Notes under the pieces: model-generated
The model's input: the letters and a program-made list of their open reading frames with translations, nothing else
The model's database searches: none
Told to the model about the DNA's origin: nothing
In this document: positions 1 to 64,000 of the stretch, piece by piece
How the letters are laid out: the number at the start of each line of letters is the position of its first letter
Numbering within the stretch: position 1 is the stretch's first letter
Translations under genes and position numbers: made by a program
IMG/VR virus record: IMGVR_UViG_3300046522_000316
Span: 250,290-314,289 of that record
Source: a virus
Taxonomy: Duplodnaviria; Caudoviricetes
Direction: 5' to 3' (one strand)
DNA: 64,000 nucleotides

Positions 1-806
1 CCGTACCACGTGCGCAGGAATCCAACGTTAACCGGCGTGCGGTCAAAGTTGCCGCTGAAGTACGCGCCGTATTCTGCCACCAGTTGGTTTGCCGAACGGA
101 AGAACGCGCCGTATTGCCCATTTGCAGCGGTGTTCACATCGGGAATATCCGGCCCGTGGTCGGTGATCAGAATCACACCGTTACCGGCCTCACGATACGC
201 CACCATTGCCGCCACGCCTTGCGGTGTGAAACGCCCGGTTGCTGTCGTGTAATCAGACGACATATGCAGCACTGCGCAATACTGGTCGAGTTCCGCGAAC
301 GTCGGGTTCAGCGTGCCGCTGTAGTCCGCACGGTCTTTGAAAATCGGATTGTAGCCAGCGATTGCAAACAGATTCGCAAACGACGTGTAGAAGCCCGTAG
401 GCGCCCCGGACTTAATCGGGTAGGCCTCGGCTGCAACAGCATCGCCCAAGATCAGCACGTTGCGATTGCCCGCGTTAACTTTCGCTTTGTTGCTCACGAA
501 ATTCAGCGCGTTGTACAAATATTTAAACGCACCAGTCAGCCCGGCGAAACCGACGTTAGCGGCTGGCGCGTAGATGTTGTAAAACTTCGGAAAACCACCG
601 TCATATACAACGTTGCCGCGCCCGTCCTGCGTCACCGCAATAAATGGGTTTGCAGGATTGAGCGTATCGTAGGCAACGTATTCGGAAAGCGTCGGCATCA
701 ATCCGTTAACAGTGAACATAACGAAATCGACGCTCTGGCTCGCTTGCCAGTCAACGGTTTGGCGAGTGGTGTACGTGCCCGCCAAGTGATCGAGATTTAC
801 ATGCAT
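1..806 (-). CDS. 3'-truncated protein (>268 aa), possibly with a GATase1/ThuA-like alpha-beta domain; possible virion protein
   Basis: Not in ORF track (no stop inside window). Hand-translated from ATG at 806 (AAAGG SD): MHVNLDHLAGTYTTRQ...FIAVTQDGRGNVVYDGGFPKFYN...NVLILGDA...GNGVILITDHG, open to the window edge. Confidence 0.7.
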   Translation of the reverse strand, partial: MHVNLDHLAGTYTTRQTVDWQASQSVDFVMFTVNGLMPTLSEYVAYDTLNPANPFIAVTQDGRGNVVYDGGFPKFYNIYAPAANVGFAGLTGAFKYLYNALNFVSNKAKVNAGNRNVLILGDAVAAEAYPIKSGAPTGFYTSFANLFAIAGYNPIFKDRADYSGTLNPTFAELDQYCAVLHMSSDYTTATGRFTPQGVAAMVAYREAGNGVILITDHGPDIPDVNTAANGQYGAFFRSANQLVAEYGAYFSGNFDRTPVNVGFLRTWY

Positions 807-815
807 GGGAAACCT

Positions 816-1133
816 TTAGGAATTTGGTCGGTAGTCTTTATCCGGCCAATGTCCACATTCGACCATCGCGTCTGACCACTGATAATGGCAGAAGCTGGTG
901 ACGCACGAATCAAAAACCGAACAGAGTTCATCGAACGTTTCGATTTCATGCGAGCCATAACGCGTGTCGATGAACAGCGTGCCACCTTTCGTGGTGTACG
1001 CACTCATGTGAGACTTTGCGCCAGTATTGAGTTCGTAAGTAAAACGGGATTTTTCTTTGTCGTATCCGAGGGTGATTTCTACGCCGAGTTTAACCAGCTG
1101 TTCAACCAACGGATGGAGGGGTTTCGTCTTCAT
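816..1133 (-). CDS. hypothetical protein
   Basis: Tiled - strand ORF; no family recognised. Confidence 0.65.
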   Translation of the reverse strand: MKTKPLHPLVEQLVKLGVEITLGYDKEKSRFTYELNTGAKSHMSAYTTKGGTLFIDTRYGSHEIETFDELCSVFDSCVTSFCHYQWSDAMVECGHWPDKDYRPNS

Positions 1134-1578
1134 GTTCTTTACCTTTACAGTTATCGTCAGGCTCAGATATTTTTGGTCGTTGTGCTTCGAGGTCGCGGAT
1201 TTTATTCAGCTTTATGGCCCGCACTCGTTGCGATGTGGTCATCAGGATTTCTTCGACCACACGATTACCCGGCGAATGATATTGAGCGTGCTGTTTACCG
1301 TCACGGGTCAACGGCACACCGTATTCGCTGAAAACGCCTTTTTGAATTCCGTTCACATCGTGCATGCGCCAACGGATATTTTTGTGATTGATTTTTTCTT
1401 GCGTGATCGCCAACCGAAATGCGTCGAAGGCAATCTCGTTTGCGATGTGGATCGTTTCATGTGCGTCGGGCGCAAAGTAACGCGACGGGAGCGAAAGCGC
1501 CTCGCCATCCGAAAGTGCGTACACTGCGTATTCCGCTTCGTCTAACGATCCGGGCAGGTGCAAGTGGACTGTAATCAC
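1102..1578 (-). CDS. hypothetical protein
   Basis: Tiled - strand ORF; start uncertain. Confidence 0.55.
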   Translation of the reverse strand: MITVHLHLPGSLDEAEYAVYALSDGEALSLPSRYFAPDAHETIHIANEIAFDAFRLAITQEKINHKNIRWRMHDVNGIQKGVFSEYGVPLTRDGKQHAQYHSPGNRVVEEILMTTSQRVRAIKLNKIRDLEAQRPKISEPDDNCKGKEHEDETPPSVG

Positions 1579-1918
1579 GTTGGATAAACTCCACGTTCAG
1601 GAAATATTCCGCATCGTGTACGTCGTGAAACACCACGCGTTTACTCACAATGCCGTGTTGATAAAAGTCTACGGTGAATTTCCGGCGTTTGCCTTTCACG
1701 TGTTCGGAGACTCTGATATTTTTCTCTGAATCGCTGATAAAGATTTCGTGCAGGTACTCGCCACGACTCAAGCGATACAGCGAATAAGATGCTTCACGCG
1801 GTCGGTCATTGTGGTGAACAATCCGCGCCACTCGAAGGAATTCTGATTTTCGGAACAGGGGCCACAATCCCCGTTTTTTGTTTTGCTCTGTCGCCGCTGG
1901 ATGGTGCGTAGCATGCAC
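1457..1918 (-). CDS. hypothetical protein (boundaries uncertain)
   Basis: Fills gap between neighbours but overlaps both by >100 nt. Confidence 0.35.
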   Translation of the reverse strand: MHATHHPAATEQNKKRGLWPLFRKSEFLRVARIVHHNDRPREASYSLYRLSRGEYLHEIFISDSEKNIRVSEHVKGKRRKFTVDFYQHGIVSKRVVFHDVHDAEYFLNVEFIQRDYSPLAPARIVRRSGIRSVRTFGWRGAFAPVALLCARRT

Positions 1919-2142
1919 AGCAGATCCTCCTTCTTGGACTCGCTGTAACTTTTTGCAAGTCCTGTATTCAAATTACGCAAAACGAAGCTTTTACGATATT
2001 CAATCAGCACGTAATAAATCGGACGCTGATCCGAGCCGCGTGCCTTGAAAGAAAATTCGAGCGTTCCCTCGCCACGCGATTGCACTACTTTGTACTCAGG
2101 CAGTGCAGCGCGCAAATCCGATACAATTTTCGACCACAACAT
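1768..2142 (-). CDS. hypothetical protein
   Basis: Tiled - strand ORF with AGGA SD. Confidence 0.55.
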   Translation of the reverse strand: MLWSKIVSDLRAALPEYKVVQSRGEGTLEFSFKARGSDQRPIYYVLIEYRKSFVLRNLNTGLAKSYSESKKEDLLCMLRTIQRRQSKTKNGDCGPCSENQNSFEWRGLFTTMTDRVKHLIRCIA

Positions 2143-2170
2143 TTTTCAGAAATCCTTTTCTCAGTTTGGG

Positions 2171-2497
2171 TTAGAGGCTACGCGGAATGCCAGCCGATTC
2201 TTCGGCCTGTGCAATGATTTCCTGCGTCAGGCTACGGATGGCAGTTTTGCGAACGGTGAAACAGAAAACATCGTTCGCGCTGAATTCGCCGTTTGCCAGT
2301 TTGTCTTCCAGCACTTCGGCGCCCCGGCGAATTACTTCCACCAGCGGGTCAGGAATGTAGGTGCCTGCTGCGTCGAACATTTGCAGCGTATTTGCCAGCG
2401 CAATATCAGTGCTGTTCATGCCGCCGCCAGCGCGTGGCCCGGTGACGTTTACTTCTGCCACGTATTGGTCTTCGTAGCGAATGCTTTTATCGTTCAT
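2171..2497 (-). CDS. hypothetical protein
   Basis: Tiled - strand ORF. Confidence 0.65.
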   Translation of the reverse strand: MNDKSIRYEDQYVAEVNVTGPRAGGGMNSTDIALANTLQMFDAAGTYIPDPLVEVIRRGAEVLEDKLANGEFSANDVFCFTVRKTAIRSLTQEIIAQAEESAGIPRSL

Positions 2498-2504
2498 ACA
2501 GACC

Positions 2505-3317
2505 TCAATGAATGTGGTGATTAGGGACGTTCAGACGCACCACAGTACGCGTGCAATCGCGCAGCACTGGTAACGACTCATGCACGAACGTAACGTTGCC
2601 TGCGTAGGCCGTGTGGGCGTCTAGAATGACTTCCTGCATATGGCTGAAATCCAGATGCGAAACATCGCCACCGGGCAACACCAAACCTTCCCATTCGCCA
2701 AGCAACGCACGACTGGCCGAAATGTCAGAAGCCAAAATAATCGCTTCCGGTCTATCGTTCAAATCGAACTCCCAACTACTACCCGGAACATCCCATTGGT
2801 CGCTCGCCTTTTTCGTCGGGTTGCGAGTGTCGTAGTTTTTGCGTGGCGTTTTGTGCGGCTTGCCAAGATCGCCACGTTCTTTTTTGCGGGTTTCTTCCTC
2901 ACGCTTGCGGCGCTGATATTCCTCTTCGGAAATATAACCGTGCCCATCGCGACGACGACCAACATCGGAATGACTTCCACGTGGGGCATGACGACCACTA
3001 GGCATACCGCCGTGTGCAGAAATTGCGTTCCACGGTTTTTGTCCATCGTTCCACGCGCCCGCAGGATTCCAATAACCATCAACATGCAGGCCGGGGCGAC
3101 GATGCGTTGTGGTGGCCGCAACAAACTTCTGATCAACCATCAAATAAATCGGGCCGTCAGTATCCACGCCGACCAACATTTGATCGACGGTTTGTTGCCA
3201 GCGTTTCAGGTCTTCAGGCAGACCAGTTTCCAAACGAAATTCACGCATGTAAATTCGTTCTGCTGTGTACGCCGGAAAATCAACCGGGCCAACTTTCTGC
3301 ATAACCGACTGCAACAT
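2505..3317 (-). CDS. putative 2OG-Fe(II) oxygenase (DSBH fold) with low-complexity insertion
   Basis: HxD motif (RRPGLHVDG), distal His (FVHESLP), terminal Arg strand (RTVVRL). Confidence 0.65.
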   Translation of the reverse strand: MLQSVMQKVGPVDFPAYTAERIYMREFRLETGLPEDLKRWQQTVDQMLVGVDTDGPIYLMVDQKFVAATTTHRRPGLHVDGYWNPAGAWNDGQKPWNAISAHGGMPSGRHAPRGSHSDVGRRRDGHGYISEEEYQRRKREEETRKKERGDLGKPHKTPRKNYDTRNPTKKASDQWDVPGSSWEFDLNDRPEAIILASDISASRALLGEWEGLVLPGGDVSHLDFSHMQEVILDAHTAYAGNVTFVHESLPVLRDCTRTVVRLNVPNHHIH

Positions 3318-3640
3318 TATTTCTTCCTCGACTGCTTACGCATTTTCTTTTTCACTTTACGCGCTGCACGTTTGATGGCCGCAAACGGTTGACCGTGGCC
3401 GCTGGTACGCACGCCGTCAGAACGCCCGCCTGAATAGCTCAGGCCACCGAACGGCAAATGGGTACGTGGTTCCGTGTCTTCGGTGCGTGGTGGCGTCGGG
3501 TGCATTGCAGCAGCCGTTGCCATTGCCATAGCCAGCATACGCAAATGACCACTACGCCCGCCGCTGGTTGTGGTGCGGATAATTTCGATGCCGTCCGGAT
3601 ACTTTTGGACAGGCACGTCGCCTTGAATTTCATTTTGCAT
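3317..3640 (-). CDS. hypothetical protein, basic C-terminus
   Basis: Tiled - strand ORF, stop/start coupled. Confidence 0.55.
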   Translation of the reverse strand: MQNEIQGDVPVQKYPDGIEIIRTTTSGGRSGHLRMLAMAMATAAAMHPTPPRTEDTEPRTHLPFGGLSYSGGRSDGVRTSGHGQPFAAIKRAARKVKKKMRKQSRKK

Positions 3641-4057
3641 TTAGCGAATTCCGACAGAAGTTTGAGAAACAATCACGGTGTAGGTGCGCGTAGACTGATC
3701 CGCCATCAGGGCCTTGGCTTGTTCGTTCGCAATTACTTCGTCGCGGTAATGAATTGCACGACTGCCGACTTTCGTGGTGCCTACAGAATCCAGCGCAATC
3801 ACCGCCACATATTCCATGGAACGGTTTTCGCGGATCATGTAGAGAAATTCGGTGCCCGGTTGAAGTTCGCCGCGTTCAACAGCTTCGAAGCCGGGACTAG
3901 CTGGCGCAGCCGTCCACACCTTCGCAAAAGCTTCTGCGGTTTCTTTGTTGGGAAAGCTCAACGCCTCCTGATCAAGTGTTACCATAAGCACTTTGCCATC
4001 GGGGCAAATCATGCCGACAAAACCACCAGATTTTTTATTGCGAATTACGAATCCCAT
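3641..4057 (-). CDS. hypothetical protein
   Basis: Tiled - strand ORF, coupled to upstream gene. Confidence 0.65.
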   Translation of the reverse strand: MGFVIRNKKSGGFVGMICPDGKVLMVTLDQEALSFPNKETAEAFAKVWTAAPASPGFEAVERGELQPGTEFLYMIRENRSMEYVAVIALDSVGTTKVGSRAIHYRDEVIANEQAKALMADQSTRTYTVIVSQTSVGIR

Positions 4058-4701
4058 TATTTCCGTTTCCCTTCTGCGTCAAACATTACGACTGCAACCA
4101 CGCCGTAGCGCGTCGATTGCGGGCCGCGTAAAGAATCGCGAACCTCTTCGGCCAGTTTCCGGCCCGTGGTCAGCATTGCTTTTTGAATGTCGGTGCTGGT
4201 GCGAATATCGGGGCCAACCAACGCCGTGATGTAACGGTTCGTGTGGTTGTCGCTGATCGCGTAAACGTTAATGTCTTCCGTCGGCGGCACGTCCACATTA
4301 ATTGGCGTGATGTGCTTCCAGAAAATGTATTCCAGCGCGTCGGTTGAGGCCACACGAATATAGCCATTGCGCGGCAAAGATTCTTGCAGGATTGGCGAAT
4401 GCACTTGATCGACAAACACCGCGTGATAACCGAGGACAGTTGCGCGATTCTCCAGCCACGAAAGCAGCGTGCGGAAAAACCCCTGATTACGCAATCTTTC
4501 TGCAACGTCAATCGACGCCACGGATATTGCAGGAATGAACATACGGCCTTCAGGCTCCAGACGACGCCCGGCGCGCAGGTAAATTCGGAACTGCGAACAT
4601 TTAAATTCTTCCGAACGTGGAATTTGTGAATCGACTTGCGCAGCTAGCCAATCCGCGATTGCGTCCATGGCGGGGCCAGCATTATCTTTTTTCGCTTTCA
4701 T
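4057..4701 (-). CDS. GNAT-family acetyltransferase-like protein with extra C-terminal domain
   Basis: SVASIDVAERLRNQGFFRTLL resembles the GNAT beta4/acetyl-CoA motif A; RNGY at domain end. Confidence 0.65.
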   Translation of the reverse strand: MKAKKDNAGPAMDAIADWLAAQVDSQIPRSEEFKCSQFRIYLRAGRRLEPEGRMFIPAISVASIDVAERLRNQGFFRTLLSWLENRATVLGYHAVFVDQVHSPILQESLPRNGYIRVASTDALEYIFWKHITPINVDVPPTEDINVYAISDNHTNRYITALVGPDIRTSTDIQKAMLTTGRKLAEEVRDSLRGPQSTRYGVVAVVMFDAEGKRK

Positions 4702-5258
4702 AACTTACCTGCCTTTTTCGCGGCCAAGAATTGTTTTCGGAATGCCTGTTTACGGCGCGTCTGGATAATTCGAATTGCTCGCCAGCGATCAATAAAAAGC
4801 TCGCCGGTCTTTTCGCGGATTTCCCGCGATGCTCGTTGTATTTCCACTTCGCCAAAAGTATTGTCCGGCACATAAATAAAATGCCGTTCGAAGAAATCCA
4901 AGGAACCCGGATAACCCTGCTCGCCCTGAATAACCCGGTTGCCGAAGTTCTCCAGTTCACGCAGTCGTTTCAGCATGGCAGTAGCAACGCCCTTACGGCG
5001 CTTTGTAGGCGTCACGTAGAACTGCACATAGCAGCGCTTAGGTTCGAACAGAATGCAGCCCACAGGCCAGCTTAGTTTCGGCCCGCCCCATGCAACGATG
5101 ATCATCACTTCCCGGCGCCAATCTTTGCCGGTGCGTGCGACACGTTCCCATGAATCTTGCAGATGGCCGCTTTCCTCGAACATGCGTTCCCTGCTCATGA
5201 TTCCGGCGATTTCTTTTAACGCAGTTTCACCAGTGTACGAATGACAAGCCAATTTCAT
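4698..5258 (-). CDS. GNAT-family acetyltransferase
   Basis: VGCILF...VQFYVTPTKRRKGVATAML (RxxGxA acetyl-CoA motif), followed by SLDFFERH. Confidence 0.8.
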   Translation of the reverse strand: MKLACHSYTGETALKEIAGIMSRERMFEESGHLQDSWERVARTGKDWRREVMIIVAWGGPKLSWPVGCILFEPKRCYVQFYVTPTKRRKGVATAMLKRLRELENFGNRVIQGEQGYPGSLDFFERHFIYVPDNTFGEVEIQRASREIREKTGELFIDRWRAIRIIQTRRKQAFRKQFLAAKKAGKL

Positions 5259-5434
5259 TTGCGGCCCTTACGCTGCGCACGCAACGCTGCACGTTTCTTT
5301 TTGGAAGGCACGCACACTTTGCGTGGGTCTTCTTTCCGGTCTTTCGGATTGCTACGCAGGATCGGCCCCAGTTGTGTACCGAGGCGAATGCTGCGCGCAA
5401 TCATGTCATCAACGAAATATCGGTCAGGCATCAT
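5255..5434 (-). CDS. small basic hypothetical protein (59 aa)
   Basis: Hand-translated MMPDRYFVDDMIARSIRLG...KKKRAALRAQRKGRK; ATGA overlaps at both ends. Confidence 0.55.
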   Translation of the reverse strand: MMPDRYFVDDMIARSIRLGTQLGPILRSNPKDRKEDPRKVCVPSKKKRAALRAQRKGRK

Positions 5435-5673
5435 TTCTTCTTAGCCCGTGCTTGTTTGCGCGCTTTCTTTTCGAGTTTACGCTTGGCTTTCTTTTTCTTC
5501 GCCGCTGCAATTTCGTGCGGCCAGATCGGTTCCGGGGCGCGACTCAAATAACCAGAATGAGGTTTGCCCGGCGTGAGAAACAGCGTACCGGTATTTCCAG
5601 TCAGCCGGTCGAACACAGTCGGGTTTTCGTTGCGGTCACTCATTAGCGCATTGCGCAATCCTTGATCCATCAT
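5431..5673 (-). CDS. Lys-rich hypothetical protein
   Basis: Start reassigned to ATGA overlap at 5673 (MMDQGLRN...). Confidence 0.55.
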   Translation of the reverse strand: MMDQGLRNALMSDRNENPTVFDRLTGNTGTLFLTPGKPHSGYLSRAPEPIWPHEIAAAKKKKAKRKLEKKARKQARAKKK

Positions 5674-6401
5674 TGCTGTGCCCTCGCTGGCGATTCGTTC
5701 GATACAGGAATCGGGTGCGTAATCATGTACACGTATGGCATGCGGTATTGTTTGCCGTGCGTGCGGATCGAAACTTGATTCGGTAAAAGGCTGCTGACAA
5801 AACCCTGACGAATATTCATACCGAAAACACTTTTGCACGAACGCCCGTTAATGATGATCGCCAGTTCTACGGGATCGCCAATATGCAGTTCGTTGTCGAT
5901 TTCTGTCGAGTAGTGCGGTTGCCGACTGAGAATCGAAAACATCAATTTCAGGAACGTGGCGTTCGGACTGAAATAAATATCGTTCTGTACGTCGTGCCAC
6001 ATGCACAGCGAACGGTGTTCTTCCATTGGCCGGGTAAGCGACGTTTTACCGTCGAACACATCCTGAAGCCCGGCGCTAATTCCTTCAGGGCCACCGAGGC
6101 GTTCGAGCCTGTCGGTCGCTACAAGCGCGTACAGGCGTTTTCCCTGTACGAACAGCGTTTGATATTCGGGTTGCTCGCCCACTTGCGACAGGCGCGTTTG
6201 TGGACGGCAGGAAAGGATAACGAGCGAGTAAGGAACACCCTCAAGCAGTTCACGGCGCACGCGGTATTCGCTTTGTGGATATGCGCCGAAAAACTCCGGT
6301 GCCGCCATATCCTCATAGCTGACAATTTCCTCGACGCTTTGACCGCGATGGAGTTCGGAGTAACGGAAGCCAACACGATGCAGCAATTTAGGTTTGTACA
6401 T
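5670..6401 (-). CDS. hypothetical protein
   Basis: AAGGA SD; tiled ORF. Confidence 0.7.
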   Translation of the reverse strand: MYKPKLLHRVGFRYSELHRGQSVEEIVSYEDMAAPEFFGAYPQSEYRVRRELLEGVPYSLVILSCRPQTRLSQVGEQPEYQTLFVQGKRLYALVATDRLERLGGPEGISAGLQDVFDGKTSLTRPMEEHRSLCMWHDVQNDIYFSPNATFLKLMFSILSRQPHYSTEIDNELHIGDPVELAIIINGRSCKSVFGMNIRQGFVSSLLPNQVSIRTHGKQYRMPYVYMITHPIPVSNESPARAQQ

Positions 6402-6435
6402 TTTTGTATTCCTTGTTCAAGGGCCGGGGTTTTAT

Positions 6436-6822
6436 TTATTCGTCGTCAAGAAAACTTAGATCGTCGTCCGAATCTTTTTGTTGCGGTGGTTCTTTCCCCT
6501 CGACGAATTTGCCGAGGATTACATGGTTGCGTACACCCTTCCACTTGTGACCGTTGGGCGTAGTGATTACATCGTTCGGGCCGAAGCCTGTCAGATTCCA
6601 CCACGCGCCAAAGAAATAGCGGAAACGGAAAACGTAAGGCTTGCCGTCAGCGATCCCGACTTTCTTTTTGAAGAACTGGAAATCAATTGCACGACCGAAG
6701 CCGTAAATAATTTCCAGCAGAATGCCAGACAGGAACCACAGCAGCGCGCCGGTTACGATTGCACCACAAAGCAGCAGCCACCAATGTTGAATAAAATGAT
6801 TCGACAAATAGTCATTCAGCAT
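6436..6822 (-). CDS. membrane protein
   Basis: Hydrophobic segment WWLLLCGAIVTGALLWFLSGILL. Confidence 0.65.
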   Translation of the reverse strand: MLNDYLSNHFIQHWWLLLCGAIVTGALLWFLSGILLEIIYGFGRAIDFQFFKKKVGIADGKPYVFRFRYFFGAWWNLTGFGPNDVITTPNGHKWKGVRNHVILGKFVEGKEPPQQKDSDDDLSFLDDE

Positions 6823-7162
6823 TTTGTTCTGGCCTCACTTTGTATTCGGTCAGTTTGACGATGGCACTGCCACGCGGGCCGCTGCGTTGGTTGTTCAATT
6901 CCTGCTGAATAATTGCAGCAGCATCAAACGACGGATCGGAATGCTTGATGTAGCCCATGAAACGCTCGACGGCTACAGGCGGAACCGAACCGTGATAATC
7001 CACCGCATTGACCGCACGATAAATTTCGTCAACGGTGCGATTCAAATGCAGGTTCCACAACGTGAGCCTGCGTTCCGCCAGATAAAGGCGCCACATGAAA
7101 ATCGCACATGCCACGGCCATCAGCACAAGGCACGTATACGGACTGTACATTACTGTTTCCAT
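6812..7162 (-). CDS. membrane-anchored hypothetical protein
   Basis: N-terminal hydrophobic helix. Confidence 0.6.
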   Translation of the reverse strand: METVMYSPYTCLVLMAVACAIFMWRLYLAERRLTLWNLHLNRTVDEIYRAVNAVDYHGSVPPVAVERFMGYIKHSDPSFDAAAIIQQELNNQRSGPRGSAIVKLTEYKVRPEQNAE

Positions 7163-7216
7163 CTTTCATTGTCCCTAAAGTAAATGGGCCACTCGAAAAG
7201 AATGACCCTTGCGGAA

Positions 7217-8179
7217 TTAGCTCAAAGCTTCGTCGTTATTTTTTGTCAGACGACGTTTTGCTGCAATGGATACGACCGGCATACCAGCACCGCCCATCAG
7301 AACGTGACGCATATTGCAGTTGGTGGTTACAGTCAGGCCCAACGTGTCACGCAAATATGCAATCAGGTACTCAACCTTACGATCTTGGCGCACCATGTTT
7401 TCCAAATTGCGTTCGACGAAATCACGGGTCACGCCCATGATGCTTACAGCGTCGTCATCATCGGACTGATCCAGACGAATATGGCAACCTGTTTCATTAC
7501 GGACGAATCTTTCGAATTCCAGAACCGTGGTTTCGTAGCAAGGTTCGAAAGAATCCGGCTGTTCTTTTTCCTGTTCGAGCTTGCGATATTTCACCCGGTC
7601 GTAATCCGGGGCGCAGGCGTATTCGTGTTCGTCGAAACAAACCTTTACACCCTGCTCAGGAATGCAACGCGCTGTAAATGCCAGCATATCCAGAAGGTCG
7701 TTTTCCTCTTCTGTTTCATCCGCCAAATTAATCATGGCGCCAGCGAACCACAACAGACTGCCACGCAGGACAATCGTTTTCTTCGAACTGGATTTGCGCA
7801 GGATTTGGATTTTGAAGCCGGTCGCTTCGAACACCAGACTTTCGATTACGACGATTTGCTGAATCGAATGATCGTCAACTTTCAATTCCGCCAAACTGCG
7901 CTGGTCGCTACGGCTGATTTTCTCAGCAGCCGTTTTTGCAAAATCCGGAATGTCGCGTTTCTCTTCCAGCCACAAACCAACTTGGCGCAGGCGTTCGATT
8001 TGCTGCAACCAAATGCCTTGTGCGTCTTCGTCGCAGTTGTCCATATCGACGCCTTTAGCATCGTACAGCGCGCCGTCGTTGGTTGTGTTTCGTATCGCTT
8101 CCGCAAAATGCGAAGGCCCCAAGGATTCGATCACGTTACCTACTACGTTCTCGGCCAGTTCCATAGTCTTACGTCCCAT
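7217..8179 (-). CDS. hypothetical protein, first gene after a sigma70 promoter
   Basis: Start at 8179 (MGRKT) after GAGGAAG SD and the family-A leader. Confidence 0.7.
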   Translation of the reverse strand: MGRKTMELAENVVGNVIESLGPSHFAEAIRNTTNDGALYDAKGVDMDNCDEDAQGIWLQQIERLRQVGLWLEEKRDIPDFAKTAAEKISRSDQRSLAELKVDDHSIQQIVVIESLVFEATGFKIQILRKSSSKKTIVLRGSLLWFAGAMINLADETEEENDLLDMLAFTARCIPEQGVKVCFDEHEYACAPDYDRVKYRKLEQEKEQPDSFEPCYETTVLEFERFVRNETGCHIRLDQSDDDDAVSIMGVTRDFVERNLENMVRQDRKVEYLIAYLRDTLGLTVTTNCNMRHVLMGGAGMPVVSIAAKRRLTKNNDEALS

Positions 8180-8268
8180 GCTCAAACTTCCTCTAATGCG
8201 TGAGTGCTTTTGTTTCGGGCACACAATGGGCCAGCCGCCACATTACCATTCGTCGGCCCACGGGTCAA
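8180..8268 (-). promoter_or_regulatory. sigma70-type promoter plus family-A leader
   Basis: TTGACC(8268-8263)-17 bp-TAATGT(8245-8240) with extended TG; leader CACTCACGCATTAGAGGAAG. Confidence 0.7.
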
Positions 8269-8281
8269 GGTCAGGCAGGCC

Positions 8282-8578
8282 CTAGAGCGCGTAGCACTGC
8301 CGAACGGCGGGCACCGGGCCATCGGTGGTTACACGGACGGTTGCGCCCTTCTTGTCGTAGTACCGGGTAACGCTGTTGCCTGCCTTCGCCAGTTCAATCA
8401 ACGCAAGGCGCAAACCGTTTGCCCAAATGCTTAACGACCAACCGCATTCGATTTCAACAACCGAGGAAATATAACCGCGCTGCTTTGCCAAATTCTGCGC
8501 GTTACGAATCTGGTTGAAAATAATGTCTACGTCTTGTTTCGTCTGCCGTGACTTTGGCGGCATCTTCACTTTTGCCAT
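8282..8578 (-). CDS. hypothetical protein
   Basis: GAGGAAG SD; tiled ORF. Confidence 0.65.
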   Translation of the reverse strand: MAKVKMPPKSRQTKQDVDIIFNQIRNAQNLAKQRGYISSVVEIECGWSLSIWANGLRLALIELAKAGNSVTRYYDKKGATVRVTTDGPVPAVRQCYAL

Positions 8579-8981
8579 CTTTCACTTCCTCCTGCGCTTC
8601 CAGCTTGCGCATGAACAGAATTAAATCGGCGGGGATATTGTCCGCAGCGTGGAATGGGTAATCTTTAAAAGCCTCCCCCAGCCAACTCATGCTAACACAT
8701 TGACCGTCACCAATTACTTCAATTACGGAACCGACGATGCGATCACGACTTTGAATCAGGATCGCAATATCTCCGCTACTGCCCATAACCAAACTCGGGC
8801 GATTTACATCACGGTCGCGAAGGTACTGCAAAACCTGCAATGCCTCGGCAACCGTTTTGCGATTTGCGGCCCGGCCTTCACCATCACACCAACCCGGTTC
8901 CGAGGTCAGAAATAATTCCAGACGCTCGAACTGGTATTCACTTAGCGAAAAAGTCCGGGGTCTTGAGAGTTTCGATTTCAT
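8502..8981 (-). CDS. hypothetical protein
   Basis: Tiled - strand ORF. Confidence 0.6.
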   Translation of the reverse strand: MKSKLSRPRTFSLSEYQFERLELFLTSEPGWCDGEGRAANRKTVAEALQVLQYLRDRDVNRPSLVMGSSGDIAILIQSRDRIVGSVIEVIGDGQCVSMSWLGEAFKDYPFHAADNIPADLILFMRKLEAQEEVKDGKSEDAAKVTADETRRRHYFQPDS

Positions 8982-9249
8982 CTTGCAGTTCCCGAATGTA
9001 GGCGTTCTTTTCCGTCAGCAGGTTCTGCAATTGCAAAGCGTGCTGGCGCTGGCGGGCGTAACGTTCTTTCCACACACGCACCATGCGCACATAGCGATTG
9101 TTCAGCGCGTCCCAAATAACGTCTTCGAGGAATTGTTCGGATTTGATCGCGTACTGCGTTAGGAATTTCAGCGAGATTTTGCGGCCTTTGTAAACGCGGC
9201 CAGTGGTCAGCGGTTTGTTGGCGTCCGGGTGGTTGTTGTAATCGGTCAT
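8938..9249 (-). CDS. hypothetical protein
   Basis: Tiled - strand ORF, ATGA overlap. Confidence 0.6.
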   Translation of the reverse strand: MTDYNNHPDANKPLTTGRVYKGRKISLKFLTQYAIKSEQFLEDVIWDALNNRYVRMVRVWKERYARQRQHALQLQNLLTEKNAYIRELQDEIETLKTPDFFAK

Positions 9250-10013
9250 ACTGTTCGACTCATGATATCGTGGAAAGCCACGTTGAGAAATTCGCGGTGT
9301 TCGTCCTGTTTGTGTTCTACCAGTTTCGGATAGTCCGCTTGGTACAGGACGTTTTTGCGAAATTCAGCGTAGGAATTTTCTTCGTCGGTTGGCTGCTCTG
9401 CCATGGCCCAATCAAACAGACGCAGAATGTCCGGCTGCATAGAATGCTCAGCCAGTTGCAATTTGCGGTACTGGTCGATATTCACACGCGGCAACAAATT
9501 ACTGCGACCGGTCGAATAATCCAACAGCTGCAAACCAACGAACAAATAACGGAATGTTTGGCGACGACGTTTCGCTTCGTCTTCGTGCTTCACGCTGCTC
9601 ATGCTGCCGACAGTAGACCGGAACATTTCACGCGGATCGAAACAGGCTTCGCTTACACGGCGGAAAGTGTCGCGGGTAAGCTCGTTGCCGAAATAAACGA
9701 ACGGCGAATAAACAGCTTCGTGCCCGACCAGCACAGACTTTTGCAACTTGCGCAGAAACTTCGCAACGCTGAAAACACGCACGTCGCATTCTTTGCCTTT
9801 GAACATGATTTTCTGCGTGAACGATTCACGCGGGTAGCGGTAGATATCGTATTGAACATCGTGCGCCACCACAGTGAAATCGTGGTCGGAATTTTCGGTG
9901 TCGGTGCCCCACGCTTTGCTGCCAGTTTCAGCAACAAAAACCAGACGCAAACCGAGGTCACGCAACGTACTTAAAAGTTCGAAGCGTTCATCAGAAGTTA
10001 ACATGCGTTCCAT
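9246..10013 (-). CDS. DNA polymerase beta-superfamily nucleotidyltransferase (RlaP/YcgL, T4 NrdC.11-like)
   Basis: VFVAETGSKAWGTDTENSDHDF matches the GS...SDxD NTase signature. Confidence 0.8.
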   Translation of the reverse strand: MERMLTSDERFELLSTLRDLGLRLVFVAETGSKAWGTDTENSDHDFTVVAHDVQYDIYRYPRESFTQKIMFKGKECDVRVFSVAKFLRKLQKSVLVGHEAVYSPFVYFGNELTRDTFRRVSEACFDPREMFRSTVGSMSSVKHEDEAKRRRQTFRYLFVGLQLLDYSTGRSNLLPRVNIDQYRKLQLAEHSMQPDILRLFDWAMAEQPTDEENSYAEFRKNVLYQADYPKLVEHKQDEHREFLNVAFHDIMSRTV

Positions 10014-10520
10014 TTAATCCTCTTTCGGCTTCGCGGCGGTCAGCGTGAGTTTCGGATACGCCTCATGCAAAGCGATGTATGCCGTTTCGTGTTGCTCTTT
10101 GTTGACGCGGGCACCAAAGCGATTTTTGATGCTGGTCAGATTCCCGGCGTCGTCTTTGATGAAAATGGATTCAGCCGGTTCCTGATAAGCTTTCGGCAAA
10201 TTGTCGCAAATCACTTTCAGGCATACCCAACCGTTTACCTTGAATGCACTTTTCGCCAGATGCGCGATGTACTGGTCGATTTGTGCCTGCGTGATAATTA
10301 CAGCCGGTGCAGATTTCGCAGCCTGCTCCGCAATCACTTTCAGACAGGCCGGAACCGGATACAGCAGAACAAAAGTATTCATCACAATTACCTCTTCAAA
10401 CTTTCGATATGGTTCATCGACGACGACCCAGCCGAACCACCGTTTGGAAATGGTGGCCGTGCCTCCCGCCGCGTTGTTACGTTGCATTTCACGCACGGCA
10501 CTACTGTAGGAGAAAAACAT
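10014..10520 (-). CDS. hypothetical protein
   Basis: Tiled - strand ORF; start may be internal. Confidence 0.5.
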   Translation of the reverse strand: MFFSYSSAVREMQRNNAAGGTATISKRWFGWVVVDEPYRKFEEVIVMNTFVLLYPVPACLKVIAEQAAKSAPAVIITQAQIDQYIAHLAKSAFKVNGWVCLKVICDNLPKAYQEPAESIFIKDDAGNLTSIKNRFGARVNKEQHETAYIALHEAYPKLTLTAAKPKED

Positions 10521-11333
10521 TTATTCACCGTCGAGGTTGAAGAACTCCAACATCTGCTCCAAAGAACCGTGGAATTTCTGTTTCTCTCCACCGCCCAGCA
10601 GAACGTAGTAGGCCATCATCTGATCGTGCGGTTCGCCCATCGGCCACAGGTCGATCACACCGTGAATATTTACAGCTTTTGCCACACCGTCAACGTTGAT
10701 CACCGCGCACTGAACTTTTGCCAGTTTGCGAAGCATCGGATGGTCTTTATGGATGCCGAAAAGATTGCTGGCGCTGAACGAATAAACGCTGTCGTAATCG
10801 CCGTAGTATTTCGAGGAAGAATCCACAACGAACAGATGCGCCACACGACCATCAGCGTTGAGGGTAGGCCCGCGATAACGCAGCAGCATTCCCTCTTCGA
10901 AATCCGCCGATTCACCAGTCGCCAAATCGAAGCCAACAATTTCGTGACCAACGATGCACAATTGATTATGTGCTTTGGAAACCATCTGGCCGCAACTGTG
11001 CGAAAAGTTTTGTAGCACGTTGCGAATCATTTCCGCGTCGTCAGTTGGCACCGATTCGAAATTCAGCATCGACGCCATCAGCACCAGTTCATCGGCCTGA
11101 CCACGGGTGTGAATGTTGAGCGATTCAGAGTGGCCCCAGCATTTCACCGGAACGCCAGAAGAACAGAAACCGGCACCTACCACTGTCACGTCATCAAAGA
11201 CAGTTTCGAACGTCATGGAAATGCAGGTCTGCATATGTTCCGCAACGTCCGCGTGGGTCAGATGCTCATGGTGCATCAAACCGATTTCGAATTGCATGTC
11301 ACCTTTCGTGACTTGAAAGATTTCATATTTCAT
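10521..11333 (-). CDS. two-domain hypothetical protein
   Basis: Start reassigned to MKYEIF (AAGGA SD); N-domain has H...GAGF...CWGHSESL motif. Confidence 0.65.
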   Translation of the reverse strand: MKYEIFQVTKGDMQFEIGLMHHEHLTHADVAEHMQTCISMTFETVFDDVTVVGAGFCSSGVPVKCWGHSESLNIHTRGQADELVLMASMLNFESVPTDDAEMIRNVLQNFSHSCGQMVSKAHNQLCIVGHEIVGFDLATGESADFEEGMLLRYRGPTLNADGRVAHLFVVDSSSKYYGDYDSVYSFSASNLFGIHKDHPMLRKLAKVQCAVINVDGVAKAVNIHGVIDLWPMGEPHDQMMAYYVLLGGGEKQKFHGSLEQMLEFFNLDGE

Positions 11334-11575
11334 TTTCCTTTTCTCCGGAAAACCCAGTCGCCTACGCGCCGGTTGTAAAGGGGCAAGGCGCTGACAAGCA
11401 CCCATAGCATTTGCCAAAACATCAGGTACGAAAGCATGCCGTCTTTGCCTAACGTACCGGCCCGCCAATCACAGATAAGCCAGTACGTGCCGACCGCCCC
11501 ATAGATTGCTGCCAGCACGATCAACCACCACGCTTTACGCGGAATGCTTTTGAGATAATTCAGCAGACGTTTCAT
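11330..11575 (-). CDS. membrane protein
   Basis: Start reassigned to MKRLL; two hydrophobic helices. Confidence 0.6.
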   Translation of the reverse strand: MKRLLNYLKSIPRKAWWLIVLAAIYGAVGTYWLICDWRAGTLGKDGMLSYLMFWQMLWVLVSALPLYNRRVGDWVFRRKGK

Positions 11576-11784
11576 AGTCTTTGAATCCAGTCGAAAACTT
11601 CGGAACCCCAACCGGCGTAAATCATGCACACGCATGTTGTGAAAACCGACATTGCGAAAATGTTCCCGTGTGGGATCGCACGACGGGGAAGCCACATAGA
11701 CCAGATGATCAGATAGTTCAACGCAAACGGAAGAACAAAAGTCCAAAGCAGGGTGTACAGTTGAATCAGAAAATTCGGATTCAT
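11572..11784 (-). CDS. membrane protein
   Basis: Two hydrophobic segments; coupled. Confidence 0.55.
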   Translation of the reverse strand: MNPNFLIQLYTLLWTFVLPFALNYLIIWSMWLPRRAIPHGNIFAMSVFTTCVCMIYAGWGSEVFDWIQRL

Positions 11785-12515
11785 TACCCAACCACCTTAA
11801 CTGCCGCCAGATCAAACCGCACAGCAGTCGCATATTGTGGCAAGTCTTCTGCAACCTGCACCACACAAATACGCGACTCCTTGAAAGAGTGGCGCCAGCC
11901 GTCTTGGCTGATCATCAGTCCTACCTGACCTTCCAGTTTGCCCAACAATTTGATGGCGAGAAATTCGCACGGATTAACTACGTTCACAAATCGAATTTGG
12001 GACGGGGCCTGCTCCAACTGAATCACGTAGGCCTGAAAGAATTTGAAACCGTATTTGAAAATCATACGGTCTTTGATGTAATCGGGGAACAATTCAGCCC
12101 AGCGCTGGTGCAGTTCTGATTCGACTTTGCCGCCGAGGTCTTTAACTTTTTCTTGTGCTGCTTCGAAGTCTTTTACGAAGCCAACCACCAAGTTACCAGA
12201 ACGGCCCGGATCGAGGGATTCTTCCAGCGAATGGCGCAACGCCGTTTCGAAATTCTCGCGCATGATTTTCTGAACCATGTCAGCACCGGCTGGCGTGTAG
12301 AAATCGTGTTCGATATCGCCGCCGTGAATGTACTGCGTAGCCATGTGAACGTTTTCGTTACCGTCAATATCTGTACCGAAAAAACGAACAACACCGAAGT
12401 CGCCTTCCTCGCCATCGACGTAAACATAATCGTCGTTGTTTGTGGTCAGGGTATCGGCCCATTTTGCAACAGCTTCATCCAGCGCGCTACCGTAATGCAA
12501 ACGAACATTTGACAT
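11784..12515 (-). CDS. hypothetical protein
   Basis: AAGGA SD; tiled ORF. Confidence 0.65.
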   Translation of the reverse strand: MSNVRLHYGSALDEAVAKWADTLTTNNDDYVYVDGEEGDFGVVRFFGTDIDGNENVHMATQYIHGGDIEHDFYTPAGADMVQKIMRENFETALRHSLEESLDPGRSGNLVVGFVKDFEAAQEKVKDLGGKVESELHQRWAELFPDYIKDRMIFKYGFKFFQAYVIQLEQAPSQIRFVNVVNPCEFLAIKLLGKLEGQVGLMISQDGWRHSFKESRICVVQVAEDLPQYATAVRFDLAAVKVVG

Positions 12516-12525
12516 GGTTTGTTCC

Positions 12526-12876
12526 TTAGTGCCAAGTGGACACGGCGAAGTATTGGAGTTTGTCGCGCAGCTGTTTCAAATCTGCGTCACTCAGGCCGCG
12601 TTTCTCGGCATGTTGCAGAAGTTCTTCTTTGACGGTTTCGACCAGTTTCACACGGGCCTGAAATTCGGGGTTTTGTTTGCATTCGGTGACTAGACCGACC
12701 TGCGAAAAATTGGTGCAGTATTCGTACTTCGCACCGCACGCGAAAGCAATCGACTCGCGCCACTCACCGCTGCAATGCTGATCGAACTTGCGGTATTCTT
12801 TTACTTCTTTATTTCCGCAGGTTGGGCAGCAGGAAACTTCGGAGATTTTCCGGATACCTATGTTGTACTTAGTCAT
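12526..12876 (-). CDS. Zn-ribbon-like hypothetical protein
   Basis: CCPTCG, HC, FACG motifs. Confidence 0.65.
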   Translation of the reverse strand: MTKYNIGIRKISEVSCCPTCGNKEVKEYRKFDQHCSGEWRESIAFACGAKYEYCTNFSQVGLVTECKQNPEFQARVKLVETVKEELLQHAEKRGLSDADLKQLRDKLQYFAVSTWH

Positions 12877-13139
12877 GTGCTTTTCCTTGTACCTTTACGA
12901 AGTGGTTTCCGTTCCGGTTCCCACCGCTCTGTGATTTGTTCGCAGCACCGGGCAATTTGGCCATCGGTGACGCCGGGGTTTTGCTCGCGCAGTTCCGTCC
13001 TGATAAATTTACCGGACGATTTAGGATACTGCCGCGTGAGGTTCACGATGCCTCGAATGATATCGAAATCATCGTACAAATATTCTGGCTGGAAATCTTC
13101 TTGAACAACCTTTGGTTTTTTCATCTTACACTTCCTCAA
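12873..13139 (-). CDS. hypothetical protein
   Basis: Tiled ORF, GAGGAAG SD. Confidence 0.6.
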   Translation of the reverse strand: MRKCKMKKPKVVQEDFQPEYLYDDFDIIRGIVNLTRQYPKSSGKFIRTELREQNPGVTDGQIARCCEQITERWEPERKPLRKGTRKST

Positions 13140-13164
13140 AAGGGGAATCCCGAAGGACTCCCCC
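13138..13164 (-). terminator. intrinsic terminator closing the LemA-like operon
   Basis: GGGGAGTCC-TTCG-GGATTCCCC-TTTT on - strand (UUCG tetraloop). Confidence 0.75.
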
Positions 13165-13171
13165 GACCAGA

Positions 13172-13777
13172 TTATTGCGCTGGCTTTTTGCTCATGTCGT
13201 ACAGGCCTTGGTCTTTGCCGGTTTCGAACGAAGTTGCGGTACGCTCGTTCATCAGCGGCGCGTATTTGTCCGGGCCATCACCGCAACCGATTTCCAGTTC
13301 AGCACTGCCCATGATCGCGATCACTTGTTTGTTCGGGAACGTGCGGCGATACATACACGCTGCCGTTTTGCGATCCGTCATCAACTTTTCTTCGTGCGTG
13401 AATTTGTCACGACCTTGGTCGATCAGATTCACGATTTTCTCGGCCAGCGCTTGCGAAGCCGGGATATTGTTTTCACGCAGGAAAAGCACAGTCGCTTTCA
13501 TACCTTCGGCACCGGAACGCAACTTGATTTGTTCGTTCACGGTTTTACGAATGTCTTCGACGTTCATGTCTTTGACGCCGATGGCTTCTTGCACCTTCTG
13601 GCTCAGGTTCGACAGAACGGCCTGACGCGATTTGTTCGCGCCGACGATCCCGGCTTCCTGACGCACGACCGTGTTATTGATGCTGACTACCCAAAGCACC
13701 AGTGCAATAACGAGGCCGATGGCGACCATAGCGCCGACCGAGATAAAACCGCCTTGTTTCGATTTCATTATTTCCAT
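13172..13777 (-). CDS. LemA-like membrane-anchored helical protein with prepilin-like N-terminus
   Basis: Single N-terminal TM, then SINNTVVRQEAGI...LSN..Q; R..F...Q/E..L.D.K...Y...FP pattern of LemA-like proteins; N-terminus MKSKQGGFISV. Confidence 0.6.
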   Translation of the reverse strand: MEIMKSKQGGFISVGAMVAIGLVIALVLWVVSINNTVVRQEAGIVGANKSRQAVLSNLSQKVQEAIGVKDMNVEDIRKTVNEQIKLRSGAEGMKATVLFLRENNIPASQALAEKIVNLIDQGRDKFTHEEKLMTDRKTAACMYRRTFPNKQVIAIMGSAELEIGCGDGPDKYAPLMNERTATSFETGKDQGLYDMSKKPAQ

Positions 13778-13783
13778 TTTCCT

Positions 13784-13888
13784 TTAGTGGGTACAGCTTT
13801 TGAGTGCGAACAACGCAACGCCGATAATCGCCGCAACGATCAGCAGTTCGATCAGCGTGAAGCCTTTAGATTTCTTTGGAGATTTCAT
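13784..13888 (-). CDS. 34-aa type IV prepilin-like micro-peptide
   Basis: Below ORF-track cutoff; hand-translated MKSPKKSKGFTLIELLIVAAIIGVALFALKSCTH*; complete class III signal (basic leader, G|F, E+5); GGA upstream; fits the 122-nt gap between two genes. Confidence 0.8.
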   Translation of the reverse strand: MKSPKKSKGFTLIELLIVAAIIGVALFALKSCTH

Positions 13889-13899
13889 AACGGTTCCAG

Positions 13900-14970
13900 T
13901 TAGATAAAACCGAACTTCCGATGGCGCCGACCGTAGGCGTTACGTCTGTCCAGTATATAGTTTACAGTTAATGACGGGATCACCAGAATTGCCAGCAGCG
14001 ACAACGCAACCAACCAGTATGGCGGATCGTATTCGTCTTTCAGGAAGTCGTAACGTCCGAGGTCTTCGCGTTGGAAATACTGAAACGCACTATCCAGCGA
14101 TTCGATATATTTCGCCGTGTCGTAACGATCCAGTTTCACCGCGTTGACATGCATCAGGTTGGAAAAGTTGTAGCCTTGCGGATCGGTCAAGTTATCAGCC
14201 GACCGGGTAAACGAATTCGCGTTGATAACCCGGCCTTCTTTATCCAGCCGCATGACCACCACAGCATCGTTTTTCTTGCCGCCTTTCCACTTGCTTTTCA
14301 GCGCGTAATAAAAACCTTTGAAGTCGGTTTCTTCACGCAGTGCAATGACCATCACGTTAACGCCGTGCATCGGCCCCCAGCGCTTTTGTGCCACGTTCAA
14401 CTGGCGCGACAATTCGCGTTGGTCAACTTGCGGCGTGTTGGAGAATCCACGCTGCACTTTGAAGCCTGCGTAAACGTGCGGATATTCCGGCAACCAACCT
14501 TTGTACTCTTCAGCGGCTTCGCGGTCGATCATCACCGTTTGTTCGCTCACGTTCTGGAAATTCAGAAAGCGTTTGCTGGCGGTGTACGGATCGCCTATTT
14601 TCGTGTTGGTGTAAATCTCCGGCGCACGAATGGATTGGTGCGTGTATTCGCTGAATTTGTCACCGTCGATATCCGACACAACATCCCAGCGCCAGCGTGG
14701 AATTTCGCGGGTGCAGGTTTTCGTGTTGCCTTGGGAATCTTTTCCGCAATCGTAGCTTTCAGTTTCTGGATCATAAACACGTTTTTTCTCCGCGACAGAA
14801 CCGCTCAACAATTGCAGGTCGGAAGCCTGCCAATACATCGGCCCGTAGTAAACTGCACACGACACGATCACACCGACAAGAAAGCACAGGCCAGATGCCG
14901 CCCAATCGTGTTCCCTGTGTTGCCAATAGGCCGCAACCAAAAGGGCTGCGAAGAGATACGCAAAAATCAT
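13900..14970 (-). CDS. multi-pass membrane protein with periplasmic TPM-like domain
   Basis: Two N-terminal TMs and one C-terminal TM; YALKSKWKGGKKNDAVVVM resembles the TPM W..G...N motif. Confidence 0.6.
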   Translation of the reverse strand: MIFAYLFAALLVAAYWQHREHDWAASGLCFLVGVIVSCAVYYGPMYWQASDLQLLSGSVAEKKRVYDPETESYDCGKDSQGNTKTCTREIPRWRWDVVSDIDGDKFSEYTHQSIRAPEIYTNTKIGDPYTASKRFLNFQNVSEQTVMIDREAAEEYKGWLPEYPHVYAGFKVQRGFSNTPQVDQRELSRQLNVAQKRWGPMHGVNVMVIALREETDFKGFYYALKSKWKGGKKNDAVVVMRLDKEGRVINANSFTRSADNLTDPQGYNFSNLMHVNAVKLDRYDTAKYIESLDSAFQYFQREDLGRYDFLKDEYDPPYWLVALSLLAILVIPSLTVNYILDRRNAYGRRHRKFGFI

Positions 14971-15245
14971 TGGTAAATCTCCAAATTCCTTTTGACTTCA
15001 GGCCACGCCATGATGCCCTTGGAAATATCCTGATCATCGACAGGAACCAGATTGTATTTAAACCCGCCTGCCGCATCGCCGTAGCCGCAAATCAGATTGT
15101 CCGCGTAGTCGTGCGACCAGTACGGGGCAAACCCGGCGTCGTAGAGCGCGTAAGCAATGCAGATTTCGTCCTCGAAAGTGACCAGACGTTTTTCGCCGTT
15201 GGGCATACGGTTCGGATCGAACGGCATGTATTTATCCATTTGCAT
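14967..15245 (-). CDS. hypothetical protein
   Basis: Start reassigned to MQMDKY. Confidence 0.55.
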   Translation of the reverse strand: MQMDKYMPFDPNRMPNGEKRLVTFEDEICIAYALYDAGFAPYWSHDYADNLICGYGDAAGGFKYNLVPVDDQDISKGIMAWPEVKRNLEIYQ

Positions 15246-15780
15246 TCGGCGCCCCCGTGTAACGGAAGTTTTCGTTAATCCAGCGCATCGTTTTGTAAAT
15301 ATCTTTGCGCCCAAGAAACTCGATGTAAAACCATTTGCCTTGCGGATCGTGCGCACCACCCTGAAAGAACGGCGACGACAAACGACGGATTTGATAACCC
15401 GGCGAATCCATGTAGAGCGAAAGCAAATCGCCCATTAGGAAATCGTGCAGTTCTGCCGGTGCGTGGTGGTCACGAACTTCGAAACCGATATCGTAACGCT
15501 GACACATGGTCGGGAAGAAACGCGGCACACCTTCGATCAGGCGTTGGCTCATGAGGTAGTTGGTTCGCATGTGAGCATGAAAACCAATCACCGGCAGATT
15601 GTCATCGACGATTTTGTACGTGCCGATAACACGATCCAAATCATGATCGAAAATTTCGCCGTTATCCTGATAGGAAAGCACGTCAGTGAAATGCTCTCCG
15701 AATCCGAGGCCGCGCAGCAAAGAAGTACAGCGGTCGCGCAGCGTTTCGCCCACGATAAATTCGCTCGCATCAAACGTCAT
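15232..15780 (-). CDS. hypothetical protein
   Basis: Start reassigned to MTFDAS (GGAGG SD). Confidence 0.6.
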   Translation of the reverse strand: MTFDASEFIVGETLRDRCTSLLRGLGFGEHFTDVLSYQDNGEIFDHDLDRVIGTYKIVDDNLPVIGFHAHMRTNYLMSQRLIEGVPRFFPTMCQRYDIGFEVRDHHAPAELHDFLMGDLLSLYMDSPGYQIRRLSSPFFQGGAHDPQGKWFYIEFLGRKDIYKTMRWINENFRYTGAPNANG

Positions 15781-15985
15781 GACGGTACGCCTCCGGCAAA
15801 TCATCCCACGCGATTACATCGACCGGTTGCCAGTAGCCGAAAACGTCTTCGACCCAGTTCCCACCATCGACACAAACGCCTTTGTTAAATCGCACAATTT
15901 CTGCGATCTTTTTACCGCGAACGGTTGCGATGTAATCCCCGGTTTTACTCGGGGAATACTCAGTCTTCCAATTGGCGACCGACAT
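15770..15985 (-). CDS. small phage protein (DUF551-like)
   Basis: W....P...G.Y....V.AW..LP pattern. Confidence 0.55.
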   Translation of the reverse strand: MSVANWKTEYSPSKTGDYIATVRGKKIAEIVRFNKGVCVDGGNWVEDVFGYWQPVDVIAWDDLPEAYRHDV

Positions 15986-16227
15986 TAGTTATGCTCCACG
16001 TCACCGGCCCAGCCATACACGCGGAAGCACTCGGTCATGAATTTGTTGTAATACCAGTTGTAGCCGTCTTCACTCAGACGTTCACGCACTGCACGCGGCA
16101 GTTCTTCGTCGGTGAAATCCACGTAGGCTTCTTTATCCTCAACTGCGGCCTTCGTGATCTTTTCGATAGCCGCGTCGTACTCCGGCATTTCTTCACGGAT
16201 TTTATCTTTCAAATCTTGCAGGTTCAT
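15985..16227 (-). CDS. hypothetical protein
   Basis: Coupled tiled ORF. Confidence 0.6.
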   Translation of the reverse strand: MNLQDLKDKIREEMPEYDAAIEKITKAAVEDKEAYVDFTDEELPRAVRERLSEDGYNWYYNKFMTECFRVYGWAGDVEHN

Positions 16228-17033
16228 ACGTCACCCATTTTCTCGAAGCGCGTCTGCATCGGTTCGAAAACGATACCTTGCTGGCGCAGGCTTTCTTCAA
16301 CTTCGTCCAGCATTTTGCGCCGGGTTGCAATTTCGTGTGTGGTGTATTCGTCACCAGTCTGATAACTGCGCGGAAGTTTCACTTTATATTCTGGTTCGTC
16401 GCGGGCCGTAACCATCGCTTTGTAAATGGCTTCGACAGCATTTTTGCCGTGAGCTTCTGCGTTTTCTTCGCCTTCCTCACGCTTACCGTCGAAATTTACT
16501 TCCGGCTCGGTATCGAAGAAACGACCCAGTGCCGTCATACCGGCTTTGATCATTTTTTCCGTGGTCTGGTATTTGAACGGCACAGCGTATTCACGTTCAA
16601 CCATTCCGGCAGTCAGATCGGTCAGCTGCGACAGTTGCGTTTGCAGTTCGTAAAACTTTTCCTGCACACCGTCAGCCGTGCGGGTAATCAGAGCCTTTGC
16701 CGCTACCTGAACAGCCTTTTCGAAATCGTCAAAATGGGCAGCACTCAGTTTCTGCGTTGCCAAACGATTCGCGAAATACGACATGATTTTGTTGAAGCTT
16801 TCGTAAACCACACGTTCGCTGTTCAGGAAGATCGAAACTTTCATGCGTTCCGAATCCCACAGCGGATCGTCAACTACTCGCGACAGGGTTTCACGTGGTA
16901 CAGCATCCAGCAGCACGAAGTTAAACCAGCTACCTTTACCGCCCTCGTCGTTCTCGCCTTTCATGAAACTAACGATTTCGAATTCACCGGCCTCGAAAGC
17001 TTTGTCGATTGGCGATTGATTTTTCTCAGCCAT
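16224..17033 (-). CDS. hypothetical protein
   Basis: Coupled tiled ORF. Confidence 0.65.
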   Translation of the reverse strand: MAEKNQSPIDKAFEAGEFEIVSFMKGENDEGGKGSWFNFVLLDAVPRETLSRVVDDPLWDSERMKVSIFLNSERVVYESFNKIMSYFANRLATQKLSAAHFDDFEKAVQVAAKALITRTADGVQEKFYELQTQLSQLTDLTAGMVEREYAVPFKYQTTEKMIKAGMTALGRFFDTEPEVNFDGKREEGEENAEAHGKNAVEAIYKAMVTARDEPEYKVKLPRSYQTGDEYTTHEIATRRKMLDEVEESLRQQGIVFEPMQTRFEKMGDV

Positions 17034-17551
17034 TATTTTTCTGCCTTGTAATGCCGATGTTCGGAACGGCCACCGTGGTCAACGATACCGATTCGGAAAT
17101 TGCTGTATTCGATTTCCGTGAGAATCACGCGGGCATGTGCCGCTGCCTGTTCCGCGTCGTCACACAAACCTTTTCGAACCACGCTGTCATGGCCCCACGT
17201 CCGGCACATATTGCCGATGTATGCGCGCAGCATTCCGTTGAATTCGTCGATTGCCGTTGCGCGTTCGTTTTCGTCCGCTGGCAACACGATTTCCATCTTG
17301 GCGAATTTCAGACGCGGGCTAAAATCTTTGCACGCTTGCCAGCCGTTCCACTGCATAGCGGTATCAGGATCATCCCCGCCCATGGGGTTCAGCTTTTCGG
17401 GAGGAAGCAAGCTTTCAAATTCTGCGCGGGATTTTTGCAGAAGTTTTCCACGATAACGGGCGCAAGTTGCAGCCCATTCATCAGCAGCTTTTTTCTGTGC
17501 CGCTTGGTACTCTTCGGGAGTGCCCAAAATATCTTCGAGGCTGCTTTTCAT
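17033..17551 (-). CDS. hypothetical protein
   Basis: Coupled tiled ORF. Confidence 0.6.
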   Translation of the reverse strand: MKSSLEDILGTPEEYQAAQKKAADEWAATCARYRGKLLQKSRAEFESLLPPEKLNPMGGDDPDTAMQWNGWQACKDFSPRLKFAKMEIVLPADENERATAIDEFNGMLRAYIGNMCRTWGHDSVVRKGLCDDAEQAAAHARVILTEIEYSNFRIGIVDHGGRSEHRHYKAEK

Positions 17552-17766
17552 GTTCTACGCCTTCTTGTCCAGCGGGAAAATTTACAGGTAAGAAAACAGA
17601 TCACGATCAAGACAATCAGGAACCCGACAAACGAAATAACCGGGCTATCGAAAAATACAATCTTGAAGCGACCGCTATACCAATCAATTACTGGCATGAG
17701 GCACGTTCCAAAACTTAACGTAATGGAATCGCCGTGCCTTGCCCAAAGCCAACGCAGAAAGTTCAC
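17548..17766 (-). CDS. small membrane protein
   Basis: TM VISFVGFLIVLIVICFL. Confidence 0.6.
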   Translation of the reverse strand: MNFLRWLWARHGDSITLSFGTCLMPVIDWYSGRFKIVFFDSPVISFVGFLIVLIVICFLTCKFSRWTRRRRT

Positions 17767-18038
17767 TTGAACATTTTCTCTGCCGGAACGTTGTAAGTTT
17801 CCTGCGCCATCACCGAATAAAACAGGCGGGCCAGATCGGTATGCGCTACCGGCGTTTTGTTCATCATGCGGCTGCGAATTGCGCTCGCCATTTCAGGACT
17901 GACAAAACCGTTTTCGTCGAACAGCTTTGGCGCCACCATTGGCGTTTCGTTCACGCGCACGTTGTTCTGTTTCAACTGGCCGTTCGACAGGAACAGAGTG
18001 GACAGCGTTTTGGCAGCTTGCAGATTTTTGTCGTTCAT
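17763..18038 (-). CDS. hypothetical protein
   Basis: GGAG SD; coupled. Confidence 0.6.
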   Translation of the reverse strand: MNDKNLQAAKTLSTLFLSNGQLKQNNVRVNETPMVAPKLFDENGFVSPEMASAIRSRMMNKTPVAHTDLARLFYSVMAQETYNVPAEKMFK

Positions 18039-18039
18039 T

Positions 18040-18612
18040 TTATTGCTCCCGTTGGGCGATGCGCTGTTGCACGTAGTTGATAAGTTCGTTCGTGGTTTGC
18101 CACGTCATGTCTTCGTCAGGAATTTCGATGCTGAAATGATCCTCGACACACAACGTCAGATCGAACATTGCAATTTCGTCAGCTTCCATTTCGCTGAATG
18201 GAGTGCGGACGTTGATGTGTTCTGCGCGATAACCAAAACTACCGGCCACCATTTCGAGAATCGTGGCTTTCAATTCTGGTGCCATTTCACTCGGCATAAT
18301 TTCCTCTACTTCGTCAAAGGGCACGGTATCAGGCAGCGGGTAATTCTTGGCTGCGTCGTCAAGCGCAGCGCGCAACGTAGGCTTTGGTTCAGTTCGTTCA
18401 AACCGCCACATTAAATTGAATTCTTTGGCCGGTGTACGCTGGAACATATTCGGGTTGATCGACAGGCCGCTATTCGACAGGGCCGTGCGACGTTCCAGAT
18501 AATCGAGGCGATCAGTATCCCCGAAAAGTTCGCGCAATTTTGCAGCGAGTTTGTAATCGGATGCGCACACCAATTCGTATGCGCGTTGGCGTTCCTGTTT
18601 GGTCAGGCTCAT
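18040..18612 (-). CDS. protein with C-terminal acyl carrier protein-like domain lacking the Ppant serine
   Basis: aa ~112-187: EADEIAMFDLTLCVEDHFSIEIPDEDMTWQTTNELINYV aligns to AcpP [26 protein letters not shown]...TTV..AIDYI with Ser->Glu146. Confidence 0.75.
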   Translation of the reverse strand: MSLTKQERQRAYELVCASDYKLAAKLRELFGDTDRLDYLERRTALSNSGLSINPNMFQRTPAKEFNLMWRFERTEPKPTLRAALDDAAKNYPLPDTVPFDEVEEIMPSEMAPELKATILEMVAGSFGYRAEHINVRTPFSEMEADEIAMFDLTLCVEDHFSIEIPDEDMTWQTTNELINYVQQRIAQREQ

Positions 18613-18614
18613 GA

Positions 18615-18884
18615 TTAATTCACCAGCTTACGAATGAGAAACGACGTGCGAGCGTAACCGATTACTTTTGAATTCTTCGGTAGCTCAATTAGCTTTCCGT
18701 AGGCCTTGCGGGTTTTGTGCCCTTGGCCTTTTCCGTACCAGTACCCGGCCATCAAATGCAGACCGGGCTGGCGGGCGTTTGCACCACGCTTGATATCTTG
18801 CTGCGTGATGTTGATCGCTACCCAATGGCGGCGACCGCTACCGGTTGTTTTCGCCGGAATTTTCACTAACGACAGGTTCTTCAT
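18615..18884 (-). CDS. basic hypothetical protein
   Basis: Start reassigned to MKNLSL. Confidence 0.55.
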   Translation of the reverse strand: MKNLSLVKIPAKTTGSGRRHWVAINITQQDIKRGANARQPGLHLMAGYWYGKGQGHKTRKAYGKLIELPKNSKVIGYARTSFLIRKLVN

Positions 18885-19077
18885 TTTCGTTTTCTTCCAG
18901 ATTGCAGTCAGGGCACGGATCACAAACACTATCGACTTGACCATCACCCCACGGCACCAAACCACCGATCATTCCGTGGTCGCCGCAGGTCATGCATTTA
19001 ATTGAGGCCAATCGTTCAAGCTGTTCAGGCGTCAACGGAACCGCTGGTGCAAATGGAATATCGTTCTCGCCTTCCAT
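18838..19077 (-). CDS. small Zn-finger-like protein
   Basis: CMTCGDHG...CDPCPDC. Confidence 0.55.
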   Translation of the reverse strand: MEGENDIPFAPAVPLTPEQLERLASIKCMTCGDHGMIGGLVPWGDGQVDSVCDPCPDCNLEENENEEPVVSENSGENNR

Positions 19078-19094
19078 CGACTACCTCACACGTT

Positions 19095-19181
19095 TTAAAT
19101 TCCGCGAAGAAACCACGCGATTGCTAAAGCACAACCGACGACAGTAAACGCGCCGGGCCATGTCGTGATTACTTCTACCAT
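19095..19181 (-). CDS. 28-aa membrane peptide
   Basis: Hand-translated MVEVITTWPGAFTVVGCALAIAWFLRGI*; CAGGA SD; start overlaps upstream stop. Confidence 0.5.
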   Translation of the reverse strand: MVEVITTWPGAFTVVGCALAIAWFLRGI

Positions 19182-19444
19182 TGTTGCAATTCCTGTTCAT
19201 GGCGCCACATTTCTTTTTGACGCACGATTTCTTCCATCTGTGCGCGCAGCGGTGCTTCCTCTTCGTGCTGCTTCACACGGTCGGCGCACGTTTCGGTTTT
19301 GACGCAGTGCCCGCCAGTCCACGAACAGCCATAGCCGTTCTGGCTGGTGCCGTAAATGTGGGCATTGATTTGTGTACGCAACGGGCAATCAGAATTCCCG
19401 TGGCCCGGATGATTTGCGTGATTACCTTTTTCAGGATGAATCAT
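19175..19444 (-). CDS. Cys/His-rich hypothetical protein
   Basis: CPL...CSWTGGHC...C; coupled. Confidence 0.6.
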   Translation of the reverse strand: MIHPEKGNHANHPGHGNSDCPLRTQINAHIYGTSQNGYGCSWTGGHCVKTETCADRVKQHEEEAPLRAQMEEIVRQKEMWRHEQELQQW

Positions 19445-19908
19445 TAGTCGCCCCTTGGTGGATTACGTGGCACGCGTTTGTTTGCCAACGCACAATGAAT
19501 ACGTGTCGAATTCGCGCCGGTAGTTTTGCAAATATCGGTGTGGCCCAAACCCAATTTATCAGCCAGCCGAATCACGGCACCCAACACAAATTCAGCAGAC
19601 ACTGCGTCGGTTGGTTCATCGTGCTGGCGTGGATACGGGCGCTCTTCCAGTGGCTCAGGTTGGCGCACCACAATGAACGAACGCAAACCAATTTCGCACA
19701 GCACGTCGTAGGCTTCTGCGAGCGTGTAGCTAAGGCGCCGCCCTTTTTCGTCAACCAACGTGCGCGTCTGCCCGCCGATGAAAAACGTGATGATGAAATT
19801 GTCTTTGAAAGTCGCTTCAAACAATCGGCAAACTTCCGGTGTTTCGGTGTACGGCGCCAGAACCTTTTTGGCCCGGTTCAACGTGAGTGAATCCCCGCGT
19901 GTAGTCAC
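19444..19908 (-). CDS. hypothetical protein, possible C-terminal HTH
   Basis: LGLGHTDICKTTGANSTRIHCALANK. Confidence 0.55.
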   Translation of the reverse strand: MTTRGDSLTLNRAKKVLAPYTETPEVCRLFEATFKDNFIITFFIGGQTRTLVDEKGRRLSYTLAEAYDVLCEIGLRSFIVVRQPEPLEERPYPRQHDEPTDAVSAEFVLGAVIRLADKLGLGHTDICKTTGANSTRIHCALANKRVPRNPPRGD

Positions 19909-20360
19909 TTGCGCCTCCGCTCTTCTTTTGTCTTCGTCACGATTTTCATCATGTCGGAGAACTCGAAATTTTCGTCATTTTGGCAGCGGTAGACAATCAG
20001 TTTAAATCCGACTGTGCCCTGTTCCCACGCCGATGGATCGTTGAGGTGTTCCAGCGTCTTTGCGTCGAACGCACCCATGCGGAAAGTGTTTGAGAAATGG
20101 CCGTCTGCCGTATTTAACCAAACCGCTTTTTCATTCGGTTTAAGTTCTTCTTTTACCCACGCTTCGATTGCCTTCACCACGCCTTCATAACTCAGGTCGT
20201 AGTCGATGCCGGTGTGGCCCTTCGGCGGCACGGCACCCGGTGGATTCAGATGCGGATACCAGTAGTCGATACTCGGCGTCATAATGTTGAGGCCTGTGTG
20301 TTCGTACTCGTATGCGTAAATCGGCATACGTGACAATACAGCATCCCAATCAATTTTCAT
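19905..20360 (-). CDS. hypothetical protein
   Basis: GGAGG SD; coupled. Confidence 0.65.
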   Translation of the reverse strand: MKIDWDAVLSRMPIYAYEYEHTGLNIMTPSIDYWYPHLNPPGAVPPKGHTGIDYDLSYEGVVKAIEAWVKEELKPNEKAVWLNTADGHFSNTFRMGAFDAKTLEHLNDPSAWEQGTVGFKLIVYRCQNDENFEFSDMMKIVTKTKEERRRK

Positions 20361-20722
20361 TGTCCCTCCTGCAAATTGTTCCGTCGCACAAATCCGAAGC
20401 TCAACACGTAGCGCGTGCCCGCAACAACAGGCGTCACGCTGTGCAGATGCAGATCAGGCCGGAAGAAAGTGAAAAAACGATTACTGAAAATTGCACCAGC
20501 GTGTTCCGGTACACCACCATCCTTTGCGTTCCACAAATAAACGTTCAGCCGGTAATGCTTGTGGTCTGGCACAGGATCGCGATGCTTTGGAATTCCAGAT
20601 CCCACCGGATAACGCAGCAGGTACAAATCCCATTTGAAGCGACTGAAAAACTTCCAACGATTTAGGAGTTTCAGTTTTTCATAACCGGTTCCCTGTCGGC
20701 CCGGTTCCCAATTGAATCGCAT
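20357..20722 (-). CDS. 2OG-Fe(II) oxygenase (prolyl-4-hydroxylase-like)
   Basis: LLRYPVGSGIPKHRDP (HxD), LHSVTPV (His), GTRYVLSFG (2OG-binding Arg). Confidence 0.8.
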   Translation of the reverse strand: MRFNWEPGRQGTGYEKLKLLNRWKFFSRFKWDLYLLRYPVGSGIPKHRDPVPDHKHYRLNVYLWNAKDGGVPEHAGAIFSNRFFTFFRPDLHLHSVTPVVAGTRYVLSFGFVRRNNLQEGQ

Positions 20723-20725
20723 GGC

Positions 20726-21004
20726 CTACACCTTTTCGATTGCTGCAAAGCCACGATGTTGCAAGTAACTGCTAGCCCATGACAGGACGGCCCGCGATTC
20801 TGCGTCAGGATTGACCCGCACAACTTCGAAGGTTTTGTCGGCATTAACCCGGATGGAAAATTCAGCATCCGTTCTAGGAATTACCGCGTCAATTACACAC
20901 GCGTCGTCTTGCGGTTCGATGTTGCAGAAAATCACATCGTAAACACCAAGCAATTCATCTTGCATTTGAGTGCATACGACTTCTGTGTTGATACCGATGT
21001 TCAT
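20726..21004 (-). CDS. hypothetical protein
   Basis: GAGG SD. Confidence 0.55.
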   Translation of the reverse strand: MNIGINTEVVCTQMQDELLGVYDVIFCNIEPQDDACVIDAVIPRTDAEFSIRVNADKTFEVVRVNPDAESRAVLSWASSYLQHRGFAAIEKV

Positions 21005-21065
21005 AAAAACCGACCTCGGAATTAATGGCGCACGTTTTTGAACAGAACGTGCAAACTGTTAGGCC

Positions 21066-21494
21066 TTACTGTGCAGCGCCGCCTTTCAGTTCCAGCAGGC
21101 GAGCTTCCAGAGCTTCGACCGACAGGTCTTCCAGTGCCGCGTCTTTCTTCTTGGCGAGAGTGTCGGAGATTTTCGCGATTTCGGTTTCGCGTGCTTTCTG
21201 TTCGGTCTTCGCTTTGTTTTCAGCAACGCGGGTGTCGATGATGCTTTTCACCACGTCGAAACGCAGCTGAATCACCGGATCTTTTTTCGCGCCGGAAACG
21301 AAGCTTTTGTTTTTGCCTTTTTCCAGCTGTTCGTCGAGGTCGATTGCCAGCGAATCGAGGCTCGCTTTGTTGGAGCCGCGTGCGGTCAACGGCAGATCCC
21401 ACAGGTCTTCGACCGACAGCTTACCGATTGGAGTGTCGAAGCGCAGTTTCTGGCGGGTAGCTTGTTCGAAAACGTTTGCGATTTCAGTAGTCAT
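21066..21494 (-). CDS. conserved-type phage coiled-coil protein (KLRF...G.LSVEDLWDL family)
   Basis: Motif KLRFDTPIGKLSVEDLWDLPL; heptad-rich C-terminus. Confidence 0.7.
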   Translation of the reverse strand: MTTEIANVFEQATRQKLRFDTPIGKLSVEDLWDLPLTARGSNKASLDSLAIDLDEQLEKGKNKSFVSGAKKDPVIQLRFDVVKSIIDTRVAENKAKTEQKARETEIAKISDTLAKKKDAALEDLSVEALEARLLELKGGAAQ

Positions 21495-21526
21495 TTTTCA
21501 GTTCTCTTTTTTCAGGTTTTACGGGA

Positions 21527-23545
21527 TTAGAATTTTACGTTCAGGATGCGATTGATTGCGCCCTTCACACGGACTTGCAGTTCAGCACGATCATTGACCG
21601 AGAAGCCAAGGCCGCTCAATTGGTCAGCGCTCGCAGGCACTTTCATTTGCGCGGAAACCGCTTCGAAAGCTTTGCGATGTTTGCTCAGTTCATCGCGCAG
21701 GTATTCGTTGTAGAAACCACGGGTGCCCTCTTCGTTCACGCAGCCTTTGAGCATAAAGAAAACATGCTCATGGCCCACGGCTTGATCGTTCCAGAAGTTT
21801 GGCGACTTCGTGATCAAATCAACCGGTGTCCATTCTTCGGTTTTGACGCCCCAGTTTTCAACCGAGGAACCTACGCCGCCGAGAATGCCTTCGCCTTCGA
21901 TGCTGATATTGCCCGCCGCATCGACGTTGATATAACCAACGGTAACGCGACGATCATTGCCCAGCGCCATTGGATGCGCGAAGCTATAGATTTTGCCCAG
22001 CACTTCAATTTCAACGTCGAAGCCGACATTATTGGTGGAACGCTGCGACCAGTTGTGAACCTTAATTTCGTAGCGGCCACGGTTGATATCGCCTTTGGCA
22101 GTCCAGAAAATGTTTTCCACTGGATCAACACTGTTCTTGGCGGAACCGGCGTTCATGTCCACATCGAGCGTGGCACCGAAAACTTTACGGGTACGGAAGT
22201 CGCAAACGTCACGACCATTGTTTACGCTCAGGTCGAGGTCATCGCCGTTCTGCCACGAAAGCGAAACGCGAATATCGCCGTCGATTTTACCGCCTGCTTT
22301 TTTCACACGTTCGCGAATCGACGACGAAGTAACTTCACCGATGTACGACCACGAAAATGGGTTGTCCCATTTCAGCAGTGGTTTCGCATCCGGATTAACC
22401 GGGGCGATCAGGGAAACGAAACTGGCGGTGTGTTCGCTCTTCACCAGCACTTCGAGGGTATCGGCTTTCGGCAAAACTTTCTTGATGAAATCTTTGATCG
22501 AAATGTCTTCAACATCGTTCAGCACTGGAACGTTTTTCTTGGTCGGTTTGATGCTGCCAAACGCGCCGCCCAGCAGTTGCTTTTTCACCGTGCCGTCAAC
22601 GAACAAAACGTCGTTAACCGAAATGTCTTCACGCACCGCATAACGACGCGCCAGCGAATCACCGAGGCCCAGTTTCTCGACCAGCTTTTCAGCTTCGTCG
22701 ATCATTTTCTGAGTGACCAACGCTTTCGAACGTTTGTAGTTCGGGCCAGCGGTTTTGAATTCGAAAGCCTTCACGGCGTTTTCGAGTTCCATGCCTTTGG
22801 TGATATCCGACAGCAGCGTGCCCACAACGTCGTTGAGAATGCGGGTGTGTGGCGTCGAATTCTTCCACAGGAAAATTTCACGACCGCGTTCGGTTTTCAG
22901 CTTGGCGTAATCCGCTTTCAGCTTGCGCAGCGCTACAACTTTCTTGCGCTTTTCGTCGCCTTTGTACAGCGAGTCGGTGTCGATCAGATCCATCACGATA
23001 TCAATCGCGAAATCCGAGATTTCATTGATCGAACGTTCCAGCAGATTTTTGTCTGCGTTGGATTCACCGATGTAGTCAGTTGGGTTTTTATCCCAACGGA
23101 AAAGCGCAGGCACCAGACCGTGGAAGTGGTGCCACACTTCGCCCGTTTCTTGGCTGGTGGTTTTCGCACAACCGTATTGCGGCATTTCCGCAATGAAACG
23201 GTTTTTGATTTTCAGCGAACGCACCTTCGCCGCCATTGCATCGGCCACCGCTTGATGCGTTGGATCATCGACCTGCACATCCCACACGGTCAGCAGCTTA
23301 CCTTTCTCGGCGTACACGACAGCACCGAGGTTGCGCACGAAGTTGTGGCAGGTATTGCACTCGTATTCGCGACGTTCACGGAACATCGGGTTGGTGCCTT
23401 CAGGGAACGACGCAAGGTAATGCGCCCACAATTCGTCACCGTGGATATCAACGAGGAAAACGCTGTTCTTTTTCCCTTCGTCTTTTTGCAGCATCGAATT
23501 GTAGTTTGCAGTTACAGCCTGACCGAATTTCGAAAAATCACTCAT
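21527..23545 (-). CDS. 672-aa protein with N-terminal Cys/His cluster and YfaP/DUF2135-like C-terminal beta domain
   Basis: ECNTCHNF and WHHFH motifs; DIRVSLSW.NGDDLDL...LDVDMN...PVENIFW...GRYEIKVHNW. Confidence 0.75.
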   Translation of the reverse strand: MSDFSKFGQAVTANYNSMLQKDEGKKNSVFLVDIHGDELWAHYLASFPEGTNPMFRERREYECNTCHNFVRNLGAVVYAEKGKLLTVWDVQVDDPTHQAVADAMAAKVRSLKIKNRFIAEMPQYGCAKTTSQETGEVWHHFHGLVPALFRWDKNPTDYIGESNADKNLLERSINEISDFAIDIVMDLIDTDSLYKGDEKRKKVVALRKLKADYAKLKTERGREIFLWKNSTPHTRILNDVVGTLLSDITKGMELENAVKAFEFKTAGPNYKRSKALVTQKMIDEAEKLVEKLGLGDSLARRYAVREDISVNDVLFVDGTVKKQLLGGAFGSIKPTKKNVPVLNDVEDISIKDFIKKVLPKADTLEVLVKSEHTASFVSLIAPVNPDAKPLLKWDNPFSWSYIGEVTSSSIRERVKKAGGKIDGDIRVSLSWQNGDDLDLSVNNGRDVCDFRTRKVFGATLDVDMNAGSAKNSVDPVENIFWTAKGDINRGRYEIKVHNWSQRSTNNVGFDVEIEVLGKIYSFAHPMALGNDRRVTVGYINVDAAGNISIEGEGILGGVGSSVENWGVKTEEWTPVDLITKSPNFWNDQAVGHEHVFFMLKGCVNEEGTRGFYNEYLRDELSKHRKAFEAVSAQMKVPASADQLSGLGFSVNDRAELQVRVKGAINRILNVKF

Positions 23546-23597
23546 GTACTTACACTTCCTTCATGTTGGTATATTTTTAGGATCGCTTGGCACGCAA

Positions 23598-23843
23598 TTA
23601 CATTTCGCGTTTGCTTTTGTCTTTGCGTAATTCGCCAACGAATCCGAGGTCTTTTTTGCAGCCCAAACAAATGCCGTGACAGGCCATGTTTTCGCGGTAG
23701 GCTTTGTGCGGGCACCGCCACTGCTTGAGCTTGTCGAGGAACGCCAGCAAGACGACCACGGCAATCAGCACCAGTAGGAGGGTCATTCCCACTGCCATTT
23801 CTGCCAGCGTCTTGGAAATCCAAAACCAGAAATAGTCGAACAT
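23598..23843 (-). CDS. small membrane protein with Cys/His motif
   Basis: TM followed by CPH...CLGC. Confidence 0.6.
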   Translation of the reverse strand: MFDYFWFWISKTLAEMAVGMTLLLVLIAVVVLLAFLDKLKQWRCPHKAYRENMACHGICLGCKKDLGFVGELRKDKSKREM

Positions 23844-23844
23844 T

Positions 23845-24255
23845 TTATCCCCGCTTTTTGCCGATGAAAGATTGCTCTTTACGGAACGCCTCGCTCCAGA
23901 TATCGGCGTGGTCGTTGTTGATATCGACGTAGGGATTATCCTTACCGCCGAAACCTTCCTGCGCCATCATCTTGCCCATTTGCGCCGGGCTGTATTCTTC
24001 GAACTCATGTTCGCGAACATACAGGATGGAAATGCGGGCGCCGCCTTTGTCGATATTCACTTCTTCCATGATCGGATCGGTCATTTGACGAAGCGAAGGG
24101 CCATACGACCAGACGCACATAGAGCCTTCGTAAACCGACTGCCATTCGTGTTTTTGGTACGCTTGGATTTTTACGGTTACATCAAAACGGCGTTTGCACT
24201 TTACGAATTTCAACGGCATTACATATTCCTCATTTTTTCCATCAAAGCATCCCAC
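23845..24255 (-). CDS. hypothetical protein
   Basis: Tiled ORF; start may be MPLKF. Confidence 0.55.
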   Translation of the reverse strand: MGCFDGKNEEYVMPLKFVKCKRRFDVTVKIQAYQKHEWQSVYEGSMCVWSYGPSLRQMTDPIMEEVNIDKGGARISILYVREHEFEEYSPAQMGKMMAQEGFGGKDNPYVDINNDHADIWSEAFRKEQSFIGKKRG

Positions 24256-24431
24256 ACGTCACGCGGGCGGTCATTGCGGGTGAACGGTACGCAGCGGTCG
24301 GCGTCGAGGCCAAAGCTCGCTACGGTATCGGCTGGCACATCCTCAACAGCGTGAGTAATTGCCTCGGCCATGTTTACGCCGGTTTTCGGTTCGTACCGAT
24401 CATCGACGATTTCATAAGAACGATTTTCCAT
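24219..24431 (-). CDS. hypothetical protein
   Basis: GAGGA SD. Confidence 0.55.
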   Translation of the reverse strand: MENRSYEIVDDRYEPKTGVNMAEAITHAVEDVPADTVASFGLDADRCVPFTRNDRPRDVWDALMEKMRNM

Positions 24432-24468
24432 TTTGTATTTCCTCGCCTTCCTCAGTGCAGCAATTCGC

Positions 24469-25149
24469 TCACGGATTCAGATGCAGTTGGTATTTCTCGA
24501 CCATGTGAGCCAAACCCGGATGGGCACAACCCATGGAACCTTTCATCATGTTGATCATTTGCCCAACGAACCACGCACGGGTTTCGTATTGCTTGTGAGG
24601 CTTTTTGCCGTCGCCTGCAATCGTGAATTCGTTTTCCTTGTACCCGGCAGCTTCAAGCAACGGCAGAAGCTCGGCGCCGTAGTGCTTGATATTTACATTA
24701 TCTGCCAACTCGATGTATTCCTTCAGCAGAAGCATCAAGCGGCAGGCAACCCAGTCGTTCGGCTGAATGTTGGAACCGCCGTGCGTCGCTGCCCAGTCCG
24801 TCAGAATCTTTTTGATTTCTGCCACGTAACTGTTCATCTTTTCCTGATTGTCCAACGTCTGCAAACGGCGGCTTTCTTCTGCCTGTTTGTATTCGTCGGA
24901 TTGGCGGTAAGCTTCGGCGTTATCGTCCGAAACTTTTTTGTACACCAGATAAGCCAGTTCAGGGTCATCGGTATAAACCAGATTCAGCGTGACGCCGTTG
25001 CACACCAGCACGCCTTTGACTTGCTGCCCGGCGTCCTTTTTTTGTTTGAGGATTACCAGCGCTTCTTTGATGCTTTCGCGAATGCTGTACCCGCCAATGC
25101 CTTCGAAGTGGTAAACAGCACCTTCACGCTTTACGATATCGACAGCCAT
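24469..25149 (-). CDS. hypothetical protein
   Basis: AAGGA SD; coupled. Confidence 0.7.
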   Translation of the reverse strand: MAVDIVKREGAVYHFEGIGGYSIRESIKEALVILKQKKDAGQQVKGVLVCNGVTLNLVYTDDPELAYLVYKKVSDDNAEAYRQSDEYKQAEESRRLQTLDNQEKMNSYVAEIKKILTDWAATHGGSNIQPNDWVACRLMLLLKEYIELADNVNIKHYGAELLPLLEAAGYKENEFTIAGDGKKPHKQYETRAWFVGQMINMMKGSMGCAHPGLAHMVEKYQLHLNP

Positions 25150-25397
25150 TATTTCGGTTCCTTCTGCAATGTGTTGTAGGCCTGATCGCGCAAATGTTCC
25201 AGCTGCGAAGCGACCAAAGATTCTTCACGATTGAGCAAATAATTCTGCCCGGTTTCTTGCATGCGGCGGTGCGCTAATTCTCGCATCGCTTCCAGCACGC
25301 CGAGAGCGTATGTGTAATCTGCGCGGGCTTGCTTGTAGTCGGTGAACGTTGTACACGAATAACTTACGTTGGCTGGGGTTTGATCGGGCGTTGGCAT
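25149..25397 (-). CDS. hypothetical protein
   Basis: Start reassigned to MPTPDQ (GGAGG SD). Confidence 0.55.
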   Translation of the reverse strand: MPTPDQTPANVSYSCTTFTDYKQARADYTYALGVLEAMRELAHRRMQETGQNYLLNREESLVASQLEHLRDQAYNTLQKEPK

Positions 25398-25909
25398 ACG
25401 TCTTCCTCCTGTGCCAGTTCCACGATTTCGATATTCTGCAACCAACCGAAACCGACAAGGCCGTGGTGATGATGGAAAATCTTCAGTGCGAAATTCTGCA
25501 CTTCGTCCGGTCGCAAATAAATGGGCAACCAGTGGCCCCACTCAACGCAAACGTCTTCTTTCCGTTCGCGCAGCCAGTCTTTGTATTCACAGTTATCGAG
25601 GTTCGGCTGCTGCCATGGATGCGCGACCACAAAATTGTGGAATTTCACATGCGGATCGGATGGACTGAAACCGCCACCACTTTCGCAATTAATCAGCCAC
25701 GCATATTCCCACCATACGCGACTGTCATGCTTGAACTTTTTCCACGCAGGATCGAACACCGTCATGGCCGACAAATAATCGTCAGCCTGTTGTGCCAGCA
25801 TGACAACTTCGTCGAATTCCATGTGGCCGTAAACCTGACGCAGGTTGCGCAATTTCATTTCGCACAACCGGGTAACGAATCCGCTTTTCGGTTTTTGTTC
25901 TTCAGACAT
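25364..25909 (-). CDS. hypothetical protein
   Basis: AAGGA SD; tiled. Confidence 0.65.
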   Translation of the reverse strand: MSEEQKPKSGFVTRLCEMKLRNLRQVYGHMEFDEVVMLAQQADDYLSAMTVFDPAWKKFKHDSRVWWEYAWLINCESGGGFSPSDPHVKFHNFVVAHPWQQPNLDNCEYKDWLRERKEDVCVEWGHWLPIYLRPDEVQNFALKIFHHHHGLVGFGWLQNIEIVELAQEEDVCQRPIKPQPT

Positions 25910-26795
25910 TTACAGATTCCTTGTGCAAGGCCCTTGCGAGAATATCCGGGTCATACGTCGAACCCGAATCAATGCATTTCACCCGGCACCCTTTGACCAG
26001 TTCGTAAGCCGCTTCATTCACCAGCAGAACGTCACCGTGATTGAGGGCGATTGTGTGCAGTGATTCGCCGTTGATATCCAACACCGCGCTAGGCATGTGC
26101 AGCAAGGCCCTTGAGAGCGCCGTAGAGGCCCAATCGCCGTGTGACTTAACGTTGATTACCAGTGCATGCGAAAACCCTTTACGCCAGCCCACACGACGCG
26201 GATGCAGCGCGGCTTCCAGCATCCGGCGACCGTTGGCAACTTCCACCAGCGGTTCAGCCTGCTTTGCACTAGGTTTGCGTTTACCCGGTTTCGATTCATC
26301 ACCGATTTTGCAAACGTCGATGTAGTTCACGCGGAAAACCATCGTGTAACCGAGTTCCTGCATTTCCTCAACACAGGCCTGATTAAACGCCGGGTTGTCG
26401 TTGGGCCAGATGGTTGCAACGTTCCGGAACTTCGCAGGGGAAAGTCGCAACAGCTTTTCATTCGTTTCGACGAAAAGCTGTTTCAGCCGCATACAGATGT
26501 TTTCGATAATTGCGGGCCACTGATCAGGCTCCACATTCGTGACCGGCAACCGGGAAATAAAACAGGCGTCGGCACCGATTTGAATTTTGTAACCACGCTC
26601 GCCCATCAGTTCACGCAGAGCGCGCTGATTCGGATTGGTCAGCGGAGTGAAACCGTAGTCCGTTGCCAACGCGTTTACGGTGCGGCGTGGAATGCGCACC
26701 TTTGGATTATCCGAACCACCAACACGACCAATCAAATCGTCAGCGAATTTGTGGAACTGCTTGCTGAATTCCACACGCGGTTTAGGATGCTGCAT
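25902..26795 (-). CDS. hypothetical protein
   Basis: Tiled ORF. Confidence 0.65.
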   Translation of the reverse strand: MQHPKPRVEFSKQFHKFADDLIGRVGGSDNPKVRIPRRTVNALATDYGFTPLTNPNQRALRELMGERGYKIQIGADACFISRLPVTNVEPDQWPAIIENICMRLKQLFVETNEKLLRLSPAKFRNVATIWPNDNPAFNQACVEEMQELGYTMVFRVNYIDVCKIGDESKPGKRKPSAKQAEPLVEVANGRRMLEAALHPRRVGWRKGFSHALVINVKSHGDWASTALSRALLHMPSAVLDINGESLHTIALNHGDVLLVNEAAYELVKGCRVKCIDSGSTYDPDILARALHKESVNV

Positions 26796-27126
26796 TTTGC
26801 GGTTCCTGTGCAGGCGAATGTGCGCCGATCATTTCCAGAATTTCGTTGATGTGGTCAGCGCCCTTTTCTTTCATGCGTGGGCCGTAGGCTTCCATAAATT
26901 CGTTATGCCGTTGCGTTACACGACGCACCGAATCATTCACATTTGCCGGACTGGCCCCAGTTTGTTCAGCGGCCACTTTCTGCGTGAGTCCTTCGACCAA
27001 AACCAGATACGCGCCCTTCGTGGATTTTACCGACAGGTCTGTGCGCATCCATTTTGCATGCACCAGAAATTCAGCTTCGGTTAGGGTTGGGTATTCTTTC
27101 CGTGGTACACATCCGCCGTAATACAT
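26782..27126 (-). CDS. TrfB/KorA-like HTH transcriptional regulator
   Basis: LTEAEF...GAYLVLVEGLTQKVAAEQTGASPANVNDSVRR matches the KorA-type HTH pattern. Confidence 0.65.
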   Translation of the reverse strand: MYYGGCVPRKEYPTLTEAEFLVHAKWMRTDLSVKSTKGAYLVLVEGLTQKVAAEQTGASPANVNDSVRRVTQRHNEFMEAYGPRMKEKGADHINEILEMIGAHSPAQEPQNAAS

Positions 27127-27449
27127 TATCTCGCCTTCCTCGTTTTTGGTTTTCTATATTTTTTGCCAGCAGCACGACACAAAATTTTATGCAGCGTGTC
27201 GTCTTTTTTCACTAGGCCCGCCGCGCAAAGCACGTGGGCATTTTCCTTGAGGTCTTCACGGAAATTTTCAATTGCATCGTTGCGGCGTTGTTCACGTTTA
27301 TGCTGGATTTCTTCCAAAGTATTTTCGGTAGATTCCAAAACCTTGTCGGCCCATGTATCAGAGCGGCGGGTGCTGTAACTTTCACTGTACCCGCCCATGC
27401 CCATAGAGGACGCGACACGCCACATCATCCCGCCGAACGATCCGCCCAT
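27126..27449 (-). CDS. hypothetical protein
   Basis: Coupled tiled ORF. Confidence 0.6.
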   Translation of the reverse strand: MGGSFGGMMWRVASSMGMGGYSESYSTRRSDTWADKVLESTENTLEEIQHKREQRRNDAIENFREDLKENAHVLCAAGLVKKDDTLHKILCRAAGKKYRKPKTRKAR

Positions 27450-27451
27450 TT

Positions 27452-27877
27452 TTAAAGCATCCCCTCTTCCGGAATTTGTACCGGATAAACTTCACAGTGA
27501 TCGGATGGCGCGGCCAGTGCAATAACAGGCCACTTGCCGGAACTATCCGGGTTGCGTTGGCGGTGTGCGTCCAACCATTTCAACGCCGCATGTTCCATGT
27601 GGTGTGCGTTGGTACGGATGATTCCAACACGCCGCATTTCGTTCCCGGTCGGGGTCATCGTGTAGACGTTGAATATTCCGACACACGCGGCGCCGTCGTA
27701 CTGGTTCTGCTGCCAACCCAAACCCGGATCAACAAACGCCACATCCTGCGCATCGTACTGCTGCCGAAAATAATGCAGAAACTCTTCCAGCTTTTCACCG
27801 CCGTTTCTAAATCCTTTGCGGACTGGCAGGCGGTGATAGTCGTAGGTACGGCTAAACGAATCAATGACAGTAGGCAT
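27452..27877 (-). CDS. hypothetical protein
   Basis: GAGG SD. Confidence 0.6.
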   Translation of the reverse strand: MPTVIDSFSRTYDYHRLPVRKGFRNGGEKLEEFLHYFRQQYDAQDVAFVDPGLGWQQNQYDGAACVGIFNVYTMTPTGNEMRRVGIIRTNAHHMEHAALKWLDAHRQRNPDSSGKWPVIALAAPSDHCEVYPVQIPEEGML

Positions 27878-27918
27878 AGTTGGCCCTCATATTATTTACA
27901 GTATCTGAGTTCACTGCA

Positions 27919-27942
27919 AAGGGCACCATTCTAGATGCCCTT
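27919..27942 (-). promoter_or_regulatory. family-C intergenic hairpin (TAGAAT in loop)
   Basis: AAGGGCATC-TAGAAT-GGTGCCCTT. Confidence 0.55.
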
Positions 27943-27952
27943 CACCAGTTGA

Positions 27953-28384
27953 TCAGTAGGTGATTTCGTTGAGGTCTTTGCCTTCGAGTTCCCATTCGTT
28001 CACGCGGTCTTCACCGTACTCGCGAATCAGGTCGTTGCGTCGGCGCCCGTACAGAATTGTTTTGTATTCTTCGCGGGTTAAAACCAGTTCTTTATCCGTC
28101 TCGCTCAGCAGCTGGTCAATCGACGATCCCCACGTTAGCATGCTGTTGACATTCGTCGCAGGTTCACCGATGTGGCGGATGATGGATTCACCAATCGCGT
28201 GAATTGACACTTCGCCCAAAACTTCACGAAATTCATAAACCGTGTTCGGTTTGAAAAAGTCGTGATTCTGAAACGAAGCACCGACCAGCAAACCGTCAGC
28301 GTCGTTACACCCTCGGAAAATAAATCGACCTATCGCCCTCATGTTGTCACGGCCTCCGAATGAAACCAGCGCTGGTGAATCCAC
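27953..28384 (-). CDS. hypothetical protein
   Basis: Tiled ORF; start may be MRAIG. Confidence 0.6.
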   Translation of the reverse strand: MDSPALVSFGGRDNMRAIGRFIFRGCNDADGLLVGASFQNHDFFKPNTVYEFREVLGEVSIHAIGESIIRHIGEPATNVNSMLTWGSSIDQLLSETDKELVLTREEYKTILYGRRRNDLIREYGEDRVNEWELEGKDLNEITY

Positions 28385-28614
28385 GTAGCGCTAACAATTG
28401 AAAACGCAGCAGCCGTGCCGTTGATAAAGCAGTACCACCACGTACCCTGCATAAAGATCGTGGCGTAGGTGCCAGCCGCTACAAACTCAAACGTACCCTG
28501 CACATACGAAGTGGCGAACATGCTCCACCACTTGTTGTGCTGAATGTTTTTGAACTGAAAACCTTTCAGGAAAATCGCGATGAACGTCACACAAAAAGCT
28601 GTCACGTAAATCAT
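28339..28614 (-). CDS. small multi-pass membrane protein
   Basis: Three hydrophobic segments; ATGA overlap. Confidence 0.65.
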   Translation of the reverse strand: MIYVTAFCVTFIAIFLKGFQFKNIQHNKWWSMFATSYVQGTFEFVAAGTYATIFMQGTWWYCFINGTAAAFSIVSATWIHQRWFHSEAVTT

Positions 28615-28805
28615 GCGCGCTTTGCCTCTTTCTTGAATTTCTTCAAGTGGCGGCGGAAACGTTTTTCGACCGACTGTTGCATCAGTTCGAAATCGGTATA
28701 CACCTGCGCGTTGCGGGCCAGATCGCGACTACTGCTGATTACGTCGCGGCGACCTTGCAAGGCTTCCCCTCGAAAGCTCGACAAATTGCATTGAATAATA
28801 TCCAT
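28611..28805 (-). CDS. hypothetical protein
   Basis: GAAGGA SD. Confidence 0.5.
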   Translation of the reverse strand: MDIIQCNLSSFRGEALQGRRDVISSSRDLARNAQVYTDFELMQQSVEKRFRRHLKKFKKEAKRA

Positions 28806-28834
28806 CCTTCACTTCCTCGACTTCCGTCTACGTT

Positions 28835-29023
28835 TTACTTTTGATGTGGCCCAGCGTCGTCGAATTCCCAATTTTTCAACAGCCATTCCAATTCGGGATC
28901 GTCACGCTGGTAGCCCTGCGCTTCCATCATTTCCAGAAAGCGCGCCTGATTGTAATTGCAGAGTTCGTAACACGTGTCAGCCGCAATCTGCATTTCACGC
29001 TTCATTTGCAGGCGCCTCGACAA
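28835..29023 (-). CDS. hypothetical protein
   Basis: Tiled ORF. Confidence 0.5.
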   Translation of the reverse strand: MSRRLQMKREMQIAADTCYELCNYNQARFLEMMEAQGYQRDDPELEWLLKNWEFDDAGPHQK

Positions 29024-29672
29024 TCGTAAAGTCGTACCAGCCGCACAAGTGTTTCACGGCGCCGGATACGTCTTCGTACATATGAGGCTCTTCGATAATC
29101 GACAGGCCTGTTTGTTTACCGAATTCACCGAGGATATATTCGAACCATGCGCGCAATTTTGCAGCACGTGGCAAATCAGGTTCCGAGGTCTGGCCGAAAT
29201 AACCTTCGCCAGTTTCCATCGTGTGCATTTCCCGGCGAATCTCGCGCAGTTCATGCGTAACGCGTGCCATGGAAACCGGCCCCGGTGCAGTGCCGCGCAG
29301 ACTGCCGTTCGATTCATTCATCCAGTCCAGCACCGTGCGCCCTTCTACGCATTTGCTGCTGATTTCGAACATGTGGTCGAGGCCACCAGACGTTTGCCCG
29401 CCCAACGCCGCGCAAGGGTATTGATTGTGCCACACGCTGCCTTTCGAATCGGTCAGGATATAACCGTCGTATGCCGGTTCCGCATCTTTTTGGTCGTACT
29501 CGCCACGCACCATGTGATGCTCGGCAACAGTCAGTTCGCGAAATTGCACAGCAGGAAAATCGCTCGGTTGCATTTCTGCGAACTTGAGCAACTTCGTGTA
29601 GAACGGATACATGAAACCGTCTTCAATGTCGGCCCACAATACCCAAATCTTTTCACCGATTTGATGGCGCAT
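28995..29672 (-). CDS. hypothetical protein
   Basis: Tiled ORF. Confidence 0.65.
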   Translation of the reverse strand: MRHQIGEKIWVLWADIEDGFMYPFYTKLLKFAEMQPSDFPAVQFRELTVAEHHMVRGEYDQKDAEPAYDGYILTDSKGSVWHNQYPCAALGGQTSGGLDHMFEISSKCVEGRTVLDWMNESNGSLRGTAPGPVSMARVTHELREIRREMHTMETGEGYFGQTSEPDLPRAAKLRAWFEYILGEFGKQTGLSIIEEPHMYEDVSGAVKHLCGWYDFTIVEAPANEA

Positions 29673-30113
29673 TTATTTCTTCCCCTTGCGAATTGTGAAC
29701 GAGCGCGGCGCGTTCAGTTTGTCCCACTTCCGTTTTTCGAAATGCGTGAATTGTTTCGCTTCCATCCGGCGCAAATAAGCGTCGGCTGCTTCACGCGTTA
29801 AGAACGTGCAGTGCATGTTGTAGGTGTTCGGGATAATGCCGCAATCACGCAGCGACATTTGACCTTCAAACCCACTGACCTTTCCGTCACGCACCGAACG
29901 ATATGTGAACATCTGCACAGGGCCAACGGACAGCCCTACAACGTGCGGCATTGCCTTAACCAGAACTTCGGCCACGTATGCCTTTGCAACGTCTGGTGCA
30001 GGCGCATAGGCCACGTACAAACGAAAGCCCGGCAGAACTTGCGAAGGCAAAGCCCGCTGGCACATTTCGCTCACGTTGTCCGGGCGCTTGTGAAATCCGA
30101 CGACGATGCCCAT
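29673..30113 (-). CDS. hypothetical phage protein (SLRD.GI..N.YN.H motif)
   Basis: Coupled tiled ORF. Confidence 0.65.
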   Translation of the reverse strand: MGIVVGFHKRPDNVSEMCQRALPSQVLPGFRLYVAYAPAPDVAKAYVAEVLVKAMPHVVGLSVGPVQMFTYRSVRDGKVSGFEGQMSLRDCGIIPNTYNMHCTFLTREAADAYLRRMEAKQFTHFEKRKWDKLNAPRSFTIRKGKK

Positions 30114-30823
30114 TACTGAATCCCCTGTTTGCCGTAGCGTGGGTCACGTTCGATTTCAGCGGCGAACCACGCTAGCTTTTCGTCGAAACGATCCGCGATC
30201 TTTTTCACGCATTCCAGAAGGCGGGAATAATCGTCGCCGGTTGGCCGGGCCGATTGATCTTCAGCTTCGTTAAAATCGAAACCGAGTTCGTGGTAAGAAA
30301 ATGCCATGGCAAAATCGTTGCGGTAATGCACGTGCAAATTCGTGTCGAGGAAAATCACCTTCGTGACTTCCCACAACGAATGCAGACGGAAAGTGTCACG
30401 TTCGGAAATCAGGTGGCCGTATGAGCCGCGTTGCTCGAACAAAATAACCTGCGCCATTCGTGCAAACATTTGCGAGTCTGCACGCTCTTCAGGAAAGCGA
30501 CCGGGCCACACAATGCGATAGCAGCGGATCAACTGTTCGCCACGGTCGATGGCTTCCACGATGCGCCCTACGTCGCGTTGCGTGTGGTCATCCTCATAAC
30601 TGCGGGCGAACAAATCGAGGAACGTTTTCAGTTCTTCGGCAGTGCCTTCGATGAACGCAGAACCGAAAAGCTGGCCGTGTGGATAGCCAGTGAAATTCGG
30701 CGCTTTAAGCAGCAGGTTCTTTTTAATGTCGTACATGTGCGCGATGTTCGAACTTAACCAGCTGACAACTTCGCCGTCTTTCTTGTAGCCACCACACGAA
30801 AGATCCACAATTATTTTAGGCAT
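30113..30823 (-). CDS. hypothetical protein
   Basis: Coupled tiled ORF. Confidence 0.65.
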   Translation of the reverse strand: MPKIIVDLSCGGYKKDGEVVSWLSSNIAHMYDIKKNLLLKAPNFTGYPHGQLFGSAFIEGTAEELKTFLDLFARSYEDDHTQRDVGRIVEAIDRGEQLIRCYRIVWPGRFPEERADSQMFARMAQVILFEQRGSYGHLISERDTFRLHSLWEVTKVIFLDTNLHVHYRNDFAMAFSYHELGFDFNEAEDQSARPTGDDYSRLLECVKKIADRFDEKLAWFAAEIERDPRYGKQGIQ

Positions 30824-31142
30824 CGCCTTGTTCCCATTCGAGGGTTTCGGTTCCTGAAATGCCGCTGCGTGTCAGCGAATCAATCAGGATCATTACCAGC
30901 AAACCAGCTTGATGCAATTGCACCTTTTCCGACAACTGATCGCGATGCTGGAAATCGTGAATGATGCGGATGTGAATATCGTCCAACTGATCGACGCATT
31001 TATTCAGCGTCAGAAAAATCGGCTGTTCATCAACCGGGAACATCAGCGGGTGATTGGACGGTGCGAATTTCTGCACCAACGAAAATTGTTCAGCAGTCCA
31101 CGAACCAATATCGCGACCGACTTTTGCACACGACAGCATCAT
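30816..31142 (-). CDS. hypothetical protein
   Basis: Coupled tiled ORF. Confidence 0.55.
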   Translation of the reverse strand: MMLSCAKVGRDIGSWTAEQFSLVQKFAPSNHPLMFPVDEQPIFLTLNKCVDQLDDIHIRIIHDFQHRDQLSEKVQLHQAGLLVMILIDSLTRSGISGTETLEWEQGDA

Positions 31143-31636
31143 GTCGAAGGTTCCTTGTTCTGTACTTTGATTGCCGGGTTAGTGGCGGGCGTCACGGTGC
31201 GTGTACGCGTTGTGGTATTTACCGGGGGATCAATGTCGTAATATTTCTTCACGTACATTGCGCCCACGGCCATGATTGCATCCCGCATCAATTTCACATG
31301 CGCAAACATGTACGCGCCCCCGGTTGGCAATTCGACTTCAGCTTCGAATTCGGGCGTGCTGCATTTCAGTGTTTTTCCATCGCTGGAAACGTCGATGCTC
31401 ATGCGCAAATATGCAGCGACCATCATTGCATCACCGCCGTGATCATACGGATTGAATTTGACGGGGCAAATGCCGTCGTAGCCAGTCGCGTCGATCAGGG
31501 GCCGGTATACGCCCCGCACACCATTGTCGCCCATAGGTTCGAACACATCGCCCCGCAACGGCTCATAACCCACCAGACGCGCAAACTGCGCAGTGATTTG
31601 ATTGGTTTCTTGAATCTTGATTACGAACTCGTTCAC
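31139..31636 (-). CDS. hypothetical protein
   Basis: GGAG SD. Confidence 0.6.
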   Translation of the reverse strand: MNEFVIKIQETNQITAQFARLVGYEPLRGDVFEPMGDNGVRGVYRPLIDATGYDGICPVKFNPYDHGGDAMMVAAYLRMSIDVSSDGKTLKCSTPEFEAEVELPTGGAYMFAHVKLMRDAIMAVGAMYVKKYYDIDPPVNTTTRTRTVTPATNPAIKVQNKEPST

Positions 31637-31796
31637 GTTGCATGCTCCAACATTTTGCTAGGCCGGAAATTCCGACGCAGATAAAAAACAGGGCAGCACC
31701 CGCCAACTGCATTTGATGCGAAAACGACGGGGCGCCGATTGAAAAACCTAACAAGCAAATTGCTAGGTTACGAAACAATAAATGAAGCAGCAGCAT
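31563..31796 (-). CDS. possible small membrane protein
   Basis: Two hydrophobic segments; fills gap. Confidence 0.4.
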   Translation of the reverse strand: MLLLHLLFRNLAICLLGFSIGAPSFSHQMQLAGAALFFICVGISGLAKCWSMQRERVRNQDSRNQSNHCAVCASGGL

Positions 31797-32051
31797 TCAG
31801 GACTTCGCCACCAAATAATGCTCACAGGTTTTCGGGTTGTACTCGGTGCGCATTGCATTATCTAGCGCCTCTTCCAAGCTTTGCCCGGTGGCGTTCAACC
31901 ATGCGCCCCGTGGATCGTGCCAAACAACGCGGTGTTCTTTGTAAACGCCGCCCCGGTCAAAATCCACATGCACGCTGGCCCAACGTTCGCGAACCGCCAG
32001 CCATTCCATGCGCCGGAGATTTTCCACATCGGTTTTGAATTGATCAGCCAT
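31797..32051 (-). CDS. hypothetical protein
   Basis: Start reassigned to MADQFK (AGGA SD). Confidence 0.6.
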   Translation of the reverse strand: MADQFKTDVENLRRMEWLAVRERWASVHVDFDRGGVYKEHRVVWHDPRGAWLNATGQSLEEALDNAMRTEYNPKTCEHYLVAKS

Positions 32052-32802
32052 TTTGTTTTTCCTGTTGTGCTTTACGGCGACGGTCGAATTCCGGAATGGA
32101 GATTTTGCTGCCACGTGCCGAGTGCAATGCCGCCAGACGATCCGACAGCACTTTGTGATCGTGTTCGACCAGTGCAAAGATTTCGTCGTCTTCTGCGCCC
32201 CACACGGTGCGTTTGTCGCGTTCCTCGCGCTTGGTCTTACCTTCGCGCAGCGTTTGGGCAACCTGCGTCACTGGCGACGTTACAGAGGCTTTCTGAATCG
32301 GCGGCAAGTTGAGCCAGTCAGGGCACGAACAGGCTACGCGATACATCTGCTTGCCTCTAGTGGTCAGGTACGGCATTTGCTCACGGGTGAAACCGGAATG
32401 ACGTTTTTCAGTCACGCCGATAAAAATCGCCAGCAAGTCAATTCCGAAATCGAAATCCTGTTCCTGCGTTTTGGTGAACTGTGCGCGGGCCTGTGTGTAG
32501 GTAGCCGGGCATTTACCATCAAACTGACGCTCGGCGTCCAGCGCTTTTTGCACGGCGTCCACATTTGCATAGCTGGCAACTTCTGCAAACGCGACGTAAT
32601 GAGGAACGTCAGATTTGCGTTTCGGTTTACGCACAAGACACACCACAACTTTATGCGTGTGTTGGTTAATGGTCGCAACCAGTTCGCCAGTTTCCTTGTG
32701 GTGAACAGCGACGTATTTTTCGCCGTTCTCTTTCAAGCTGTCGGCGGTGGAAAAGGTCAGCTTGTGATTCGGGAACAATGCGCGGGCGTCAGTCTGTTTC
32801 AT
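32044..32802 (-). CDS. hypothetical protein
   Basis: AAGGA SD, after family-C hairpin. Confidence 0.7.
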   Translation of the reverse strand: MKQTDARALFPNHKLTFSTADSLKENGEKYVAVHHKETGELVATINQHTHKVVVCLVRKPKRKSDVPHYVAFAEVASYANVDAVQKALDAERQFDGKCPATYTQARAQFTKTQEQDFDFGIDLLAIFIGVTEKRHSGFTREQMPYLTTRGKQMYRVACSCPDWLNLPPIQKASVTSPVTQVAQTLREGKTKREERDKRTVWGAEDDEIFALVEHDHKVLSDRLAALHSARGSKISIPEFDRRRKAQQEKQNG

Positions 32803-32848
32803 GATTTAATTCCTTTACGGTTAGGATTGTGACTGCTGATTTATCTGC

Positions 32849-32874
32849 AATGCGCACCAATCTAGATGCGCATT
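32849..32874 (-). promoter_or_regulatory. family-C intergenic hairpin (TAGATT in loop)
   Basis: AATGCGCATC-TAGATT-GGTGCGCATT. Confidence 0.55.
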
Positions 32875-32878
32875 AAAG

Positions 32879-33283
32879 TTAATCGTCAGAGTTAGGGTGA
32901 AAGTGATTCCACTCGGCTTGTTCCTGCGAGCGTTCCCACTGTGCCATTGCTTCGGCGCTGCATTCGTGACAGTCAGCGTACTCAATGTCATGTTTGCAAT
33001 ATTCCGTCTGGTCACATTCTGCATCAATGCGCCGTTCGTATTCTTCGTCGCAGGCTTCACAGCCGTCGCCGTAAATAACACCGTGGCCGCATTTCGCTGG
33101 CGGGCTGCAAATTTCACAGCCGTTAATTTCCTCGCCATGCTGGCAGTTATTGCAGTGATCGCAGCCGGTGCATTTATTGCTTTCGCAATTCTTGTACAGG
33201 GCTGTCGAAATGCACGCGTCGATTTCTTCTTCGAGCGTACAGATGTTGCACAGGCCACACGGGTTTTCGTTCGTGCATTCCAT
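32879..33283 (-). CDS. Cys-rich multi-Zn-finger-like acidic protein (134 aa)
   Basis: Start reassigned to MECTNE (GGAGGT SD); 19 Cys; three CxH-x(6-7)-CxxC units. Confidence 0.7.
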   Translation of the reverse strand: MECTNENPCGLCNICTLEEEIDACISTALYKNCESNKCTGCDHCNNCQHGEEINGCEICSPPAKCGHGVIYGDGCEACDEEYERRIDAECDQTEYCKHDIEYADCHECSAEAMAQWERSQEQAEWNHFHPNSDD

Positions 33284-33304
33284 TACATAAACCTCCGAAT
33301 TAAA

Positions 33305-33326
33305 GGGGCACCGTTTCAGATGCCCC
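33305..33326 (-). promoter_or_regulatory. family-C intergenic hairpin
   Basis: GGGGCATC-TGAAAC-GGTGCCCC. Confidence 0.5.
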
Positions 33327-33333
33327 CGGTTAA

Positions 33334-33915
33334 TTATTCGCTGACCTTTACCATTTTCAGAAGAACAGGCGCCAGCGGAACAATGGTGAAGTCCGTCGCG
33401 AATTTCTCCGCGAATGTTTGGCCGACCTGAAACGCGCCGTGCAACATATTCGGCGCCCATACCTGAAGCTGACATTTCTTTTCGTCAGCGGTGCCCGGCT
33501 CGAACGTGACGGCGAAATTGAAATCGCGACCTTCCGGCGTCGGTGCGTCGGAATATTCGATACCGTCCTCTTCCTTTTCTTCGACCGTGGGCACGGTGCC
33601 TTCTACTTCGTCGCACCAGTGCTGGATATCGTTCCATGCAGTCACCAGCAGCAGATAAACCGGATCGACGAATTCAGCAGGCACCACGCTTGCCACGGCT
33701 TCGCGCTCGTTCATGGTGTAGAACCGGGAGTGGTCAACGATGCAGTAGTGCGTCGGTTCACCACGGGCCGCACATTCGGCGCGCTTGATATCCATCGCGG
33801 CGCTAGCAGCGTCAGAGGCCGCTTTGTCGAACGAATTTTCGCGTGCTGCCATTGCTTCGCGAATCCATTTTGCGAATTGTACTTTGTCCATTTTCATACT
33901 TTCCTTTCTGTCCAT
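33334..33915 (-). CDS. hypothetical protein
   Basis: GAGGAAG SD. Confidence 0.65.
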   Translation of the reverse strand: MDRKESMKMDKVQFAKWIREAMAARENSFDKAASDAASAAMDIKRAECAARGEPTHYCIVDHSRFYTMNEREAVASVVPAEFVDPVYLLLVTAWNDIQHWCDEVEGTVPTVEEKEEDGIEYSDAPTPEGRDFNFAVTFEPGTADEKKCQLQVWAPNMLHGAFQVGQTFAEKFATDFTIVPLAPVLLKMVKVSE

Positions 33916-33930
33916 CTTTCACTTCCTCAG

Positions 33931-34146
33931 TTAAAAACGAGTGCCTACCAGTTTTGCAATAAGCGCTGGCGGGCTAATGGTTACGGTCAGCTTGCAGTAA
34001 CCGCAATCGACTTTCCACGTCGGCGGCATTGTGTGCTGCTCGCGAAAATCGCTTTCGTCACCTTGGCACGTCGCCCCGCATTTGGGGCAGGTGAAAATTA
34101 ATGGCGGTGCAGATAAAACTTTCATTGCTACCTCACTTGTCCCCAA
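33931..34146 (-). CDS. Zn-ribbon protein
   Basis: CPKCG...CGYC. Confidence 0.6.
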   Translation of the reverse strand: MGTSEVAMKVLSAPPLIFTCPKCGATCQGDESDFREQHTMPPTWKVDCGYCKLTVTISPPALIAKLVGTRF

Positions 34147-34295
34147 CGGTTACGAACCCTGTCGTGCCGTTTCGGTTCGCGTTTCAGTTTTTCAATTTGT
34201 TCCTGCTTGCGTTGTTCCCGCAAGTATTCTGCAAATTGACGGTCGGCCCAGTCGCGCTGTTGCTGGCGCATGTTGTCGTGCCAGAACATAATTAA
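34101..34295 (-). CDS. hypothetical protein
   Basis: Hydrophobic small ORF; frame uncertain. Confidence 0.3.
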
Positions 34296-35527
34296 ATCCC
34301 CGATGTGATAATTGCAAAGTCACTCGGATTCAAATCGGTGTGCTGTGCAAATTTAACCAGTTCGGTAAAACCGAATCGGCCCGCCAGTTCGTCGATGATT
34401 TCGATCCGGCGTTTCATGCCCGACAATTCGTGAACTGCGGAAGCGTCGAAGTCGCACTTGCCTTCGTTTACGATGTGGTTAAAAAGGGCAACCAGACCGG
34501 GCGTAGAAACATCCGCCAACAAATCCACGATTTCGTCTTCGTCTTCCGCGTCGATAGTTTCGCCGTCGATTTCCTCTTCCTCTTCTTCGAGGTCGTCAGG
34601 GTCACGGAACGAAGAACAGACGTTGTAGCAACTGCGGCGGCACGGGTGAACCGATTCAATCATTTCGCGAAACACACGCAGCACGTCAGATTGCGCATGC
34701 GCCACGACGTTTTCACTTTCGTATAAATCGAAAACCCGATCCGTGATTTTCAATTCGAACGCTCGCTGCAAACTGAACAATTGCTGCGTCGTGTCTTTGC
34801 CGTTGTACAGGTGCTGCATATAGCGCAGCGATTGTTTCACGCAGGCCACATAACGCACGATTACAGATACCAGCCATTCGTCTAGGCTCTTCGGCATTGC
34901 AGCGCCAGACAAACGCGCCATATCGCACAGGGCCAGAATGTGCGACTCGGAACCGACGTTGTGATCAATCACCAGCATTTCACCAACGTACAAACGGAAG
35001 CCGTTAAAGCCTTCGCTGATTTCCACCACAGCACGGGCGAACGTGGTCGCGTTGGGCACGTTGCACAGGTGAATTGCACCGTCGCTGTGAATCTGCATCA
35101 CGAAACCGGCAGTGGCTTTTGTAGGCGCCAATTTCTTTTCGAGGTCGCCCATGATCAGCGACAGATTGTGCGGACGGCTGTTTTGGAATTTGACAGGCTC
35201 GCCAATTTCCTTTGCCATTTTCACCACGACCTTTTTCGGCTGCGCTACACGCGGCGCAGAATCCATCGGTTCGTGATTGGCGATATACGTTTCAATATCA
35301 CGAACCGTTCTCCAACCACTCGATACGCCGCCCGGAATTTCGATTTCGAATTCCTCTTCAAGATCCATGAGGATTTCGCCAAGATCCATTCCGTTGATTT
35401 TCAGGGAATGTCTGATCGTGTCTTCCGAATCAATCGGGTGCCCGATTTTCATGCCCATGTGATCAGTAATGACGCGGCGAATGCGGTTCATTTGATCAGC
35501 GGAAACTTTCTTGCTCGGCTTAGCCAT
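34292..35527 (-). CDS. 411-aa multidomain protein with N-terminal ACP-like domain lacking the Ppant serine
   Basis: Start MAKPSKK after family-B leader; LKINGMDLGEILMDLEEEFEIEIP...WRTVRDIETYI aligns to AcpP with Ser->Gly46; acidic tract near C-terminus. Confidence 0.75.
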   Translation of the reverse strand: MAKPSKKVSADQMNRIRRVITDHMGMKIGHPIDSEDTIRHSLKINGMDLGEILMDLEEEFEIEIPGGVSSGWRTVRDIETYIANHEPMDSAPRVAQPKKVVVKMAKEIGEPVKFQNSRPHNLSLIMGDLEKKLAPTKATAGFVMQIHSDGAIHLCNVPNATTFARAVVEISEGFNGFRLYVGEMLVIDHNVGSESHILALCDMARLSGAAMPKSLDEWLVSVIVRYVACVKQSLRYMQHLYNGKDTTQQLFSLQRAFELKITDRVFDLYESENVVAHAQSDVLRVFREMIESVHPCRRSCYNVCSSFRDPDDLEEEEEEIDGETIDAEDEDEIVDLLADVSTPGLVALFNHIVNEGKCDFDASAVHELSGMKRRIEIIDELAGRFGFTELVKFAQHTDLNPSDFAIITSGI

Positions 35528-35535
35528 GGTGCGAA

Positions 35536-35592
35536 TTCCTTGATAAAGGTCAGTTTGATTTACTACTGACAAAACCCACACATGGCGGGCTT
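35536..35592 (-). repeat. family-B leader: hairpin + GTCAGTAGT + CTTTATCAAGGAA
   Basis: AAGCCCGC-CATGT-GTGGGTTTTGTCAGTAGTAAATCAAACTGACCTTTATCAAGGAA. Confidence 0.75.
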
Positions 35593-35608
35593 GTCTTTGT
35601 GGTGGGGA

Positions 35609-35890
35609 TTAGCGGGAATGCAGCGTGTCGAGGTCGTCGTCGGAATCGTGAAAATCTTCGTCGTCTTCCTCTTCCTCTTCCTGCTCTTCGTCCTGTTCAT
35701 CGTCGTCAGGATTATCAGGCACCATATTTTCGTACTGCGCTTCACGTTCCGCGTTGATCCGATCTTTATCGGCTTGCGGTAGTGCGTCCCATGCTGCTTT
35801 TTCCTGCGCGATTTCTACACGGGCTTTTTCGACCAGCCGCGTTTCCTCTTCGAGGAACAAATCGCCCAGCGTTACACGTTTGTCGCTCAT
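35609..35890 (-). CDS. small protein with highly acidic C-terminus
   Basis: PDNPDDDEQDEEQEEEEEDDEDFHDSDDDLD; GAGGA SD. Confidence 0.7.
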   Translation of the reverse strand: MSDKRVTLGDLFLEEETRLVEKARVEIAQEKAAWDALPQADKDRINAEREAQYENMVPDNPDDDEQDEEQEEEEEDDEDFHDSDDDLDTLHSR

Positions 35891-35919
35891 TTCGTTTTCC
35901 TCATGCGGGTTTCATTACA

Positions 35920-35943
35920 ATGGGCACTCCCTCGAATGCCCAT
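35920..35943 (-). promoter_or_regulatory. family-C intergenic hairpin
   Basis: ATGGGCATTC-GAGG-GAGTGCCCAT. Confidence 0.45.
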
Positions 35944-35948
35944 CAGAA

Positions 35949-36413
35949 TTAATCCTCTCGGAAATTACCGCGCACATCGCACGGCATGTACAGGGTGCGT
36001 TTCTCGCCTTTGTCGTCCGTCACCTTTTTAGCGCGGAGAACTTTGTACGGGTCGAGGCCGTACACGAAATTGTCAACGCGGCAGTGAATACGCGCCCATG
36101 CAGAACCCGGCGAATATTCTTCCCACGCCACAATTGCATCACGCAGCGATGCAAAGTCGTCGCTGTATTTGCAACTTTCCTCGCCGTCGCTTTCGTACTT
36201 GCCGGTAACGACGCCGTAAGGAAAAGCAGCGTCTGCAAATTGCGCCAGCGTTTCGGCAGGCAACGCATTGTGACGGCTCGCCAAGTCGATCAACTTTTTG
36301 AGGTATTCGGTTTCCGTTACCAAACCATCCTGCAATTGCGTGTGCAGTTGGTTTGCTTCGGCGCCAGTGGCGATATTGAATTGCAGAACGGCCAACAGGT
36401 TCAGGTTGAACAT
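35949..36413 (-). CDS. hypothetical protein, first gene after sigma70 promoter
   Basis: Start reassigned to MFNLNL after family-A leader. Confidence 0.7.
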   Translation of the reverse strand: MFNLNLLAVLQFNIATGAEANQLHTQLQDGLVTETEYLKKLIDLASRHNALPAETLAQFADAAFPYGVVTGKYESDGEESCKYSDDFASLRDAIVAWEEYSPGSAWARIHCRVDNFVYGLDPYKVLRAKKVTDDKGEKRTLYMPCDVRGNFRED

Positions 36414-36503
36414 TTTAACTTCCTCTATTGCGTGAGTGTGTGAATCGTGGGCGCAACTTGCCCGACTGGATTTCATTGTACCTATGCACCGACGAACGGT
36501 CAA
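36414..36503 (-). promoter_or_regulatory. sigma70-type promoter plus family-A leader
   Basis: TTGACC(36503-36498)-17 bp-TACAAT(36480-36475); CACACTCACGCAATAGAGGAAG. Confidence 0.8.
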
Positions 36504-36504
36504 C

Positions 36505-36532
36505 AAACGAAAACAGCCCCTACAGGGGCCGC
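36505..36532 (-). terminator. intrinsic terminator
   Basis: GCGGCCCC-TGTA-GGGGCTGT-TTTCGTTT. Confidence 0.65.
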
Positions 36533-36921
36533 TTGCACTCGCTACAGCATCGTTTGAGCTTCAGGCCGTTACGACCTTGTGCCCATTGCAGAAACAGCCC
36601 TTCACGTTCGCCAAGGCCCGTTAGCACGTTGCCTATGTCGTGGGTTGCACTGGCGGCAATGGAAAGCGCTTTCGCTTCGCTGGCAGTCACCGGGTCAGGG
36701 CGCAACACCATGTCGGTTTTCGAACGGGCCTTTGCATCGTCGCGCAATCGTTCCATTGTCGCGGCTGCTGATTTGTACCCGTAACGTTTCAGGTCAGCAA
36801 TGCAGCGCGCCAACTGGTAAGCCGAAACTTCGTGAATCACGGCGTAATCGTGATTCGTCGAGAAATAATATTTCACGGTTTCATTCCTTCGGGATTTTGA
36901 AAGCCAGATGGTCACTGCCAA
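36520..36921 (-). CDS. hypothetical protein
   Basis: Tiled ORF; C-terminal CxxC. Confidence 0.55.
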   Translation of the reverse strand: MAVTIWLSKSRRNETVKYYFSTNHDYAVIHEVSAYQLARCIADLKRYGYKSAAATMERLRDDAKARSKTDMVLRPDPVTASEAKALSIAASATHDIGNVLTGLGEREGLFLQWAQGRNGLKLKRCCSECKRPL

Positions 36922-37564
36922 TCCACGTGCCGTTCGTGGCCGACAGATATTCTATCGTGTTGAATTTGCCGTCGATCAACTGGCGCGGATTTACCACCAC
37001 GACATAATCTAGGCCGGGCATGTAATAGTTTACAGTTTTGAACATGCGCTGAAGGTCGAAGCCGAGAACGGATTCCATGACGGGCGATTCTGGATAAAGA
37101 AACATCACCCGGTAAAAACCATCCTGCCCCAAAATGCCGGGCAGCGTAGCAATCGAACAATCCAGCGTTTCATTTACTTGCAGGTCTACGCCATCCTTTA
37201 AAACGTCGAGGCGCATAATTGTACGACCGTTGCGCAACGCGGTTGCCAATTGATCAAGCCACGGCTCGTTTTGCGTCACGGTGTTGTGCGTGCCCGTGCG
37301 ATAGTGGAATGACAAATCAGGACTGCGCAGCGTCACGCAGTAATCGTTATGTTCCATCCATGCACAGAAAATGTGGTGGTGTGCTTTGGCCCAAATTGGC
37401 GCAGTGTCGATTCCGTAAACCTGCGCGATACGCAGATGCGCACGGAAACCAAAAAGTGCCGCGATCAAATACATCAGCGACGGCAGCACGTATTTAACGA
37501 AAACGAAAAGCAGGGCAGCAGTGCCCAAAACTTTTAGAATCGTGGACATAATCTCGGTGGTCAT
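36881..37564 (-). CDS. membrane-anchored hypothetical protein
   Basis: N-terminal TM; GAGGAAG SD. Confidence 0.65.
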   Translation of the reverse strand: MTTEIMSTILKVLGTAALLFVFVKYVLPSLMYLIAALFGFRAHLRIAQVYGIDTAPIWAKAHHHIFCAWMEHNDYCVTLRSPDLSFHYRTGTHNTVTQNEPWLDQLATALRNGRTIMRLDVLKDGVDLQVNETLDCSIATLPGILGQDGFYRVMFLYPESPVMESVLGFDLQRMFKTVNYYMPGLDYVVVVNPRQLIDGKFNTIEYLSATNGTWIGSDHLAFKIPKE

Positions 37565-37602
37565 CTTCTACTTCCTCAGTTGTGAATCGGATTTCATCCC
37601 GT

Positions 37603-37628
37603 TGCACACTCTAGCATCAGAATGTGCA
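37603..37628 (-). promoter_or_regulatory. family-C intergenic hairpin
   Basis: TGCACATTCTG-ATGC-TAGAGTGTGCA; two G.U pairs possible only on - strand. Confidence 0.45.
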
Positions 37629-37635
37629 GCAGTGA

Positions 37636-38103
37636 TTAGTCCAGCGGGATCGCTACGATATAGTAAGCAGGCGCGTGTGCGTCTGGCCCCATATCCGGGT
37701 TGTATTTGCGGTTGTAGGCAACGCTCCACGCATCACGTTCTTCTGCCGTGTCGAATTCCAGCAGGTCGTCACGTTTGTTGCCCCAGCCACGTTCGTATTC
37801 CCGCGTTTCCGCGTAGAATTTTCCGGGGCTGCGAGTTTTTACAACGCGGCGTGTGTCGGAAGGTTCCAGAATCGAAAAGTCCGGGGCCGCAATGGTCGCC
37901 ACTACAGAAGCATCGAGCTTTTCTTTGTCGAGCATGGATTGAGTTTTGAACTCGTTCCATTCTTGTTCGTTGACCTCACGCCCGCCGAGGCCAATTTCCT
38001 TGGCTGCGTCATCCGGCCAAAGAACTGATTTTCTTTTGGTGGTGTCATTGACGACCATCACCATACCTTTGAACGGGCCTTTTTTGATCGTATTAAAAGT
38101 CAT
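37636..38103 (-). CDS. hypothetical protein
   Basis: GGAG SD. Confidence 0.65.
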   Translation of the reverse strand: MTFNTIKKGPFKGMVMVVNDTTKRKSVLWPDDAAKEIGLGGREVNEQEWNEFKTQSMLDKEKLDASVVATIAAPDFSILEPSDTRRVVKTRSPGKFYAETREYERGWGNKRDDLLEFDTAEERDAWSVAYNRKYNPDMGPDAHAPAYYIVAIPLD

Positions 38104-38305
38104 GGCGTTTCTCCTTCGGTTTTAATTTCCGTGCGTGCTGCATATAAGCCACGCGGTCAATTTTGTATTCGTAAGCGGCCATCAGAAAACCGTTACGCCT
38201 AGCGTTTAAGAAATGACGCTGCGAATAACGCGCCCAGTCAACCGCGCTTTGATAATCTTGCGCCGCGATAAAAACCGGGTCAGCCTCATAATCAGTTTTG
38301 TACAT
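38093..38305 (-). CDS. hypothetical protein
   Basis: Tiled ORF. Confidence 0.55.
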   Translation of the reverse strand: MYKTDYEADPVFIAAQDYQSAVDWARYSQRHFLNARRNGFLMAAYEYKIDRVAYMQHARKLKPKEKRHDF

Positions 38306-38552
38306 GACTCAGAGCCTTCCGCTTGAACGGGGTTTCCGCGTCCTGCGAGTTGAACCATTCCAGCAGAGCGGAACGGCGATAACGCCCCACAATGACTACA
38401 GAGCCAAAGCGGGAATCAATACGGCCTGTTTGCGTCTGACTGGCGGCGTCAGGAACAGGAAACAATTTAGCGCGGTCACGCAAAGCGCTTTCGGTTACTT
38501 GCGTGTGACCGGCCAAATCTTTAAGTGACCACAAAGGTTCGCGTGCTTTCAT
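38292..38552 (-). CDS. excisionase/AlpA-like winged HTH protein
   Basis: WSLKDLAGHTQVTESALRDR...FPVP...RYRRSALLEWF. Confidence 0.55.
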   Translation of the reverse strand: MKAREPLWSLKDLAGHTQVTESALRDRAKLFPVPDAASQTQTGRIDSRFGSVVIVGRYRRSALLEWFNSQDAETPFKRKALSHVQN

Positions 38553-38938
38553 ATATCTGCGTCCATAGCTGCTTTACGTTTTGCCGCCGCTTGCTGTGCG
38601 TTCCACTTCTTGCCAGCAGCGCGGGTAAATGTTTTGCGGAAGCTCCAGCGGAAAATGCCGCTCCAGCTTGATTCGTTGTTGCTTGTGCTTTCGACGCCAG
38701 AATTAAGCAGGCCCCACACAAACAAATCCACGAACAACGCACGCACGAAACGCTTGAACACGCGCCACATGGAAACGCCGCATTTGTAGAACACGACAGT
38801 CTCATACAGGCCGTGACTCAAACCGCGCAGCAACGGGCGAGCCGCAATAAAAGTCATGACTGGCAAAATCACAAAGCCCGTCATAAAGCAGGCCGCGATG
38901 TACCAGTGTGGGAACCAACCCATAAATGTTTGCATCAT
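38549..38938 (-). CDS. membrane protein
   Basis: TM WYIAACFMTGFVILPVMTFI. Confidence 0.6.
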   Translation of the reverse strand: MMQTFMGWFPHWYIAACFMTGFVILPVMTFIAARPLLRGLSHGLYETVVFYKCGVSMWRVFKRFVRALFVDLFVWGLLNSGVESTSNNESSWSGIFRWSFRKTFTRAAGKKWNAQQAAAKRKAAMDADI

Positions 38939-39168
38939 GTCTTAATCCCCACGGTGTGTTTAGTTTCCGCAAAAACCGGGCGCGGTCGTGCGGACGTTGG
39001 ATTCGGGTACGCAGTCACACGTGCCCAGTAAACCTCCCCGAAATAATCACGCGCTTCAGGATCGTCCTGAAACACGAAATCATATTCGAGGGTGAAACCG
39101 TCTTCGTCGAAATGCAGAGCGACGTAAGTTGTGTCGCCGTCCCGACCGACTGAAAAATTATTGAACAT
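38935..39168 (-). CDS. hypothetical protein
   Basis: Coupled tiled ORF. Confidence 0.55.
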   Translation of the reverse strand: MFNNFSVGRDGDTTYVALHFDEDGFTLEYDFVFQDDPEARDYFGEVYWARVTAYPNPTSARPRPVFAETKHTVGIKT

Positions 39169-39171
39169 GAT

Positions 39172-39444
39172 TTATTCCACCTTGAGTTCAGGATGCAGCA
39201 GACCTTCGGCTTTCAGTACCTGCTGAAAATCATAGGCGCCCATGCCAACGTGTTTGCGGGAACCGTGAACGGCGGTCAGGATAAAATAATCATCGTCGTC
39301 CACGGTGAACGTGCAGATCAAAACGTTTTTGCCGCTGATCACAGTTTCCACACTAAACAACCGCACGTTCGAAAACTGGTTAACGTGCGCCACGTGATGT
39401 TCAGCAGAGAAAAAGCTTTTTATGGTTGCGATTGAATTGTGCAT
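39172..39444 (-). CDS. hypothetical protein
   Basis: AGGGA SD. Confidence 0.6.
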   Translation of the reverse strand: MHNSIATIKSFFSAEHHVAHVNQFSNVRLFSVETVISGKNVLICTFTVDDDDYFILTAVHGSRKHVGMGAYDFQQVLKAEGLLHPELKVE

Positions 39445-39477
39445 TTTAAAATCCCTGTAGGGTCAGTTTCGTCACGC

Positions 39478-39505
39478 CTGCGCACCCATGCTATCCGGTG
39501 CGCAG
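39478..39505 (-). promoter_or_regulatory. family-C intergenic hairpin (TAGCAT in loop)
   Basis: CTGCGCACC-GGATAGCATG-GGTGCGCAG. Confidence 0.5.
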
Positions 39506-39520
39506 AATTAACTAGCTGTT

Positions 39521-39694
39521 TTATTCCACGTGGCTGCACGCCGAATTTTCTTCGCCGTGGAACACCGTGTCAATCTGCGCATACACGCGGCCATTGTAAA
39601 AAGCGACGTGGTAATCAATCTGCGCGTCGTCTTCAAAAATGGTCTGATCGGCGTATGTGATTTGCCGGTCGTTAGAACTCACAAATGCAAACAT
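39521..39694 (-). CDS. small hypothetical protein
   Basis: Start reassigned to MFAFVS (AGGGG SD). Confidence 0.5.
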   Translation of the reverse strand: MFAFVSSNDRQITYADQTIFEDDAQIDYHVAFYNGRVYAQIDTVFHGEENSACSHVE

Positions 39695-39704
39695 GTCATT
39701 CCCC

Positions 39705-40307
39705 TTAATTAGCCAGTTCCAGATCGTCGAGGTTCCACCATTGGCACCCGACCAAATCTTCTTGCAGCCACACGCGGCCTTCAGAAAGCACGTCGCGAAC
39801 AACTGCGGTTTTATTATCCACGCGACCTTCCGGGCATTCGTGGTGCTTCACAGTGGAGCGCAGACGCACAACCGAATTTTTTGCGATCACGGTGCGCGCT
39901 TCCTGTTCCAGCAATTTAAAACCGTAGTGGTCAGAGTTGCCTTTCTGGAACACTTCCAACAACTGGCCGTACATTTCCATTTTCTGGCCCGGCTTCAAAA
40001 GGATGCGAATTCCTTTTGGCTGCTTCGACGATGTAATCATCGCGCCGATATTATTCAGCCAGAATTTTTCGTGGCCCAATCGGTCGCAACGTGCCTCGGA
40101 TTCTACCGGGCATTCGTTGTAGGCCTGCGCGTAGTAGGCAGCACAGCCCGGCGCGACTTCCGGGTACAGATTGCCGTGATTGCGGGTTTCTTTCGACACG
40201 CAGAATTTCAGGCCGGTCAGATTATCAACCTGTTCTAGGGTCAGAGCGATTACGTCTTGCTCAAGGTCGATAATGTCGAAAGCTGGGAAAGAGGCGACGA
40301 TTTTCAT
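39705..40307 (-). CDS. hypothetical protein with C-terminal SH3-like beta domain
   Basis: AAGGA SD; VVRLR...AVVRDV...VWL...WWNLDDLEL. Confidence 0.65.
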   Translation of the reverse strand: MKIVASFPAFDIIDLEQDVIALTLEQVDNLTGLKFCVSKETRNHGNLYPEVAPGCAAYYAQAYNECPVESEARCDRLGHEKFWLNNIGAMITSSKQPKGIRILLKPGQKMEMYGQLLEVFQKGNSDHYGFKLLEQEARTVIAKNSVVRLRSTVKHHECPEGRVDNKTAVVRDVLSEGRVWLQEDLVGCQWWNLDDLELAN

Positions 40308-40348
40308 TTTTGAATTCCTTTACTGTTAGGAGAATGTTTTGCAGCGGT

Positions 40349-40492
40349 TTAGATTTTGGTAGCGCCACGCGGTTTAGGTGCGTTGCGTTTGGCGCGGCGT
40401 TCGAAGTAAACGAAGGTGCCCATGATCGCCAGTACACCAGCCAAGACAGCGATTTCTTTTACGTGGCCGATTGCGGTAGTAGCGTATTCCAT
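40349..40492 (-). CDS. 47-aa membrane peptide
   Basis: Hand-translated MEYATTAIGHVKEIAVLAGVLAIMGTFVYFERRAKRNAPKPRGATKI*; AAGGA SD. Confidence 0.6.
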   Translation of the reverse strand: MEYATTAIGHVKEIAVLAGVLAIMGTFVYFERRAKRNAPKPRGATKI

Positions 40493-40503
40493 TTCGGTGT
40501 TCC

Positions 40504-40731
40504 TTAAACGTTGACGTTAACAGAGTTGATTGTGACTTCGATGTGCGGCTGTTCATCGCGGGCATAAAAAGTGCTGACCACCATGCCCGGCGTTGAACCG
40601 TCTTTGCACTTTTCAATTGCTGCCTCTTCGGATTCAGCAACAACGGTGCGCGTAATGTTTTTCGACAGCTTGGTTTCCATCAGAGTGTTGAACATGGTCA
40701 CGTTGATGATGCATTTGTAAGCGCGTTTCAT
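40504..40731 (-). CDS. hypothetical protein
   Basis: GAGG SD. Confidence 0.55.
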   Translation of the reverse strand: MKRAYKCIINVTMFNTLMETKLSKNITRTVVAESEEAAIEKCKDGSTPGMVVSTFYARDEQPHIEVTINSVNVNV

Positions 40732-40740
40732 TTTTGGGCC

Positions 40741-40881
40741 TCAGATGGATTTGCGAAAGCGGCGAGCGGCTTCGGTGATTTGTTTTTCGCGGGCTTCTTG
40801 TTCCATGCGAATTTGCAAATCCCAATTCCATGTCGCGGTTTTGGTTGCCGGTTTGCGTTTGGTGCTAGTTGCGTAGGCCAT
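40741..40881 (-). CDS. 46-aa early peptide
   Basis: Hand-translated MAYATSTKRKPATKTATWNWDLQIRMEQEAREKQITEAARRFRKSI*; follows family-A leader. Confidence 0.65.
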   Translation of the reverse strand: MAYATSTKRKPATKTATWNWDLQIRMEQEAREKQITEAARRFRKSI

Positions 40882-40974
40882 GATTCAAACTTCCCTAATT
40901 GCGTGAGTGGCTTTTCTGCGGGCAGCAGAAGCCCGATTGAGGCCAAAGGTATCAAAGGCCCATATAGGCGTCAA
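40882..40974 (-). promoter_or_regulatory. sigma70-type promoter plus family-A leader
   Basis: TTGACG(40974-40969)-17 bp-TACCTT(40951-40946) with TG; CACTCACGCAATTAGGGAAG. Confidence 0.7.
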
Positions 40975-41040
40975 CAAGTTTCTGCACAGCCCCACAGAAC
41001 GCCCCACAGCCACGCGCACGCGTATAGAGGAAGAACCGAA

Positions 41041-41087
41041 CGCCAGAAACGACAAAGGCCCCGCCAGCGTGAACTGGGGAGCCTTGA
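41041..41087 (-). terminator. probable intrinsic terminator
   Basis: AAGGCTCCCC...GCGGGGCCTTTGTCGTTTCTGG. Confidence 0.5.
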
Positions 41088-41094
41088 GGTTGTG

Positions 41095-41400
41095 CTACGG
41101 GTCTACTGTCACTTCGCGGGATGCAAACCATTGCCCGGTCTTCTTGCTTTGGTAAATCTCCTTATAGCTGCCTTCGTACACCGTTCCGTAATCGCCACGT
41201 TTCGCACGGTCTAGGTTTCGATCCTCTTCAACCTGTCGGCGCAATGACTGGTTTTCGTTTTCCAGTTGCGCGTTACGGCAAATCGACGCGAGCAACTTTC
41301 TACGCGCCGAAACCAAACTGCCCAAAAGTCGCAGGATCAAAATCAGCAACAGGATAAAACCCAGCGTCACCACAAACGTCAGAACCAAATCGGGTTCCAT
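41095..41400 (-). CDS. membrane-anchored coiled-coil protein
   Basis: N-terminal TM LVLTFVVTLGFILLLILIL. Confidence 0.65.
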   Translation of the reverse strand: MEPDLVLTFVVTLGFILLLILILRLLGSLVSARRKLLASICRNAQLENENQSLRRQVEEDRNLDRAKRGDYGTVYEGSYKEIYQSKKTGQWFASREVTVDP

Positions 41401-41410
41401 ACACGCCCCC

Positions 41411-41806
41411 TTACGAATGGCAGTCGATTTTTATTTTCGTGCCTGTATCCCGTGCGGCGGTTTCCAAACTCGGGCGCATGTAGTCTGCGTTTTTCGCACA
41501 CATCGGGGCCGCGCTTTCTTTGCCGTAGAAATCTGCCAGCGGGAAAGTACCGCATTCGCCAGCAGACATTTTTGTAGGCGGTGCGCAAACTTCGAACTTG
41601 AGAGCGGCCAGCGATGCAAACTGGCTCACAGGCAAACCAGATTTGCACTCGAACGTACCGGCGCGCTTTTCAAGCTTTGCCCGTTCGGTCATTCCGTCGC
41701 GGTTGAAGCTGCACATATAGGATGCTTGCGCCGAGTAGAAATCCGCGACTCGAATTTCCTTGCACGGCTGCCCTGCCAAACACAATTTTAACATCAGCGA
41801 AAACAT
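41411..41806 (-). CDS. protein of two tandem four-Cys repeats
   Basis: C...C....ADFY...A..MC..N...M...C occurs twice; AAGGA SD. Confidence 0.65.
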   Translation of the reverse strand: MFSLMLKLCLAGQPCKEIRVADFYSAQASYMCSFNRDGMTERAKLEKRAGTFECKSGLPVSQFASLAALKFEVCAPPTKMSAGECGTFPLADFYGKESAAPMCAKNADYMRPSLETAARDTGTKIKIDCHS

Positions 41807-41815
41807 GGCGAGTCC

Positions 41816-42334
41816 TTATTTCTTGATTTCGATTTTGGTGCCCATTTCGTCAGACGCCCATTTCAGCGCGTCTTTAACGTAGCGGGTCAATTCAGGCACC
41901 GATTCACAATCGTGATAGCCACGGTCGTTTTGAATGTAGAACGCTTGACGGCCTTTCGGGCGGAAAAACCACTGGTGCGAAAGTGGCACGTCGTAAACTT
42001 CTGGTTCATAGCAACGCGCAAACTGGAATTCCAATTTGTGCCCGCCGACGCAATGCAGAATCAGCGTCCAGTTGTAGGCGGTGCGGCCCATTGAACCGTC
42101 TTCGATCTTGCCGACCGTGAAACGCCCGCCATTACGTTTAACGTAGTCACACAGGCGGCGCATGATTTTATCCTGCCGAAGTTTCTCGACTTGGATAAGG
42201 CGCTGCAATTCTTCCGGCGATACGTTTCGCTCTTTTGCCGCTTTCAGATATTGCAGCGTATCGCGGGTAGTTGCGAACAGGTCTTGCAGCGACTGGAAAT
42301 TTAATTCGTGCGCTTCATTCCATGCAGTGGTCAT
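41816..42334 (-). CDS. hypothetical protein
   Basis: Tiled ORF, AGGA SD. Confidence 0.65.
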   Translation of the reverse strand: MTTAWNEAHELNFQSLQDLFATTRDTLQYLKAAKERNVSPEELQRLIQVEKLRQDKIMRRLCDYVKRNGGRFTVGKIEDGSMGRTAYNWTLILHCVGGHKLEFQFARCYEPEVYDVPLSHQWFFRPKGRQAFYIQNDRGYHDCESVPELTRYVKDALKWASDEMGTKIEIKK

Positions 42335-42337
42335 TTA

Positions 42338-42610
42338 TTATGTCCTGTTGATGGCGTCGAACAATTTAATGGACGCTGATTCTGTGCCGAAGTCCGGGCC
42401 GGGCGGGTACGCCTCTATATAACGTGCCCAGTCCTCTTTCGTGTTGATGTACAGGCGCAGTTTTGTAGCGTCCGGCCCGAACGACAGTGCTGAACTTTGA
42501 TCAACGCCGTAATAACGCTGCACCACGTATTTCGATTCAGCGGTGCGTTCAAGCGTGGCGTTGAATTTCGACAGATCGTTTTCCAGTTCCTCTTTAATTG
42601 TCGGCGTCAT
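42338..42610 (-). CDS. hypothetical protein
   Basis: Start reassigned to MTPTIK. Confidence 0.55.
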   Translation of the reverse strand: MTPTIKEELENDLSKFNATLERTAESKYVVQRYYGVDQSSALSFGPDATKLRLYINTKEDWARYIEAYPPGPDFGTESASIKLFDAINRT

Positions 42611-43073
42611 CCTTTTCGTCCTCCGGTTCAACGTAGCGCACAAGGTCGCATTTGTAATAATCGCCGTCAGCGCGCTTTTCAGAACGGCGGTGATCTTTGT
42701 AGCCGTTGGAATAAAGCCAGCCTTCGTCGATCAGCGACTTTTTCAATTTCGGATCGTCGTTGTAAGCAAGGCGCGGCTGTTCCTTGATCCACACTTGTTT
42801 CGTTTCTTTCAGCCTGCCGAGTAATTCGAAGCTGTCTTCAATAAGAAGCTCAGCGCGAATTTCTGCACGGTTGCCCAACGCGGCCATTAGCCCGCCACCG
42901 GAAATTATCACAGTGGCGAACGAGCGGTTGTTATTGCCGTCGCGCAAATTTATGTGCAGATCGAATTCGGTGTCGCAGTCGTGATCTTTACGACGCACAT
43001 CGTATTCGGTTTCACGGCGGTTGACGTTTACGCGGATCGGGTAAGTTTTCCCGGCTTTCATTTCCGTCCTCAC
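42594..43073 (-). CDS. hypothetical protein
   Basis: Tiled ORF. Confidence 0.6.
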   Translation of the reverse strand: MRTEMKAGKTYPIRVNVNRRETEYDVRRKDHDCDTEFDLHINLRDGNNNRSFATVIISGGGLMAALGNRAEIRAELLIEDSFELLGRLKETKQVWIKEQPRLAYNDDPKLKKSLIDEGWLYSNGYKDHRRSEKRADGDYYKCDLVRYVEPEDEKDDADN

Positions 43074-43705
43074 AGATAAGCGAACGTTTCCAATTCTGGC
43101 GGACGTTCTTCGTTCTTCAATTTACGCATGGCCCAAAGCGCGGTGCGCTTGCGGCCTTCGTCGTGCAGCAGGTTCAGCGGGAAAATATCTTTCGGTGGAG
43201 AATAAAAACGGCGCAGTGCATCCATCGGGTTCCGCGATTTAGGCGGAGTGTAGATTACCTGCACTTCGTGGCTCGCCATAATAAAGCGAATGACAAAGCC
43301 GTGCGTCATCATCGACAAAGTAAATTCGTCGTAAGTATCGCCGTCACAAGGGAAGCCCTCAAAATTCGGATAATCGAACTTTGGTTTCACTTCCACATTT
43401 ACAGTATCGGGATTCGATTTTGGCACGTCTTGCAATTCGTTGGCTTCGGCAATTGCCTTGGCCCGTGCCTCTTCACGTTCTGCACGCGTGAAAGGAATGT
43501 CGCGTACAGGAACAACAGGTTTTGCGTTACTCCAAAATCCGCCCGGTTCTTTTTCGACCGAAAAGGCGTCATCTGGCAATTGCAGGTCGGCGCTGGCTTC
43601 TAGCTTTCCGCTGGCGCGTGCCCCGAAGGTCATGCGATACAGAACCACAAGGCACAGAACGATGCCTAGCACGCATACAGCCAGTACATACTCTATATAG
43701 TCCAT
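43070..43705 (-). CDS. membrane-anchored hypothetical protein
   Basis: Start reassigned to MDYIEY (AAGGAGG SD); N-terminal TM. Confidence 0.65.
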   Translation of the reverse strand: MDYIEYVLAVCVLGIVLCLVVLYRMTFGARASGKLEASADLQLPDDAFSVEKEPGGFWSNAKPVVPVRDIPFTRAEREEARAKAIAEANELQDVPKSNPDTVNVEVKPKFDYPNFEGFPCDGDTYDEFTLSMMTHGFVIRFIMASHEVQVIYTPPKSRNPMDALRRFYSPPKDIFPLNLLHDEGRKRTALWAMRKLKNEERPPELETFAYL

Positions 43706-43747
43706 GCTAAATACCCTCCTTAGCATTTTGTGAGAAAACAGAAGTCG

Positions 43748-43785
43748 AAAAATAACCCCCTTTGCATTTACGCGCCGGGGGTGTT
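43748..43785 (-). terminator. probable intrinsic terminator after the KTSC gene
   Basis: ACCCCC...GGGGGT-TATTTTT. Confidence 0.5.
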
Positions 43786-43806
43786 TCGGTACAGCGCCCA
43801 TTTTTA

Positions 43807-45309
43807 TTACAGGGCGCGGAATTCATCGGCAGTAATTTTGCCGGTGAAAGTTGGTTGACCATCAAAGGACATGATCAGGCTGTACGGCAGTGCGCCTTTG
43901 TTCTCGGTCACGGCCACCAGTTGATCGTCACGGGTAACGATGCGAATCACGTTAACCATTTTTTCCTTGCTGCCTTTGATTACACGCACGCCCACGGTTT
44001 TGACTTGATCGCGGGTAGGCTTTTCCGAAACAACTTGCTTGGCAGCTTTTGGCGCCTTTTCAGCTTTTTCGAAATTCAGTTTTGCAGCCTTGCCGTTTAC
44101 AGTCTTGCGGGTGTTTTCAGCAGGCTTTGCAGCCGGGGCCGATGCTGCGGTTTTGCCAGCCTTCGACGGAACTTCGTGCAGGTCAGCAACGCGGAACTTG
44201 CCTTTGACCAAAACAATCGACAGCAAAGGAACACGCTTGCCGCTGGTGGTCACTACAACGCGTTCCTGCGTTTCTTTCACACGAACGATGCTCTGTACGG
44301 TTTCGTGTTTACGACCGTCCATGAAACCCTCGGCGCGCAATGCAGTAGTGCTGATTTCAGCAGCAGGCGCAGCGGCTTTCGGTGCAGCAGTTTTTGCAGC
44401 AGGTTTAACCGCAACGGTTTTCACCGGGGCTTTTTCGCTGGCGGCGTGTGCAGCTTGCGAAGCGGCCATTTTGTGGTTTTTAACCATTTTGCCTTTCTTG
44501 TCGTGGGCGATGTGCGACGAGAAATGTTTCCATGGTTGCGGCGATTGTTCGAATGCGCGAACTTCGCTCAGTGCAACGCCTTCGTATGCCCACACGGCGG
44601 CGTCTTTCAGAGTCACGAACAGGGTTTTCGTGTTGCGGTCGTACTCGGCACCGGTCAACTGAGTGCTGGTTTTGATGTTCAGGACGCGAATCGGGAACAC
44701 ACGGCCACCGGCAGCGGCTGGGGTTTCTTCTGGCAAATCTTCCTGTTCAACGGCAGCAGGTTTTTTGCCAGTGGCTTTCGGTGCAGCAGCGGCTTTTACA
44801 GGCGCCGAAGTTTCAGCCGGGGCGGTGTATTTTTCCACCATATCCAGTTTCACACGCAGCGCGCCGCGATTGTTGAATTCCAGATCGGCAACGGCGATTT
44901 TGCTGCCCTTGTCGGTTACGACGGTGCGCACGTCGTTGATTTTGGAAATGCGCAGAACGTTTTCCTTGGCGCGACCGATCATCACTACGCCCGCTTCACG
45001 AATGGCGCCCGATTTCAGTTCTTCGGCAACCGGCGCAGCGGCTTTCGGTGCAGCAGTTGCTTTCGGTGCAGCGGCAGCTTTTGCAGCGGCAGGCTTAACA
45101 GAAGCAGCAGCCGGTTTCGAAGCGTCGGCCTGTTTAGCGGCAAACTCTTTGCGCCAGTTTTTCAGGTCACGCAGTTTTACGCCGGGGGAAACTTCGGTGC
45201 CGATGCCGGGTACTTCCACGCCAGCTTTTTTGGCAGCGGAGATTTGCGCGGTCAGAGCGTCAACAGCAGCAACCAGCAGAGCAGTGGTGTTCAGAGTAGT
45301 GTTAGTCAT
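43807..45309 (-). CDS. 500-aa Ala/Lys-rich protein: three ~60-aa beta repeats plus central KTSC domain; putative nucleic-acid-binding protein
   Basis: STQLTGAEYDRNTKTLFVTLKDAAVWAYEGV...F..S....KHFSSHI matches the KTSC pattern; KPAA/PKAAA linkers; repeats at aa ~96-156, 318-376, 430-490. Confidence 0.8.
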   Translation of the reverse strand: MTNTTLNTTALLVAAVDALTAQISAAKKAGVEVPGIGTEVSPGVKLRDLKNWRKEFAAKQADASKPAAASVKPAAAKAAAAPKATAAPKAAAPVAEELKSGAIREAGVVMIGRAKENVLRISKINDVRTVVTDKGSKIAVADLEFNNRGALRVKLDMVEKYTAPAETSAPVKAAAAPKATGKKPAAVEQEDLPEETPAAAGGRVFPIRVLNIKTSTQLTGAEYDRNTKTLFVTLKDAAVWAYEGVALSEVRAFEQSPQPWKHFSSHIAHDKKGKMVKNHKMAASQAAHAASEKAPVKTVAVKPAAKTAAPKAAAPAAEISTTALRAEGFMDGRKHETVQSIVRVKETQERVVVTTSGKRVPLLSIVLVKGKFRVADLHEVPSKAGKTAASAPAAKPAENTRKTVNGKAAKLNFEKAEKAPKAAKQVVSEKPTRDQVKTVGVRVIKGSKEKMVNVIRIVTRDDQLVAVTENKGALPYSLIMSFDGQPTFTGKITADEFRAL

Positions 45310-45401
45310 TTCGAAACTTCCTAAATAGTGTGAGTGTGATACTGCGTCGGCGTGATTGCCGATTGGATTTCAGAATGCCATTACAGGCGCTTAGGTGTCA
45401 A
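45310..45401 (-). promoter_or_regulatory. sigma70-type promoter plus family-A leader
   Basis: TTGACA(45401-45396)-18 bp-CATTCT(45377-45372) with TG; CACACTCACACTATTTAGGAAG. Confidence 0.65.
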
Positions 45402-45676
45402 CTGCTTTTGCGGTGGCTTTCGTTTAGCACCGGGTAGTTCTGGCCGTGGCCGAAAAACTTTCCTGCGGCGTCGAGCCGTGTTTCCGGGGTTACGTGCCAA
45501 ACCTGCATAGGGTTTTGCAGCCGGGTACGTTTCCCGCCCGGAATCTTTTCCAGCGCTTCTTTAACCGTGGAACCGAAACCCCAATCCCCGAAGTCCACGA
45601 CGATAAAGTGGGTCAGTGCAGGATTCAGATTTTCCGGTTTCGCGATTTCGCTGGCCGCGTCTAATTTGCGAGCCAT
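45398..45676 (-). CDS. hypothetical protein, paralog of 50069..50344
   Basis: MARKL...LTHFI...G.WG.G.T..EA...QVW..TPE.R; AAGGAGG SD. Confidence 0.7.
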   Translation of the reverse strand: MARKLDAASEIAKPENLNPALTHFIVVDFGDWGFGSTVKEALEKIPGGKRTRLQNPMQVWHVTPETRLDAAGKFFGHGQNYPVLNESHRKSS

Positions 45677-45719
45677 AAGTTTTTACCTCCTTTCGGTTTT
45701 GGGGTTTCAGTACAACCAG

Positions 45720-45745
45720 CATGCGCACCATTCTAGATGCGCATG
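45720..45745 (-). promoter_or_regulatory. family-C intergenic hairpin (TAGAAT in loop)
   Basis: CATGCGCATC-TAGAAT-GGTGCGCATG. Confidence 0.55.
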
Positions 45746-45759
45746 AGGGTTTATCTGAA

Positions 45760-46197
45760 TCAGGAAAGCGGGTGCGGCTTCCGCATGTGCGGTGGTGGCA
45801 CAGGATCAATATGCGCCTCTACGTCACGATCTAAAACCGTCGCCAGAAGTTCAGCGGCAGAATTTGCAGCGTGACGATAAACGCCGTCGCCTTTTTCCCA
45901 CGTCGCGAAATATGTCGAGCCTTCTAAGCACTCGGCCAGCACTTCGCCCTGTTCTTCGGTTTCGATATAAACCGCCAGCAGTGCGCCGGGGCTGTCGCTG
46001 AACATCGGGTAGAACTTCGCAATTGCGTCATTCAGGCGCTGCGCGTCTAACTGCTGTTCGCGGTCTTCGTCTTCGAAGAGTTCAACCACGTCGTCATCGT
46101 GCAGGCCCCACAAATGTTCTAGGCGGTGCAGAATTACGGCGCGTTGCTGTTTTGTCAGAATGATTTTCTGCGGAAACGGCATTTCACTTACTCCCAT
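45760..46197 (-). CDS. hypothetical protein
   Basis: Tiled ORF. Confidence 0.6.
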   Translation of the reverse strand: MGVSEMPFPQKIILTKQQRAVILHRLEHLWGLHDDDVVELFEDEDREQQLDAQRLNDAIAKFYPMFSDSPGALLAVYIETEEQGEVLAECLEGSTYFATWEKGDGVYRHAANSAAELLATVLDRDVEAHIDPVPPPHMRKPHPLS

Positions 46198-46465
46198 CGA
46201 GTGGTGGTATCGGGGGCACGTTCCAGTCGAGTATCAAAGGCGCCCACAAAATGACAAGGTACAGCCACACGCAAAAGCCAACGAAAAACTTCCAGCGCCA
46301 CGGCATACGTTTCATGCCGTAATAAAGATTGGCGCTCTTTTCATCCGACGCGTGAGTCTGACACACGTAGTAGGTCATGAAAGCGGAAAACACGAAACCC
46401 AAAATTAAATACAGGGCAACGGCAACCGCCAGAACATAACCTAAAGCCAAAAACATTTCGTTCAC
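46184..46465 (-). CDS. membrane protein
   Basis: Two TM helices; GGAGG SD. Confidence 0.65.
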   Translation of the reverse strand: MNEMFLALGYVLAVAVALYLILGFVFSAFMTYYVCQTHASDEKSANLYYGMKRMPWRWKFFVGFCVWLYLVILWAPLILDWNVPPIPPLDGSK

Positions 46466-46812
46466 TCGGCCTCCTTTGGCAGACCGGCGAATATTCCGGG
46501 GCCAGATGTATGTGGTTCCAAACGCAGACCATGCAGACGCGCATAATCCAGTTCACGCGGCGAATATGTACGCTCTTCGGAATCCTGCCCAAAGGCAACC
46601 GATTTGCGAACGGTGATTCCGCCGTCACTGTTCACACGAAACGCCTGCTTACCGAAAACGGGAAAACCGATCAGGGCGCGTTGTGTTTTTGCGTCGAGGC
46701 GGATTTCTTTGTTTTCCAAATCCTGCACAGCGATGGTTTCGAAGAACGAAAGAACGCCTGCGTGATTAGGAACGGCCCAGCTTTCGATTTCGGTGAATTG
46801 CATCCGGCTCAT
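46462..46812 (-). CDS. hypothetical early protein
   Basis: Start MSRMQF after family-A leader. Confidence 0.65.
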   Translation of the reverse strand: MSRMQFTEIESWAVPNHAGVLSFFETIAVQDLENKEIRLDAKTQRALIGFPVFGKQAFRVNSDGGITVRKSVAFGQDSEERTYSPRELDYARLHGLRLEPHTSGPGIFAGLPKEAE

Positions 46813-46901
46813 TGTCAAACTTCCTTAATTGCGTGAGTGTCTAAATCGCAGGCACAGTTTGCCCGCCACCAAAGAATCTCAAAACCGGGTTCCGGTGTCA
46901 A
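46813..46901 (-). promoter_or_regulatory. sigma70-type promoter plus family-A leader
   Basis: TTGACA(46901-46896)-17 bp-GATTCT(46878-46873) with TG; ACACTCACGCAATTAAGGAAG. Confidence 0.6.
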
Positions 46902-47089
46902 CTGGTTTCGTTTTCGGTTTCCGGTTTTGGTTTTGGGTTCAGCTTTTGTTCTAGCTCGCGTTGTGCGCGCTCATAAGGGTTATCCCCGTGGCACTGGCGC
47001 CAAAGCTCTACGCATACGCCTACAACCAGAATCGCACCACAGGCGTATTGCACAAGCTCTAGGATCATTGCCCAAAAGTCGAGGGTCAT
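46898..47089 (-). CDS. small membrane protein
   Basis: TM ILELVQYACGAILVVGVCV; AGGAG SD. Confidence 0.6.
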   Translation of the reverse strand: MTLDFWAMILELVQYACGAILVVGVCVELWRQCHGDNPYERAQRELEQKLNPKPKPETENETS

Positions 47090-47112
47090 GGTTTCCGTCT
47101 CCTATAGAAAGT

Positions 47113-47145
47113 GAAAAGCCGGGAACTGGCCCCGGCTTCGTTTTT
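47113..47145 (-). terminator. intrinsic terminator (possibly bidirectional)
   Basis: GAAGCCGGG...CCCGGC-TTTT with T-runs on both strands. Confidence 0.6.
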
Positions 47146-47146
47146 G

Positions 47147-47599
47147 TCACTGCGCCGTTTTCGACGCTTCCTGTTCTGCTTTCGTTTTGAACTTGCGCAC
47201 ACCGATTTTGCAAAGCTGGCGAATCTTGGAACTGTTATCGACGGTAGGCGACGGTTCGAAATCGTTGGTCACGGTGAAAAGCCATTTGTCAGAAATGCAA
47301 ACCTGATTAAACAGCGGATCAGTTTCCAGCAGCCCGACAAAAAGATCGTCGTTTGCATCCATGATCGTTTTTCCGAAACCACGGCGACCGGTCGAAGGCG
47401 ACACGATATAAAAACGATCCAGCAATTCCACGATCAGCGAACCGTCACCCTCGACAGTTGTGAACAGGTGATTAAATTCTGAATCGCCCCACGAAGTTTC
47501 GCCGGGTTCTTCGCCGTCCGGTTGTGGAATCTTGCAAACCAGTTCGTGGAACGTGAAACCGGCTGGAATTACAAAGTGCGTTAATTTCTGTCCCATCAT
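47147..47599 (-). CDS. hypothetical protein
   Basis: GAGGA SD. Confidence 0.65.
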   Translation of the reverse strand: MMGQKLTHFVIPAGFTFHELVCKIPQPDGEEPGETSWGDSEFNHLFTTVEGDGSLIVELLDRFYIVSPSTGRRGFGKTIMDANDDLFVGLLETDPLFNQVCISDKWLFTVTNDFEPSPTVDNSSKIRQLCKIGVRKFKTKAEQEASKTAQ

Positions 47600-47824
47600 T
47601 TATTCCTCGGGGTTTTTTGGTTCGTTGGGTTTATCCAGCGCTTTCAAAACAGCGACCGCCAGAATGGCCGCTGCTAATTGCGCGTCGAATGCTTTCCGCT
47701 GGCTGTCATAGTAGCGCTTGACTGACAGGGCCTTGGAAACTTCGCACCACGCGAAAATAATCATGCCCAGCAGAATCGCGCCCATGATAATGCGCAGCCA
47801 CCAAATCGGTTCTATTTCGCTCAC
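47600..47824 (-). CDS. small membrane protein
   Basis: Two hydrophobic helices. Confidence 0.6.
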   Translation of the reverse strand: MSEIEPIWWLRIIMGAILLGMIIFAWCEVSKALSVKRYYDSQRKAFDAQLAAAILAVAVLKALDKPNEPKNPEE

Positions 47825-48375
47825 GCTGTTTGTTCCTGACTGGCGATGAATTCTGAGTGCGTGGTGGTGAAACGCAGGTACTCACACGGCACGGCAGTAT
47901 CGGCGCCGAAGTGGTTTGCAGTCTTCAACATGTAGTCTTCCTTCAGCATGGCGAAGAATGCGATGGCGCCCACCACATCATAATTGCGCAGCGCCACACG
48001 TTCGAAAAACAAATCGACGTAAGGCGCGCCGCTGCCACCTTTTGCAAAAACGTAATTCGGTTCCTGCGTGCTGGTGTTGTAAGTCTCACACCACGAATAA
48101 TTCGTGACGTAGGCAATGCGCAGACGGTAGCCGCGTGGGATCGAATGAGAACGCCCGTTGCAGTCGATATATTTCTCGACCGCCATCGGAATCGGTGCAT
48201 CCCATTCGTCTTCGGGCGAAAGATAACGACGCTCGCTTTTCACCGGCTCGGTGATTTGATGCAGCAGGTCGATATTCAGTTGGTCGATTACGGCGCGCAC
48301 ATCGTGGTCGGCGTCGTTCACGTCGATAATTGCTTGGGCCAACAATTTGGTAATCGCTTTCTTTGCAGGGGTCAT
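47821..48375 (-). CDS. hypothetical protein
   Basis: ATGA-coupled ORF. Confidence 0.65.
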   Translation of the reverse strand: MTPAKKAITKLLAQAIIDVNDADHDVRAVIDQLNIDLLHQITEPVKSERRYLSPEDEWDAPIPMAVEKYIDCNGRSHSIPRGYRLRIAYVTNYSWCETYNTSTQEPNYVFAKGGSGAPYVDLFFERVALRNYDVVGAIAFFAMLKEDYMLKTANHFGADTAVPCEYLRFTTTHSEFIASQEQTA

Positions 48376-48866
48376 GGTTTCGTTCCTTCTACGACGGTGA
48401 AATTAGAACGGTTGCCGCGTGCAAAGGCGTCACGCAATTCTGCGCGGTCAATGTCACGCATAATCAGCAGACCGTTTCCTGTTGAGGTGATACGTTGTTC
48501 GAGTTCGGAATATTCAGCGTCCATAATAAATTCGAGCGCTTTCCAAATATCCTGCATCTGGAATTTCAGACGCTGCTTCGTATGTTCTTCGTCGTGCTGT
48601 TCCGTCGTCTTGTTGTACAGGACGATAATCGGCAGGTGGTCGTAATCGAATTCGACGCCAGCTTCTACCAATTTCACGGCGAACATATACGGGCGCATTT
48701 TCAAATCTGCGAATGCGGCGGAACTACGCACGTCCACATTAATTTTGCTGGTGTCAGGTTTCAGGAACGCCCGGAATTTTTCTGACAGGTCTGGATACTG
48801 ACCAATGAGCGACCACACGTCGCCCTGCTCGGGAACCTCAGAAGACAGCACGGTTAAATAAAGCAT
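48372..48866 (-). CDS. hypothetical protein
   Basis: Follows family-B leader. Confidence 0.7.
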   Translation of the reverse strand: MLYLTVLSSEVPEQGDVWSLIGQYPDLSEKFRAFLKPDTSKINVDVRSSAAFADLKMRPYMFAVKLVEAGVEFDYDHLPIIVLYNKTTEQHDEEHTKQRLKFQMQDIWKALEFIMDAEYSELEQRITSTGNGLLIMRDIDRAELRDAFARGNRSNFTVVEGTKP

Positions 48867-48874
48867 GGTTTCAT

Positions 48875-48925
48875 TTCCTTGATAAAGGTCACTACTGACA
48901 AAACCCGCACATGGCGGGCTTGTCG
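48875..48925 (-). repeat. family-B leader
   Basis: AAGCCCGC-CATGT-GCGGGTTTTGTCAGTAGTGACCTTTATCAAGGAA. Confidence 0.75.
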
Positions 48926-48930
48926 TTTTG

Positions 48931-49299
48931 TTACCGGCGCACGCTGCGTTGGCGCGGGTATTTATTTTTCGTTTTCTTCGCCCGCGTGAAAAGCAGCGCC
49001 ATGTTTTCCGGCTGCGACTTTATGTAGCTGTCGTGCCACAGGGCATTGCGCAGCGTGCGCAGATCGCACGGGCCTATATCATCCTTGCCCGGTGTAACGA
49101 GCATGCAGCCATTGCCTTCGTGAGGAATCACGATGGTGGCGCGGGTGAAAATGAACTGGCAAATATCAATCGCCAGATGATCCGCCTCCTGCCGGGTTTT
49201 CAATTCGAACACGGTGTCGAGTGGCCCCGGCACAATGTGCGGGTTAGGTGCGAACAGCGCTTGAATTTGTGGCAGTTGCGAAAGCATGGAATTTTGCAT
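48931..49299 (-). CDS. hypothetical protein
   Basis: GAGGA SD. Confidence 0.55.
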   Translation of the reverse strand: MQNSMLSQLPQIQALFAPNPHIVPGPLDTVFELKTRQEADHLAIDICQFIFTRATIVIPHEGNGCMLVTPGKDDIGPCDLRTLRNALWHDSYIKSQPENMALLFTRAKKTKNKYPRQRSVRR

Positions 49300-49314
49300 G
49301 GTCTGATCCTCAGA

Positions 49315-49518
49315 TTAAATTTTAATTCGTTTCACTTTCACGCACGGGCATTTCGTGCAGTGGATTGTAAAGTTGCGGTGGTGAATCACGCCCGCGTGCG
49401 ACAGGTCAACGTCGATAATGCGACCGTACTGATCCGAACGCCATTTCACGTCCTCAATTCCCACCACGCGGAAATTGTGGTTGCACAGGCCAAGAAGCCA
49501 ACGCAGAATTTTAATCAA
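49315..49518 (-). CDS. small Cys/His protein
   Basis: GLCNHNF...HCTKC. Confidence 0.6.
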   Translation of the reverse strand: MIKILRWLLGLCNHNFRVVGIEDVKWRSDQYGRIIDVDLSHAGVIHHRNFTIHCTKCPCVKVKRIKI

Positions 49519-49994
49519 TTGGCTTTCTCCACGACCGCAACGCGATTGTGTTCACGGCGTGCGTTGCCGTTAGGGCGGCGTGAGTCTTTATCAGCAGCCA
49601 TCCAAACAAATGCAGGCGTGATACGCACAACATAATGCGCGTACAGCGTCGAGCCGCTGCAATCACCGTAGGCCACCAAATCACCGAGGCCGATTTCCAC
49701 GCCGCGCACGTCACGCGGTGCTTTCTCTTTCGCAACACCTTTCTTTTTGGCCGGGGCCTTTGCAGGTTTCGCAATCGGCTTTTCCTGCACAACTTCCCGC
49801 GTGTCCTTCAACCGGCAAATCGCCGCCAGTTCTTCGACCGTCGAAATCGACATATCCGCCACGGAAAGGAAAGCCATAAATTCGGGCGCGTTTCCAGAAA
49901 TGTCGAACAGTGCGTGCCCGCTGCCGTAGCAACGAATTTTCATGTTGCCGGGTTTCAGGCGGCGGTTCACTTTGGCGATGTTGTTCGGGGTCAT
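49515..49994 (-). CDS. hypothetical protein with C-terminal SH3/YopX-like domain
   Basis: DVRGVEIGLGDLVAY; follows family-B leader. Confidence 0.65.
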   Translation of the reverse strand: MTPNNIAKVNRRLKPGNMKIRCYGSGHALFDISGNAPEFMAFLSVADMSISTVEELAAICRLKDTREVVQEKPIAKPAKAPAKKKGVAKEKAPRDVRGVEIGLGDLVAYGDCSGSTLYAHYVVRITPAFVWMAADKDSRRPNGNARREHNRVAVVEKAN

Positions 49995-50001
49995 GATTTT
50001 G

Positions 50002-50060
50002 TTCCTTGATAAAGGTCGATTTGTTTTACTACTGACAAAGCCCGCACATGGCGGGCTAAG
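50002..50060 (-). repeat. family-B leader
   Basis: TAGCCCGC-CATGT-GCGGGCTTTGTCAGTAGTAAAACAAATCGACCTTTATCAAGGAA. Confidence 0.75.
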
Positions 50061-50068
50061 TGTTCAGG

Positions 50069-50344
50069 TCAATTAATTCGCACGGCGGGTTTCTGGCCCA
50101 TCTTGCAAACCAGCGAACCGTTTTCGTTGATGCGCGATTCTGGCGTACACATCCAGATTTGCACATTCTTGGAACGGGTAGGCCCGCAACGTCTTTCGTC
50201 CGACGCTGCAATTGCTTCGTCGAGTGTGGCGCCCTTGCCCCAGTAGCCGGAATCGCACGCGAAAATAAAATGCGTCAGCGACTGGTCAACGGTGGCCGGA
50301 TCAATGCGCAGTTCGAATTTACCCATTTTCAATTTACGAGCCAT
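50069..50344 (-). CDS. hypothetical protein, paralog of 45398..45676
   Basis: Start MARKLK (AAGGA SD); shared motif set. Confidence 0.7.
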   Translation of the reverse strand: MARKLKMGKFELRIDPATVDQSLTHFIFACDSGYWGKGATLDEAIAASDERRCGPTRSKNVQIWMCTPESRINENGSLVCKMGQKPAVRIN

Positions 50345-50345
50345 T

Positions 50346-50606
50346 TTAATTTCCTTGTCCGTGGTCACGATTCAGAACCGCTTCGATACGAATTCTGAGT
50401 GGGTCTTGCATTGGTTTCGAACGGGTGTAGCACTGCGCAATTGTTTCGCGCAGCAATTCCCGCAACTCTTCAACTTCGGTCAACGCTTTGGCCGGGGCGC
50501 CGCGTGGATCTAATCGACCGCACGCCAAGCATTCACCGTAGTACGGATCGGCGTCCGTCACATCACTGCACGCCGGGCAATATTCGTCATCGTGTTCGTT
50601 GCACAT
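50346..50606 (-). CDS. Zn-ribbon/coiled-coil protein
   Basis: CPAC...CLACG. Confidence 0.6.
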   Translation of the reverse strand: MCNEHDDEYCPACSDVTDADPYYGECLACGRLDPRGAPAKALTEVEELRELLRETIAQCYTRSKPMQDPLRIRIEAVLNRDHGQGN

Positions 50607-50609
50607 TGT

Positions 50610-51095
50610 TCAGTCCTCAAAACCGTTCGCTTTGTCGTCAGCGAAAAACGCATGAGGGAATTTGCTGCGATCAAAATTCCCGCCTGCCGGATGCGTGTCG
50701 AGATAAAATTGTGCGCGGCGTTCTGCGGTCATGCCACGACGAATAGATTCTTCCAGATCCCACAATTCTTGCATTTCGTGTTTGTGGATATATTCACCAC
50801 TTGGCTTGCGGCTCAACTCTTCGCGGCGGGCCTGCAATTTGCGGATCAGTTCGAAACCTGCCTGTTCTGGCTTGGGTTCCATTTTTGCAACCAGTTCACG
50901 ACCTTCAGCAACCCACTGATCGAAACCCAAATGGTTCAAGGCGCAAACCACGACGCTGTGAGTTTCGTACAGGCCTTTCGGTTGGTTGTCGTAGGAGAAA
51001 TAATAGTAGCCTTCACCTTTGTGCAAATTCAGGTGGTCGCAGCCGATGGCTTTCATAATGGCGGCGGTGGTAATACGTTTGGTGGTCGTGGTCAT
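50610..51095 (-). CDS. hypothetical protein
   Basis: Follows family-B leader. Confidence 0.7.
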   Translation of the reverse strand: MTTTTKRITTAAIMKAIGCDHLNLHKGEGYYYFSYDNQPKGLYETHSVVVCALNHLGFDQWVAEGRELVAKMEPKPEQAGFELIRKLQARREELSRKPSGEYIHKHEMQELWDLEESIRRGMTAERRAQFYLDTHPAGGNFDRSKFPHAFFADDKANGFED

Positions 51096-51102
51096 TTTTG
51101 CA

Positions 51103-51159
51103 TTCCTTGATAAAGGGCGATTTGTTTTACTACCGACAAACCCCGCACTTGGCGGGGTA
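51103..51159 (-). repeat. family-B leader (compensatory stem variant)
   Basis: TACCCCGC-CAAGT-GCGGGGTTTGTCGGTAGTAAAACAAATCGCCCTTTATCAAGGAA. Confidence 0.75.
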
Positions 51160-51164
51160 GTTGG

Positions 51165-51449
51165 TTAATGCGTTGTCAGGACTTCGCGAATCTCGCCGCC
51201 GTACAGGCCGGACGTTGGTATGCGTTCAATGTCCAGCGGCCAACCCGGACGCCTACGGTTTGAATATTCCGTGTCGGCGTCCATTTCTACGGTGATCGTC
51301 GCCGGGCAATTACTCCAGTAAAGAATTTCCTTCACGGTGCCCGTGCCTTTCGTGCCTTCGCGACTGACGACACGAACACGCGTCCCGGTTTTTATTTCTA
51401 TGTCGTTCTCACTCCAGTAGAAAACTGGAATTGCGTTAGGGCTTGCCAT
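51165..51449 (-). CDS. small SH3/KOW-like protein
   Basis: Start MASPNA; IKTGTRVRVVSREGTKGTGTVKEI. Confidence 0.6.
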   Translation of the reverse strand: MASPNAIPVFYWSENDIEIKTGTRVRVVSREGTKGTGTVKEILYWSNCPATITVEMDADTEYSNRRRPGWPLDIERIPTSGLYGGEIREVLTTH

Positions 51450-51459
51450 GGCGTTCCCC

Positions 51460-51792
51460 TTACAGGTCGTCGCGGTTGATTGTGAATCCCGCACCGTGGC
51501 GGTTAATGATGGTTAAAAGTCTTCCGCCTTCGGGTTCTTTCGGAAGCGGCGCGTCAGGATCATAGGTCGTAAGGTAATCGACAATATCCTGCGGCGTCTT
51601 CCAACCGTGGCCCGCAACGTAACCAACCTTTAGATGGAAATCACGTTCCAGCGACAGGCCCAAAATGTCCAAGTCCACGCGATTCTGAATCAGGTGAACT
51701 AGCGGCGTGTCGAGTTTCACCAGCACCGGATTAGTTGCGGTGGCAGTGGCTACGATTCGAAGCACTTCAGCGGCGATTACTTGCATATCCAT
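51460..51792 (-). CDS. stand-alone ACP-like protein lacking the Ppant serine
   Basis: LDTPLVHLIQNRVDLDILGLSLERDF...GWKTPQDIVDYL aligns to the ACP fold with Ser->Arg38. Confidence 0.65.
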   Translation of the reverse strand: MDMQVIAAEVLRIVATATATNPVLVKLDTPLVHLIQNRVDLDILGLSLERDFHLKVGYVAGHGWKTPQDIVDYLTTYDPDAPLPKEPEGGRLLTIINRHGAGFTINRDDL

Positions 51793-51803
51793 TTGTGCAG
51801 CCC

Positions 51804-52181
51804 TCAGAAATTAATCATACGGTTGGAGCCGGTGCGGCCCATCTTCAAAATCGCACCGTCTTTATAGTAGACCGCGATATTCGTTTCCAGACCTTCGCGG
51901 CTGTAGCAATAGAAGTCGATCACGGCGCGACCGTCTTCAGTCAATGGAACACCAGCACGGAAACCAGCCCACGAAATAAAATCGTTCAGGTCGGTGTCTT
52001 GCCAGTCTTCCGTTTTTGCAACCAGCGCAATGTTCAACGACTGTTCAATTGTGCCGTCTTGCAAATTGATACGCGTGCCGCCTTCCATTCGAGTCAGGCC
52101 CCGAACTTCGCGTTTGGTGAAGTCGCGAATCCGTTTGCATTCGTCGGCGGTCGGTTTCCATACGTTGTGTTTAGCGGCCAT
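51804..52181 (-). CDS. hypothetical early protein
   Basis: Start reassigned to MAAKHN after family-A leader. Confidence 0.7.
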   Translation of the reverse strand: MAAKHNVWKPTADECKRIRDFTKREVRGLTRMEGGTRINLQDGTIEQSLNIALVAKTEDWQDTDLNDFISWAGFRAGVPLTEDGRAVIDFYCYSREGLETNIAVYYKDGAILKMGRTGSNRMINF

Positions 52182-52273
52182 TTCAAACTTCCCTAATTGC
52201 GTGAGTGTAAGATTAGCGGACACAGAAAGTCCGTTGAGGCCCCAAAGGTATCAAAACCCCTATTGAGCGTCAA
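52182..52273 (-). promoter_or_regulatory. sigma70-type promoter plus family-A leader
   Basis: TTGACG(52273-52268)-17 bp-TACCTT(52250-52245) with TG; ACACTCACGCAATTAGGGAAG. Confidence 0.7.
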
Positions 52274-52310
52274 ACAGTTTCTGAAACGGCCCGGAAACCA
52301 AACCGGGGGC

Positions 52311-52345
52311 CAGAAACGACAAAGCCCGCACAGGGCGGGCTAAGT
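52311..52345 (-). terminator. probable intrinsic terminator (family-B type hairpin)
   Basis: AGCCCGC-CCTGT-GCGGGCTTTGTCGTTTCTG. Confidence 0.6.
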
Positions 52346-52390
52346 GGTTGCTATATAGAGAACGTGGCGCTACGGGCGCGGGGCGGGCAT

Positions 52391-52900
52391 CTAGGCTGCT
52401 TCGTTTAGCACAAGCTGCATCGCCTGACGATCCGGGTAGTACGTGGCGACGTGGCGCATGATCGAAAGCGGACGGCCCCACAGTTCCAGATTGCGGCCCC
52501 GGTCGAAATACACGGTGCAAAGTTTTTCACCGGGCAACGGGCCTTTGACGAAACGCAAACCGTCAGCGATTCGCATATGGGCCAATGCCTGTTCTTTTTT
52601 CGCCTGATAGAAATCCGTCGTCGTGTCGGTATCGGTCAGCGTTTGCAACCCGGCAATAAATCCGTGCGTGCTTGTGTTTCGTTTTGCGGCGTCAACCACA
52701 ATGTCATTCATTGGCGTGTGGTCGAAATACGCCAGCGCCTTATTTAGGAAGTCGAGCAATTCATCACGGTCGGCAACGTGCTGCTGATTTTCAAGCAATT
52801 GCAGTTGCTGCTTTGAAATGCACACGTATGCGGCAAGGTCAGCTTGACCAATGGCGAGGCGTTTGCGCCAGACTTGAATTTTGCGGCCTGTTAGTTTCAT
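52391..52900 (-). CDS. XRE/Cro-like HTH protein
   Basis: IQVWRKRLAIGQADLAAYVCISKQQLQLLEN. Confidence 0.7.
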   Translation of the reverse strand: MKLTGRKIQVWRKRLAIGQADLAAYVCISKQQLQLLENQQHVADRDELLDFLNKALAYFDHTPMNDIVVDAAKRNTSTHGFIAGLQTLTDTDTTTDFYQAKKEQALAHMRIADGLRFVKGPLPGEKLCTVYFDRGRNLELWGRPLSIMRHVATYYPDRQAMQLVLNEAA

Positions 52901-52926
52901 GCGGGAAGTCCATTTTATTCGGGCAT

Positions 52927-52955
52927 AAAAAAGCCCCGCACAAGGCGAGGCTTTT
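52927..52955 (-). terminator. intrinsic terminator
   Basis: AAAGCCTCGC-CTTGT-GCGGGGC-TTTTTT. Confidence 0.75.
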
Positions 52956-52968
52956 CCGTTACGGGGTT

Positions 52969-53403
52969 TTACTGCTGGTGATTGGCGAACAGTTCCTGCA
53001 TAAGCGCAGCAGCCTTCACCGGATCAGCATCAGCAGGAATTTCCACGCTGACCAATTGTTTCTTTGCTTTGTTGCGGGTAGTCGTGTTGTAAAACAGATT
53101 GCGGGCATTGTCGTTGATCGACTGCGGTTCACCCGGCCCGGCCAAACGAGTCAGTACCCAAATCTCACATTCGTATTCGCACGCAACCCAGTCGCCGTAC
53201 TTCTTGTGGAAACCGGAACCCGTCAGTTGATCGCAGATTTGTTCCGCGAACTGTGTACGGGTCAGCTTGGAAAATTTCATCGCGCTGAACATTGCACGCG
53301 TGTCGAAGAAAACCGTTGTCTTGTTGGCGATCTTTGCAGCATCCACCATCGAGAGAACTTGGGTTTCAACTTTTGCAATGTCAGCAGGATCGTACTTAGC
53401 CAT
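52969..53403 (-). CDS. hypothetical protein
   Basis: AAGGA SD. Confidence 0.7.
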   Translation of the reverse strand: MAKYDPADIAKVETQVLSMVDAAKIANKTTVFFDTRAMFSAMKFSKLTRTQFAEQICDQLTGSGFHKKYGDWVACEYECEIWVLTRLAGPGEPQSINDNARNLFYNTTTRNKAKKQLVSVEIPADADPVKAAALMQELFANHQQ

Positions 53404-53508
53404 CGTTTTGTTTCCTTTGCCAACCTATAGGAATGCACCGGGCGCCATGCCGGTCAGCAGTAGCCAGCGCCTAGTGTTTGTTGCTCTGTATTATTTACAG
53501 TTTTTCGA

Positions 53509-53883
53509 TCACAGGAAAATGCCTGTGCGAATCAGGTGAACAAACCCGCCCGGATCGAAGCTGAAAGATTTCTGATTGATGCGGTATTTATTCAGCAGAT
53601 TGAAAAACCGGTTCTGCTGGTACTGGTCGGTTTCGTCCAGATGTTTGGCGTCGTCGCAGGTCGCCGCTTGCAGATAGGCAACGTCTTTGTCTGCGCGTTC
53701 CGTGTCCGGGCTTTTCGTCAGGTGATTGACGTAAACGTCGTCGAGTCGAATGAGCGCGTGCAACAACGGCAACGGCACATCGGAAATCGACGGAATGTAG
53801 AAGAAAGCAATTTCTTCAGGAATTTGTTCGTAACAGAGCAAAATGCTGTCACGTTTGTGTTCGCTCAATTGCTGTTCGCTCAT
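53509..53883 (-). CDS. hypothetical protein
   Basis: GGAG SD. Confidence 0.65.
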   Translation of the reverse strand: MSEQQLSEHKRDSILLCYEQIPEEIAFFYIPSISDVPLPLLHALIRLDDVYVNHLTKSPDTERADKDVAYLQAATCDDAKHLDETDQYQQNRFFNLLNKYRINQKSFSFDPGGFVHLIRTGIFL

Positions 53884-53896
53884 AGCGTCACTCCAT

Positions 53897-54100
53897 TCAT
53901 TGTTTTACATAGACGGTAATATCGTCGTCTTGCATAACGTATTCGTCACGGGCTTGGCGGCAAACGTCCAGATCATTATCGGTTTCAATGATCACTTCGT
54001 TAACGTCACCGTCCGGCATTCTACGAAGCACGGCGGCAGAGAAACCACTGATCATCATTGCGCCCAATTTCAAACCCATCGAGGCCAGTGAATCGCTCAT
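53897..54100 (-). CDS. small early protein
   Basis: Follows family-A leader. Confidence 0.65.
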   Translation of the reverse strand: MSDSLASMGLKLGAMMISGFSAAVLRRMPDGDVNEVIIETDNDLDVCRQARDEYVMQDDDITVYVKQ

Positions 54101-54189
54101 GGAAAACTTCCCTTATTTCGTGAGTGTAGTTACGTCGGGCACAGGGGTGCCACGCTGCGCAGTATGCACTTCTAGAGCGCTGGCGTCAA
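54101..54189 (-). promoter_or_regulatory. sigma70-type promoter plus family-A leader
   Basis: TTGACG(54189-54184)-17 bp-CATACT(54166-54161) with TG; ACACTCACGAAATAAGGGAAG. Confidence 0.75.
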
Positions 54190-54546
54190 GGCTAGGCCGT
54201 CCAGCCACATGCGCTTGACCGGGCTGTAATAGCGGCGCGAAACCGGGAAGTTAAACCCGCCCTTCAACGACACGAAATAATCGGAGGATGCAGGGGCGCG
54301 ACCTACTTCAATGATCGAATTCAAACGAACCAAAGTACCGCGATGGACTGGAATAAAATCCTCTTTGAAACGTTCGTCCGCAATCAACTGACGCAGCGAT
54401 TCAGTCCAGATCGGACGATCCTTGTTGTTGCGCAAAATAACTTCGACGTATTTGTCGGAAGCGTGAAACGCAACAATGTCTTCGCGGTTGAATTCGATCA
54501 CACGCAAACCGAGGCGTGTATTAAATTCGAAGGTCGTGCCCTGCAT
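54172..54546 (-). CDS. stand-alone LytTR DNA-binding domain protein (AlgR C-terminal-like)
   Basis: TRLG...DIVAFHASDKYV...ESLRQL...FIPVHRGTLV...LKGG...VSRR are LytTR hallmarks; no receiver domain. Confidence 0.85.
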   Translation of the reverse strand: MQGTTFEFNTRLGLRVIEFNREDIVAFHASDKYVEVILRNNKDRPIWTESLRQLIADERFKEDFIPVHRGTLVRLNSIIEVGRAPASSDYFVSLKGGFNFPVSRRYYSPVKRMWLDGLALTPAL

Positions 54547-54555
54547 GGAATTTCC

Positions 54556-55164
54556 TTATGTGTTGAGCAAAGCCAGCAAATCTTTCAGTTCGTCTTTCGA
54601 ACGTTGAGCAACACTGTCCTGAACTTTTTTGCTGCTGGATTTGAAATAGATCGCAACCGAAGAGCCGCGATAGTTTTGGACTTTCTCGATGAACTCTTTG
54701 TCAGTCCCTTTGAAGTTCGGGCCGAGTGCCTTGATGATCAGGCTGGTGTTTGGCCCGTACTGAATCGAAACGCTCAGCACACATTCGCGCACCGCAACAT
54801 GGCGGTCGTAAATGTCGATGTAGCTGGCCTTCAGTTTCGCGGCCTGCGGTTCGTAGTGCGTCGATGCGATGTACAGAAATTGATTGGTCGCAAATTCGAG
54901 CGGTTTTTCTGCTGCGATTTTGTTGTAGACCTCGGTAAACGCTTTGGTGCCCGGTTCCAGTTTGCCGAACGCTGCACGATAAGGCGCACCGAATTGCGAA
55001 GCGAGATATTTCGCCATGGAACCATTTTTCGAAGCCAGTTGGTGCTTGCCGTAGCTCACACCGCCAGCGTCACCGGCACCGGTACTCACGGTTTTTACGC
55101 CACGGCCACCGGATTCATATTTACCAGCGATATCGCCGGTAATCTCACGTCGTGCATTAGTCAT
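54556..55164 (-). CDS. lysozyme-like peptidoglycan hydrolase (VgrG3 C-terminal-like), putative endolysin
   Basis: GKYESGGRGVKTVSTGAGDAGGVSYGKHQLAS...SVSIQYGP. Confidence 0.75.
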   Translation of the reverse strand: MTNARREITGDIAGKYESGGRGVKTVSTGAGDAGGVSYGKHQLASKNGSMAKYLASQFGAPYRAAFGKLEPGTKAFTEVYNKIAAEKPLEFATNQFLYIASTHYEPQAAKLKASYIDIYDRHVAVRECVLSVSIQYGPNTSLIIKALGPNFKGTDKEFIEKVQNYRGSSVAIYFKSSSKKVQDSVAQRSKDELKDLLALLNT

Positions 55165-55213
55165 AGTGACTTTTCCTTTCGGTTGGTTTCTATGACTAAA
55201 TTACGACGATCAA

Positions 55214-55741
55214 TTATTTAGGTTCTGGATGCACAACACTTCCAGTTGGAACCATCAGGCCGTTGAAGTTTGTCCACTCGGAACTGCTTTCGCAGCGTGG
55301 GCACTTGTGCTTGAATTTGCGGTCGCCCAAAACTTCCAACAACAAATCCTGTGCCGGTTCGTCAGTCAGAAACTTTTTGCAATTCGGACATTGCAAATCC
55401 AGTGGGCCGCGACTTGTTCCGTCACGTCCCGCCATGCCGACGCAACCCATAGCGCCCTGCATTCCCGGTGGCCCTTGAAAGATTTTCAACCAACGCGCAA
55501 GCAGCGGCATGTAACGAACAATGCCCTGATAATCGCGATGATTTCCAACGTAACGTTGGGCACAACTTTCTGCAACGCTGCGTGGATCAAGTTCGTTGTC
55601 GTAGCAATCCAGTTTTTCGGATTCTTCTTCGAAAATCGTGTCAGAAATATTGTGCCACGTAGGCCACAACATCGGACGCGCTTGCGGGATATAACTCCCT
55701 TCTTTGTAAAGCACTCGACTGAACATCAGAGACGGCCCCAC
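55214..55741 (-). CDS. Zn-ribbon-containing hypothetical protein
   Basis: CPNC...CPRC. Confidence 0.6.
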   Translation of the reverse strand: MGPSLMFSRVLYKEGSYIPQARPMLWPTWHNISDTIFEEESEKLDCYDNELDPRSVAESCAQRYVGNHRDYQGIVRYMPLLARWLKIFQGPPGMQGAMGCVGMAGRDGTSRGPLDLQCPNCKKFLTDEPAQDLLLEVLGDRKFKHKCPRCESSSEWTNFNGLMVPTGSVVHPEPK

Positions 55742-55941
55742 GTTTGATAATCGGCTTCGGTCATGTGCGAATCATCGTCACGCAATTTCTTTTCGTATGC
55801 GCGCAAATCTTCAACATGGTTTTCACACGCGGCTTTGCTCATTCCACCGAGTCCGCTTTTGCGAAAGCAGGCTGCAACTTTTTGCCCGGCTTCTTTGCAC
55901 CACGTGCAGTTGTAAGGTTCGTTTATTTTGAGTTTTTTCAT
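55726..55941 (-). CDS. small Cys-containing protein
   Basis: CTWC...C...ACENH. Confidence 0.6.
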   Translation of the reverse strand: MKKLKINEPYNCTWCKEAGQKVAACFRKSGLGGMSKAACENHVEDLRAYEKKLRDDDSHMTEADYQTWGRL

Positions 55942-56243
55942 TTGGCGTCGGTGGCGTCAAACACATGCCAAATCAAACCGCCGTTTTCGGTGCTGACGGT
56001 GCCGATGAATTTGCCCGGTTCGGTTTGCGGTTCGCCTTCGTAGGTGCTGCGATCTTTCGGAACTTTGTGACCGGTGCCGTAAATGTCGATAACTTTCGTG
56101 ACGGTCGATTCAGTGCCGTAGTCGATCAGCGCATACAGCACAACTTCGCCGCGCTGTTCGATCACAGAAAGAATTTGTGCAGGTGCCGGAATTTCCAACA
56201 CTTGGCGGTCGGTTACGCTCAGCACATATTTACCGATGATCAT
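55938..56243 (-). CDS. conserved-type small phage beta protein
   Basis: P..AQILSV...YGTGH...IGTV...LIWHVF. Confidence 0.7.
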   Translation of the reverse strand: MIIGKYVLSVTDRQVLEIPAPAQILSVIEQRGEVVLYALIDYGTESTVTKVIDIYGTGHKVPKDRSTYEGEPQTEPGKFIGTVSTENGGLIWHVFDATDAK

Positions 56244-56668
56244 TCGCGAATCTCCAGAGTATTTACATTGCGGCGCATGTGAAGCAACGATTCATCAACC
56301 GTGAACGGCGAGGTCTGTGCAATAAGGCCCCGTGTGGTGCCAGCCGATGGAACCCACTGTTCAGGCGGCGCGTTAAGGCTTTTGCACACGGCATCAGAAA
56401 TTTGCTGCGCATGTTCCGCGTCATTTGCGAAGAACGTATAAAACGCAGCGTAACTCGGCTTGGATTTGTGAACCGTTTGATCGGGCCACACCATGCGGCG
56501 GCGCCCGTCCGTTCCGATTTGCCGGTGAATAATTCCGTGCTGCTGCCAAACCAACGTTTCCGGATCGGCCACCACTGCCAGCCAGAAACTTTCGGTGAAT
56601 TTGAATTTAACGCGCTGTGAAGCTCGACGGTAGGTCGTAGTCAAACGTCCCTTCAGATTTGCTCGCAT
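56240..56668 (-). CDS. hypothetical protein
   Basis: Tiled ORF. Confidence 0.55.
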   Translation of the reverse strand: MRANLKGRLTTTYRRASQRVKFKFTESFWLAVVADPETLVWQQHGIIHRQIGTDGRRRMVWPDQTVHKSKPSYAAFYTFFANDAEHAQQISDAVCKSLNAPPEQWVPSAGTTRGLIAQTSPFTVDESLLHMRRNVNTLEIRE

Positions 56669-56987
56669 CTACTTTCATCCCCATTGAAAAACTATTCGGA
56701 TGTTGCTGCTGTTCGATAGCCTCACGCAGGCGTTTCACCACCGCAGGATGTGCCACGATTTTTTGGCCGAACATCATCATTTGATCCGATGGCACTTTGT
56801 ACGGAATGTGGTTGAAACGTTGTTCAGGTTTCCAGCGCTTGCGGTGCGACCATTTCCGTTCTTCGAGGCGGTATTTAAGTTTCACCATGCTCGGGTCTTC
56901 AATGATTTGGAAGCCTTGGCATCCCATTAAAGAACCGAGGCCCTCGATACCGGGGAACAAGTTCCCGTTTCGATCCGGATACGACAT
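56607..56987 (-). CDS. hypothetical protein
   Basis: GGAG SD. Confidence 0.55.
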   Translation of the reverse strand: MSYPDRNGNLFPGIEGLGSLMGCQGFQIIEDPSMVKLKYRLEERKWSHRKRWKPEQRFNHIPYKVPSDQMMMFGQKIVAHPAVVKRLREAIEQQQHPNSFSMGMKVDASKSEGTFDYDLPSSFTAR

Positions 56988-57327
56988 TGTTCACTTCTCC
57001 AAAAAGGCCAGCCAATTTTCGCGATGCAATCTGCTGGCCTTCAGAAGCCAACAATTCTTTGTAGGTGAAATCGCGCAGGCGGTGCCAGTGTTCGAAATAT
57101 TCACGGCGGCTGCTGGTCTGGCGCAGAAGTGCAACGCGTTTCAACGGTTCGTGCATGCCGAACGCAGCGTACAGCACCCGGTCGATAAACGGATCGTCGC
57201 GCTCAGATTTGCGCCCGTGGATTTGATCGAAGGTTACTTCCTGCAAGACGCGACAGAAATCCCGGTAGTCACCGCCACCGAAATTCGCAAACAACATAAA
57301 AGCTTCGACTCGCATACGATTCTCCAA
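56899..57327 (-). CDS. hypothetical protein
   Basis: Tiled ORF. Confidence 0.55.
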   Translation of the reverse strand: MENRMRVEAFMLFANFGGGDYRDFCRVLQEVTFDQIHGRKSERDDPFIDRVLYAAFGMHEPLKRVALLRQTSSRREYFEHWHRLRDFTYKELLASEGQQIASRKLAGLFGEVNNVVSGSKRELVPRYRGPRFFNGMPRLPNH

Positions 57328-57351
57328 AGGGCCGTCCTTGGCCCGCTCGAA

Positions 57352-58326
57352 TTATTTAGAGATTTCTTCCATAAACACGATGCGTTTCTTCGGCATTTTC
57401 ACACCGCCACATTCCGACCCGTCGGCGCCATCATTGTAGTAAGGCAGGCGCCGTTGGATAGAGCCAGTAAACAGTTTCCACGCTACGGAATCATGCACGC
57501 AAATATCACGCGGCGTGGATTTTTCGTCTTCGAGGTCTACGCCAGCATGCGTGCGCAGGTCGCTCAAGATATTGTAGAGTGTATTGGAATCGAAATTCAG
57601 AAAGTCTTCACCCAAACGAATCGGATGCAGATGCGAGCGGTCGAATTCTTCACGTGGGTTCATGTACGACAGGAAAGTTTTCCCCGCGTCGAGAATCCAC
57701 GGGGCAGCGATCTTGGATTCACCTTCGCCCAAAACCACATCGAATTCACCGTCGAAGCCGAGGCCACGATTACGCTTTTCGAGTTTCAGCGCAGACTCAA
57801 ATTCTTTACGGGAAAACTTGTTGCGTTCATCGTAGAAAAACCAACGATGGCGGTTTTCGGTTTTCCACTCTTCAAACATTGCGCCCAACAGGTTTTCCAG
57901 AATCTCAGAGCTAGGCAGCAGGATATGCATTTCGCAGCCGCTACGGTGGCGATCAACACGCTTACCGACCAGCTGCACAAGCTGTGCAAAAAGCACGTAG
58001 GAGTAATCACGCAGGTACGAAATTTCCGGAGTGAAAATAATGTGCCCGGTGAAGTTATGATTCTTCAGCAATTCCGTCGTGTGTTCCATATCGGAATCCG
58101 CACCGAATACGCCGACGTTCGCAGGCACTTCGCCTTTGAAGCAATTGCGCACGCGCTGTTCCGCGCTGTCGCACGTGGCACCGACCACGATCACATTGAT
58201 ATGATCCGTCAGGCCTTTGCTGCCGTTTGTATTTTTGGTTGTGGTCAGGCCGTAACCAAACATGATCGAACGGGAAACCCGGTCAAACATATCGGAGTCA
58301 TCTACTACGCTATGATGGAATTTCAT
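57352..58326 (-). CDS. hypothetical protein (324 aa)
   Basis: AAGGA SD; long tiled ORF. Confidence 0.7.
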   Translation of the reverse strand: MKFHHSVVDDSDMFDRVSRSIMFGYGLTTTKNTNGSKGLTDHINVIVVGATCDSAEQRVRNCFKGEVPANVGVFGADSDMEHTTELLKNHNFTGHIIFTPEISYLRDYSYVLFAQLVQLVGKRVDRHRSGCEMHILLPSSEILENLLGAMFEEWKTENRHRWFFYDERNKFSRKEFESALKLEKRNRGLGFDGEFDVVLGEGESKIAAPWILDAGKTFLSYMNPREEFDRSHLHPIRLGEDFLNFDSNTLYNILSDLRTHAGVDLEDEKSTPRDICVHDSVAWKLFTGSIQRRLPYYNDGADGSECGGVKMPKKRIVFMEEISK

Positions 58327-58407
58327 TTGATAATATCCTTCGCGCTTTCCGCGCGTAAGTAAAGGGCAGCACTATGTGCGCCGCCCAGTTGGTGCTGCAT
58401 TGCTTAT

Positions 58408-58737
58408 TTACAGTTTGTCGCTGTTTTCATCCATCAGCGTGTCGATGGCCGATGGTTGAATGCCGATGGTTGCGTGGTTGAACACTTTGCGAATTTCCGC
58501 AATGCGTGCCAGCAGGAAATTTTCCAGCCCGTCGTCACCGAGATACATATCGTCGTTGCAGGTATCCCACAGGTTGAAGCCGCAGAACTGCACGCCGAAT
58601 TCCCCGGCTGCGTAGCTGAAAGACAGCAACGGAACCAGATGCTCCAGACGTTCTGGCAAACCTTCGTAAACGAGGTGGTCATTGATCTTGTCCACGATGC
58701 GGACAATTTGATCGGGTGTACTAGCGTCGAATTCCAT
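58408..58737 (-). CDS. acidic hypothetical protein
   Basis: GAGG SD. Confidence 0.6.
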   Translation of the reverse strand: MEFDASTPDQIVRIVDKINDHLVYEGLPERLEHLVPLLSFSYAAGEFGVQFCGFNLWDTCNDDMYLGDDGLENFLLARIAEIRKVFNHATIGIQPSAIDTLMDENSDKL

Positions 58738-58743
58738 ACCGCC

Positions 58744-59172
58744 TCACTTTATATTTTTCAGTTTTTGCTCAGTGCGTTTTACATACTTGAGCAAATCTTT
58801 TTTGTTGAATAGCGAAAGAGTTGCAATGCACGGTTTAGGCAGGTACTGACCACGCTTGATCAGTGCAATGTTGTAGCGCGCCTGTGCGTCTTCTGCCATT
58901 TCCAAAACGTCGCGGTAGATCATGCGATTGCGGGGCCAGACGATGCGCATGTACACGAACGGCTTTTCACTGCCGAGCGTGCCGCACCATTCTGATTTCC
59001 CCTTGCAACGCCCGCATTTGAAAATGGAAACGTCTACGTTTTTCTGGATTACTTCCCAGCGGCGTTTCTGGAAAAAACCCATGCCTTTCAGGCCATGATT
59101 ACACACCGGACATTCTTCGATGCCGTAGGCGGTAATCGGTGCAACGAACCACGATTTGATCAGGGCAATCAT
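58744..59172 (-). CDS. Zn-ribbon protein
   Basis: CPVC...CGRC. Confidence 0.6.
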   Translation of the reverse strand: MIALIKSWFVAPITAYGIEECPVCNHGLKGMGFFQKRRWEVIQKNVDVSIFKCGRCKGKSEWCGTLGSEKPFVYMRIVWPRNRMIYRDVLEMAEDAQARYNIALIKRGQYLPKPCIATLSLFNKKDLLKYVKRTEQKLKNIK

Positions 59173-59489
59173 GGAATCTTGATCCCGAGCAGATTTGCGG
59201 TGCGGATGATATCGGAGTACGTGCCGCCCGTTGGCAACGCATCCAATTCAGCGCGGATTTTTGCAGTTGGTTCCAACAGCTTTTCCATTTCCGCCAGAAT
59301 GTCGCTCAACGTTTCGGTCTTCGGAGCTTCGGACGGAGTGAAACGAATTGCTTTGTCAGGATTGCGCAAACATTCCAGACGGTGACGCAGACGATCCAGT
59401 TGCCCGCACGCCTTCAGCAGCGCAGCACGCGCCGTGCAATAACGAACTTGTTCCTGATCGGTGCAGCGGGTAATTTTGTGGTCGGTCAT
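59169..59489 (-). CDS. hypothetical protein
   Basis: ATGA-coupled. Confidence 0.6.
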   Translation of the reverse strand: MTDHKITRCTDQEQVRYCTARAALLKACGQLDRLRHRLECLRNPDKAIRFTPSEAPKTETLSDILAEMEKLLEPTAKIRAELDALPTGGTYSDIIRTANLLGIKIP

Positions 59490-60073
59490 CCGTAAAGTCC
59501 TTCGCGCATGAGTCGTTGTTTAATTGGATTGATATCGGTGCCGTAGCGGTCGATACGGGCCAGCACTTTTTTCATGTCGGGTTTATTGCGCAGATTGTAA
59601 ATCGGGATATCAAATTCCCAAGCAATCATAATCGCAACCCCGGTGCCGCCTGTACGTCCGCGCAAGTAACCGGATGGGCTGACGCAACCGTCTGGCGTCC
59701 AGCACACTAAAAATTCGGATGGATCGGAATCTTCTACGCAGGTAGACAGGCCGACCACTTGAAAAGCATTGCGACGAAACATTTTCATGTGTTGCTTATT
59801 CTGGATCACAATTGGATAAACTTTCTGTGCCAGATATTCGCCCCACATCGTTTGTTCTTCGGTGTACTGCCAGATGCCAGTTTGATGCCCACGAAACCCG
59901 CGATCAGGCAGATAAATTTCCGTGTGCTTGGCACCGTTTTCAAAGGCTTCGTCGGAGCCTTTCGCGGCCCCGGAGCGCATAATAGAATTCGGCTTTGTCT
60001 CAGCAAACAACGTCTCGACCATGCAGACGCTTTCAGGTGTTTTCTGACTGCCGACGCCCGTCCACTTTTTCAA
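59486..60073 (-). CDS. DprA/Smf-like SLOG-fold protein
   Basis: WTGVGSQKTP...RSGAAKGSDEAFENG...IYLP...FLVCWTPDG...GGTGVAI.IA...IPIYNL. Confidence 0.75.
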   Translation of the reverse strand: MKKWTGVGSQKTPESVCMVETLFAETKPNSIMRSGAAKGSDEAFENGAKHTEIYLPDRGFRGHQTGIWQYTEEQTMWGEYLAQKVYPIVIQNKQHMKMFRRNAFQVVGLSTCVEDSDPSEFLVCWTPDGCVSPSGYLRGRTGGTGVAIMIAWEFDIPIYNLRNKPDMKKVLARIDRYGTDINPIKQRLMREGLYG

Positions 60074-60384
60074 ACGTTCGGGTACATCATGCCAATGGCG
60101 TCACAGATCGAACTTTGTTTGCGTTCGTCTTTGAACCATTTGATCCGTTCAAGCAAATCGTTTTTCTGCTTGATTGCCTGCTTCACCAATTCGATCAGGT
60201 GCGGCGCGCTGTAGTGCTTCAGGAACTCAGGCTGGCCCAAATTTTTGGTGGGCGGCAGGCCGATCAAACGTTCGATGGTCATGTCGCCTACGGGCGAGTA
60301 TTGCAATTCAGCCAGAGTGCAAGTGTGCGCCAGAATTTCACCCTGAACGTGTGCGAAAACACGCAGCAGTTTTTCACGATCCAT
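60070..60384 (-). CDS. hypothetical protein
   Basis: Tiled ORF. Confidence 0.55.
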   Translation of the reverse strand: MDREKLLRVFAHVQGEILAHTCTLAELQYSPVGDMTIERLIGLPPTKNLGQPEFLKHYSAPHLIELVKQAIKQKNDLLERIKWFKDERKQSSICDAIGMMYPNV

Positions 60385-60388
60385 TTGA

Positions 60389-60670
60389 TCACCATTGGTT
60401 GATTTGAATGGGCGTCAAATTCATGCGGGCGGCATGCTTGATAACGCCGTGCAGAAAGTCACCGGAATAATCCGAGGAAACAGCTTGGTGCAAATAATGA
60501 TTTCCAGAAAGATGCGCGTAGGAAATTGCTTCCCGCATTACGCCCCACGGTAGGAAAGGAAGAACTAAACGCACGGCACGCACTTGCATGATCGTGGTCA
60601 GGTAGGCTGCATTCAGCCCGGCCCGTTCTGCATGCTGATCGTCTGCAAACAAAACGATGTATTCATTCAT
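60389..60670 (-). CDS. hypothetical protein
   Basis: ATGA-coupled. Confidence 0.55.
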   Translation of the reverse strand: MNEYIVLFADDQHAERAGLNAAYLTTIMQVRAVRLVLPFLPWGVMREAISYAHLSGNHYLHQAVSSDYSGDFLHGVIKHAARMNLTPIQINQW

Positions 60671-61155
60671 GGGAATATTTGCAAAGACGCTTGCTCAGGA
60701 TGGAACCAATCGCCAATCGGACGGCCTTCGGAATTGAAATACCCGTCAGCCATCAGGTAGGCCATGATTTCCCAATTCGATTTTACGACTTCCAGATTAT
60801 CAGGATTGTGGCCGGTGGAAATGCCGCCCGAATTCATCACGAAATTGTTGTTGCGGACGCTGTGTTCGATACCCACCAGCTTCCAGCGGAAACACAGGTT
60901 GTACAGCGGCGTGCCGTCGCAATCGCGAGTGAAGTTCTGCACGAACAAACGCAGGCCTGCCATCGAACCGCTTTTGATTTCGACCAAAGTTAACAGCTGC
61001 AATTCGTGCTGTTTTTCCATATTGCGTTCTTTGCGCGTGGTGCCGTCTTCCTCGACGATGTGGTGGCCGGTCACAAGCGAACCGCGTTCATCGTTGAACA
61101 CCACGCCTTCCGGGCGAACCAGCATGCCGCCAACTTCTACCGTTTCATTTGACAT
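60667..61155 (-). CDS. hypothetical phage protein (RDCDGTPLY motif)
   Basis: Tiled ORF. Confidence 0.65.
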   Translation of the reverse strand: MSNETVEVGGMLVRPEGVVFNDERGSLVTGHHIVEEDGTTRKERNMEKQHELQLLTLVEIKSGSMAGLRLFVQNFTRDCDGTPLYNLCFRWKLVGIEHSVRNNNFVMNSGGISTGHNPDNLEVVKSNWEIMAYLMADGYFNSEGRPIGDWFHPEQASLQIFP

Positions 61156-61471
61156 GGGATGGTTTCTCGATTTCGTAGATTACGAAGTCCTCGTTTCCGT
61201 GTTCGATATGTTCGAGATTTCCACGGTCGTTGGTTTTGAATTCGCCCATTGGCAGAAAGCGACGTTTGAATTCGTCGTGCCACACACCGTATTCGGTTTT
61301 CTTTCCGTCGCGGTAGTGTGTCGGGCCGCATGCGCTGCAAAGCAGTTTCCCTTCGCGTTCTGGTGCATACGACCAGTCGAAAAGTTTACGCATGAAACTC
61401 AGTTTAAAACCTTGTGCAGCACATGCCGTATTTTCGCAGCAGCCGCAATGTTCGCACTGAAACAAACTCAT
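61145..61471 (-). CDS. Cys-rich phage protein
   Basis: FQCEHCGCCENTA...LLCSACGP; AGGAG SD. Confidence 0.7.
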   Translation of the reverse strand: MSLFQCEHCGCCENTACAAQGFKLSFMRKLFDWSYAPEREGKLLCSACGPTHYRDGKKTEYGVWHDEFKRRFLPMGEFKTNDRGNLEHIEHGNEDFVIYEIEKPSHVK

Positions 61472-61516
61472 AAATTTCTCCCTAAAAGAAAAGGGCCTTC
61501 CTTGGCCCGATTTCGT

Positions 61517-61852
61517 TTACGCGTTGACAGGGGCCGCAGGTGCGTCCGGCTCTTCTTCCTCTTCCTCTTCTTCCTCTTCTTCCTCTTCCTCTTCCTCTTC
61601 TTCCTCTTCGTCAGGCAGACCGAAAGCGTATTGGAAAGCGCCGCTGGAAAACGCGAGTTCTTCACCGAAGCCGACGAACGCGTCTACGTTACCGGCGTGA
61701 TGGCACAATTTCTGGCCGACGAAATAAATGCACTCGACCTGATCGGCAACCTGTTCGCTTTCGGTTTCGCGGTAGAAAACAGCGGTCACGGTCATGGCGA
61801 TAGGGCTGTTTTTCGGTGCAGTCAGGGCGCCAACATATGGAACTTGGGACAT
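61517..61852 (-). CDS. 111-aa protein with 20-residue poly-Glu tract
   Basis: Start reassigned to MSQVPY (GGAG SD); GAA/GAG x20 at 61550-61609. Confidence 0.65.
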   Translation of the reverse strand: MSQVPYVGALTAPKNSPIAMTVTAVFYRETESEQVADQVECIYFVGQKLCHHAGNVDAFVGFGEELAFSSGAFQYAFGLPDEEEEEEEEEEEEEEEEEEEEPDAPAAPVNA

Positions 61853-61865
61853 GGTAAAACTCCAG

Positions 61866-62654
61866 TTATTTGCGTTTCTTTTTCTTTCCAGCTTTTTGCT
61901 TTTTGCGTACAGCGGCTGCTGCTTGTGCAGAAAGCATTTGCACGCTGTAGAACGGTTCACGTCCTTCAGCGACCAAATCTTCGTTGAGCATTTCAACAAT
62001 GGCTTCTTTGGAGAAATCCATTTCCATTTCTTCGATTTCTTTTTTCCACGCTTCGTCTTCCGCTGCACACAAAGCATCAACGGCGTCGAGGGCCATTGCG
62101 CTTTCCAGTGTGGTCGGGAGGCCGTTTGCGTCGAGTTCCAGTTTCGACGAAGGGATCGAAATATTCGCTTTGATTTCGATTGGTTCCGGGCGAGCCGCGA
62201 TCACCAGAGAATCAGCCAATTGCTTCAGGCCTGCAAGTTGGCCCGGCGTGTGTTGCTGCGTGAAAAACACACGCGCTTTTTCGTCGTGAGTCATCGGCTG
62301 CATATAACCTGCGCCGTATGTAGAATTCACATTCGGTTCATCGCCCGGAATAAATTCCAAGGTGTTGCCGATACGACCACGGGACGAATCCATCCAGCTA
62401 AGGTCGCCGCCGATATCGAATGTTTCCGAAGTTTGGTGCGAGCTTTCGCCGCTGATATACGAATCGTCAAAAGGGATAAACGTCGGAGTGCGTCCACGTT
62501 CGCGAGACGGGCGGTGGATTTCTTGGCCGGGGATATGGGACTGTGCAGCAGCGACTTCGATACGCACAGTTTTATCCGTTGGATAATTCAGAGCATTTCC
62601 GCCCGCGTCGATTGCTTCTTGCTCGGTAACTTCGTTCATTTCGATTCCTGCCAT
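61866..62654 (-). CDS. acidic protein with basic C-terminal tail
   Basis: AGGGA SD. Confidence 0.65.
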   Translation of the reverse strand: MAGIEMNEVTEQEAIDAGGNALNYPTDKTVRIEVAAAQSHIPGQEIHRPSRERGRTPTFIPFDDSYISGESSHQTSETFDIGGDLSWMDSSRGRIGNTLEFIPGDEPNVNSTYGAGYMQPMTHDEKARVFFTQQHTPGQLAGLKQLADSLVIAARPEPIEIKANISIPSSKLELDANGLPTTLESAMALDAVDALCAAEDEAWKKEIEEMEMDFSKEAIVEMLNEDLVAEGREPFYSVQMLSAQAAAAVRKKQKAGKKKKRK

Positions 62655-62992
62655 TTTTTCGTATTCCCTTGAAGCTTCACGATGTAGGTGTAACCTACGC
62701 CATTTGCCTCACGTTCGTAGCGCACGGCACGAACCGGGACGCGACACGGTTGATTATCCAGCACCACGAAAAATTCCTGACTGAAATCGTAGGCCCGTTG
62801 GTGCGTGAAAAACTCCACGACCAACATCAGGTTTTCTTCGCGATCAGAACGGGTGCTGTGATGGAGATATTCGCACTGCTGGAAACCGCGCTCGGTGCAA
62901 AGCTTCACGTCAGAAATCGTGTCGCCTTTTTCACTATCCTTGCGCATGCACAACAGTGCGAGGTGGAAATTCTTTTCGTGCCCTTTGGTCAT
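62636..62992 (-). CDS. hypothetical protein
   Basis: Start reassigned to MTKGHE (ATGA overlap). Confidence 0.55.
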   Translation of the reverse strand: MTKGHEKNFHLALLCMRKDSEKGDTISDVKLCTERGFQQCEYLHHSTRSDREENLMLVVEFFTHQRAYDFSQEFFVVLDNQPCRVPVRAVRYEREANGVGYTYIVKLQGNTKKWQESK

Positions 62993-63546
62993 TGAGTAAT
63001 TGCCCGATAAGCTGCACGCCATCCGAGTTTCGCCTTCACGTAAGCAATCGACTGCCGACGCTCGAATTCTTCATAAACTTCGTCCATGTGAATCGGACGC
63101 ATGTTCGTGTGTTCGAGCGAGCAATTGAAGTACCGACGATCACGCACAAGGCCTGCATGCAGGTGTCCGTGTAAGTTACGCTTGCCGCGCAAATGCTCAG
63201 GGTGCAGCGGGGCGTGTGTCATGATGATGCCGTGTTTATAACCGTACATGCTATGAACACTATTTACAGTTTTCAAACCTGCAATAAATCCAGCGCTCAC
63301 TTTCTCGGTGCAGTGGTTGCCGAGAATCACGACCTTACGACCGGGCAACGAATCTACCTTCAGCCAACCCGCTTCGCTGAATGCAACGTCACCCAAAATG
63401 TAGGTGGTATCGCGCTTGTTCGAACGCACGGTATCGGCCCAATTATCGCAGACGAATTCGTCATGCTGTGCAACGCTTTCGTAACCGCGATAGATGTGAA
63501 TACTTTCGTGGGCAATGTGCAAATCAGCGCAGAGGTATGCGGCCAT
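62989..63546 (-). CDS. calcineurin-like metallophosphoesterase
   Basis: DLH (ADLHIAH), GD (ILGDV), GNH (LGNHC), H (MTHAP), GHxH (HGHLH). Confidence 0.85.
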   Translation of the reverse strand: MAAYLCADLHIAHESIHIYRGYESVAQHDEFVCDNWADTVRSNKRDTTYILGDVAFSEAGWLKVDSLPGRKVVILGNHCTEKVSAGFIAGLKTVNSVHSMYGYKHGIIMTHAPLHPEHLRGKRNLHGHLHAGLVRDRRYFNCSLEHTNMRPIHMDEVYEEFERRQSIAYVKAKLGWRAAYRAITQ

Positions 63547-63896
63547 TATTCTGTCTCGACAAAGAAACTCAGGTAGGTGTCATAATCCGGAACTTCGAAC
63601 GATTCCAGACCAGTGTCGTTTTCGTCCGGATAAAACTCAGAGCCTTGTTGGAAAGTCACGCCGTTCCATACGCAGGTCAGCGTGCCTTCTTGTGCCATGT
63701 GGCGAATGATCGCGGACGGCTCAGGATCGTTGAGGCCCATCACGATTTCGAAACGCTTATTCTTGAAATCTTGCGTGGCACAGAAGATGTGACAGATCGG
63801 AGTTTCATTCCAGATTTGTACAGGCACCGGCAACTGCAAAATCCCGTTAGTCGCTTGGTACAGGCGCTCGCTTTCTGCGCGGGAAATCTTACTCAT
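63546..63896 (-). CDS. hypothetical protein
   Basis: Start MSKISR; coupled. Confidence 0.6.
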   Translation of the reverse strand: MSKISRAESERLYQATNGILQLPVPVQIWNETPICHIFCATQDFKNKRFEIVMGLNDPEPSAIIRHMAQEGTLTCVWNGVTFQQGSEFYPDENDTGLESFEVPDYDTYLSFFVETE

Positions 63897-64000
63897 TTTT
63901 GTCACCAGTTCTTGATCCGAGTTTGGGGAACGCTTGCAGAACCAAAGTGGTCAGCGTAGGTTCGATTCCTTGGTCGCGCAGTGTCTGCCGCGCTTCCGGA
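63889..64000 (-). CDS. 5'-truncated hypothetical protein
   Basis: Open frame ...PEARQTLRDQGIEPTLTTLVLQAFPKLGSRTGDKNE*. Confidence 0.45.
   Translation of the reverse strand, partial: PEARQTLRDQGIEPTLTTLVLQAFPKLGSRTGDKNE

What the first reader, a model, noticed from the sequence alone, without database searches (positions are those of the whole stretch)
18040..18612. ACP mimic 1: Ser->Glu, fused behind a small phage domain
Seen: aa 112-187 is the most AcpP-like copy in helix III (FSIEIPDEDM versus [10 protein letters not shown]) and is strongly acidic. Codon 18177-18175 is GAA (Glu) at the serine position. The N-terminal ~110 aa carry a DTDRLDYL...TLRAALD motif common in small phage proteins. 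Inference: Glu may imitate the phosphate of the Ppant linkage, giving a constitutive holo-ACP-like surface.
Basis: partly seen in the sequence, partly recalled or inferred. Interest (0 to 1): 0.75.

Follow-up and report, generated by a model that had tools for sequence, protein, structure and literature searches.

The report
Phage carrier protein lacking attachment serine
A giant soil phage encodes a two-part protein whose rear half has the shape of the bacterial acyl carrier protein but carries glutamate where the cofactor-bearing serine should be; most relatives keep the serine, so this is a natural cofactor-free variant that is still under selection and probably works by binding a partner, though its role is untested.

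Summary
ORF 18040..18612 (-) encodes 190 aa. Residues 112-190 are a genuine ACP domain: Pfam PP-binding scores 33.7 bits against a cut-off of 20.8, and the model superposes on E. coli AcpP at 0.9 A. Codon 18177-18175 is GAA (Glu146), at the phosphopantetheine-serine position at the start of helix II. Residues 1-95 are a small phage domain that also occurs alone in about 35 small phage proteins of unknown function.

Of 16 fusion homologues, 12 keep Ser, including all outgroups, so Ser is ancestral. Three have Glu and one has Asn. Glu146 is not an error: an independent 94%-identical copy has the same GAA.

The Ser-less ACP domains remain under purifying selection (omega 0.16-0.29). They keep the acidic helix II/III face, and they form a local island of divergence between otherwise similar phages. 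No PPTase or acyl-handling enzyme is detectable nearby.

Pseudomonas phage Lu11 gene 0371 also has Ser->Glu in an unrelated fusion. A second domain in this window has Ser->Gly.

Best reading (0.45): a cofactor-independent ACP-fold binding module. A specific phosphate mimic is possible but unproven, and the Asn variant argues against it.

The parts
18040..18612 (-). Whole CDS, 190 aa plus stop (P0001): small phage domain, linker and ACP-fold domain
   Evidence: ORF list and translation. Called as a gene on an independent contig. The codon-usage gene model scores it 57.1.
18328..18612 (-). N-terminal domain, aa 1-95: helix 5-15, long helix 20-45, beta-hairpin 50-54/65-69, helix 80-90; basic (pI 8.8)
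   Evidence: AF2 model at pLDDT 77-95 over this part. Mean column identity is 89% among 10 fusions. omega is 0.044 against the 94% relative. About 35 stand-alone relatives of 60-176 aa exist. These stand-alone relatives weakly match phrog_14017. No Pfam or PDB sequence match.
18280..18327 (-). Linker, aa 96-111: proline/acidic, variable in length and sequence
   Evidence: pLDDT is below 50 at residues 103-107. Homologues differ by indels and high dN here.
18043..18279 (-). ACP-fold domain, aa 112-190: helices 112-126, 146-160 and 174-189
   Evidence: Pfam PF00550 at 33.7 bits, above the 20.8 cut-off. VIA-align Z 14.1, rmsd 1.5 A over 81 residues to 7auf_A. Foldseek finds E. coli AcpP 4etw_B at TM 0.89 and rmsd 0.9 A.
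18175..18177 (-). Codon 146, GAA = Glu, at the position of the phosphopantetheine serine (AcpP Ser36), the first residue of helix II
   Evidence: The same codon is in L010 and in P0008's gene. Relatives with Ser use AGC, TCA or TCG, and the Asn relative uses AAT.
18106..18183 (-). Helix II to helix III face, aa 144-169 (ADEIAMFDLTLCVEDHFSIEIPDEDM): the acidic partner-recognition surface of ACPs is retained. The attachment motif is degraded, with G-A-D-S-L-D replaced by E-A-D-E-I-A.
   Evidence: Alignments to ACPs 2ehs, 7e42 and 7pdi. Family alignment.
17763..18038 (-). Context only: 91-aa gene directly downstream, with its start one base after the fusion's stop. Conserved in most relatives. 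It occupies the slot where phage HRDY3 has a canonical stand-alone ACP.
   Evidence: It is not ACP-like by Pfam or by profile-profile comparison. It is not adjacent to the fusion in L011. No binding has been shown.

Best explanation
This is a two-domain protein of a ~314-kb soil or rhizosphere jumbo phage distantly related to Pseudomonas phages HRDY3 and Lu11. A well-conserved small phage domain (aa 1-95) is tethered by a flexible acidic linker to an ACP-fold domain (aa 112-190). That domain cannot receive 4'-phosphopantetheine, because the attachment serine is glutamate and the surrounding motif has also decayed (G-A-D-S-L-D to E-A-D-E-I-A).

Shown: the fold, the register of Glu146, that Ser is ancestral in the family, the loss of Ser in a sub-lineage of ACP-domain alleles (Glu, Glu, Asn), continued purifying selection on those Ser-less domains, and retention of the acidic helix II/III face.

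Inferred: in this phage the domain no longer carries acyl groups. It works as a prosthetic-group-free protein-binding module, a non-acylatable ACP look-alike that docks on a protein which normally recognises ACP helix II. That protein is most likely a host ACP client or the host PPTase. The conserved N-domain supplies the constant anchoring or effector function. Residue 146 needs only to suit a helix N-terminus on an acidic surface, and Glu is a recurrent but not obligatory solution.
For: - **Fold and register:** shown.
- **Ser is ancestral:** 12 of 16 fusions keep Ser, including the outgroups P0013, P0014, P0051, P0052 and HRDY3. The rest are Glu in P0001, P0002 and P0008 and Asn in P0010.
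- **Purifying selection persists:** omega for the ACP domain is 0.285 between window and L010 (Fisher p = 0.011) and 0.16 between P0008 and P0010 (p = 8e-8). There are no frameshifts or truncations.
- **Recognition face retained:** the helix II/III acidic residues are kept, equivalent to AcpP D35, E41, E47, E48, E53, I54, P55, D56, E57 and E58.
- **No carrier machinery nearby:** no PPTase, FAS, PKS, NRPS or adenylating enzyme appears among 121 window proteins. There is no PPTase in the whole HRDY3 genome. The carrier is an orphan.
- **Variable module on a constant one:** between the window and L002 the ACP domain is 43% identical, the N-domain 83% and neighbouring genes about 55-85%. DNA identity between L002 and L004 drops from about 0.9 to 0.55-0.69 exactly over the linker and ACP domain.
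- **Recurrence elsewhere:** Lu11_0371 has ADE at the ADS position, and the window's 411-aa protein has ING.
Against: - No partner has been identified and there is no experimental data.
- Most family members keep a canonical GADS motif and are probably modified by the host PPTase. The ancestral function may therefore use the cofactor, and the Ser-less forms could do something different or less.
- The ACP domain evolves faster than the N-domain (omega 0.285 against 0.044; 10 against 2 nonsynonymous differences, p = 0.015). This also fits partial relaxation of constraint.
- D38 of the recognition helix is Ala here.
- The host is not known.
Confidence: 0.45

Rival explanations
1. Decaying carrier. 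The family's real job needs the holo (Ser) form. In this lineage that job became dispensable, the serine was lost neutrally, and the ACP domain survives mainly as a passenger of the strongly selected N-domain.
For: - Ser is ancestral and predominant, in 12 of 16 fusions.
- The Ser-less domains sit on long branches.
- Between window and L010, omega is about 6 times higher in the ACP domain than in the N-domain.
- The motif around the serine has decayed further here: G to E and D to A.
Against: - omega is still clearly below 1 in two separate Ser-less comparisons (p = 0.011 and 8e-8).
- The reading frame is intact in all four Ser-less alleles.
- The helix II/III motif is conserved.
- The same Ser->Glu state occurs in a different phage protein, Lu11_0371.
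- The model folds with high confidence, pLDDT 89-96 over the domain.
Confidence: 0.25
2. Glu146 is a specific phosphomimic of the Ser-O-phosphodiester, so the domain presents a constitutive holo-ACP-like surface to partners that distinguish holo from apo ACP, such as SpoT.
For: - Glu recurs at this exact position in P0001/P0002, in P0008 and in Lu11_0371.
- Going from any Ser codon to GAA needs at least two base changes.
- SpoT is reported to bind holo-ACP but not apo-ACP (review PMC3896788).
Against: - The sister allele of P0008 has Asn, which is uncharged.
- The window's other Ser-less ACP-like domain has Gly.
- The ACP-domain tree allows a single loss within the fusions, so P0001/2 and P0008 may share one event.
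- From general knowledge: a carboxylate cannot replace the pantetheine arm that most clients bind, and acidic residues are generally favoured at helix N-termini.
Confidence: 0.12
3. Phage-internal role. The ACP-fold domain binds another phage protein, for example the translationally coupled 91-aa neighbour or a virion or replication component, and has nothing to do with host ACP clients.
For: - Tight coupling and co-conservation with the 91-aa gene in most relatives.
- HRDY3 has a second ACP in that slot.
- The gene lies in a long co-oriented array of phage-specific genes.
Against: - The 91-aa gene is not adjacent in L011.
- The retained surface is the generic ACP recognition helix, which is more easily explained by a partner that normally sees ACP.
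Confidence: 0.13
4. Sequencing or assembly error, or a one-off mutation in a single genome.
For: None found.
Against: - The identical GAA codon is present in L001 (another run) and in L010, a 94%-identical copy from another sample.
- Contigs from three further studies cover the site with no listed change, although that list was truncated.
Confidence: 0.02

Closest known systems
Bacterial type II FAS acyl carrier protein (E. coli / Pseudomonas AcpP; Pfam PF00550)
   Same: Same four-helix fold: TM 0.89 and rmsd 0.9 A to 4etw_B, Z 12.8 to 4ihf_G. Acidic pI. Near-canonical helix II/III sequence (LxxxVEDHFxIEIPDED).
   Different: The serine that carries 4'-phosphopantetheine is Glu. G33 and D38 of the attachment motif are also changed. 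The domain is fused behind a 95-aa phage domain. No cognate enzymes are detectable. Identity to AcpPs is only about 24-35%, so it is not a recent capture of the host gene.
Pseudomonas phage HRDY3 XDJ15383.1 'acyl carrier protein' (236 aa) and metagenomic orthologues P0003-P0007, P0009, P0013, P0014, P0051, P0052
   Same: Same architecture (N-domain with RLD[YF]L...MW[RH]...LR.AID, then linker, then ACP domain) and same syntenic neighbourhood.
   Different: All of these keep the canonical D-S-[LV]-D serine. HRDY3 is additionally followed by a canonical stand-alone ACP (GGDSLD), where this phage has an unrelated 91-aa gene.
Pseudomonas phage Lu11 gene Lu11_0371 (AFH14909.1, 241 aa, annotated hypothetical)
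   Same: Its ACP-like domain has the same A-D-E in place of A-D-S. It is 29% identical to aa 106-186 of this protein.
   Different: The ACP-like domain is N-terminal and fused to a different partner. By synteny it corresponds to the window's 33.3-36.5 kb region ('mimic 2'), not to this gene.
Unmodifiable or apo-ACP as a growth inhibitor in E. coli
   Same: An ACP that lacks the prosthetic group still binds ACP clients. apo-ACP inhibits glycerol-3-phosphate acyltransferase more strongly than holo-ACP (PMC3896788). This is a functional analogy for a decoy mechanism.
   Different: That is an over-expression artefact of the host's own protein, not a dedicated viral gene. No such activity has been tested for this protein.
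Phage 'ACP' auxiliary genes (PHROG 5934; ACP modules reported in jumbophages, PMC13573597)
   Same: Matches phrog_5934 at E 8.8e-8. BFVD holds many phage ACP models with the same fold.
   Different: Those are mostly stand-alone proteins of about 80 aa and are assumed to be carriers. This one is fused and cannot be loaded.

Membership tests
PP-binding / acyl carrier protein (PF00550) | Sequence profile match above Pfam's gathering score | tested here: met
   33.7 bits against a cut-off of 20.8, aa 117-181 covering profile positions 2-67 of 67.
PP-binding / acyl carrier protein (PF00550) | Four-helix ACP fold | tested here: met
   AF2 pLDDT 89-96 over the domain. VIA Z 14.1 with rmsd 1.5 A over 81 residues. 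Foldseek TM 0.89 and rmsd 0.9 A to E. coli AcpP.
PP-binding / acyl carrier protein (PF00550) | Conserved serine of the (D)SL motif at the N-terminus of helix II, the phosphopantetheine attachment site | tested here: not met
   Glu146 (GAA) aligns with the serine in three PDB ACP alignments and in the family alignment. Ser140 nearby is not conserved in homologues and lies in the preceding loop.
PP-binding / acyl carrier protein (PF00550) | Actually carries 4'-phosphopantetheine and acyl groups | not testable with these tools
   Needs mass spectrometry of the expressed protein.
PP-binding / acyl carrier protein (PF00550) | Cognate PPTase or acyl-handling enzymes encoded alongside | tested here: not met
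   No ACPS, AMP-binding, ketosynthase or similar family among 121 window proteins. No PF01648 in the whole genome of relative HRDY3. The rest of this phage's ~314 kb could not be searched.
Small phage domain related to phrog_14017 (function unknown) | Profile match to the family | tested here: inconclusive
   The N-domain itself gives no PHROG hit. A profile built from the fusions alone finds stand-alone proteins P0016-P0018 at E 2e-4 to 7e-4. Of these, P0017 and P0018 match phrog_14017 at 3e-3 and 1e-4. A second-round profile finds 35 stand-alone relatives.
Phage tail assembly chaperone TAC_6 (PF09550) | Profile match above the gathering score | tested here: not met
   15.6-17.4 bits against a cut-off of 23.4. 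No tail genes in the neighbourhood.

The most novel reading that the evidence does not exclude
Jumbo phages of the Lu11/HRDY3-related soil group deploy a set of prosthetic-group-free ACP-fold domains. Examples are this Ser->Glu fusion, the Ser->Gly head of the 411-aa protein in the same window, and Lu11_0371 with Ser->Glu. On this reading they act as modular decoys or targeting tags that plug into the host's ACP interactome (FAS II, lipid A and phospholipid synthesis, SpoT, PPTase), each delivering a different fused effector. That would be a previously unrecognised class of host-takeover proteins. The fast-evolving, recombining ACP module would set partner or host specificity.
Probability: 0.2. 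Interest if true: 0.8.

Novelty: new variant of a known kind. Interest (0 to 1): 0.5.

Why it matters
Phage 'ACP' genes are routinely listed as auxiliary metabolic genes on the assumption that they carry acyl groups. This family gives a natural experiment. Orthologues with and without the attachment serine sit in the same genomic slot, and the Ser-less ones are still under selection. At least part of the function of phage ACP-fold domains therefore does not need the cofactor.

If the domain is a decoy for ACP-dependent host enzymes, it would be a new way for phages to throttle membrane or LPS synthesis. It would also be a compact natural tool for probing the ACP interactome. The finding gives a directly testable pair of constructs: the Glu146 protein against a Ser orthologue.

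Tried and rejected
- **Megablast of 3 kb against GenBank phages:** no match.
- **IMG/VR scan with the family alignment:** none found.
- **JGI metagenome scan with the 411-aa protein:** none found. I therefore could not ask whether relatives keep Ser in 'mimic 2'.
- **Whole-genome search of the window's own phage:** not possible, because no genome is held. A PPTase elsewhere in its ~314 kb is not excluded.
- **First AF2 run with 10 sequences:** unusable, pLDDT 41.
- **Fold of the N-domain:** A profile of the N-domain against PDB sequences gave only chance hits with E above 0.7. The ESM Atlas feature search gave nothing.
- **Complex prediction of the fusion with the 91-aa neighbour:** no verdict, score 0.00. 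This counts neither for nor against binding.
- **91-aa neighbour as a cryptic ACP:** Pfam gave no hit and hhalign gave probability 0.1%. Rejected at sequence level.
- **Weak Pfam hit to Phage_TAC_6:** below the cut-off, so it was treated as chance.
- **Promoter and terminator scan of 13.0-24.5 kb:** counts were at the shuffled background, so nothing can be said about the transcription unit.
- **RNA evidence:** no RNA holder was listed among the public runs.
- **P0015 (1567 aa, five partial matches to the RLDYLE stretch):** appears to be a coiled-coil or low-complexity match.
- **Literature searches:** no functional study of phage ACPs lacking the serine turned up.

Full report
**1. What is there**

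The minus-strand ORF 18040..18612 encodes 190 aa. It sits in a block of about 125 small genes, nearly all on the minus strand. Only 12 of 121 scanned proteins in that block have any Pfam family. The protein is recorded on a 314-kb contig. Its only GenBank phage relatives are the Pseudomonas jumbo phages HRDY3 and Lu11, at 24-30% identity. Near-identical DNA occurs in 20 public runs from 14 studies of rhizosphere, soil, plant and food metagenomes. It is therefore a jumbo phage of a soil or plant-associated host, plausibly Pseudomonas-like.

**2.

- Pfam PP-binding matches aa 117-181 at 33.7 bits against a cut-off of 20.8. PHROG 5934 'acyl carrier protein' matches at 8.8e-8.
- phmmer against PDB aligns query 'meADEiam' to 'lgADSldv' of three ACPs. 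Residue 146 is encoded by GAA at 18177-18175.
- With a 43-row alignment, AlphaFold gives pLDDT 86.4. The model has two domains separated by a disordered linker, and helix II starts exactly at residue 146.
- The C-domain superposes on solved ACPs: Z 14.1 with rmsd 1.5 A over 81 residues, and E. coli AcpP at TM 0.89 and rmsd 0.9 A.
- The domain is acidic, pI 4.23. It keeps the equivalents of AcpP D35, E41, E47, E48, E53, I54, P55, D56, E57 and E58. G33 is Glu and D38 is Ala.
- Ser140 in the preceding loop is not conserved in homologues, so it is not an alternative attachment site.

**3. The N-terminal domain**

- Residues 1-95 are much better conserved than the ACP domain, at 89% mean column identity among ten fusions.
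- A profile of this part alone finds only seven representative clusters among 1.8 billion proteins. They include stand-alone proteins of 84-102 aa.
- A second-round profile finds 35 stand-alone relatives, and two proteins with the domain at their C-terminus.
- The core is D..RLD[WYF]LE...S.TG.S[FI]...MWRH...TLRAAID.A. It is modelled as a long helix, a beta-hairpin and a helix.
- Stand-alone members lie among small early or accessory genes of ordinary phages, next to ERF/YqaJ/SSB or Thy1/RdgC. They weakly match phrog_14017, a family of unknown function.
- The domain's function is unknown. Its fold could not be compared with known structures, because the ACP domain filled every hit list.

**4. 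Do homologues keep the serine?**

Sixteen proteins with the same N-domain plus ACP architecture were recovered (and HRDY3).

- Twelve have D-S-[LV]-D. These are P0003-7, P0009, P0013, P0014, P0051, P0052 and HRDY3's P0011.
- Three have Glu: P0001, its 94% relative P0002, and P0008.
- One has Asn: P0010.

All outgroups have Ser, so Ser is ancestral.

With the site masked, the ACP-domain tree puts the four Ser-less sequences on one side of a branch, but with weak support (71/42). The minimum is two state changes. A single loss followed by Glu/Asn interconversion is therefore as good as two losses.

Codons are AGC, TCA or TCG for Ser, AAT for Asn and GAA for Glu.

**5. The Ser-less domains are not dead**

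- Between the window and L010, omega is 0.285 in the ACP domain (about 10 nonsynonymous and 8 synonymous differences, Fisher p = 0.011 for omega below 1). It is 0.044 in the N-domain.
- Between P0008 (Glu) and P0010 (Asn), omega in the ACP domain is 0.16 (p = 8e-8).
- All frames are intact.
- Even so, the ACP domain evolves faster than the rest. Between window and L002 it is 43% identical, against 83% for the N-domain and about 55-85% for neighbouring genes.
- Between L002 and L004, DNA identity is 0.85-0.94 in the flanks and N-domain. It falls to 0.55-0.69 exactly over the linker and ACP domain, and returns to 0.93-0.97 immediately downstream.
- In the N-domain, the grouping of P0008 with P0010 seen in the ACP tree is disfavoured (AU p = 0.021, and the group was named after seeing the tree).

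The ACP domain therefore behaves as an exchangeable, fast-evolving module on a constant N-domain.

**6. Context**

- No PPTase or acyl-handling enzyme is detectable in the window.
- HRDY3's whole genome has no PF01648 hit and only the two adjacent PP-binding genes.
- In HRDY3 the fusion (with Ser) is followed by a canonical stand-alone ACP. In this clade that slot holds a conserved 91-aa gene. It is not ACP-like by Pfam or hhalign and is not adjacent in L011.
- A complex prediction for the pair gave no verdict.

**7. Ser-less ACP folds recur in this phage group**

- The N-terminus of the window's 411-aa protein (34292..35527) matches B. subtilis ACP at E 5.8e-7, with I-N-G-M over A-D-S-L.
- Lu11_0371 has an N-terminal ACP-like domain with A-D-E over A-D-S. 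By synteny it corresponds to the window's 33.3-36.5 kb region.
- The third claimed 'mimic' (51460..51792) gave no family hit. It shows only a chance-level phmmer score to this domain.

**8. Interpretation**

The best-supported reading is a cofactor-independent ACP-fold binding module tethered to a conserved small phage domain. The attachment site has decayed, but the generic ACP recognition face is kept under selection. This points to a partner that normally recognises ACP. apo-ACP is known to inhibit E. coli PlsB more strongly than holo-ACP and to arrest growth (PMC3896788), so a non-loadable ACP decoy is mechanistically plausible. A 2026 preprint predicts that a phage ACP binds host FabZ (10.64898/2026.03.01.708874). 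This is inference, and no partner is known.

The rivals are:

- partial decay after loss of a carrier function, favoured by the higher omega and long branches;
- a phage-internal partner;
The recurrence of Glu supports it. Asn and Gly in sister or parallel cases weaken it, as does the fact that acidic and capping residues are simply well tolerated at helix N-termini (general knowledge).

**9. Novelty**

ACP folds and phage 'ACP' genes are known, and inactive carrier domains exist elsewhere. What is new here is a defined phage family in which orthologues with and without the serine occupy the same slot. The Ser-less forms are under purifying selection, and the domain is a recombining hot spot. 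I found no published functional work on it. I rate it a new variant of a known kind, with moderate interest.

Noticed in passing
window 34292-35527 (-), N-terminal ~90 aa (35243-35527): A second genuine ACP-like domain heads a 411-aa protein. phmmer to B. subtilis ACP 1f80 gives E 5.8e-7, with 'INGM' aligned to 'ADSL', so Ser is Gly and the preceding Asp is Asn. Pfam scores 18.6 bits, just under the cut-off, and phrog_5934 gives 2.5e-6.
   Followed up: partly
L014:1222-1947 (Pseudomonas phage Lu11, Lu11_0371, AFH14909.1); window 33337-33918 and 35952-36506: This cultured-phage gene, annotated hypothetical, has an N-terminal ACP-like domain with A-D-E in place of A-D-S. Its C-terminal part is 44% identical to window ORF 33337-33918. 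Its upstream neighbour Lu11_0372 is 52% identical to window ORF 35952-36506. It is therefore the positional counterpart of the window's 'mimic 2' region, split or fused differently.
   Followed up: partly
window 51460-51792 (-): The third claimed 'ACP mimic' has no Pfam or PHROG hit at the thresholds used. It shows only chance-level similarity to the ACP domain here (phmmer E 0.43; BLASTP to Lu11_0371 E 0.68). Its ACP nature is unverified.
   Followed up: partly
L002:10300-10585 versus L004:8300-8582: Two otherwise ~90% identical phages differ sharply (55-69% DNA identity) only across the linker and ACP domain of the fusion gene, with identity restored right after the stop codon. This is a domain-sized mosaic or divergence island.
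   Followed up: yes
window 1-64000: Nearly all of the ~125 predicted genes are on the minus strand, and only 12 of 121 have a Pfam family. The hits include a VgrG3-like C-terminal domain (7e-55), RlaP, LytTR, KORA, KH, a 2OG-Fe(II) oxygenase and a weak GNAT.
   Followed up: no
window 17548-17766 (-): A 72-aa ORF with a hydrophobic stretch fills the gap between the 91-aa and 172-aa genes, where relatives have a called 74-aa gene. It was not called on contig L001 or by my codon model.
   Followed up: no
window 21527-23545 (-): This 672-aa protein is conserved at 66-76% in all relatives, whose precomputed annotation gives PF26675 (DUF8224). The Pfam copy used here returned no family for the window's copy.
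   Followed up: no
L010:6759-6863 and L011:12530-12631: Relatives carry a tiny 33-34-aa gene with an N_methyl (type IV pilin-like prepilin) motif between the 356/361-aa and 198-aa genes. I did not check whether the window has it, around 13.78-13.90 kb.
   Followed up: no

Follow-up and report, generated by a model that had tools for sequence, protein, structure and literature searches.

A soil jumbo-phage protein with a putative non-carrier, acyl-carrier-protein-like domain on a phage-specific two-domain module

Acyl carrier protein (ACP) is among the most connected proteins of bacteria, serving lipid, lipid A, biotin and lipoate synthesis and having IscS, MukB and SpoT as further partners. 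In AcpP, phosphopantetheine is attached to Ser36, the serine of the D-S-L motif where helix II begins, while acidic helix II and the loop behind it form the surface by which ACP docks on partner proteins. Which function could a phage protein have, then, that begins with an ACP-like domain bearing glycine at the position of this serine and continues into domains of its own? Databases label such phage genes as metabolic 'acyl carrier protein' genes, and our literature searches found phage ACP genes mentioned only as virion-associated or auxiliary metabolic genes; none of the papers found described serine-less forms. A copy of the ACP docking surface that cannot be loaded would be a plausible means to block or hijack ACP partners.

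In this study, a window of 64 kb, i.e. the whole stretch of phage DNA that was analysed, was used, and the gene in question is termed P0001. It is a real, conserved gene of an uncultured soil jumbo phage of roughly 314 kb. The window sequence occurs in rhizosphere and soil metagenomes of several independent studies, and DNA and protein comparisons gave Pseudomonas phage HRDY3 (313.7 kb) as its sole named relative. The window is laid out as a series of small genes, nearly all on the minus strand, and the product of the conserved upstream neighbour of P0001 (93 aa) has a long acidic tail. Translation of 34292..35527 on the minus strand gave a stop-free frame of 411 codons which, together with the conserved homologues, bears out the 411-aa multidomain protein proposed for positions 34292-35527 in a first-pass annotation of this DNA. 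The ATG lies at 35525-35527 with AAGGAA 8 nt upstream, and the same start methionine was found in the alignment of 11 full-length homologues. A mechanically listed frame of 429 aa starting with GTG at 35581 was dismissed, because the homologues begin at the ATG-encoded methionine and the longer frame is therefore not used. Whole-gene dN/dS was 0.24-0.35, and the protein is acidic overall (pI 5.0). The gene and its parts are as follows.

35528..35589, minus strand: 5′ cassette of GC hairpin (35575-35589), T-run, leader and AAGGAA ribosome binding site (35536-35541), with four copies in the window
34292..35527, minus strand: complete gene P0001, 411 aa plus stop, with 11 full-length orthologues of 58-87% identity
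35273..35503, minus strand: ACP-like domain, aa 9-85, an AcpP-type homologue and putative non-carrier (phmmer against PDB, profile, PHROG 5934)
35390..35392, minus strand: Gly46 codon, where AcpP has its phosphopantetheine acceptor Ser36 (from HMMER alignments with the ACPs of B. subtilis and E. coli)
35192..35272, minus strand: Pro/Lys-rich basic linker, aa 86-112, net charge +0.8 (composition; pLDDT <50 for aa 86-101)
34637..35191, minus strand: orphan middle domain, aa 113-297, with a helix, a five-stranded sheet and a helical sub-domain (domain model)
34544..34636, minus strand: disordered acidic tract, aa 298-328, net charge -11, the acidic run extending to aa 331 (pLDDT <50)
34295..34543, minus strand: C-terminal six-helix bundle, aa 329-411 (pLDDT 80-90; D335, L337, T342, R374 and I378 invariant family-wide)

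The region in front of the gene is shared with other genes. Hairpin, T-run and a conserved block, about 40 nt long and with AAGGAA at its end, precede four unrelated minus-strand genes, of which the other three start at 48866, 49994 and 51095, and a 16-mer of the cassette has 5 matches where 0.49 are expected. The cassette is also conserved in close relatives, whose hairpin shows a compensatory change. It resembles a terminator or processing hairpin fused to a 5′ leader that several genes share, and a promoter scan near the gene detected no sigma-70-type promoter before P0001. The earlier proposal that the gene has its own family-B leader is thereby borne out in the form of this hairpin, T-run and leader in front of four genes.

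For the N-terminal domain, homology was followed over its full length. Residues 9-85 of P0001 can be aligned throughout with ACPs of known structure, B. subtilis ACP being matched at E 5.8e-7 (phmmer, PDB) and E. coli AcpP at E of about 4-8e-5. A profile built from 10 orthologous N-domains reached a best E of 7e-11 against the PDB and retrieved 103 sequences at E <= 0.001; all 60 of the matches listed among these are acyl-carrier-type carrier proteins, mostly ACPs of type II fatty-acid synthesis and mitochondrial ACPs. Also, PHROG 5934 'acyl carrier protein' matches the domain (E 2.5e-6). With the Pfam family PP-binding (PF00550), P0001 scored 18.6 bits, which is under the cut-off of 20.8, and the orthologue P0006 and the distant fused relative P0021 scored 27.2 and 55.8 bits, respectively. 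In the AF2 model of full-length P0001, four helices of the N-domain were placed at residues 10-23, 35-41, 47-59 and 75-85, matching their positions in ACP, and a Foldseek search with this model found ACPs at a probability of only 0.3-0.6. Since the pLDDT of the N-domain is about 50 in this model, the fold assignment rests on sequence and profile matches. Judged by this homology, the N-domain has its origin in a type II acyl carrier protein, as the profile comparison shows, and the ACP-like domain placed earlier at aa ~10-85 corresponds to full-length ACP homology over aa 9-85. The domain has a net charge of -7 and a pI of 4.85. A word-based search that used the N-domain alone as query returned no short relatives.

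In every alignment, DSLD of the ACPs pairs with NGMD of P0001, so that Gly46 corresponds to Ser36 of AcpP. The near-AcpP helix II signature reported earlier, EILMDLEEEFEIEIP with Gly46 at the serine position, is indeed present, and the alignments agree with it. The acceptor-serine position is occupied by Gly, Thr or Asp in all 11 orthologues of P0001 and by Ser in none, Thr being found in P0004. Ser34 and Ser41 of P0001, which had been proposed as alternative serines, are not conserved across the orthologues, and no conserved alternative Ser or Thr was detected at or beside the acceptor site in the alignment of the 11 sequences. From these alignments, it is predicted that the N-domain cannot be loaded at the canonical site. 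Because the defining serine is missing, annotation of the domain as an acyl carrier protein is unwarranted. Trp72, which stands at the position of the AcpP pocket residue Ile62, was considered as a sign that the acyl pocket has been lost; as a marker of serine loss it was rejected, since a serine-bearing ACP of HRDY3 shares this tryptophan.

Over the helix II-loop region, 11 of 21 residues are identical to E. coli ACP (D38, E41, M44, L46, E47-E49, F50, E53, I54 and P55), and the block kept in P0001, which varies little or not at all among the orthologues, can be written as D..E..M.LEEEF.(E)IP. Mean pairwise identity across the orthologues is 0.76 for this region and 0.77 for the middle domain, which is the highest value of the protein, and M54, F60, P65 and W72 of the N-domain are invariant among the orthologues together with the EEEF block. 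The dN/dS of the N-domain was 0.19 in the comparisons with P0002 and with P0005; in the comparison with P0004 it was 0.83, a value from very few substitutions (dS 0.09). As estimated from these codon comparisons, which show it for the domain as a whole, the N-domain is under purifying selection, the docking surface included.

Behind the flexible linker, models predict an alpha/beta-plus-helical domain and a helical bundle, in line with the earlier description of a linker followed by two or more unknown domains. Modelled alone by AF2, the middle domain reached a pLDDT of 86.6 and a pTM of 0.80, and its sheet is antiparallel. Domain-wise Foldseek, which had been suggested as a check, was run on the middle domain and gave no significant solved relative in the PDB; nothing was found there at E <= 0.001 with either the full-length or the middle-domain model. 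Atlas shape searches with P0001 models reached a TM by model of at most 0.40 and no informative family, and the middle-domain profile matched only designed coiled coils in the PDB (E > 0.02). The best VIA matches of the middle domain were the Mediator Med17 C-terminal domain (Z 6.1), PsiB (Z 5.8-7.1) and frataxin/CyaY (Z 4.5-5.8), all of them below 8, with Z 7-8 being the stated chance level for models without relatives. For PsiB, the Z of 7.1 was obtained with the whole model and that of 5.8 with the domain model, over 96-106 residues with an rmsd of 3.4-4.1 and 3-9% identity, and Foldseek gave probabilities of 0.15 for PsiB and 0.14-0.15 for frataxin/CyaY. In BFVD, the middle domain matched only uncharacterised proteins, from phage PaBG and an uncultured myovirus, with probabilities of 0.96-0.99.

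The acidic stretch pointed out earlier, DPDDLEEEEEEIDGETIDAEDEDE, was found at aa 308-331. With an identity of 0.48, the acidic tract is the least conserved part of P0001, and its length and sequence differ among relatives. The C-terminal bundle, which has a net charge of -10, was compared with death-fold domains (CARD, PYD, DD, DED) using aa 326-411; VIA gave Z 5-6.6 (rmsd 2.6-3.4, 70-85 residues), values below the noise level stated by VIA for helical bundles, and the listed rows are almost only death-fold. A PDB profile search with the bundle found no death-fold match. An RRP15-like protein, the sole match obtained by PDB profile (E 2e-4, 46 residues), was taken as compositional and rejected as a relative of the bundle. 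Neither the middle domain nor the bundle matched a Pfam family, and an ESM Atlas feature search with aa 105-411 gave no usable match. Residues that are invariant or nearly so family-wide are G176, P212, W218, L240 and V265 in the middle domain and D335, L337, T342, R374 and I378 in the bundle. Judged by residue type, this is a structural and not a catalytic set, and the core domains look like binding or scaffold domains. The 'effector' nature ascribed to the core earlier was not upheld, given that only structural-type residues are kept and no enzyme or toxin family is matched.

Relatives of the core module were collected with a profile of the non-ACP part, which was searched against 1.84 billion representatives and found 13 proteins, 9 of them at E <= 1e-10. 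All core-module relatives that could be traced lie on contigs of 257-320 kb with a layout of many small genes. Seven of the relatives, of about 300-350 aa, have no N-terminal domain, namely XDJ15348 of HRDY3, P0015 and five more distant proteins. The flanks of XDJ15348 match the P0001 locus, with an acidic gene of 93-96 aa upstream and a 193-aa gene downstream. An N-terminal ACP domain is also present in two more distant groups of the core module, P0021 and P0022-24, and the N-domains of P0022-24 match ACPs at E 1.6e-4 and are without the serine. A search of IMG/VR viral contigs with the core family alignment gave no confirmed relative, and no paralogues of the middle or C-terminal domain were found within the 64-kb window. 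The distribution of fused and unfused relatives shows the ACP-like domain to be an optional addition to the phage module, which is itself conserved and apparently non-catalytic. From the earlier idea of a targeting tag that carries an effector, the tag as a separable add-on is thereby retained, while the effector part is not.

Two further genes of the window contain ACP-derived domains.

18040..18612, minus strand: P0025, 190 aa, whose C-terminal ACP domain (aa 117-181; 33.7 bits with Pfam PP-binding) has Glu in place of the serine
51460..51792, minus strand: P0026, a 110-aa stand-alone ACP-like protein with Arg at the serine position (phmmer against the P0001 N-domain, E 1.8e-5)

P0026 has no Pfam match, and the orthologue of P0025 in HRDY3, XDJ15383, has the serine. 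Thus, the ACP-derived domains of the 64-kb window (P0001, P0025, P0026) are all three serine-less, and both of those in HRDY3 bear the serine. ACP domains are also joined to other, unrelated partner domains, as in P0025 of the window and in P0030 and P0032 elsewhere in the phage group, P0032 having a serine-bearing ACP at its N-terminus and another kind of domain at its C-terminus. The free ACP of HRDY3, XDJ15384, has its best window match in the P0001 N-domain (35% identity, pairwise E 4e-11, shared Trp72), and the slot of the window equivalent to XDJ15384 is occupied by an unrelated 91-aa ORF. When the complete HRDY3 genome was screened as a stand-in, neither a phosphopantetheinyl transferase nor an adenylating enzyme was recognisable, and a scan of 20 neighbouring genes recognised no enzyme that uses ACP. 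The serine is retained in P0021, in P0032 and in the ACPs of HRDY3; the phage ACP modules may therefore have started out as true carriers, and with such an ancestry the serine-less domains need not mimic host ACP.

The reading that we prefer, at a probability of roughly 45%, is that P0001 is a modular, non-enzymatic phage protein in which a putative non-carrier, apo-ACP-like docking module sits on a phage-specific scaffold. The ACP-like domain would be a permanently apo docking handle that binds without cargo, either tethering the core to a protein that recognises the docking helix of ACP or competing with authentic ACP for it. The core would add a capacity for binding, sequestering or oligomerising, not catalysis. 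As the likeliest candidate target, a host client that accepts apo-ACP may be considered, e.g. a phosphopantetheinyl transferase or a glycerol-phosphate acyltransferase, and a phage partner would be a less likely target. A passage of PMC3896788 describes unmodified apo-ACP as a potent inhibitor of E. coli growth acting via glycerol-3-phosphate acyltransferase, citing Keating, Carey and Cronan 1995, so that a serine-less ACP could affect host lipid metabolism by binding alone. The same text states that SpoT does not bind apo-ACP (PMC3896788); some ACP partners need holo-ACP, which restricts the candidate targets and makes SpoT-type partners less likely.

Several other explanations have to be weighed against a docking module aimed at a host client. 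Unlikely, yet the main competitor, is that the ACP-like domain has a regulatory or assembly role and binds a phage protein or its own core, the core being an ACP-binding protein and P0001 a 'Rosetta stone' fusion of the two. In HRDY3, the core XDJ15348 would then work with the free ACP XDJ15384. The presence of these two as separate genes in HRDY3 fits this, as do the resemblance of XDJ15384 to the P0001 N-domain, with an unrelated ORF in its slot of the window, and the ACP-core fusion in three groups of the family. However, the full-length AF2 model shows no fixed arrangement of N-domain and core (pTM 0.49), several phages have the core with no adjoining ACP gene found, and another free ACP-like gene, P0026, lies in the window. 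It is improbable that P0001 acts mainly by its charge, mimicking nucleic acid or chaperoning basic proteins, with an ACP ancestry that would be incidental. Net charges of -7, -11 and -10 for N-domain, tract and C-terminal bundle, the pI of 5.0 and the acidic tail of the conserved upstream neighbour would agree with such a role, but the conservation of the N-domain is position-specific (M54, F60, P65, W72, EEEF) beyond mere composition, and it is the acidic tract that is conserved least (0.48 identity). That the N-domain has remained a carrier, receiving its cargo at a non-canonical residue or from an enzyme of the phage, is hardly credible: the P0021, P0032 and HRDY3 ACPs do have the canonical DSL serine and P0004 has Thr at the site, but the 11 orthologues are without a conserved Ser or Thr at or beside it, and the screens of HRDY3 for a phosphopantetheinyl transferase or adenylating enzyme and of the 20 neighbours for an ACP-using enzyme found none.

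The shape matches of the middle domain lead to a different kind of explanation. PsiB is a plasmid anti-SOS protein that inhibits RecA, and frataxin/CyaY is a partner of IscS. If the middle domain were a functional analogue of one of these, P0001 would target host RecA or Fe-S assembly; this we consider very improbable. PsiB (Z 5.8-7.1) and several frataxins (Z 4.5-5.8) are among the top VIA rows, and ACP and CyaY share a binding region on E. coli IscS (PMC13343975). On the other hand, every Z lies below 8 and hence in the chance range, identity is 3-9%, Foldseek probability is at most 0.15, and unrelated alpha/beta sandwiches such as Med17, capping protein and type III secretion chaperones score equally. 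A broader, highly speculative idea is that jumbo phages run a network of interchangeable ACP-derived docking units, in which the P0001 handle and a frataxin/PsiB-like sandwich would clamp one host hub, with the cysteine desulfurase IscS as candidate, and the death-fold-like bundle would oligomerise. If true, this would be a new device for host takeover or anti-defence that mimics the most connected small protein of the cell.

Taking a serine-less docking module on a phage scaffold as the preferred reading, three aspects of the locus are new: an ACP-like domain joined to an orphan module of two domains, a natural series of relatives that are fused, unfused or serine-bearing, and three serine-less ACP domains in one phage. 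The two-domain module is confined to jumbo phages, and the locus offers a natural dissection, with orthologues that have the domain, lack it or carry a serine-bearing version. Identification of the target would show how jumbo phages use ACP look-alikes and could reveal a vulnerable node of Pseudomonas.

Compared with known systems, the closest named counterpart is XDJ15348 of HRDY3 (337 aa, UniRef A0AB39CET0), which is syntenic with P0001 and orthologous to its core, aa 110-411 (34-39% identity, E 2e-36), but is without the ACP-like domain; HRDY3 has instead two separate ACP genes, both serine-bearing. P0021, a 435-aa protein of a metagenomic jumbo phage (ENA contig of 279.7 kb), shares with P0001 the order of N-terminal ACP, linker and core (E 1e-9 to the core profile). 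Unlike P0001, its ACP is canonical, with GGDSLD and 55.8 bits for PP-binding, and could be pantetheinylated. The P0021 gene is directly followed by a small GNAT acetyltransferase gene, and this adjoining gene of relatives is absent from the 64-kb window. With AcpP (PF00550) in its apo form, the P0001 domain has in common a full-length alignment of ~77 residues, the retained acidic helix II-loop and an acidic character of the whole domain. It differs from AcpP by Gly46 in place of the acceptor serine and by Trp in place of the pocket residue Ile62, and, unlike AcpP, it is encoded by a phage and fused to ~325 residues of phage-only sequence.

Synonymous divergence between the gene of P0001, the 411-aa product with the serine-less ACP-like N-domain, and that of its full-length orthologue P0004 (window 34292-35527 versus L014:65-1297, from a relative's locus) varied about seven-fold along the gene: it was 0.09 for the ACP domain and 0.64 across the linker plus the C-terminal bundle, a difference that suggests recombination inside the gene. 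Its surroundings in the window comprised the following genes:

35609-35890 (-), 93-aa protein, upstream neighbour
34128-34289 (-), tiny gene, 53-aa basic helical protein, downstream
33931-34146 (-), tiny gene, protein of about 64-71 aa resembling a zinc ribbon (CxxC...CxxC), downstream
32879-33475 (-), cysteine-rich ORF with many CxxC pairs, downstream

The upstream protein, with a helical and conserved N-terminal half followed by a long Asp/Glu tail, has a counterpart (XDJ15347) at the same position in the related Pseudomonas phage HRDY3. Both tiny genes follow the P0001 gene with 3-nt spacing in close relatives and are absent from HRDY3. As listed, the cysteine-rich ORF overlaps the end of a 193-aa gene by about 140 nt; since relatives carry a gene of 132-134 aa at this position, its true start is probably internal to the listed frame.

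A conserved 5′ cassette, in which a GC hairpin and a T-run are followed by a roughly 40-nt leader and the sequence AAGGAA, was found in four copies, each preceding an unrelated gene:

35528-35589 (-)
48867-48925 (-)
49995-50060 (-)
51096-51160 (-)

The four genes may form a co-regulated set, or the cassette may be a terminator-plus-leader unit travelling with genes.

In relatives' loci, homologues of P0001 are accompanied by a gene for a small GNAT acetyltransferase of 107-131 aa:

L002:11308-11691
L007:7263-7619
L008:8299-8694
L010:6522-6845

This gene overlaps the stop codon of the distant ACP-fused homologues P0021 and P0022 and lies 3-4 genes downstream of unfused homologues; the 64-kb window contains no such gene.

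Further ACP-derived domains and associated features were as follows:

18040-18612 (-), P0025, Glu at the serine position; serine kept in the HRDY3 orthologue
17763-18038 (-), 91-aa ORF unrelated to ACP
51460-51792 (-), P0026, Arg at the serine position
L007:11521-12180, 219-aa protein in a relative's genome

The 91-aa ORF occupies the slot, immediately after the P0025 orthologue, of the stand-alone serine-bearing ACP XDJ15384 of HRDY3. The 219-aa protein, in which a charged linker joins a canonical serine-containing N-terminal ACP to an unrelated domain at the C-terminus, is a further ACP fusion within the same phage group.

Follow-up and report, generated by a model that had tools for sequence, protein, structure and literature searches.

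What does a jumbo phage do with a strongly basic protein built like beads on a string? The question is raised by one gene in the window analyzed here, a 64,000-nucleotide stretch of a 314-kb metagenomic contig (JGI/IMG) that belongs to a jumbo phage related to the Pseudomonas phages HRDY3 (313 kb) and Lu11 (280 kb). The early genes of jumbo phages are mostly uncharacterized. An earlier note on this DNA had proposed that the 500-amino-acid product is an abundant early binder of nucleic acids, made of three β repeats and a KTSC domain joined by linkers resembling those of histone H1 and AlgP. We examined the gene, its flanks, its relatives and the predicted structure of its product. The answer that we favor, tentatively and with the chances put somewhat short of even, is that this strongly basic protein of Lu11-like jumbo phages works in the cytoplasm as a multivalent binder of nucleic acids.

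Gene and relatives

The ORF lies exactly where the earlier note had placed it, at 43807-45309 on the minus strand (Table 1). Its product is orthologous to HRDY3 XDJ15321 (52% identity) and to Pseudomonas phage Lu11 gp007 (YP_006382537; 43% identity), both of which are annotated as hypothetical proteins, align over 95% of the length and are encoded in the same synteny, with the promoter/leader region and the terminator conserved as well. The two orthologs each lie within runs of small ORFan genes on the same strand, and the genes adjoining 43807-45309 are all ORFans without known domains. Small ORFan genes like those among which the gene sits are typical of early regions.

A word-indexed search returned 28 relatives, out of about 30 in all, and every long contig carrying one of them measures 280-320 kb. 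Judging from these sequences, an entire clade of Pseudomonas-type phages of 280-320 kb has kept the gene. When 1.8 billion cluster representatives were searched exhaustively with a profile, few extra clusters of the family came to light, the other ~1,300 matches covering the KTSC region alone. Among phage records, tblastn matched Lu11 and HRDY3 only; Pseudomonas phage PaBG gp032 (166 aa, S5WK68) required fold and profile searches (Foldseek TMq 0.75, E 3e-4; profile E 1e-3). Like our protein, it has a charged linker and, at the N terminus, a related segment, together with a single copy of the repeat; it represents a minimal form, with one barrel, no KTSC and a linker rich in Lys/Glu/Arg rather than in Ala/Lys/Pro. 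Lu11 gp007, at 463 aa, has shorter linkers than the protein studied here. The Lu11 gp007 family is so far unannotated and its architecture undescribed, while its component parts are of known kinds.

Opposite the gene, the plus strand has an uninterrupted 520-aa ORF (43762-45324), both here and in eight relatives. It was rejected as a gene because the sense genes avoid TTA, CTA and TCA (0.6% of codons) and because other long genes, such as 21527-23545, cast the same shadow. The chance of finding none of these three codons among the gene's 52 Leu and Ser codons is 0.08.

Table 1. Features of the gene and its flanks, in positions of the window
Feature	Position	Strand	Evidence or remark
Intrinsic-terminator-like hairpin, ACCCCC, 15-nt loop, GGGGGT, then TATTTTT	43748..43782	(-)	Conserved in relatives
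Whole CDS, 500 aa + stop, Lu11 gp007 family	43807..45309	(-)	28 homologs at E<=1e-40; Pfam KTSC
Repeat 3, aa 430-500, divergent copy + C-terminal extension, net +4	43810..44022	(-)	R1-R3 hhalign; pLDDT 83-89
Linker 4, aa 377-429, net +6	44023..44181	(-)	Near-invariant AKPAENTRK, then NF..AE
Repeat 2, aa 319-376, net +5	44182..44355	(-)	R1-R2 hhalign 99.1%, E 1e-18
Linker 3, aa 281-318, Ala/Lys/Pro-rich, net +3	44356..44469	(-)	pLDDT below 50, composition
KTSC domain, aa 203-280, net +6	44470..44703	(-)	Pfam PF13619; Foldseek 7x8c, 4rgi
Linker 2, aa 163-202, sole acidic linker	44704..44823	(-)	Conserved acidic patch directly before KTSC
Repeat 1, aa 98-162, PRC-barrel-like small β barrel, net +5	44824..45018	(-)	hhalign; single-domain model pLDDT 94
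Linker 1, aa 64-97, Ala/Lys/Pro-rich, net +3	45019..45120	(-)	pLDDT below 50; 21-45 aa in relatives
N-terminal helical domain, aa 1-63, predicted homodimerization module	45121..45309	(-)	pLDDT 80-88, helices 8-28, 46-63
5' leader, hairpin 45362-45347, conserved block 45336-45315	45310..45371	(-)	7 copies in window
Sigma-70-like promoter, TTGACA (45401-45396), 18-nt spacer, TGn + CATTCT (45380-45372)	45372..45401	(-)	Conserved in relatives

Promoter, leader and terminator

A sigma-70 promoter belonging to this gene, as proposed earlier, is predicted with a perfect -35 hexamer and a TGn element, both kept in the relatives and in seven modules of the window. The -10 hexamer is weak, with three of six matches, which explains why a consensus scan left this promoter out. 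The ~95 nt that run from the -35 hexamer to the ATG are almost invariant in relatives whose proteins share 35-54% identity.

The 22-nt block preceding the ATG contains the Shine-Dalgarno sequence AGGAAG (45322-45317), 7 nt ahead of the start codon. This block occurs seven times on the same strand of the window, compared with 0 expected occurrences, and each copy stands behind a TTGAC -35, a TGn/-10-like element and a hairpin; we therefore consider real what the earlier note had called a family-A leader. The leader hairpins comprise 4-7 bp, and their stem sequence differs between copies. In a MAFFT alignment of 13 leaders the stems did not line up, and RNAalifold therefore overlooked the hairpin; folded singly, 12 of the 13 leaders form it, at the same place and with different stems. 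Searching Rfam with the leader gave no family and two chance rows (E 0.4-0.65).

On the 3' side, the candidate terminator has a 6-bp GC stem of unexceptional folding energy (z 0.09), and its 15-nt loop accounts for its having been missed by the scan. An equivalent hairpin with a T-run is found 3' of the gene in all 10 relatives examined, in agreement with the proposal that the gene has a terminator of its own. The further claim that the gene is monocistronic needs a qualification: a separate promoter is predicted for the gene, yet its transcripts may not all be monocistronic. The stop codon of the upstream gene (45400-45398) lies within the -35 hexamer and no terminator separates the two genes, so read-through from the promoter at ~46.9 kb is possible. 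The type of its promoter suggests that the protein may be made early and in abundance.

The genomic setting also bears on the idea that the protein is packaged with the genome and injected, as happens with basic internal proteins in other large phages. A highly basic and largely disordered protein, whose gene in Lu11 is located near the genome end, would suit such a virion-internal, DNA-associated role; the small early-type ORFan surroundings, the sigma-70-like promoter and the distance to the structural genes nonetheless point elsewhere. The text of a PaBG virion study, a shallow survey that counts as weak evidence, names 14 abundant virion proteins and does not mention gp032. We give packaging in the virion a slim chance.

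Five basic beads in variable number and order

With the family alignment, AlphaFold2 predicts five folded segments (aa 8-63, 98-162, 203-288, 319-376 and 430-500; pLDDT ~80-90) separated by four stretches with pLDDT below 50, so that the description as beads on a string is apt. The order of the beads (N-terminal helical domain, repeat 1, KTSC, repeat 2, repeat 3) is the same in Lu11 gp007 and HRDY3 XDJ15321. The whole protein has a pI of 9.99 and a net charge of +32, and each folded bead is itself basic (pI 9.3-10.5). The 28 relatives are equally characterized by a pI of 9.8-10.1 and a net charge of +22 to +41; across them, bead lengths are nearly fixed, while linkers range from 21 to 72 aa with a constant Ala/Lys/Pro composition. 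Pfam matched nothing besides KTSC in the 500-aa protein, and no globular linker-histone (winged-helix) domain was found.

The arrangement of the beads varies within the family. Four relatives (P0003, P0004, P0007 and P0010) carry an additional repeat copy inserted in linker 1 (N-R-R-KTSC-R-R3), which is related to repeat 1 with a profile-profile probability of 99.8%. Further relatives show the orders N-KTSC-R-R-R3, N-R-R-R3 and N-R-R3, and PaBG gp032 consists of the N-terminal segment and a single barrel. KTSC is absent from P0036, P0037 and PaBG gp032, with the N-terminal domain and the repeats remaining constant. This variability in number and order suggests that the beads are independent modules rather than parts of a fixed assembly. 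Together with the predicted N-terminal homodimer described below, the family-wide basic charge of the beads and their variable number and order are what is new in this analysis.

The N-terminal domain

The N-terminal domain is the hallmark of the family, occupying the first position in every relative. A search of the ESM Atlas by sequence features gave no usable match for it, and a profile search of the PDB returned chance rows only. Modeled in two copies, the domain scored 0.48, compared with 0.02 for the best of three controls, thereby passing the tool's mark, which is reached by 20 of 30 solved one-chain pairs and by 1 of 23 solved single chains (counts that apply only roughly here, our own alignment having been used). 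The runs agreed in at least 96% of their contacts, with a partner pLDDT of at least 73, and the predicted contacts 12-12, 15-15, 19-19 and 22-22 place the two copies of helix 1 in parallel. The model thus predicts that the N-terminal domain homodimerizes.

Three repeats with a PRC-barrel-like fold

The three β repeats of the earlier note are homologous by profile-profile comparison. hhalign relates repeats 1 and 2 with a probability of 99.1% (E 1e-18), repeats 1 and 3 with 92.8% (E 4e-7) and repeats 2 and 3 with 73% (E 3e-5), whereas control comparisons of the repeats with KTSC or the N-terminal domain gave 0.1-0.2%. Profiles were required for this relationship, which went undetected in a BLAST self-comparison. 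Conserved Arg/Lys positions recur in each of the repeats (GR, R, NNRG and RV).

Folded alone from 41 aligned copies, the repeat forms a small barrel of six strands, preceded by a short helix and followed by a C-terminal one (pLDDT 94). The fold search proposed in the earlier note was run on this model. Among 48,000 PDB representatives compared with VIA-align, the top seven rows are PRC barrels aligned over 60-64 residues, with Z scores of 6.1-4.5, a range in which the likeness may go no further than a common arrangement. The best neighbors are RimM C-terminal domains (2dyi and 7cq1; Z 6.1 and 5.6), followed at Z ~4.5 by MTH1859, 3htr, archaeal PRC1/2 and CdvA. The ESM Atlas matches are mostly RimM, PRC and DUF2382 clusters (TM 0.63-0.72). 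Foldseek against the PDB gave no row with E<=0.001, none of the 41 repeat copies matches the Pfam models PRC (PF05239) or PRC_RimM (PF24986) at E<=1, and a profile of the repeat alone recovered nothing beyond the Lu11 gp007 family. In view of these modest scores, the lack of a Pfam PRC match and the recovery of its own family alone, we label the repeat PRC-barrel-like, this being the closest fold in the modeled structure, and do not assign it to the PRC family. The motif GR..., NNRG, RV also sets the repeat apart from PRC barrels, being peculiar to the Lu11 gp007 family. A KH identity, raised by weak PDB profile rows (E 0.02) that align GR.KE with a GxxG-like stretch, was rejected because the repeat is an all-β barrel and does not have the KH fold.

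The KTSC bead

KTSC domains take their name from the C terminus of some lysyl-tRNA synthetases. The domain located by the earlier note at aa ~213-270 scores above the Pfam gathering threshold (PF13619 on aa 215-268; 37.2 bits versus a cutoff of 25, E 2.4e-9, profile positions 2-55 of 58) and has the fold of solved KTSC proteins (Foldseek, 7x8c_A with TMt 0.90 and rmsd 1.4 Å; 4rgi with TMt 0.88). The latter were solved as single domains of ~70 aa, whereas KTSC is here one bead of five. As to its function, the earlier note had taken the binding of single-stranded nucleic acid as established, which we could not confirm: the literature holds predictions, of RNA binding in one study (PMC7824862) and of DNA binding in another (PMC9503650), and we found no KTSC binding experiment in the searchable literature.

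The barrels and the KTSC bead together could point to an RNA- or ribosome-directed factor, whose targets would be rRNA, tRNA, ribosomal proteins or the phage's repeated mRNA leaders and which would tilt translation or RNA stability in favor of the phage. The best fold match of the repeats is the C-terminal PRC barrel of RimM, a 30S maturation factor, the protein is basic throughout, and the seven conserved leader copies in the window offer a possible target. The RimM barrel, however, binds protein S19 and not RNA; moreover, the similarity to RimM is modest, no repeat matches the Pfam PRC model and nothing ties the 500-aa protein to ribosomes. The permutation of the beads and the loss of KTSC in some relatives likewise speak against a precise docking site. 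Even with the KTSC proteins of group 2.2 jumbo phages having been suggested to aid phage translation or ribosome rescue (PMC7824862), we regard a ribosome-directed role as somewhat unlikely.

KTSC proteins also occur in hosts, coupled to HerA-like ATPase systems (PMC9503650), and SIR2/HerA chains appear, at low TM, in the Foldseek list obtained with the whole model. A phage KTSC protein might accordingly act as an anti-defense decoy that titrates or mimics the KTSC component of a HerA-type defense. The HerA matches, though, are short β-barrel stretches with a TMq of 0.13, and P0036, P0037 and PaBG gp032 keep the N-terminal domain and the repeats and do without KTSC, which makes a decoy barely plausible.

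The linkers

Between 50 and 76% of the linker residues are Ala, Lys or Pro, and three of the four linkers are basic (pI about 9.8-10). AlgP (AlgR3) and PhaF of Pseudomonas and the C-terminal tails of histone H1, all of which bind DNA non-specifically, share such basic, disordered, Ala/Lys/Pro-rich segments, and to this extent the proposed likeness to AlgP and H1 stands. It is nevertheless a likeness of composition only. Tandem Repeats Finder detected no long KPAA array, reporting, in two of the linkers, units of 12-18 nt present in 2-3 copies (short tandem units of 15-18 nt in linker 1), and the linkers contain 10-19% Lys compared with 25% for a KPAA unit. In addition, unlike in AlgP, PhaF and H1, one linker here is acidic and the segments are spacers joining folded domains rather than the main body of the protein. 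Near-invariant residues (E398, N399, R401, K402, F413, A416 and E417) stand out in the disordered stretch of linker 4.

Conserved motifs of this kind could belong to a scaffold or hub, in which host or phage proteins would dock on the PRC-like barrels and the linker motifs and be gathered by the flexible dimeric string, the charge being incidental or serving proximity to a membrane or polyanion. Besides the near-invariant AKPAENTRK and NF..AE motifs and the acidic patch before KTSC, the predicted dimerizing head would fit such a role. It has to be kept in consideration given the likeness of the repeats to PRC barrels, whose characterized examples for the most part contact proteins or polymerize; the structural neighbors of the repeat include CdvA, CdpB1/B2 and the RimM that contacts S19. 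A scaffold would not, however, need uniformly basic beads across the family, and the neighboring genes are ORFans without known domains. On balance, we consider a protein-protein scaffold unlikely.

Proposed multivalent binding of nucleic acids

Several features lead us to favor nucleic-acid binding, which we infer rather than observe. All modules and most linkers have kept their basic charge, and the repeats their basic residues; the beads have been shuffled in evolution, as expected for binding modules that act independently and additively; the head is predicted to dimerize; the predicted promoter belongs to the sigma-70-like, early type; and KTSC is predicted to bind RNA or DNA (PMC7824862, PMC9503650). 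In the mechanism that we propose, the host RNA polymerase would transcribe the gene early in infection from the sigma-70-like promoter, and two chains would pair, in parallel, via their N-terminal helical domains. Flexible Ala/Lys/Pro linkers, basic for the most part and some 35-50 residues long, would hold the three PRC-barrel-like barrels and the KTSC domain of each chain, four small modules that are all basic. A dimer would have about eight such modules, each a weak binder, and together with the lysine-rich linkers these would engage a polyanion (DNA or RNA) through avidity; this binding may result in the coating, bridging or condensing of the nucleic acid. With a slight lean to DNA over RNA, we speculate that the protein may organize or shield replicating phage DNA or compact the host nucleoid.

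Some observations count against nucleic-acid binding. Linker 2 is acidic, the -10 hexamer matches at 3 of 6 positions and the Z score of the repeat fold is at most 6.1. The PRC barrels that have been characterized (RimM with S19, archaeal CdpB and the reaction-centre H subunit) mainly mediate protein contacts. Furthermore, Ala/Pro/Lys linkers can also be inert spacers, as between the lipoyl domains of the E2 subunit of 2-oxo-acid dehydrogenases.

Nucleic-acid binding could be carried further, to a dimeric, H1-like beads protein that acts as a viral chromatin or condensate organizer in Lu11-like jumbo phages. These phages are not known to possess a phiKZ-type protein nucleus. In this view, replicating phage DNA, or else phage RNA, would be condensed by weak multivalent contacts with the eight basic modules of each dimer, giving a membrane-less factory that keeps host nucleases out, the number of beads being tuned by domain gain and loss. 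We hold this extended role to be improbable.

The architecture is unusual and clear, combining a predicted dimerizing head, PRC-like barrels, a KTSC domain and basic linkers under a conserved promoter, leader and terminator of their own. If multivalent nucleic-acid binding proves true, the family would represent a phage-encoded chromatin-like or condensate-forming protein and provide a first functional handle on KTSC domains and on a divergent PRC-like barrel. Lu11 and its Pseudomonas putida host can be cultured, so the idea is directly testable.

Occurrence in metagenomes

Four wastewater runs labeled "RNA-Seq" cover the region of 42.5-47 kb with scattered short contigs, which are probably DNA and partly those of relatives. 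None of the listed sources of the gene's DNA is recorded as RNA. Metagenomes of rhizosphere, soil and plant origin, sampled in several studies, contain DNA nearly identical to the gene.

Linkers and related domain architectures

Despite their overall disorder, two of the Ala/Lys/Pro linkers of the 500-aa beads-on-a-string protein (P0001) carry short conserved motifs. In linker 4 (44023-44181, aa 377-429), AKPAENTRK followed by NF..AE is nearly invariant inside an otherwise variable stretch, and in linker 2 (44704-44823, aa 163-202) a nearly invariant acidic patch resembling EQE[DE]LPEE lies immediately N-terminal to the KTSC domain. These motifs may play a docking or autoinhibitory role. Metagenomic variants, on low-depth contigs only, carry 15-nt in-frame insertions within linkers at window positions 44368, 45030, and 45066, and on these contigs linker length is therefore polymorphic in natural populations.

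The minimal protein PaBG gp032 (166 aa; 4019-4519 of its record, L022) consists of an N-terminal segment, a charged linker, and a single barrel, which matches the repeat weakly. Lu11-like phages may have the barrel repeat in another, larger protein as well (see the table). The phrog_3292-type proteins P0064, P0121, P0045, P0068, and P0039 form a separate phage family of 230 to 440 aa, in which KTSC (about residues 100-190) follows an unrelated N-terminal domain and precedes Pro/Lys-rich disordered tails. Multidomain phage proteins with an embedded KTSC therefore recur.

Genomic context

One promoter-plus-leader module occurs seven times in the window versus 0 expected, always on the minus strand. 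Every copy combines a putative promoter (TTGAC and a -10-like hexamer, separated by 17 to 18 nt that include TGn), a hairpin of 4 to 7 bp whose stem sequence differs from copy to copy, and a conserved CACTCACRC..AGGAAGTT block between hairpin and start codon. An Rfam scan covering the 45.3-46.9 kb copy returned no family for that copy. Upstream of the P0001 gene, the -35 hexamer contains the stop codon of the preceding 92-aa gene (45398-45401), an overlap kept in several relatives.

Features of the window and candidate larger barrel-repeat proteins
Feature	Position or accession	Strand	Remark
Module copy	8185-8290	-	shared module layout
Module copy	36417-36522	-	shared module layout
Module copy	40888-40993	-	shared module layout
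Module copy	45315-45402	-	shared module layout
Module copy	46818-46902	-	shared module layout
Module copy	52186-52291	-	shared module layout
Module copy	54105-54210	-	shared module layout
Next gene downstream of P0001 gene	43070-43705	-	ATG 43705 behind strong AAGGAGG site
Candidate larger barrel-repeat protein	G001 6246-6386		665-aa ORF of a relative
Candidate larger barrel-repeat protein	Lu11 I1TQF8		616 aa

For the next downstream gene, the longest-ORF start at 43801 was rejected in favor of the ATG with the strong AAGGAGG site. Its product, for which a family match was sought and none found, begins with a hydrophobic segment that is probably membrane spanning.

The plus-strand ORFs 43762-45324 and 21575-23728 match in length the true genes opposite. 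TTA, CTA, and TCA make up 0.6% of codons in the sense genes; this avoidance leaves the complementary frame free of stops, and naive longest-ORF gene calling would select the wrong strand here.
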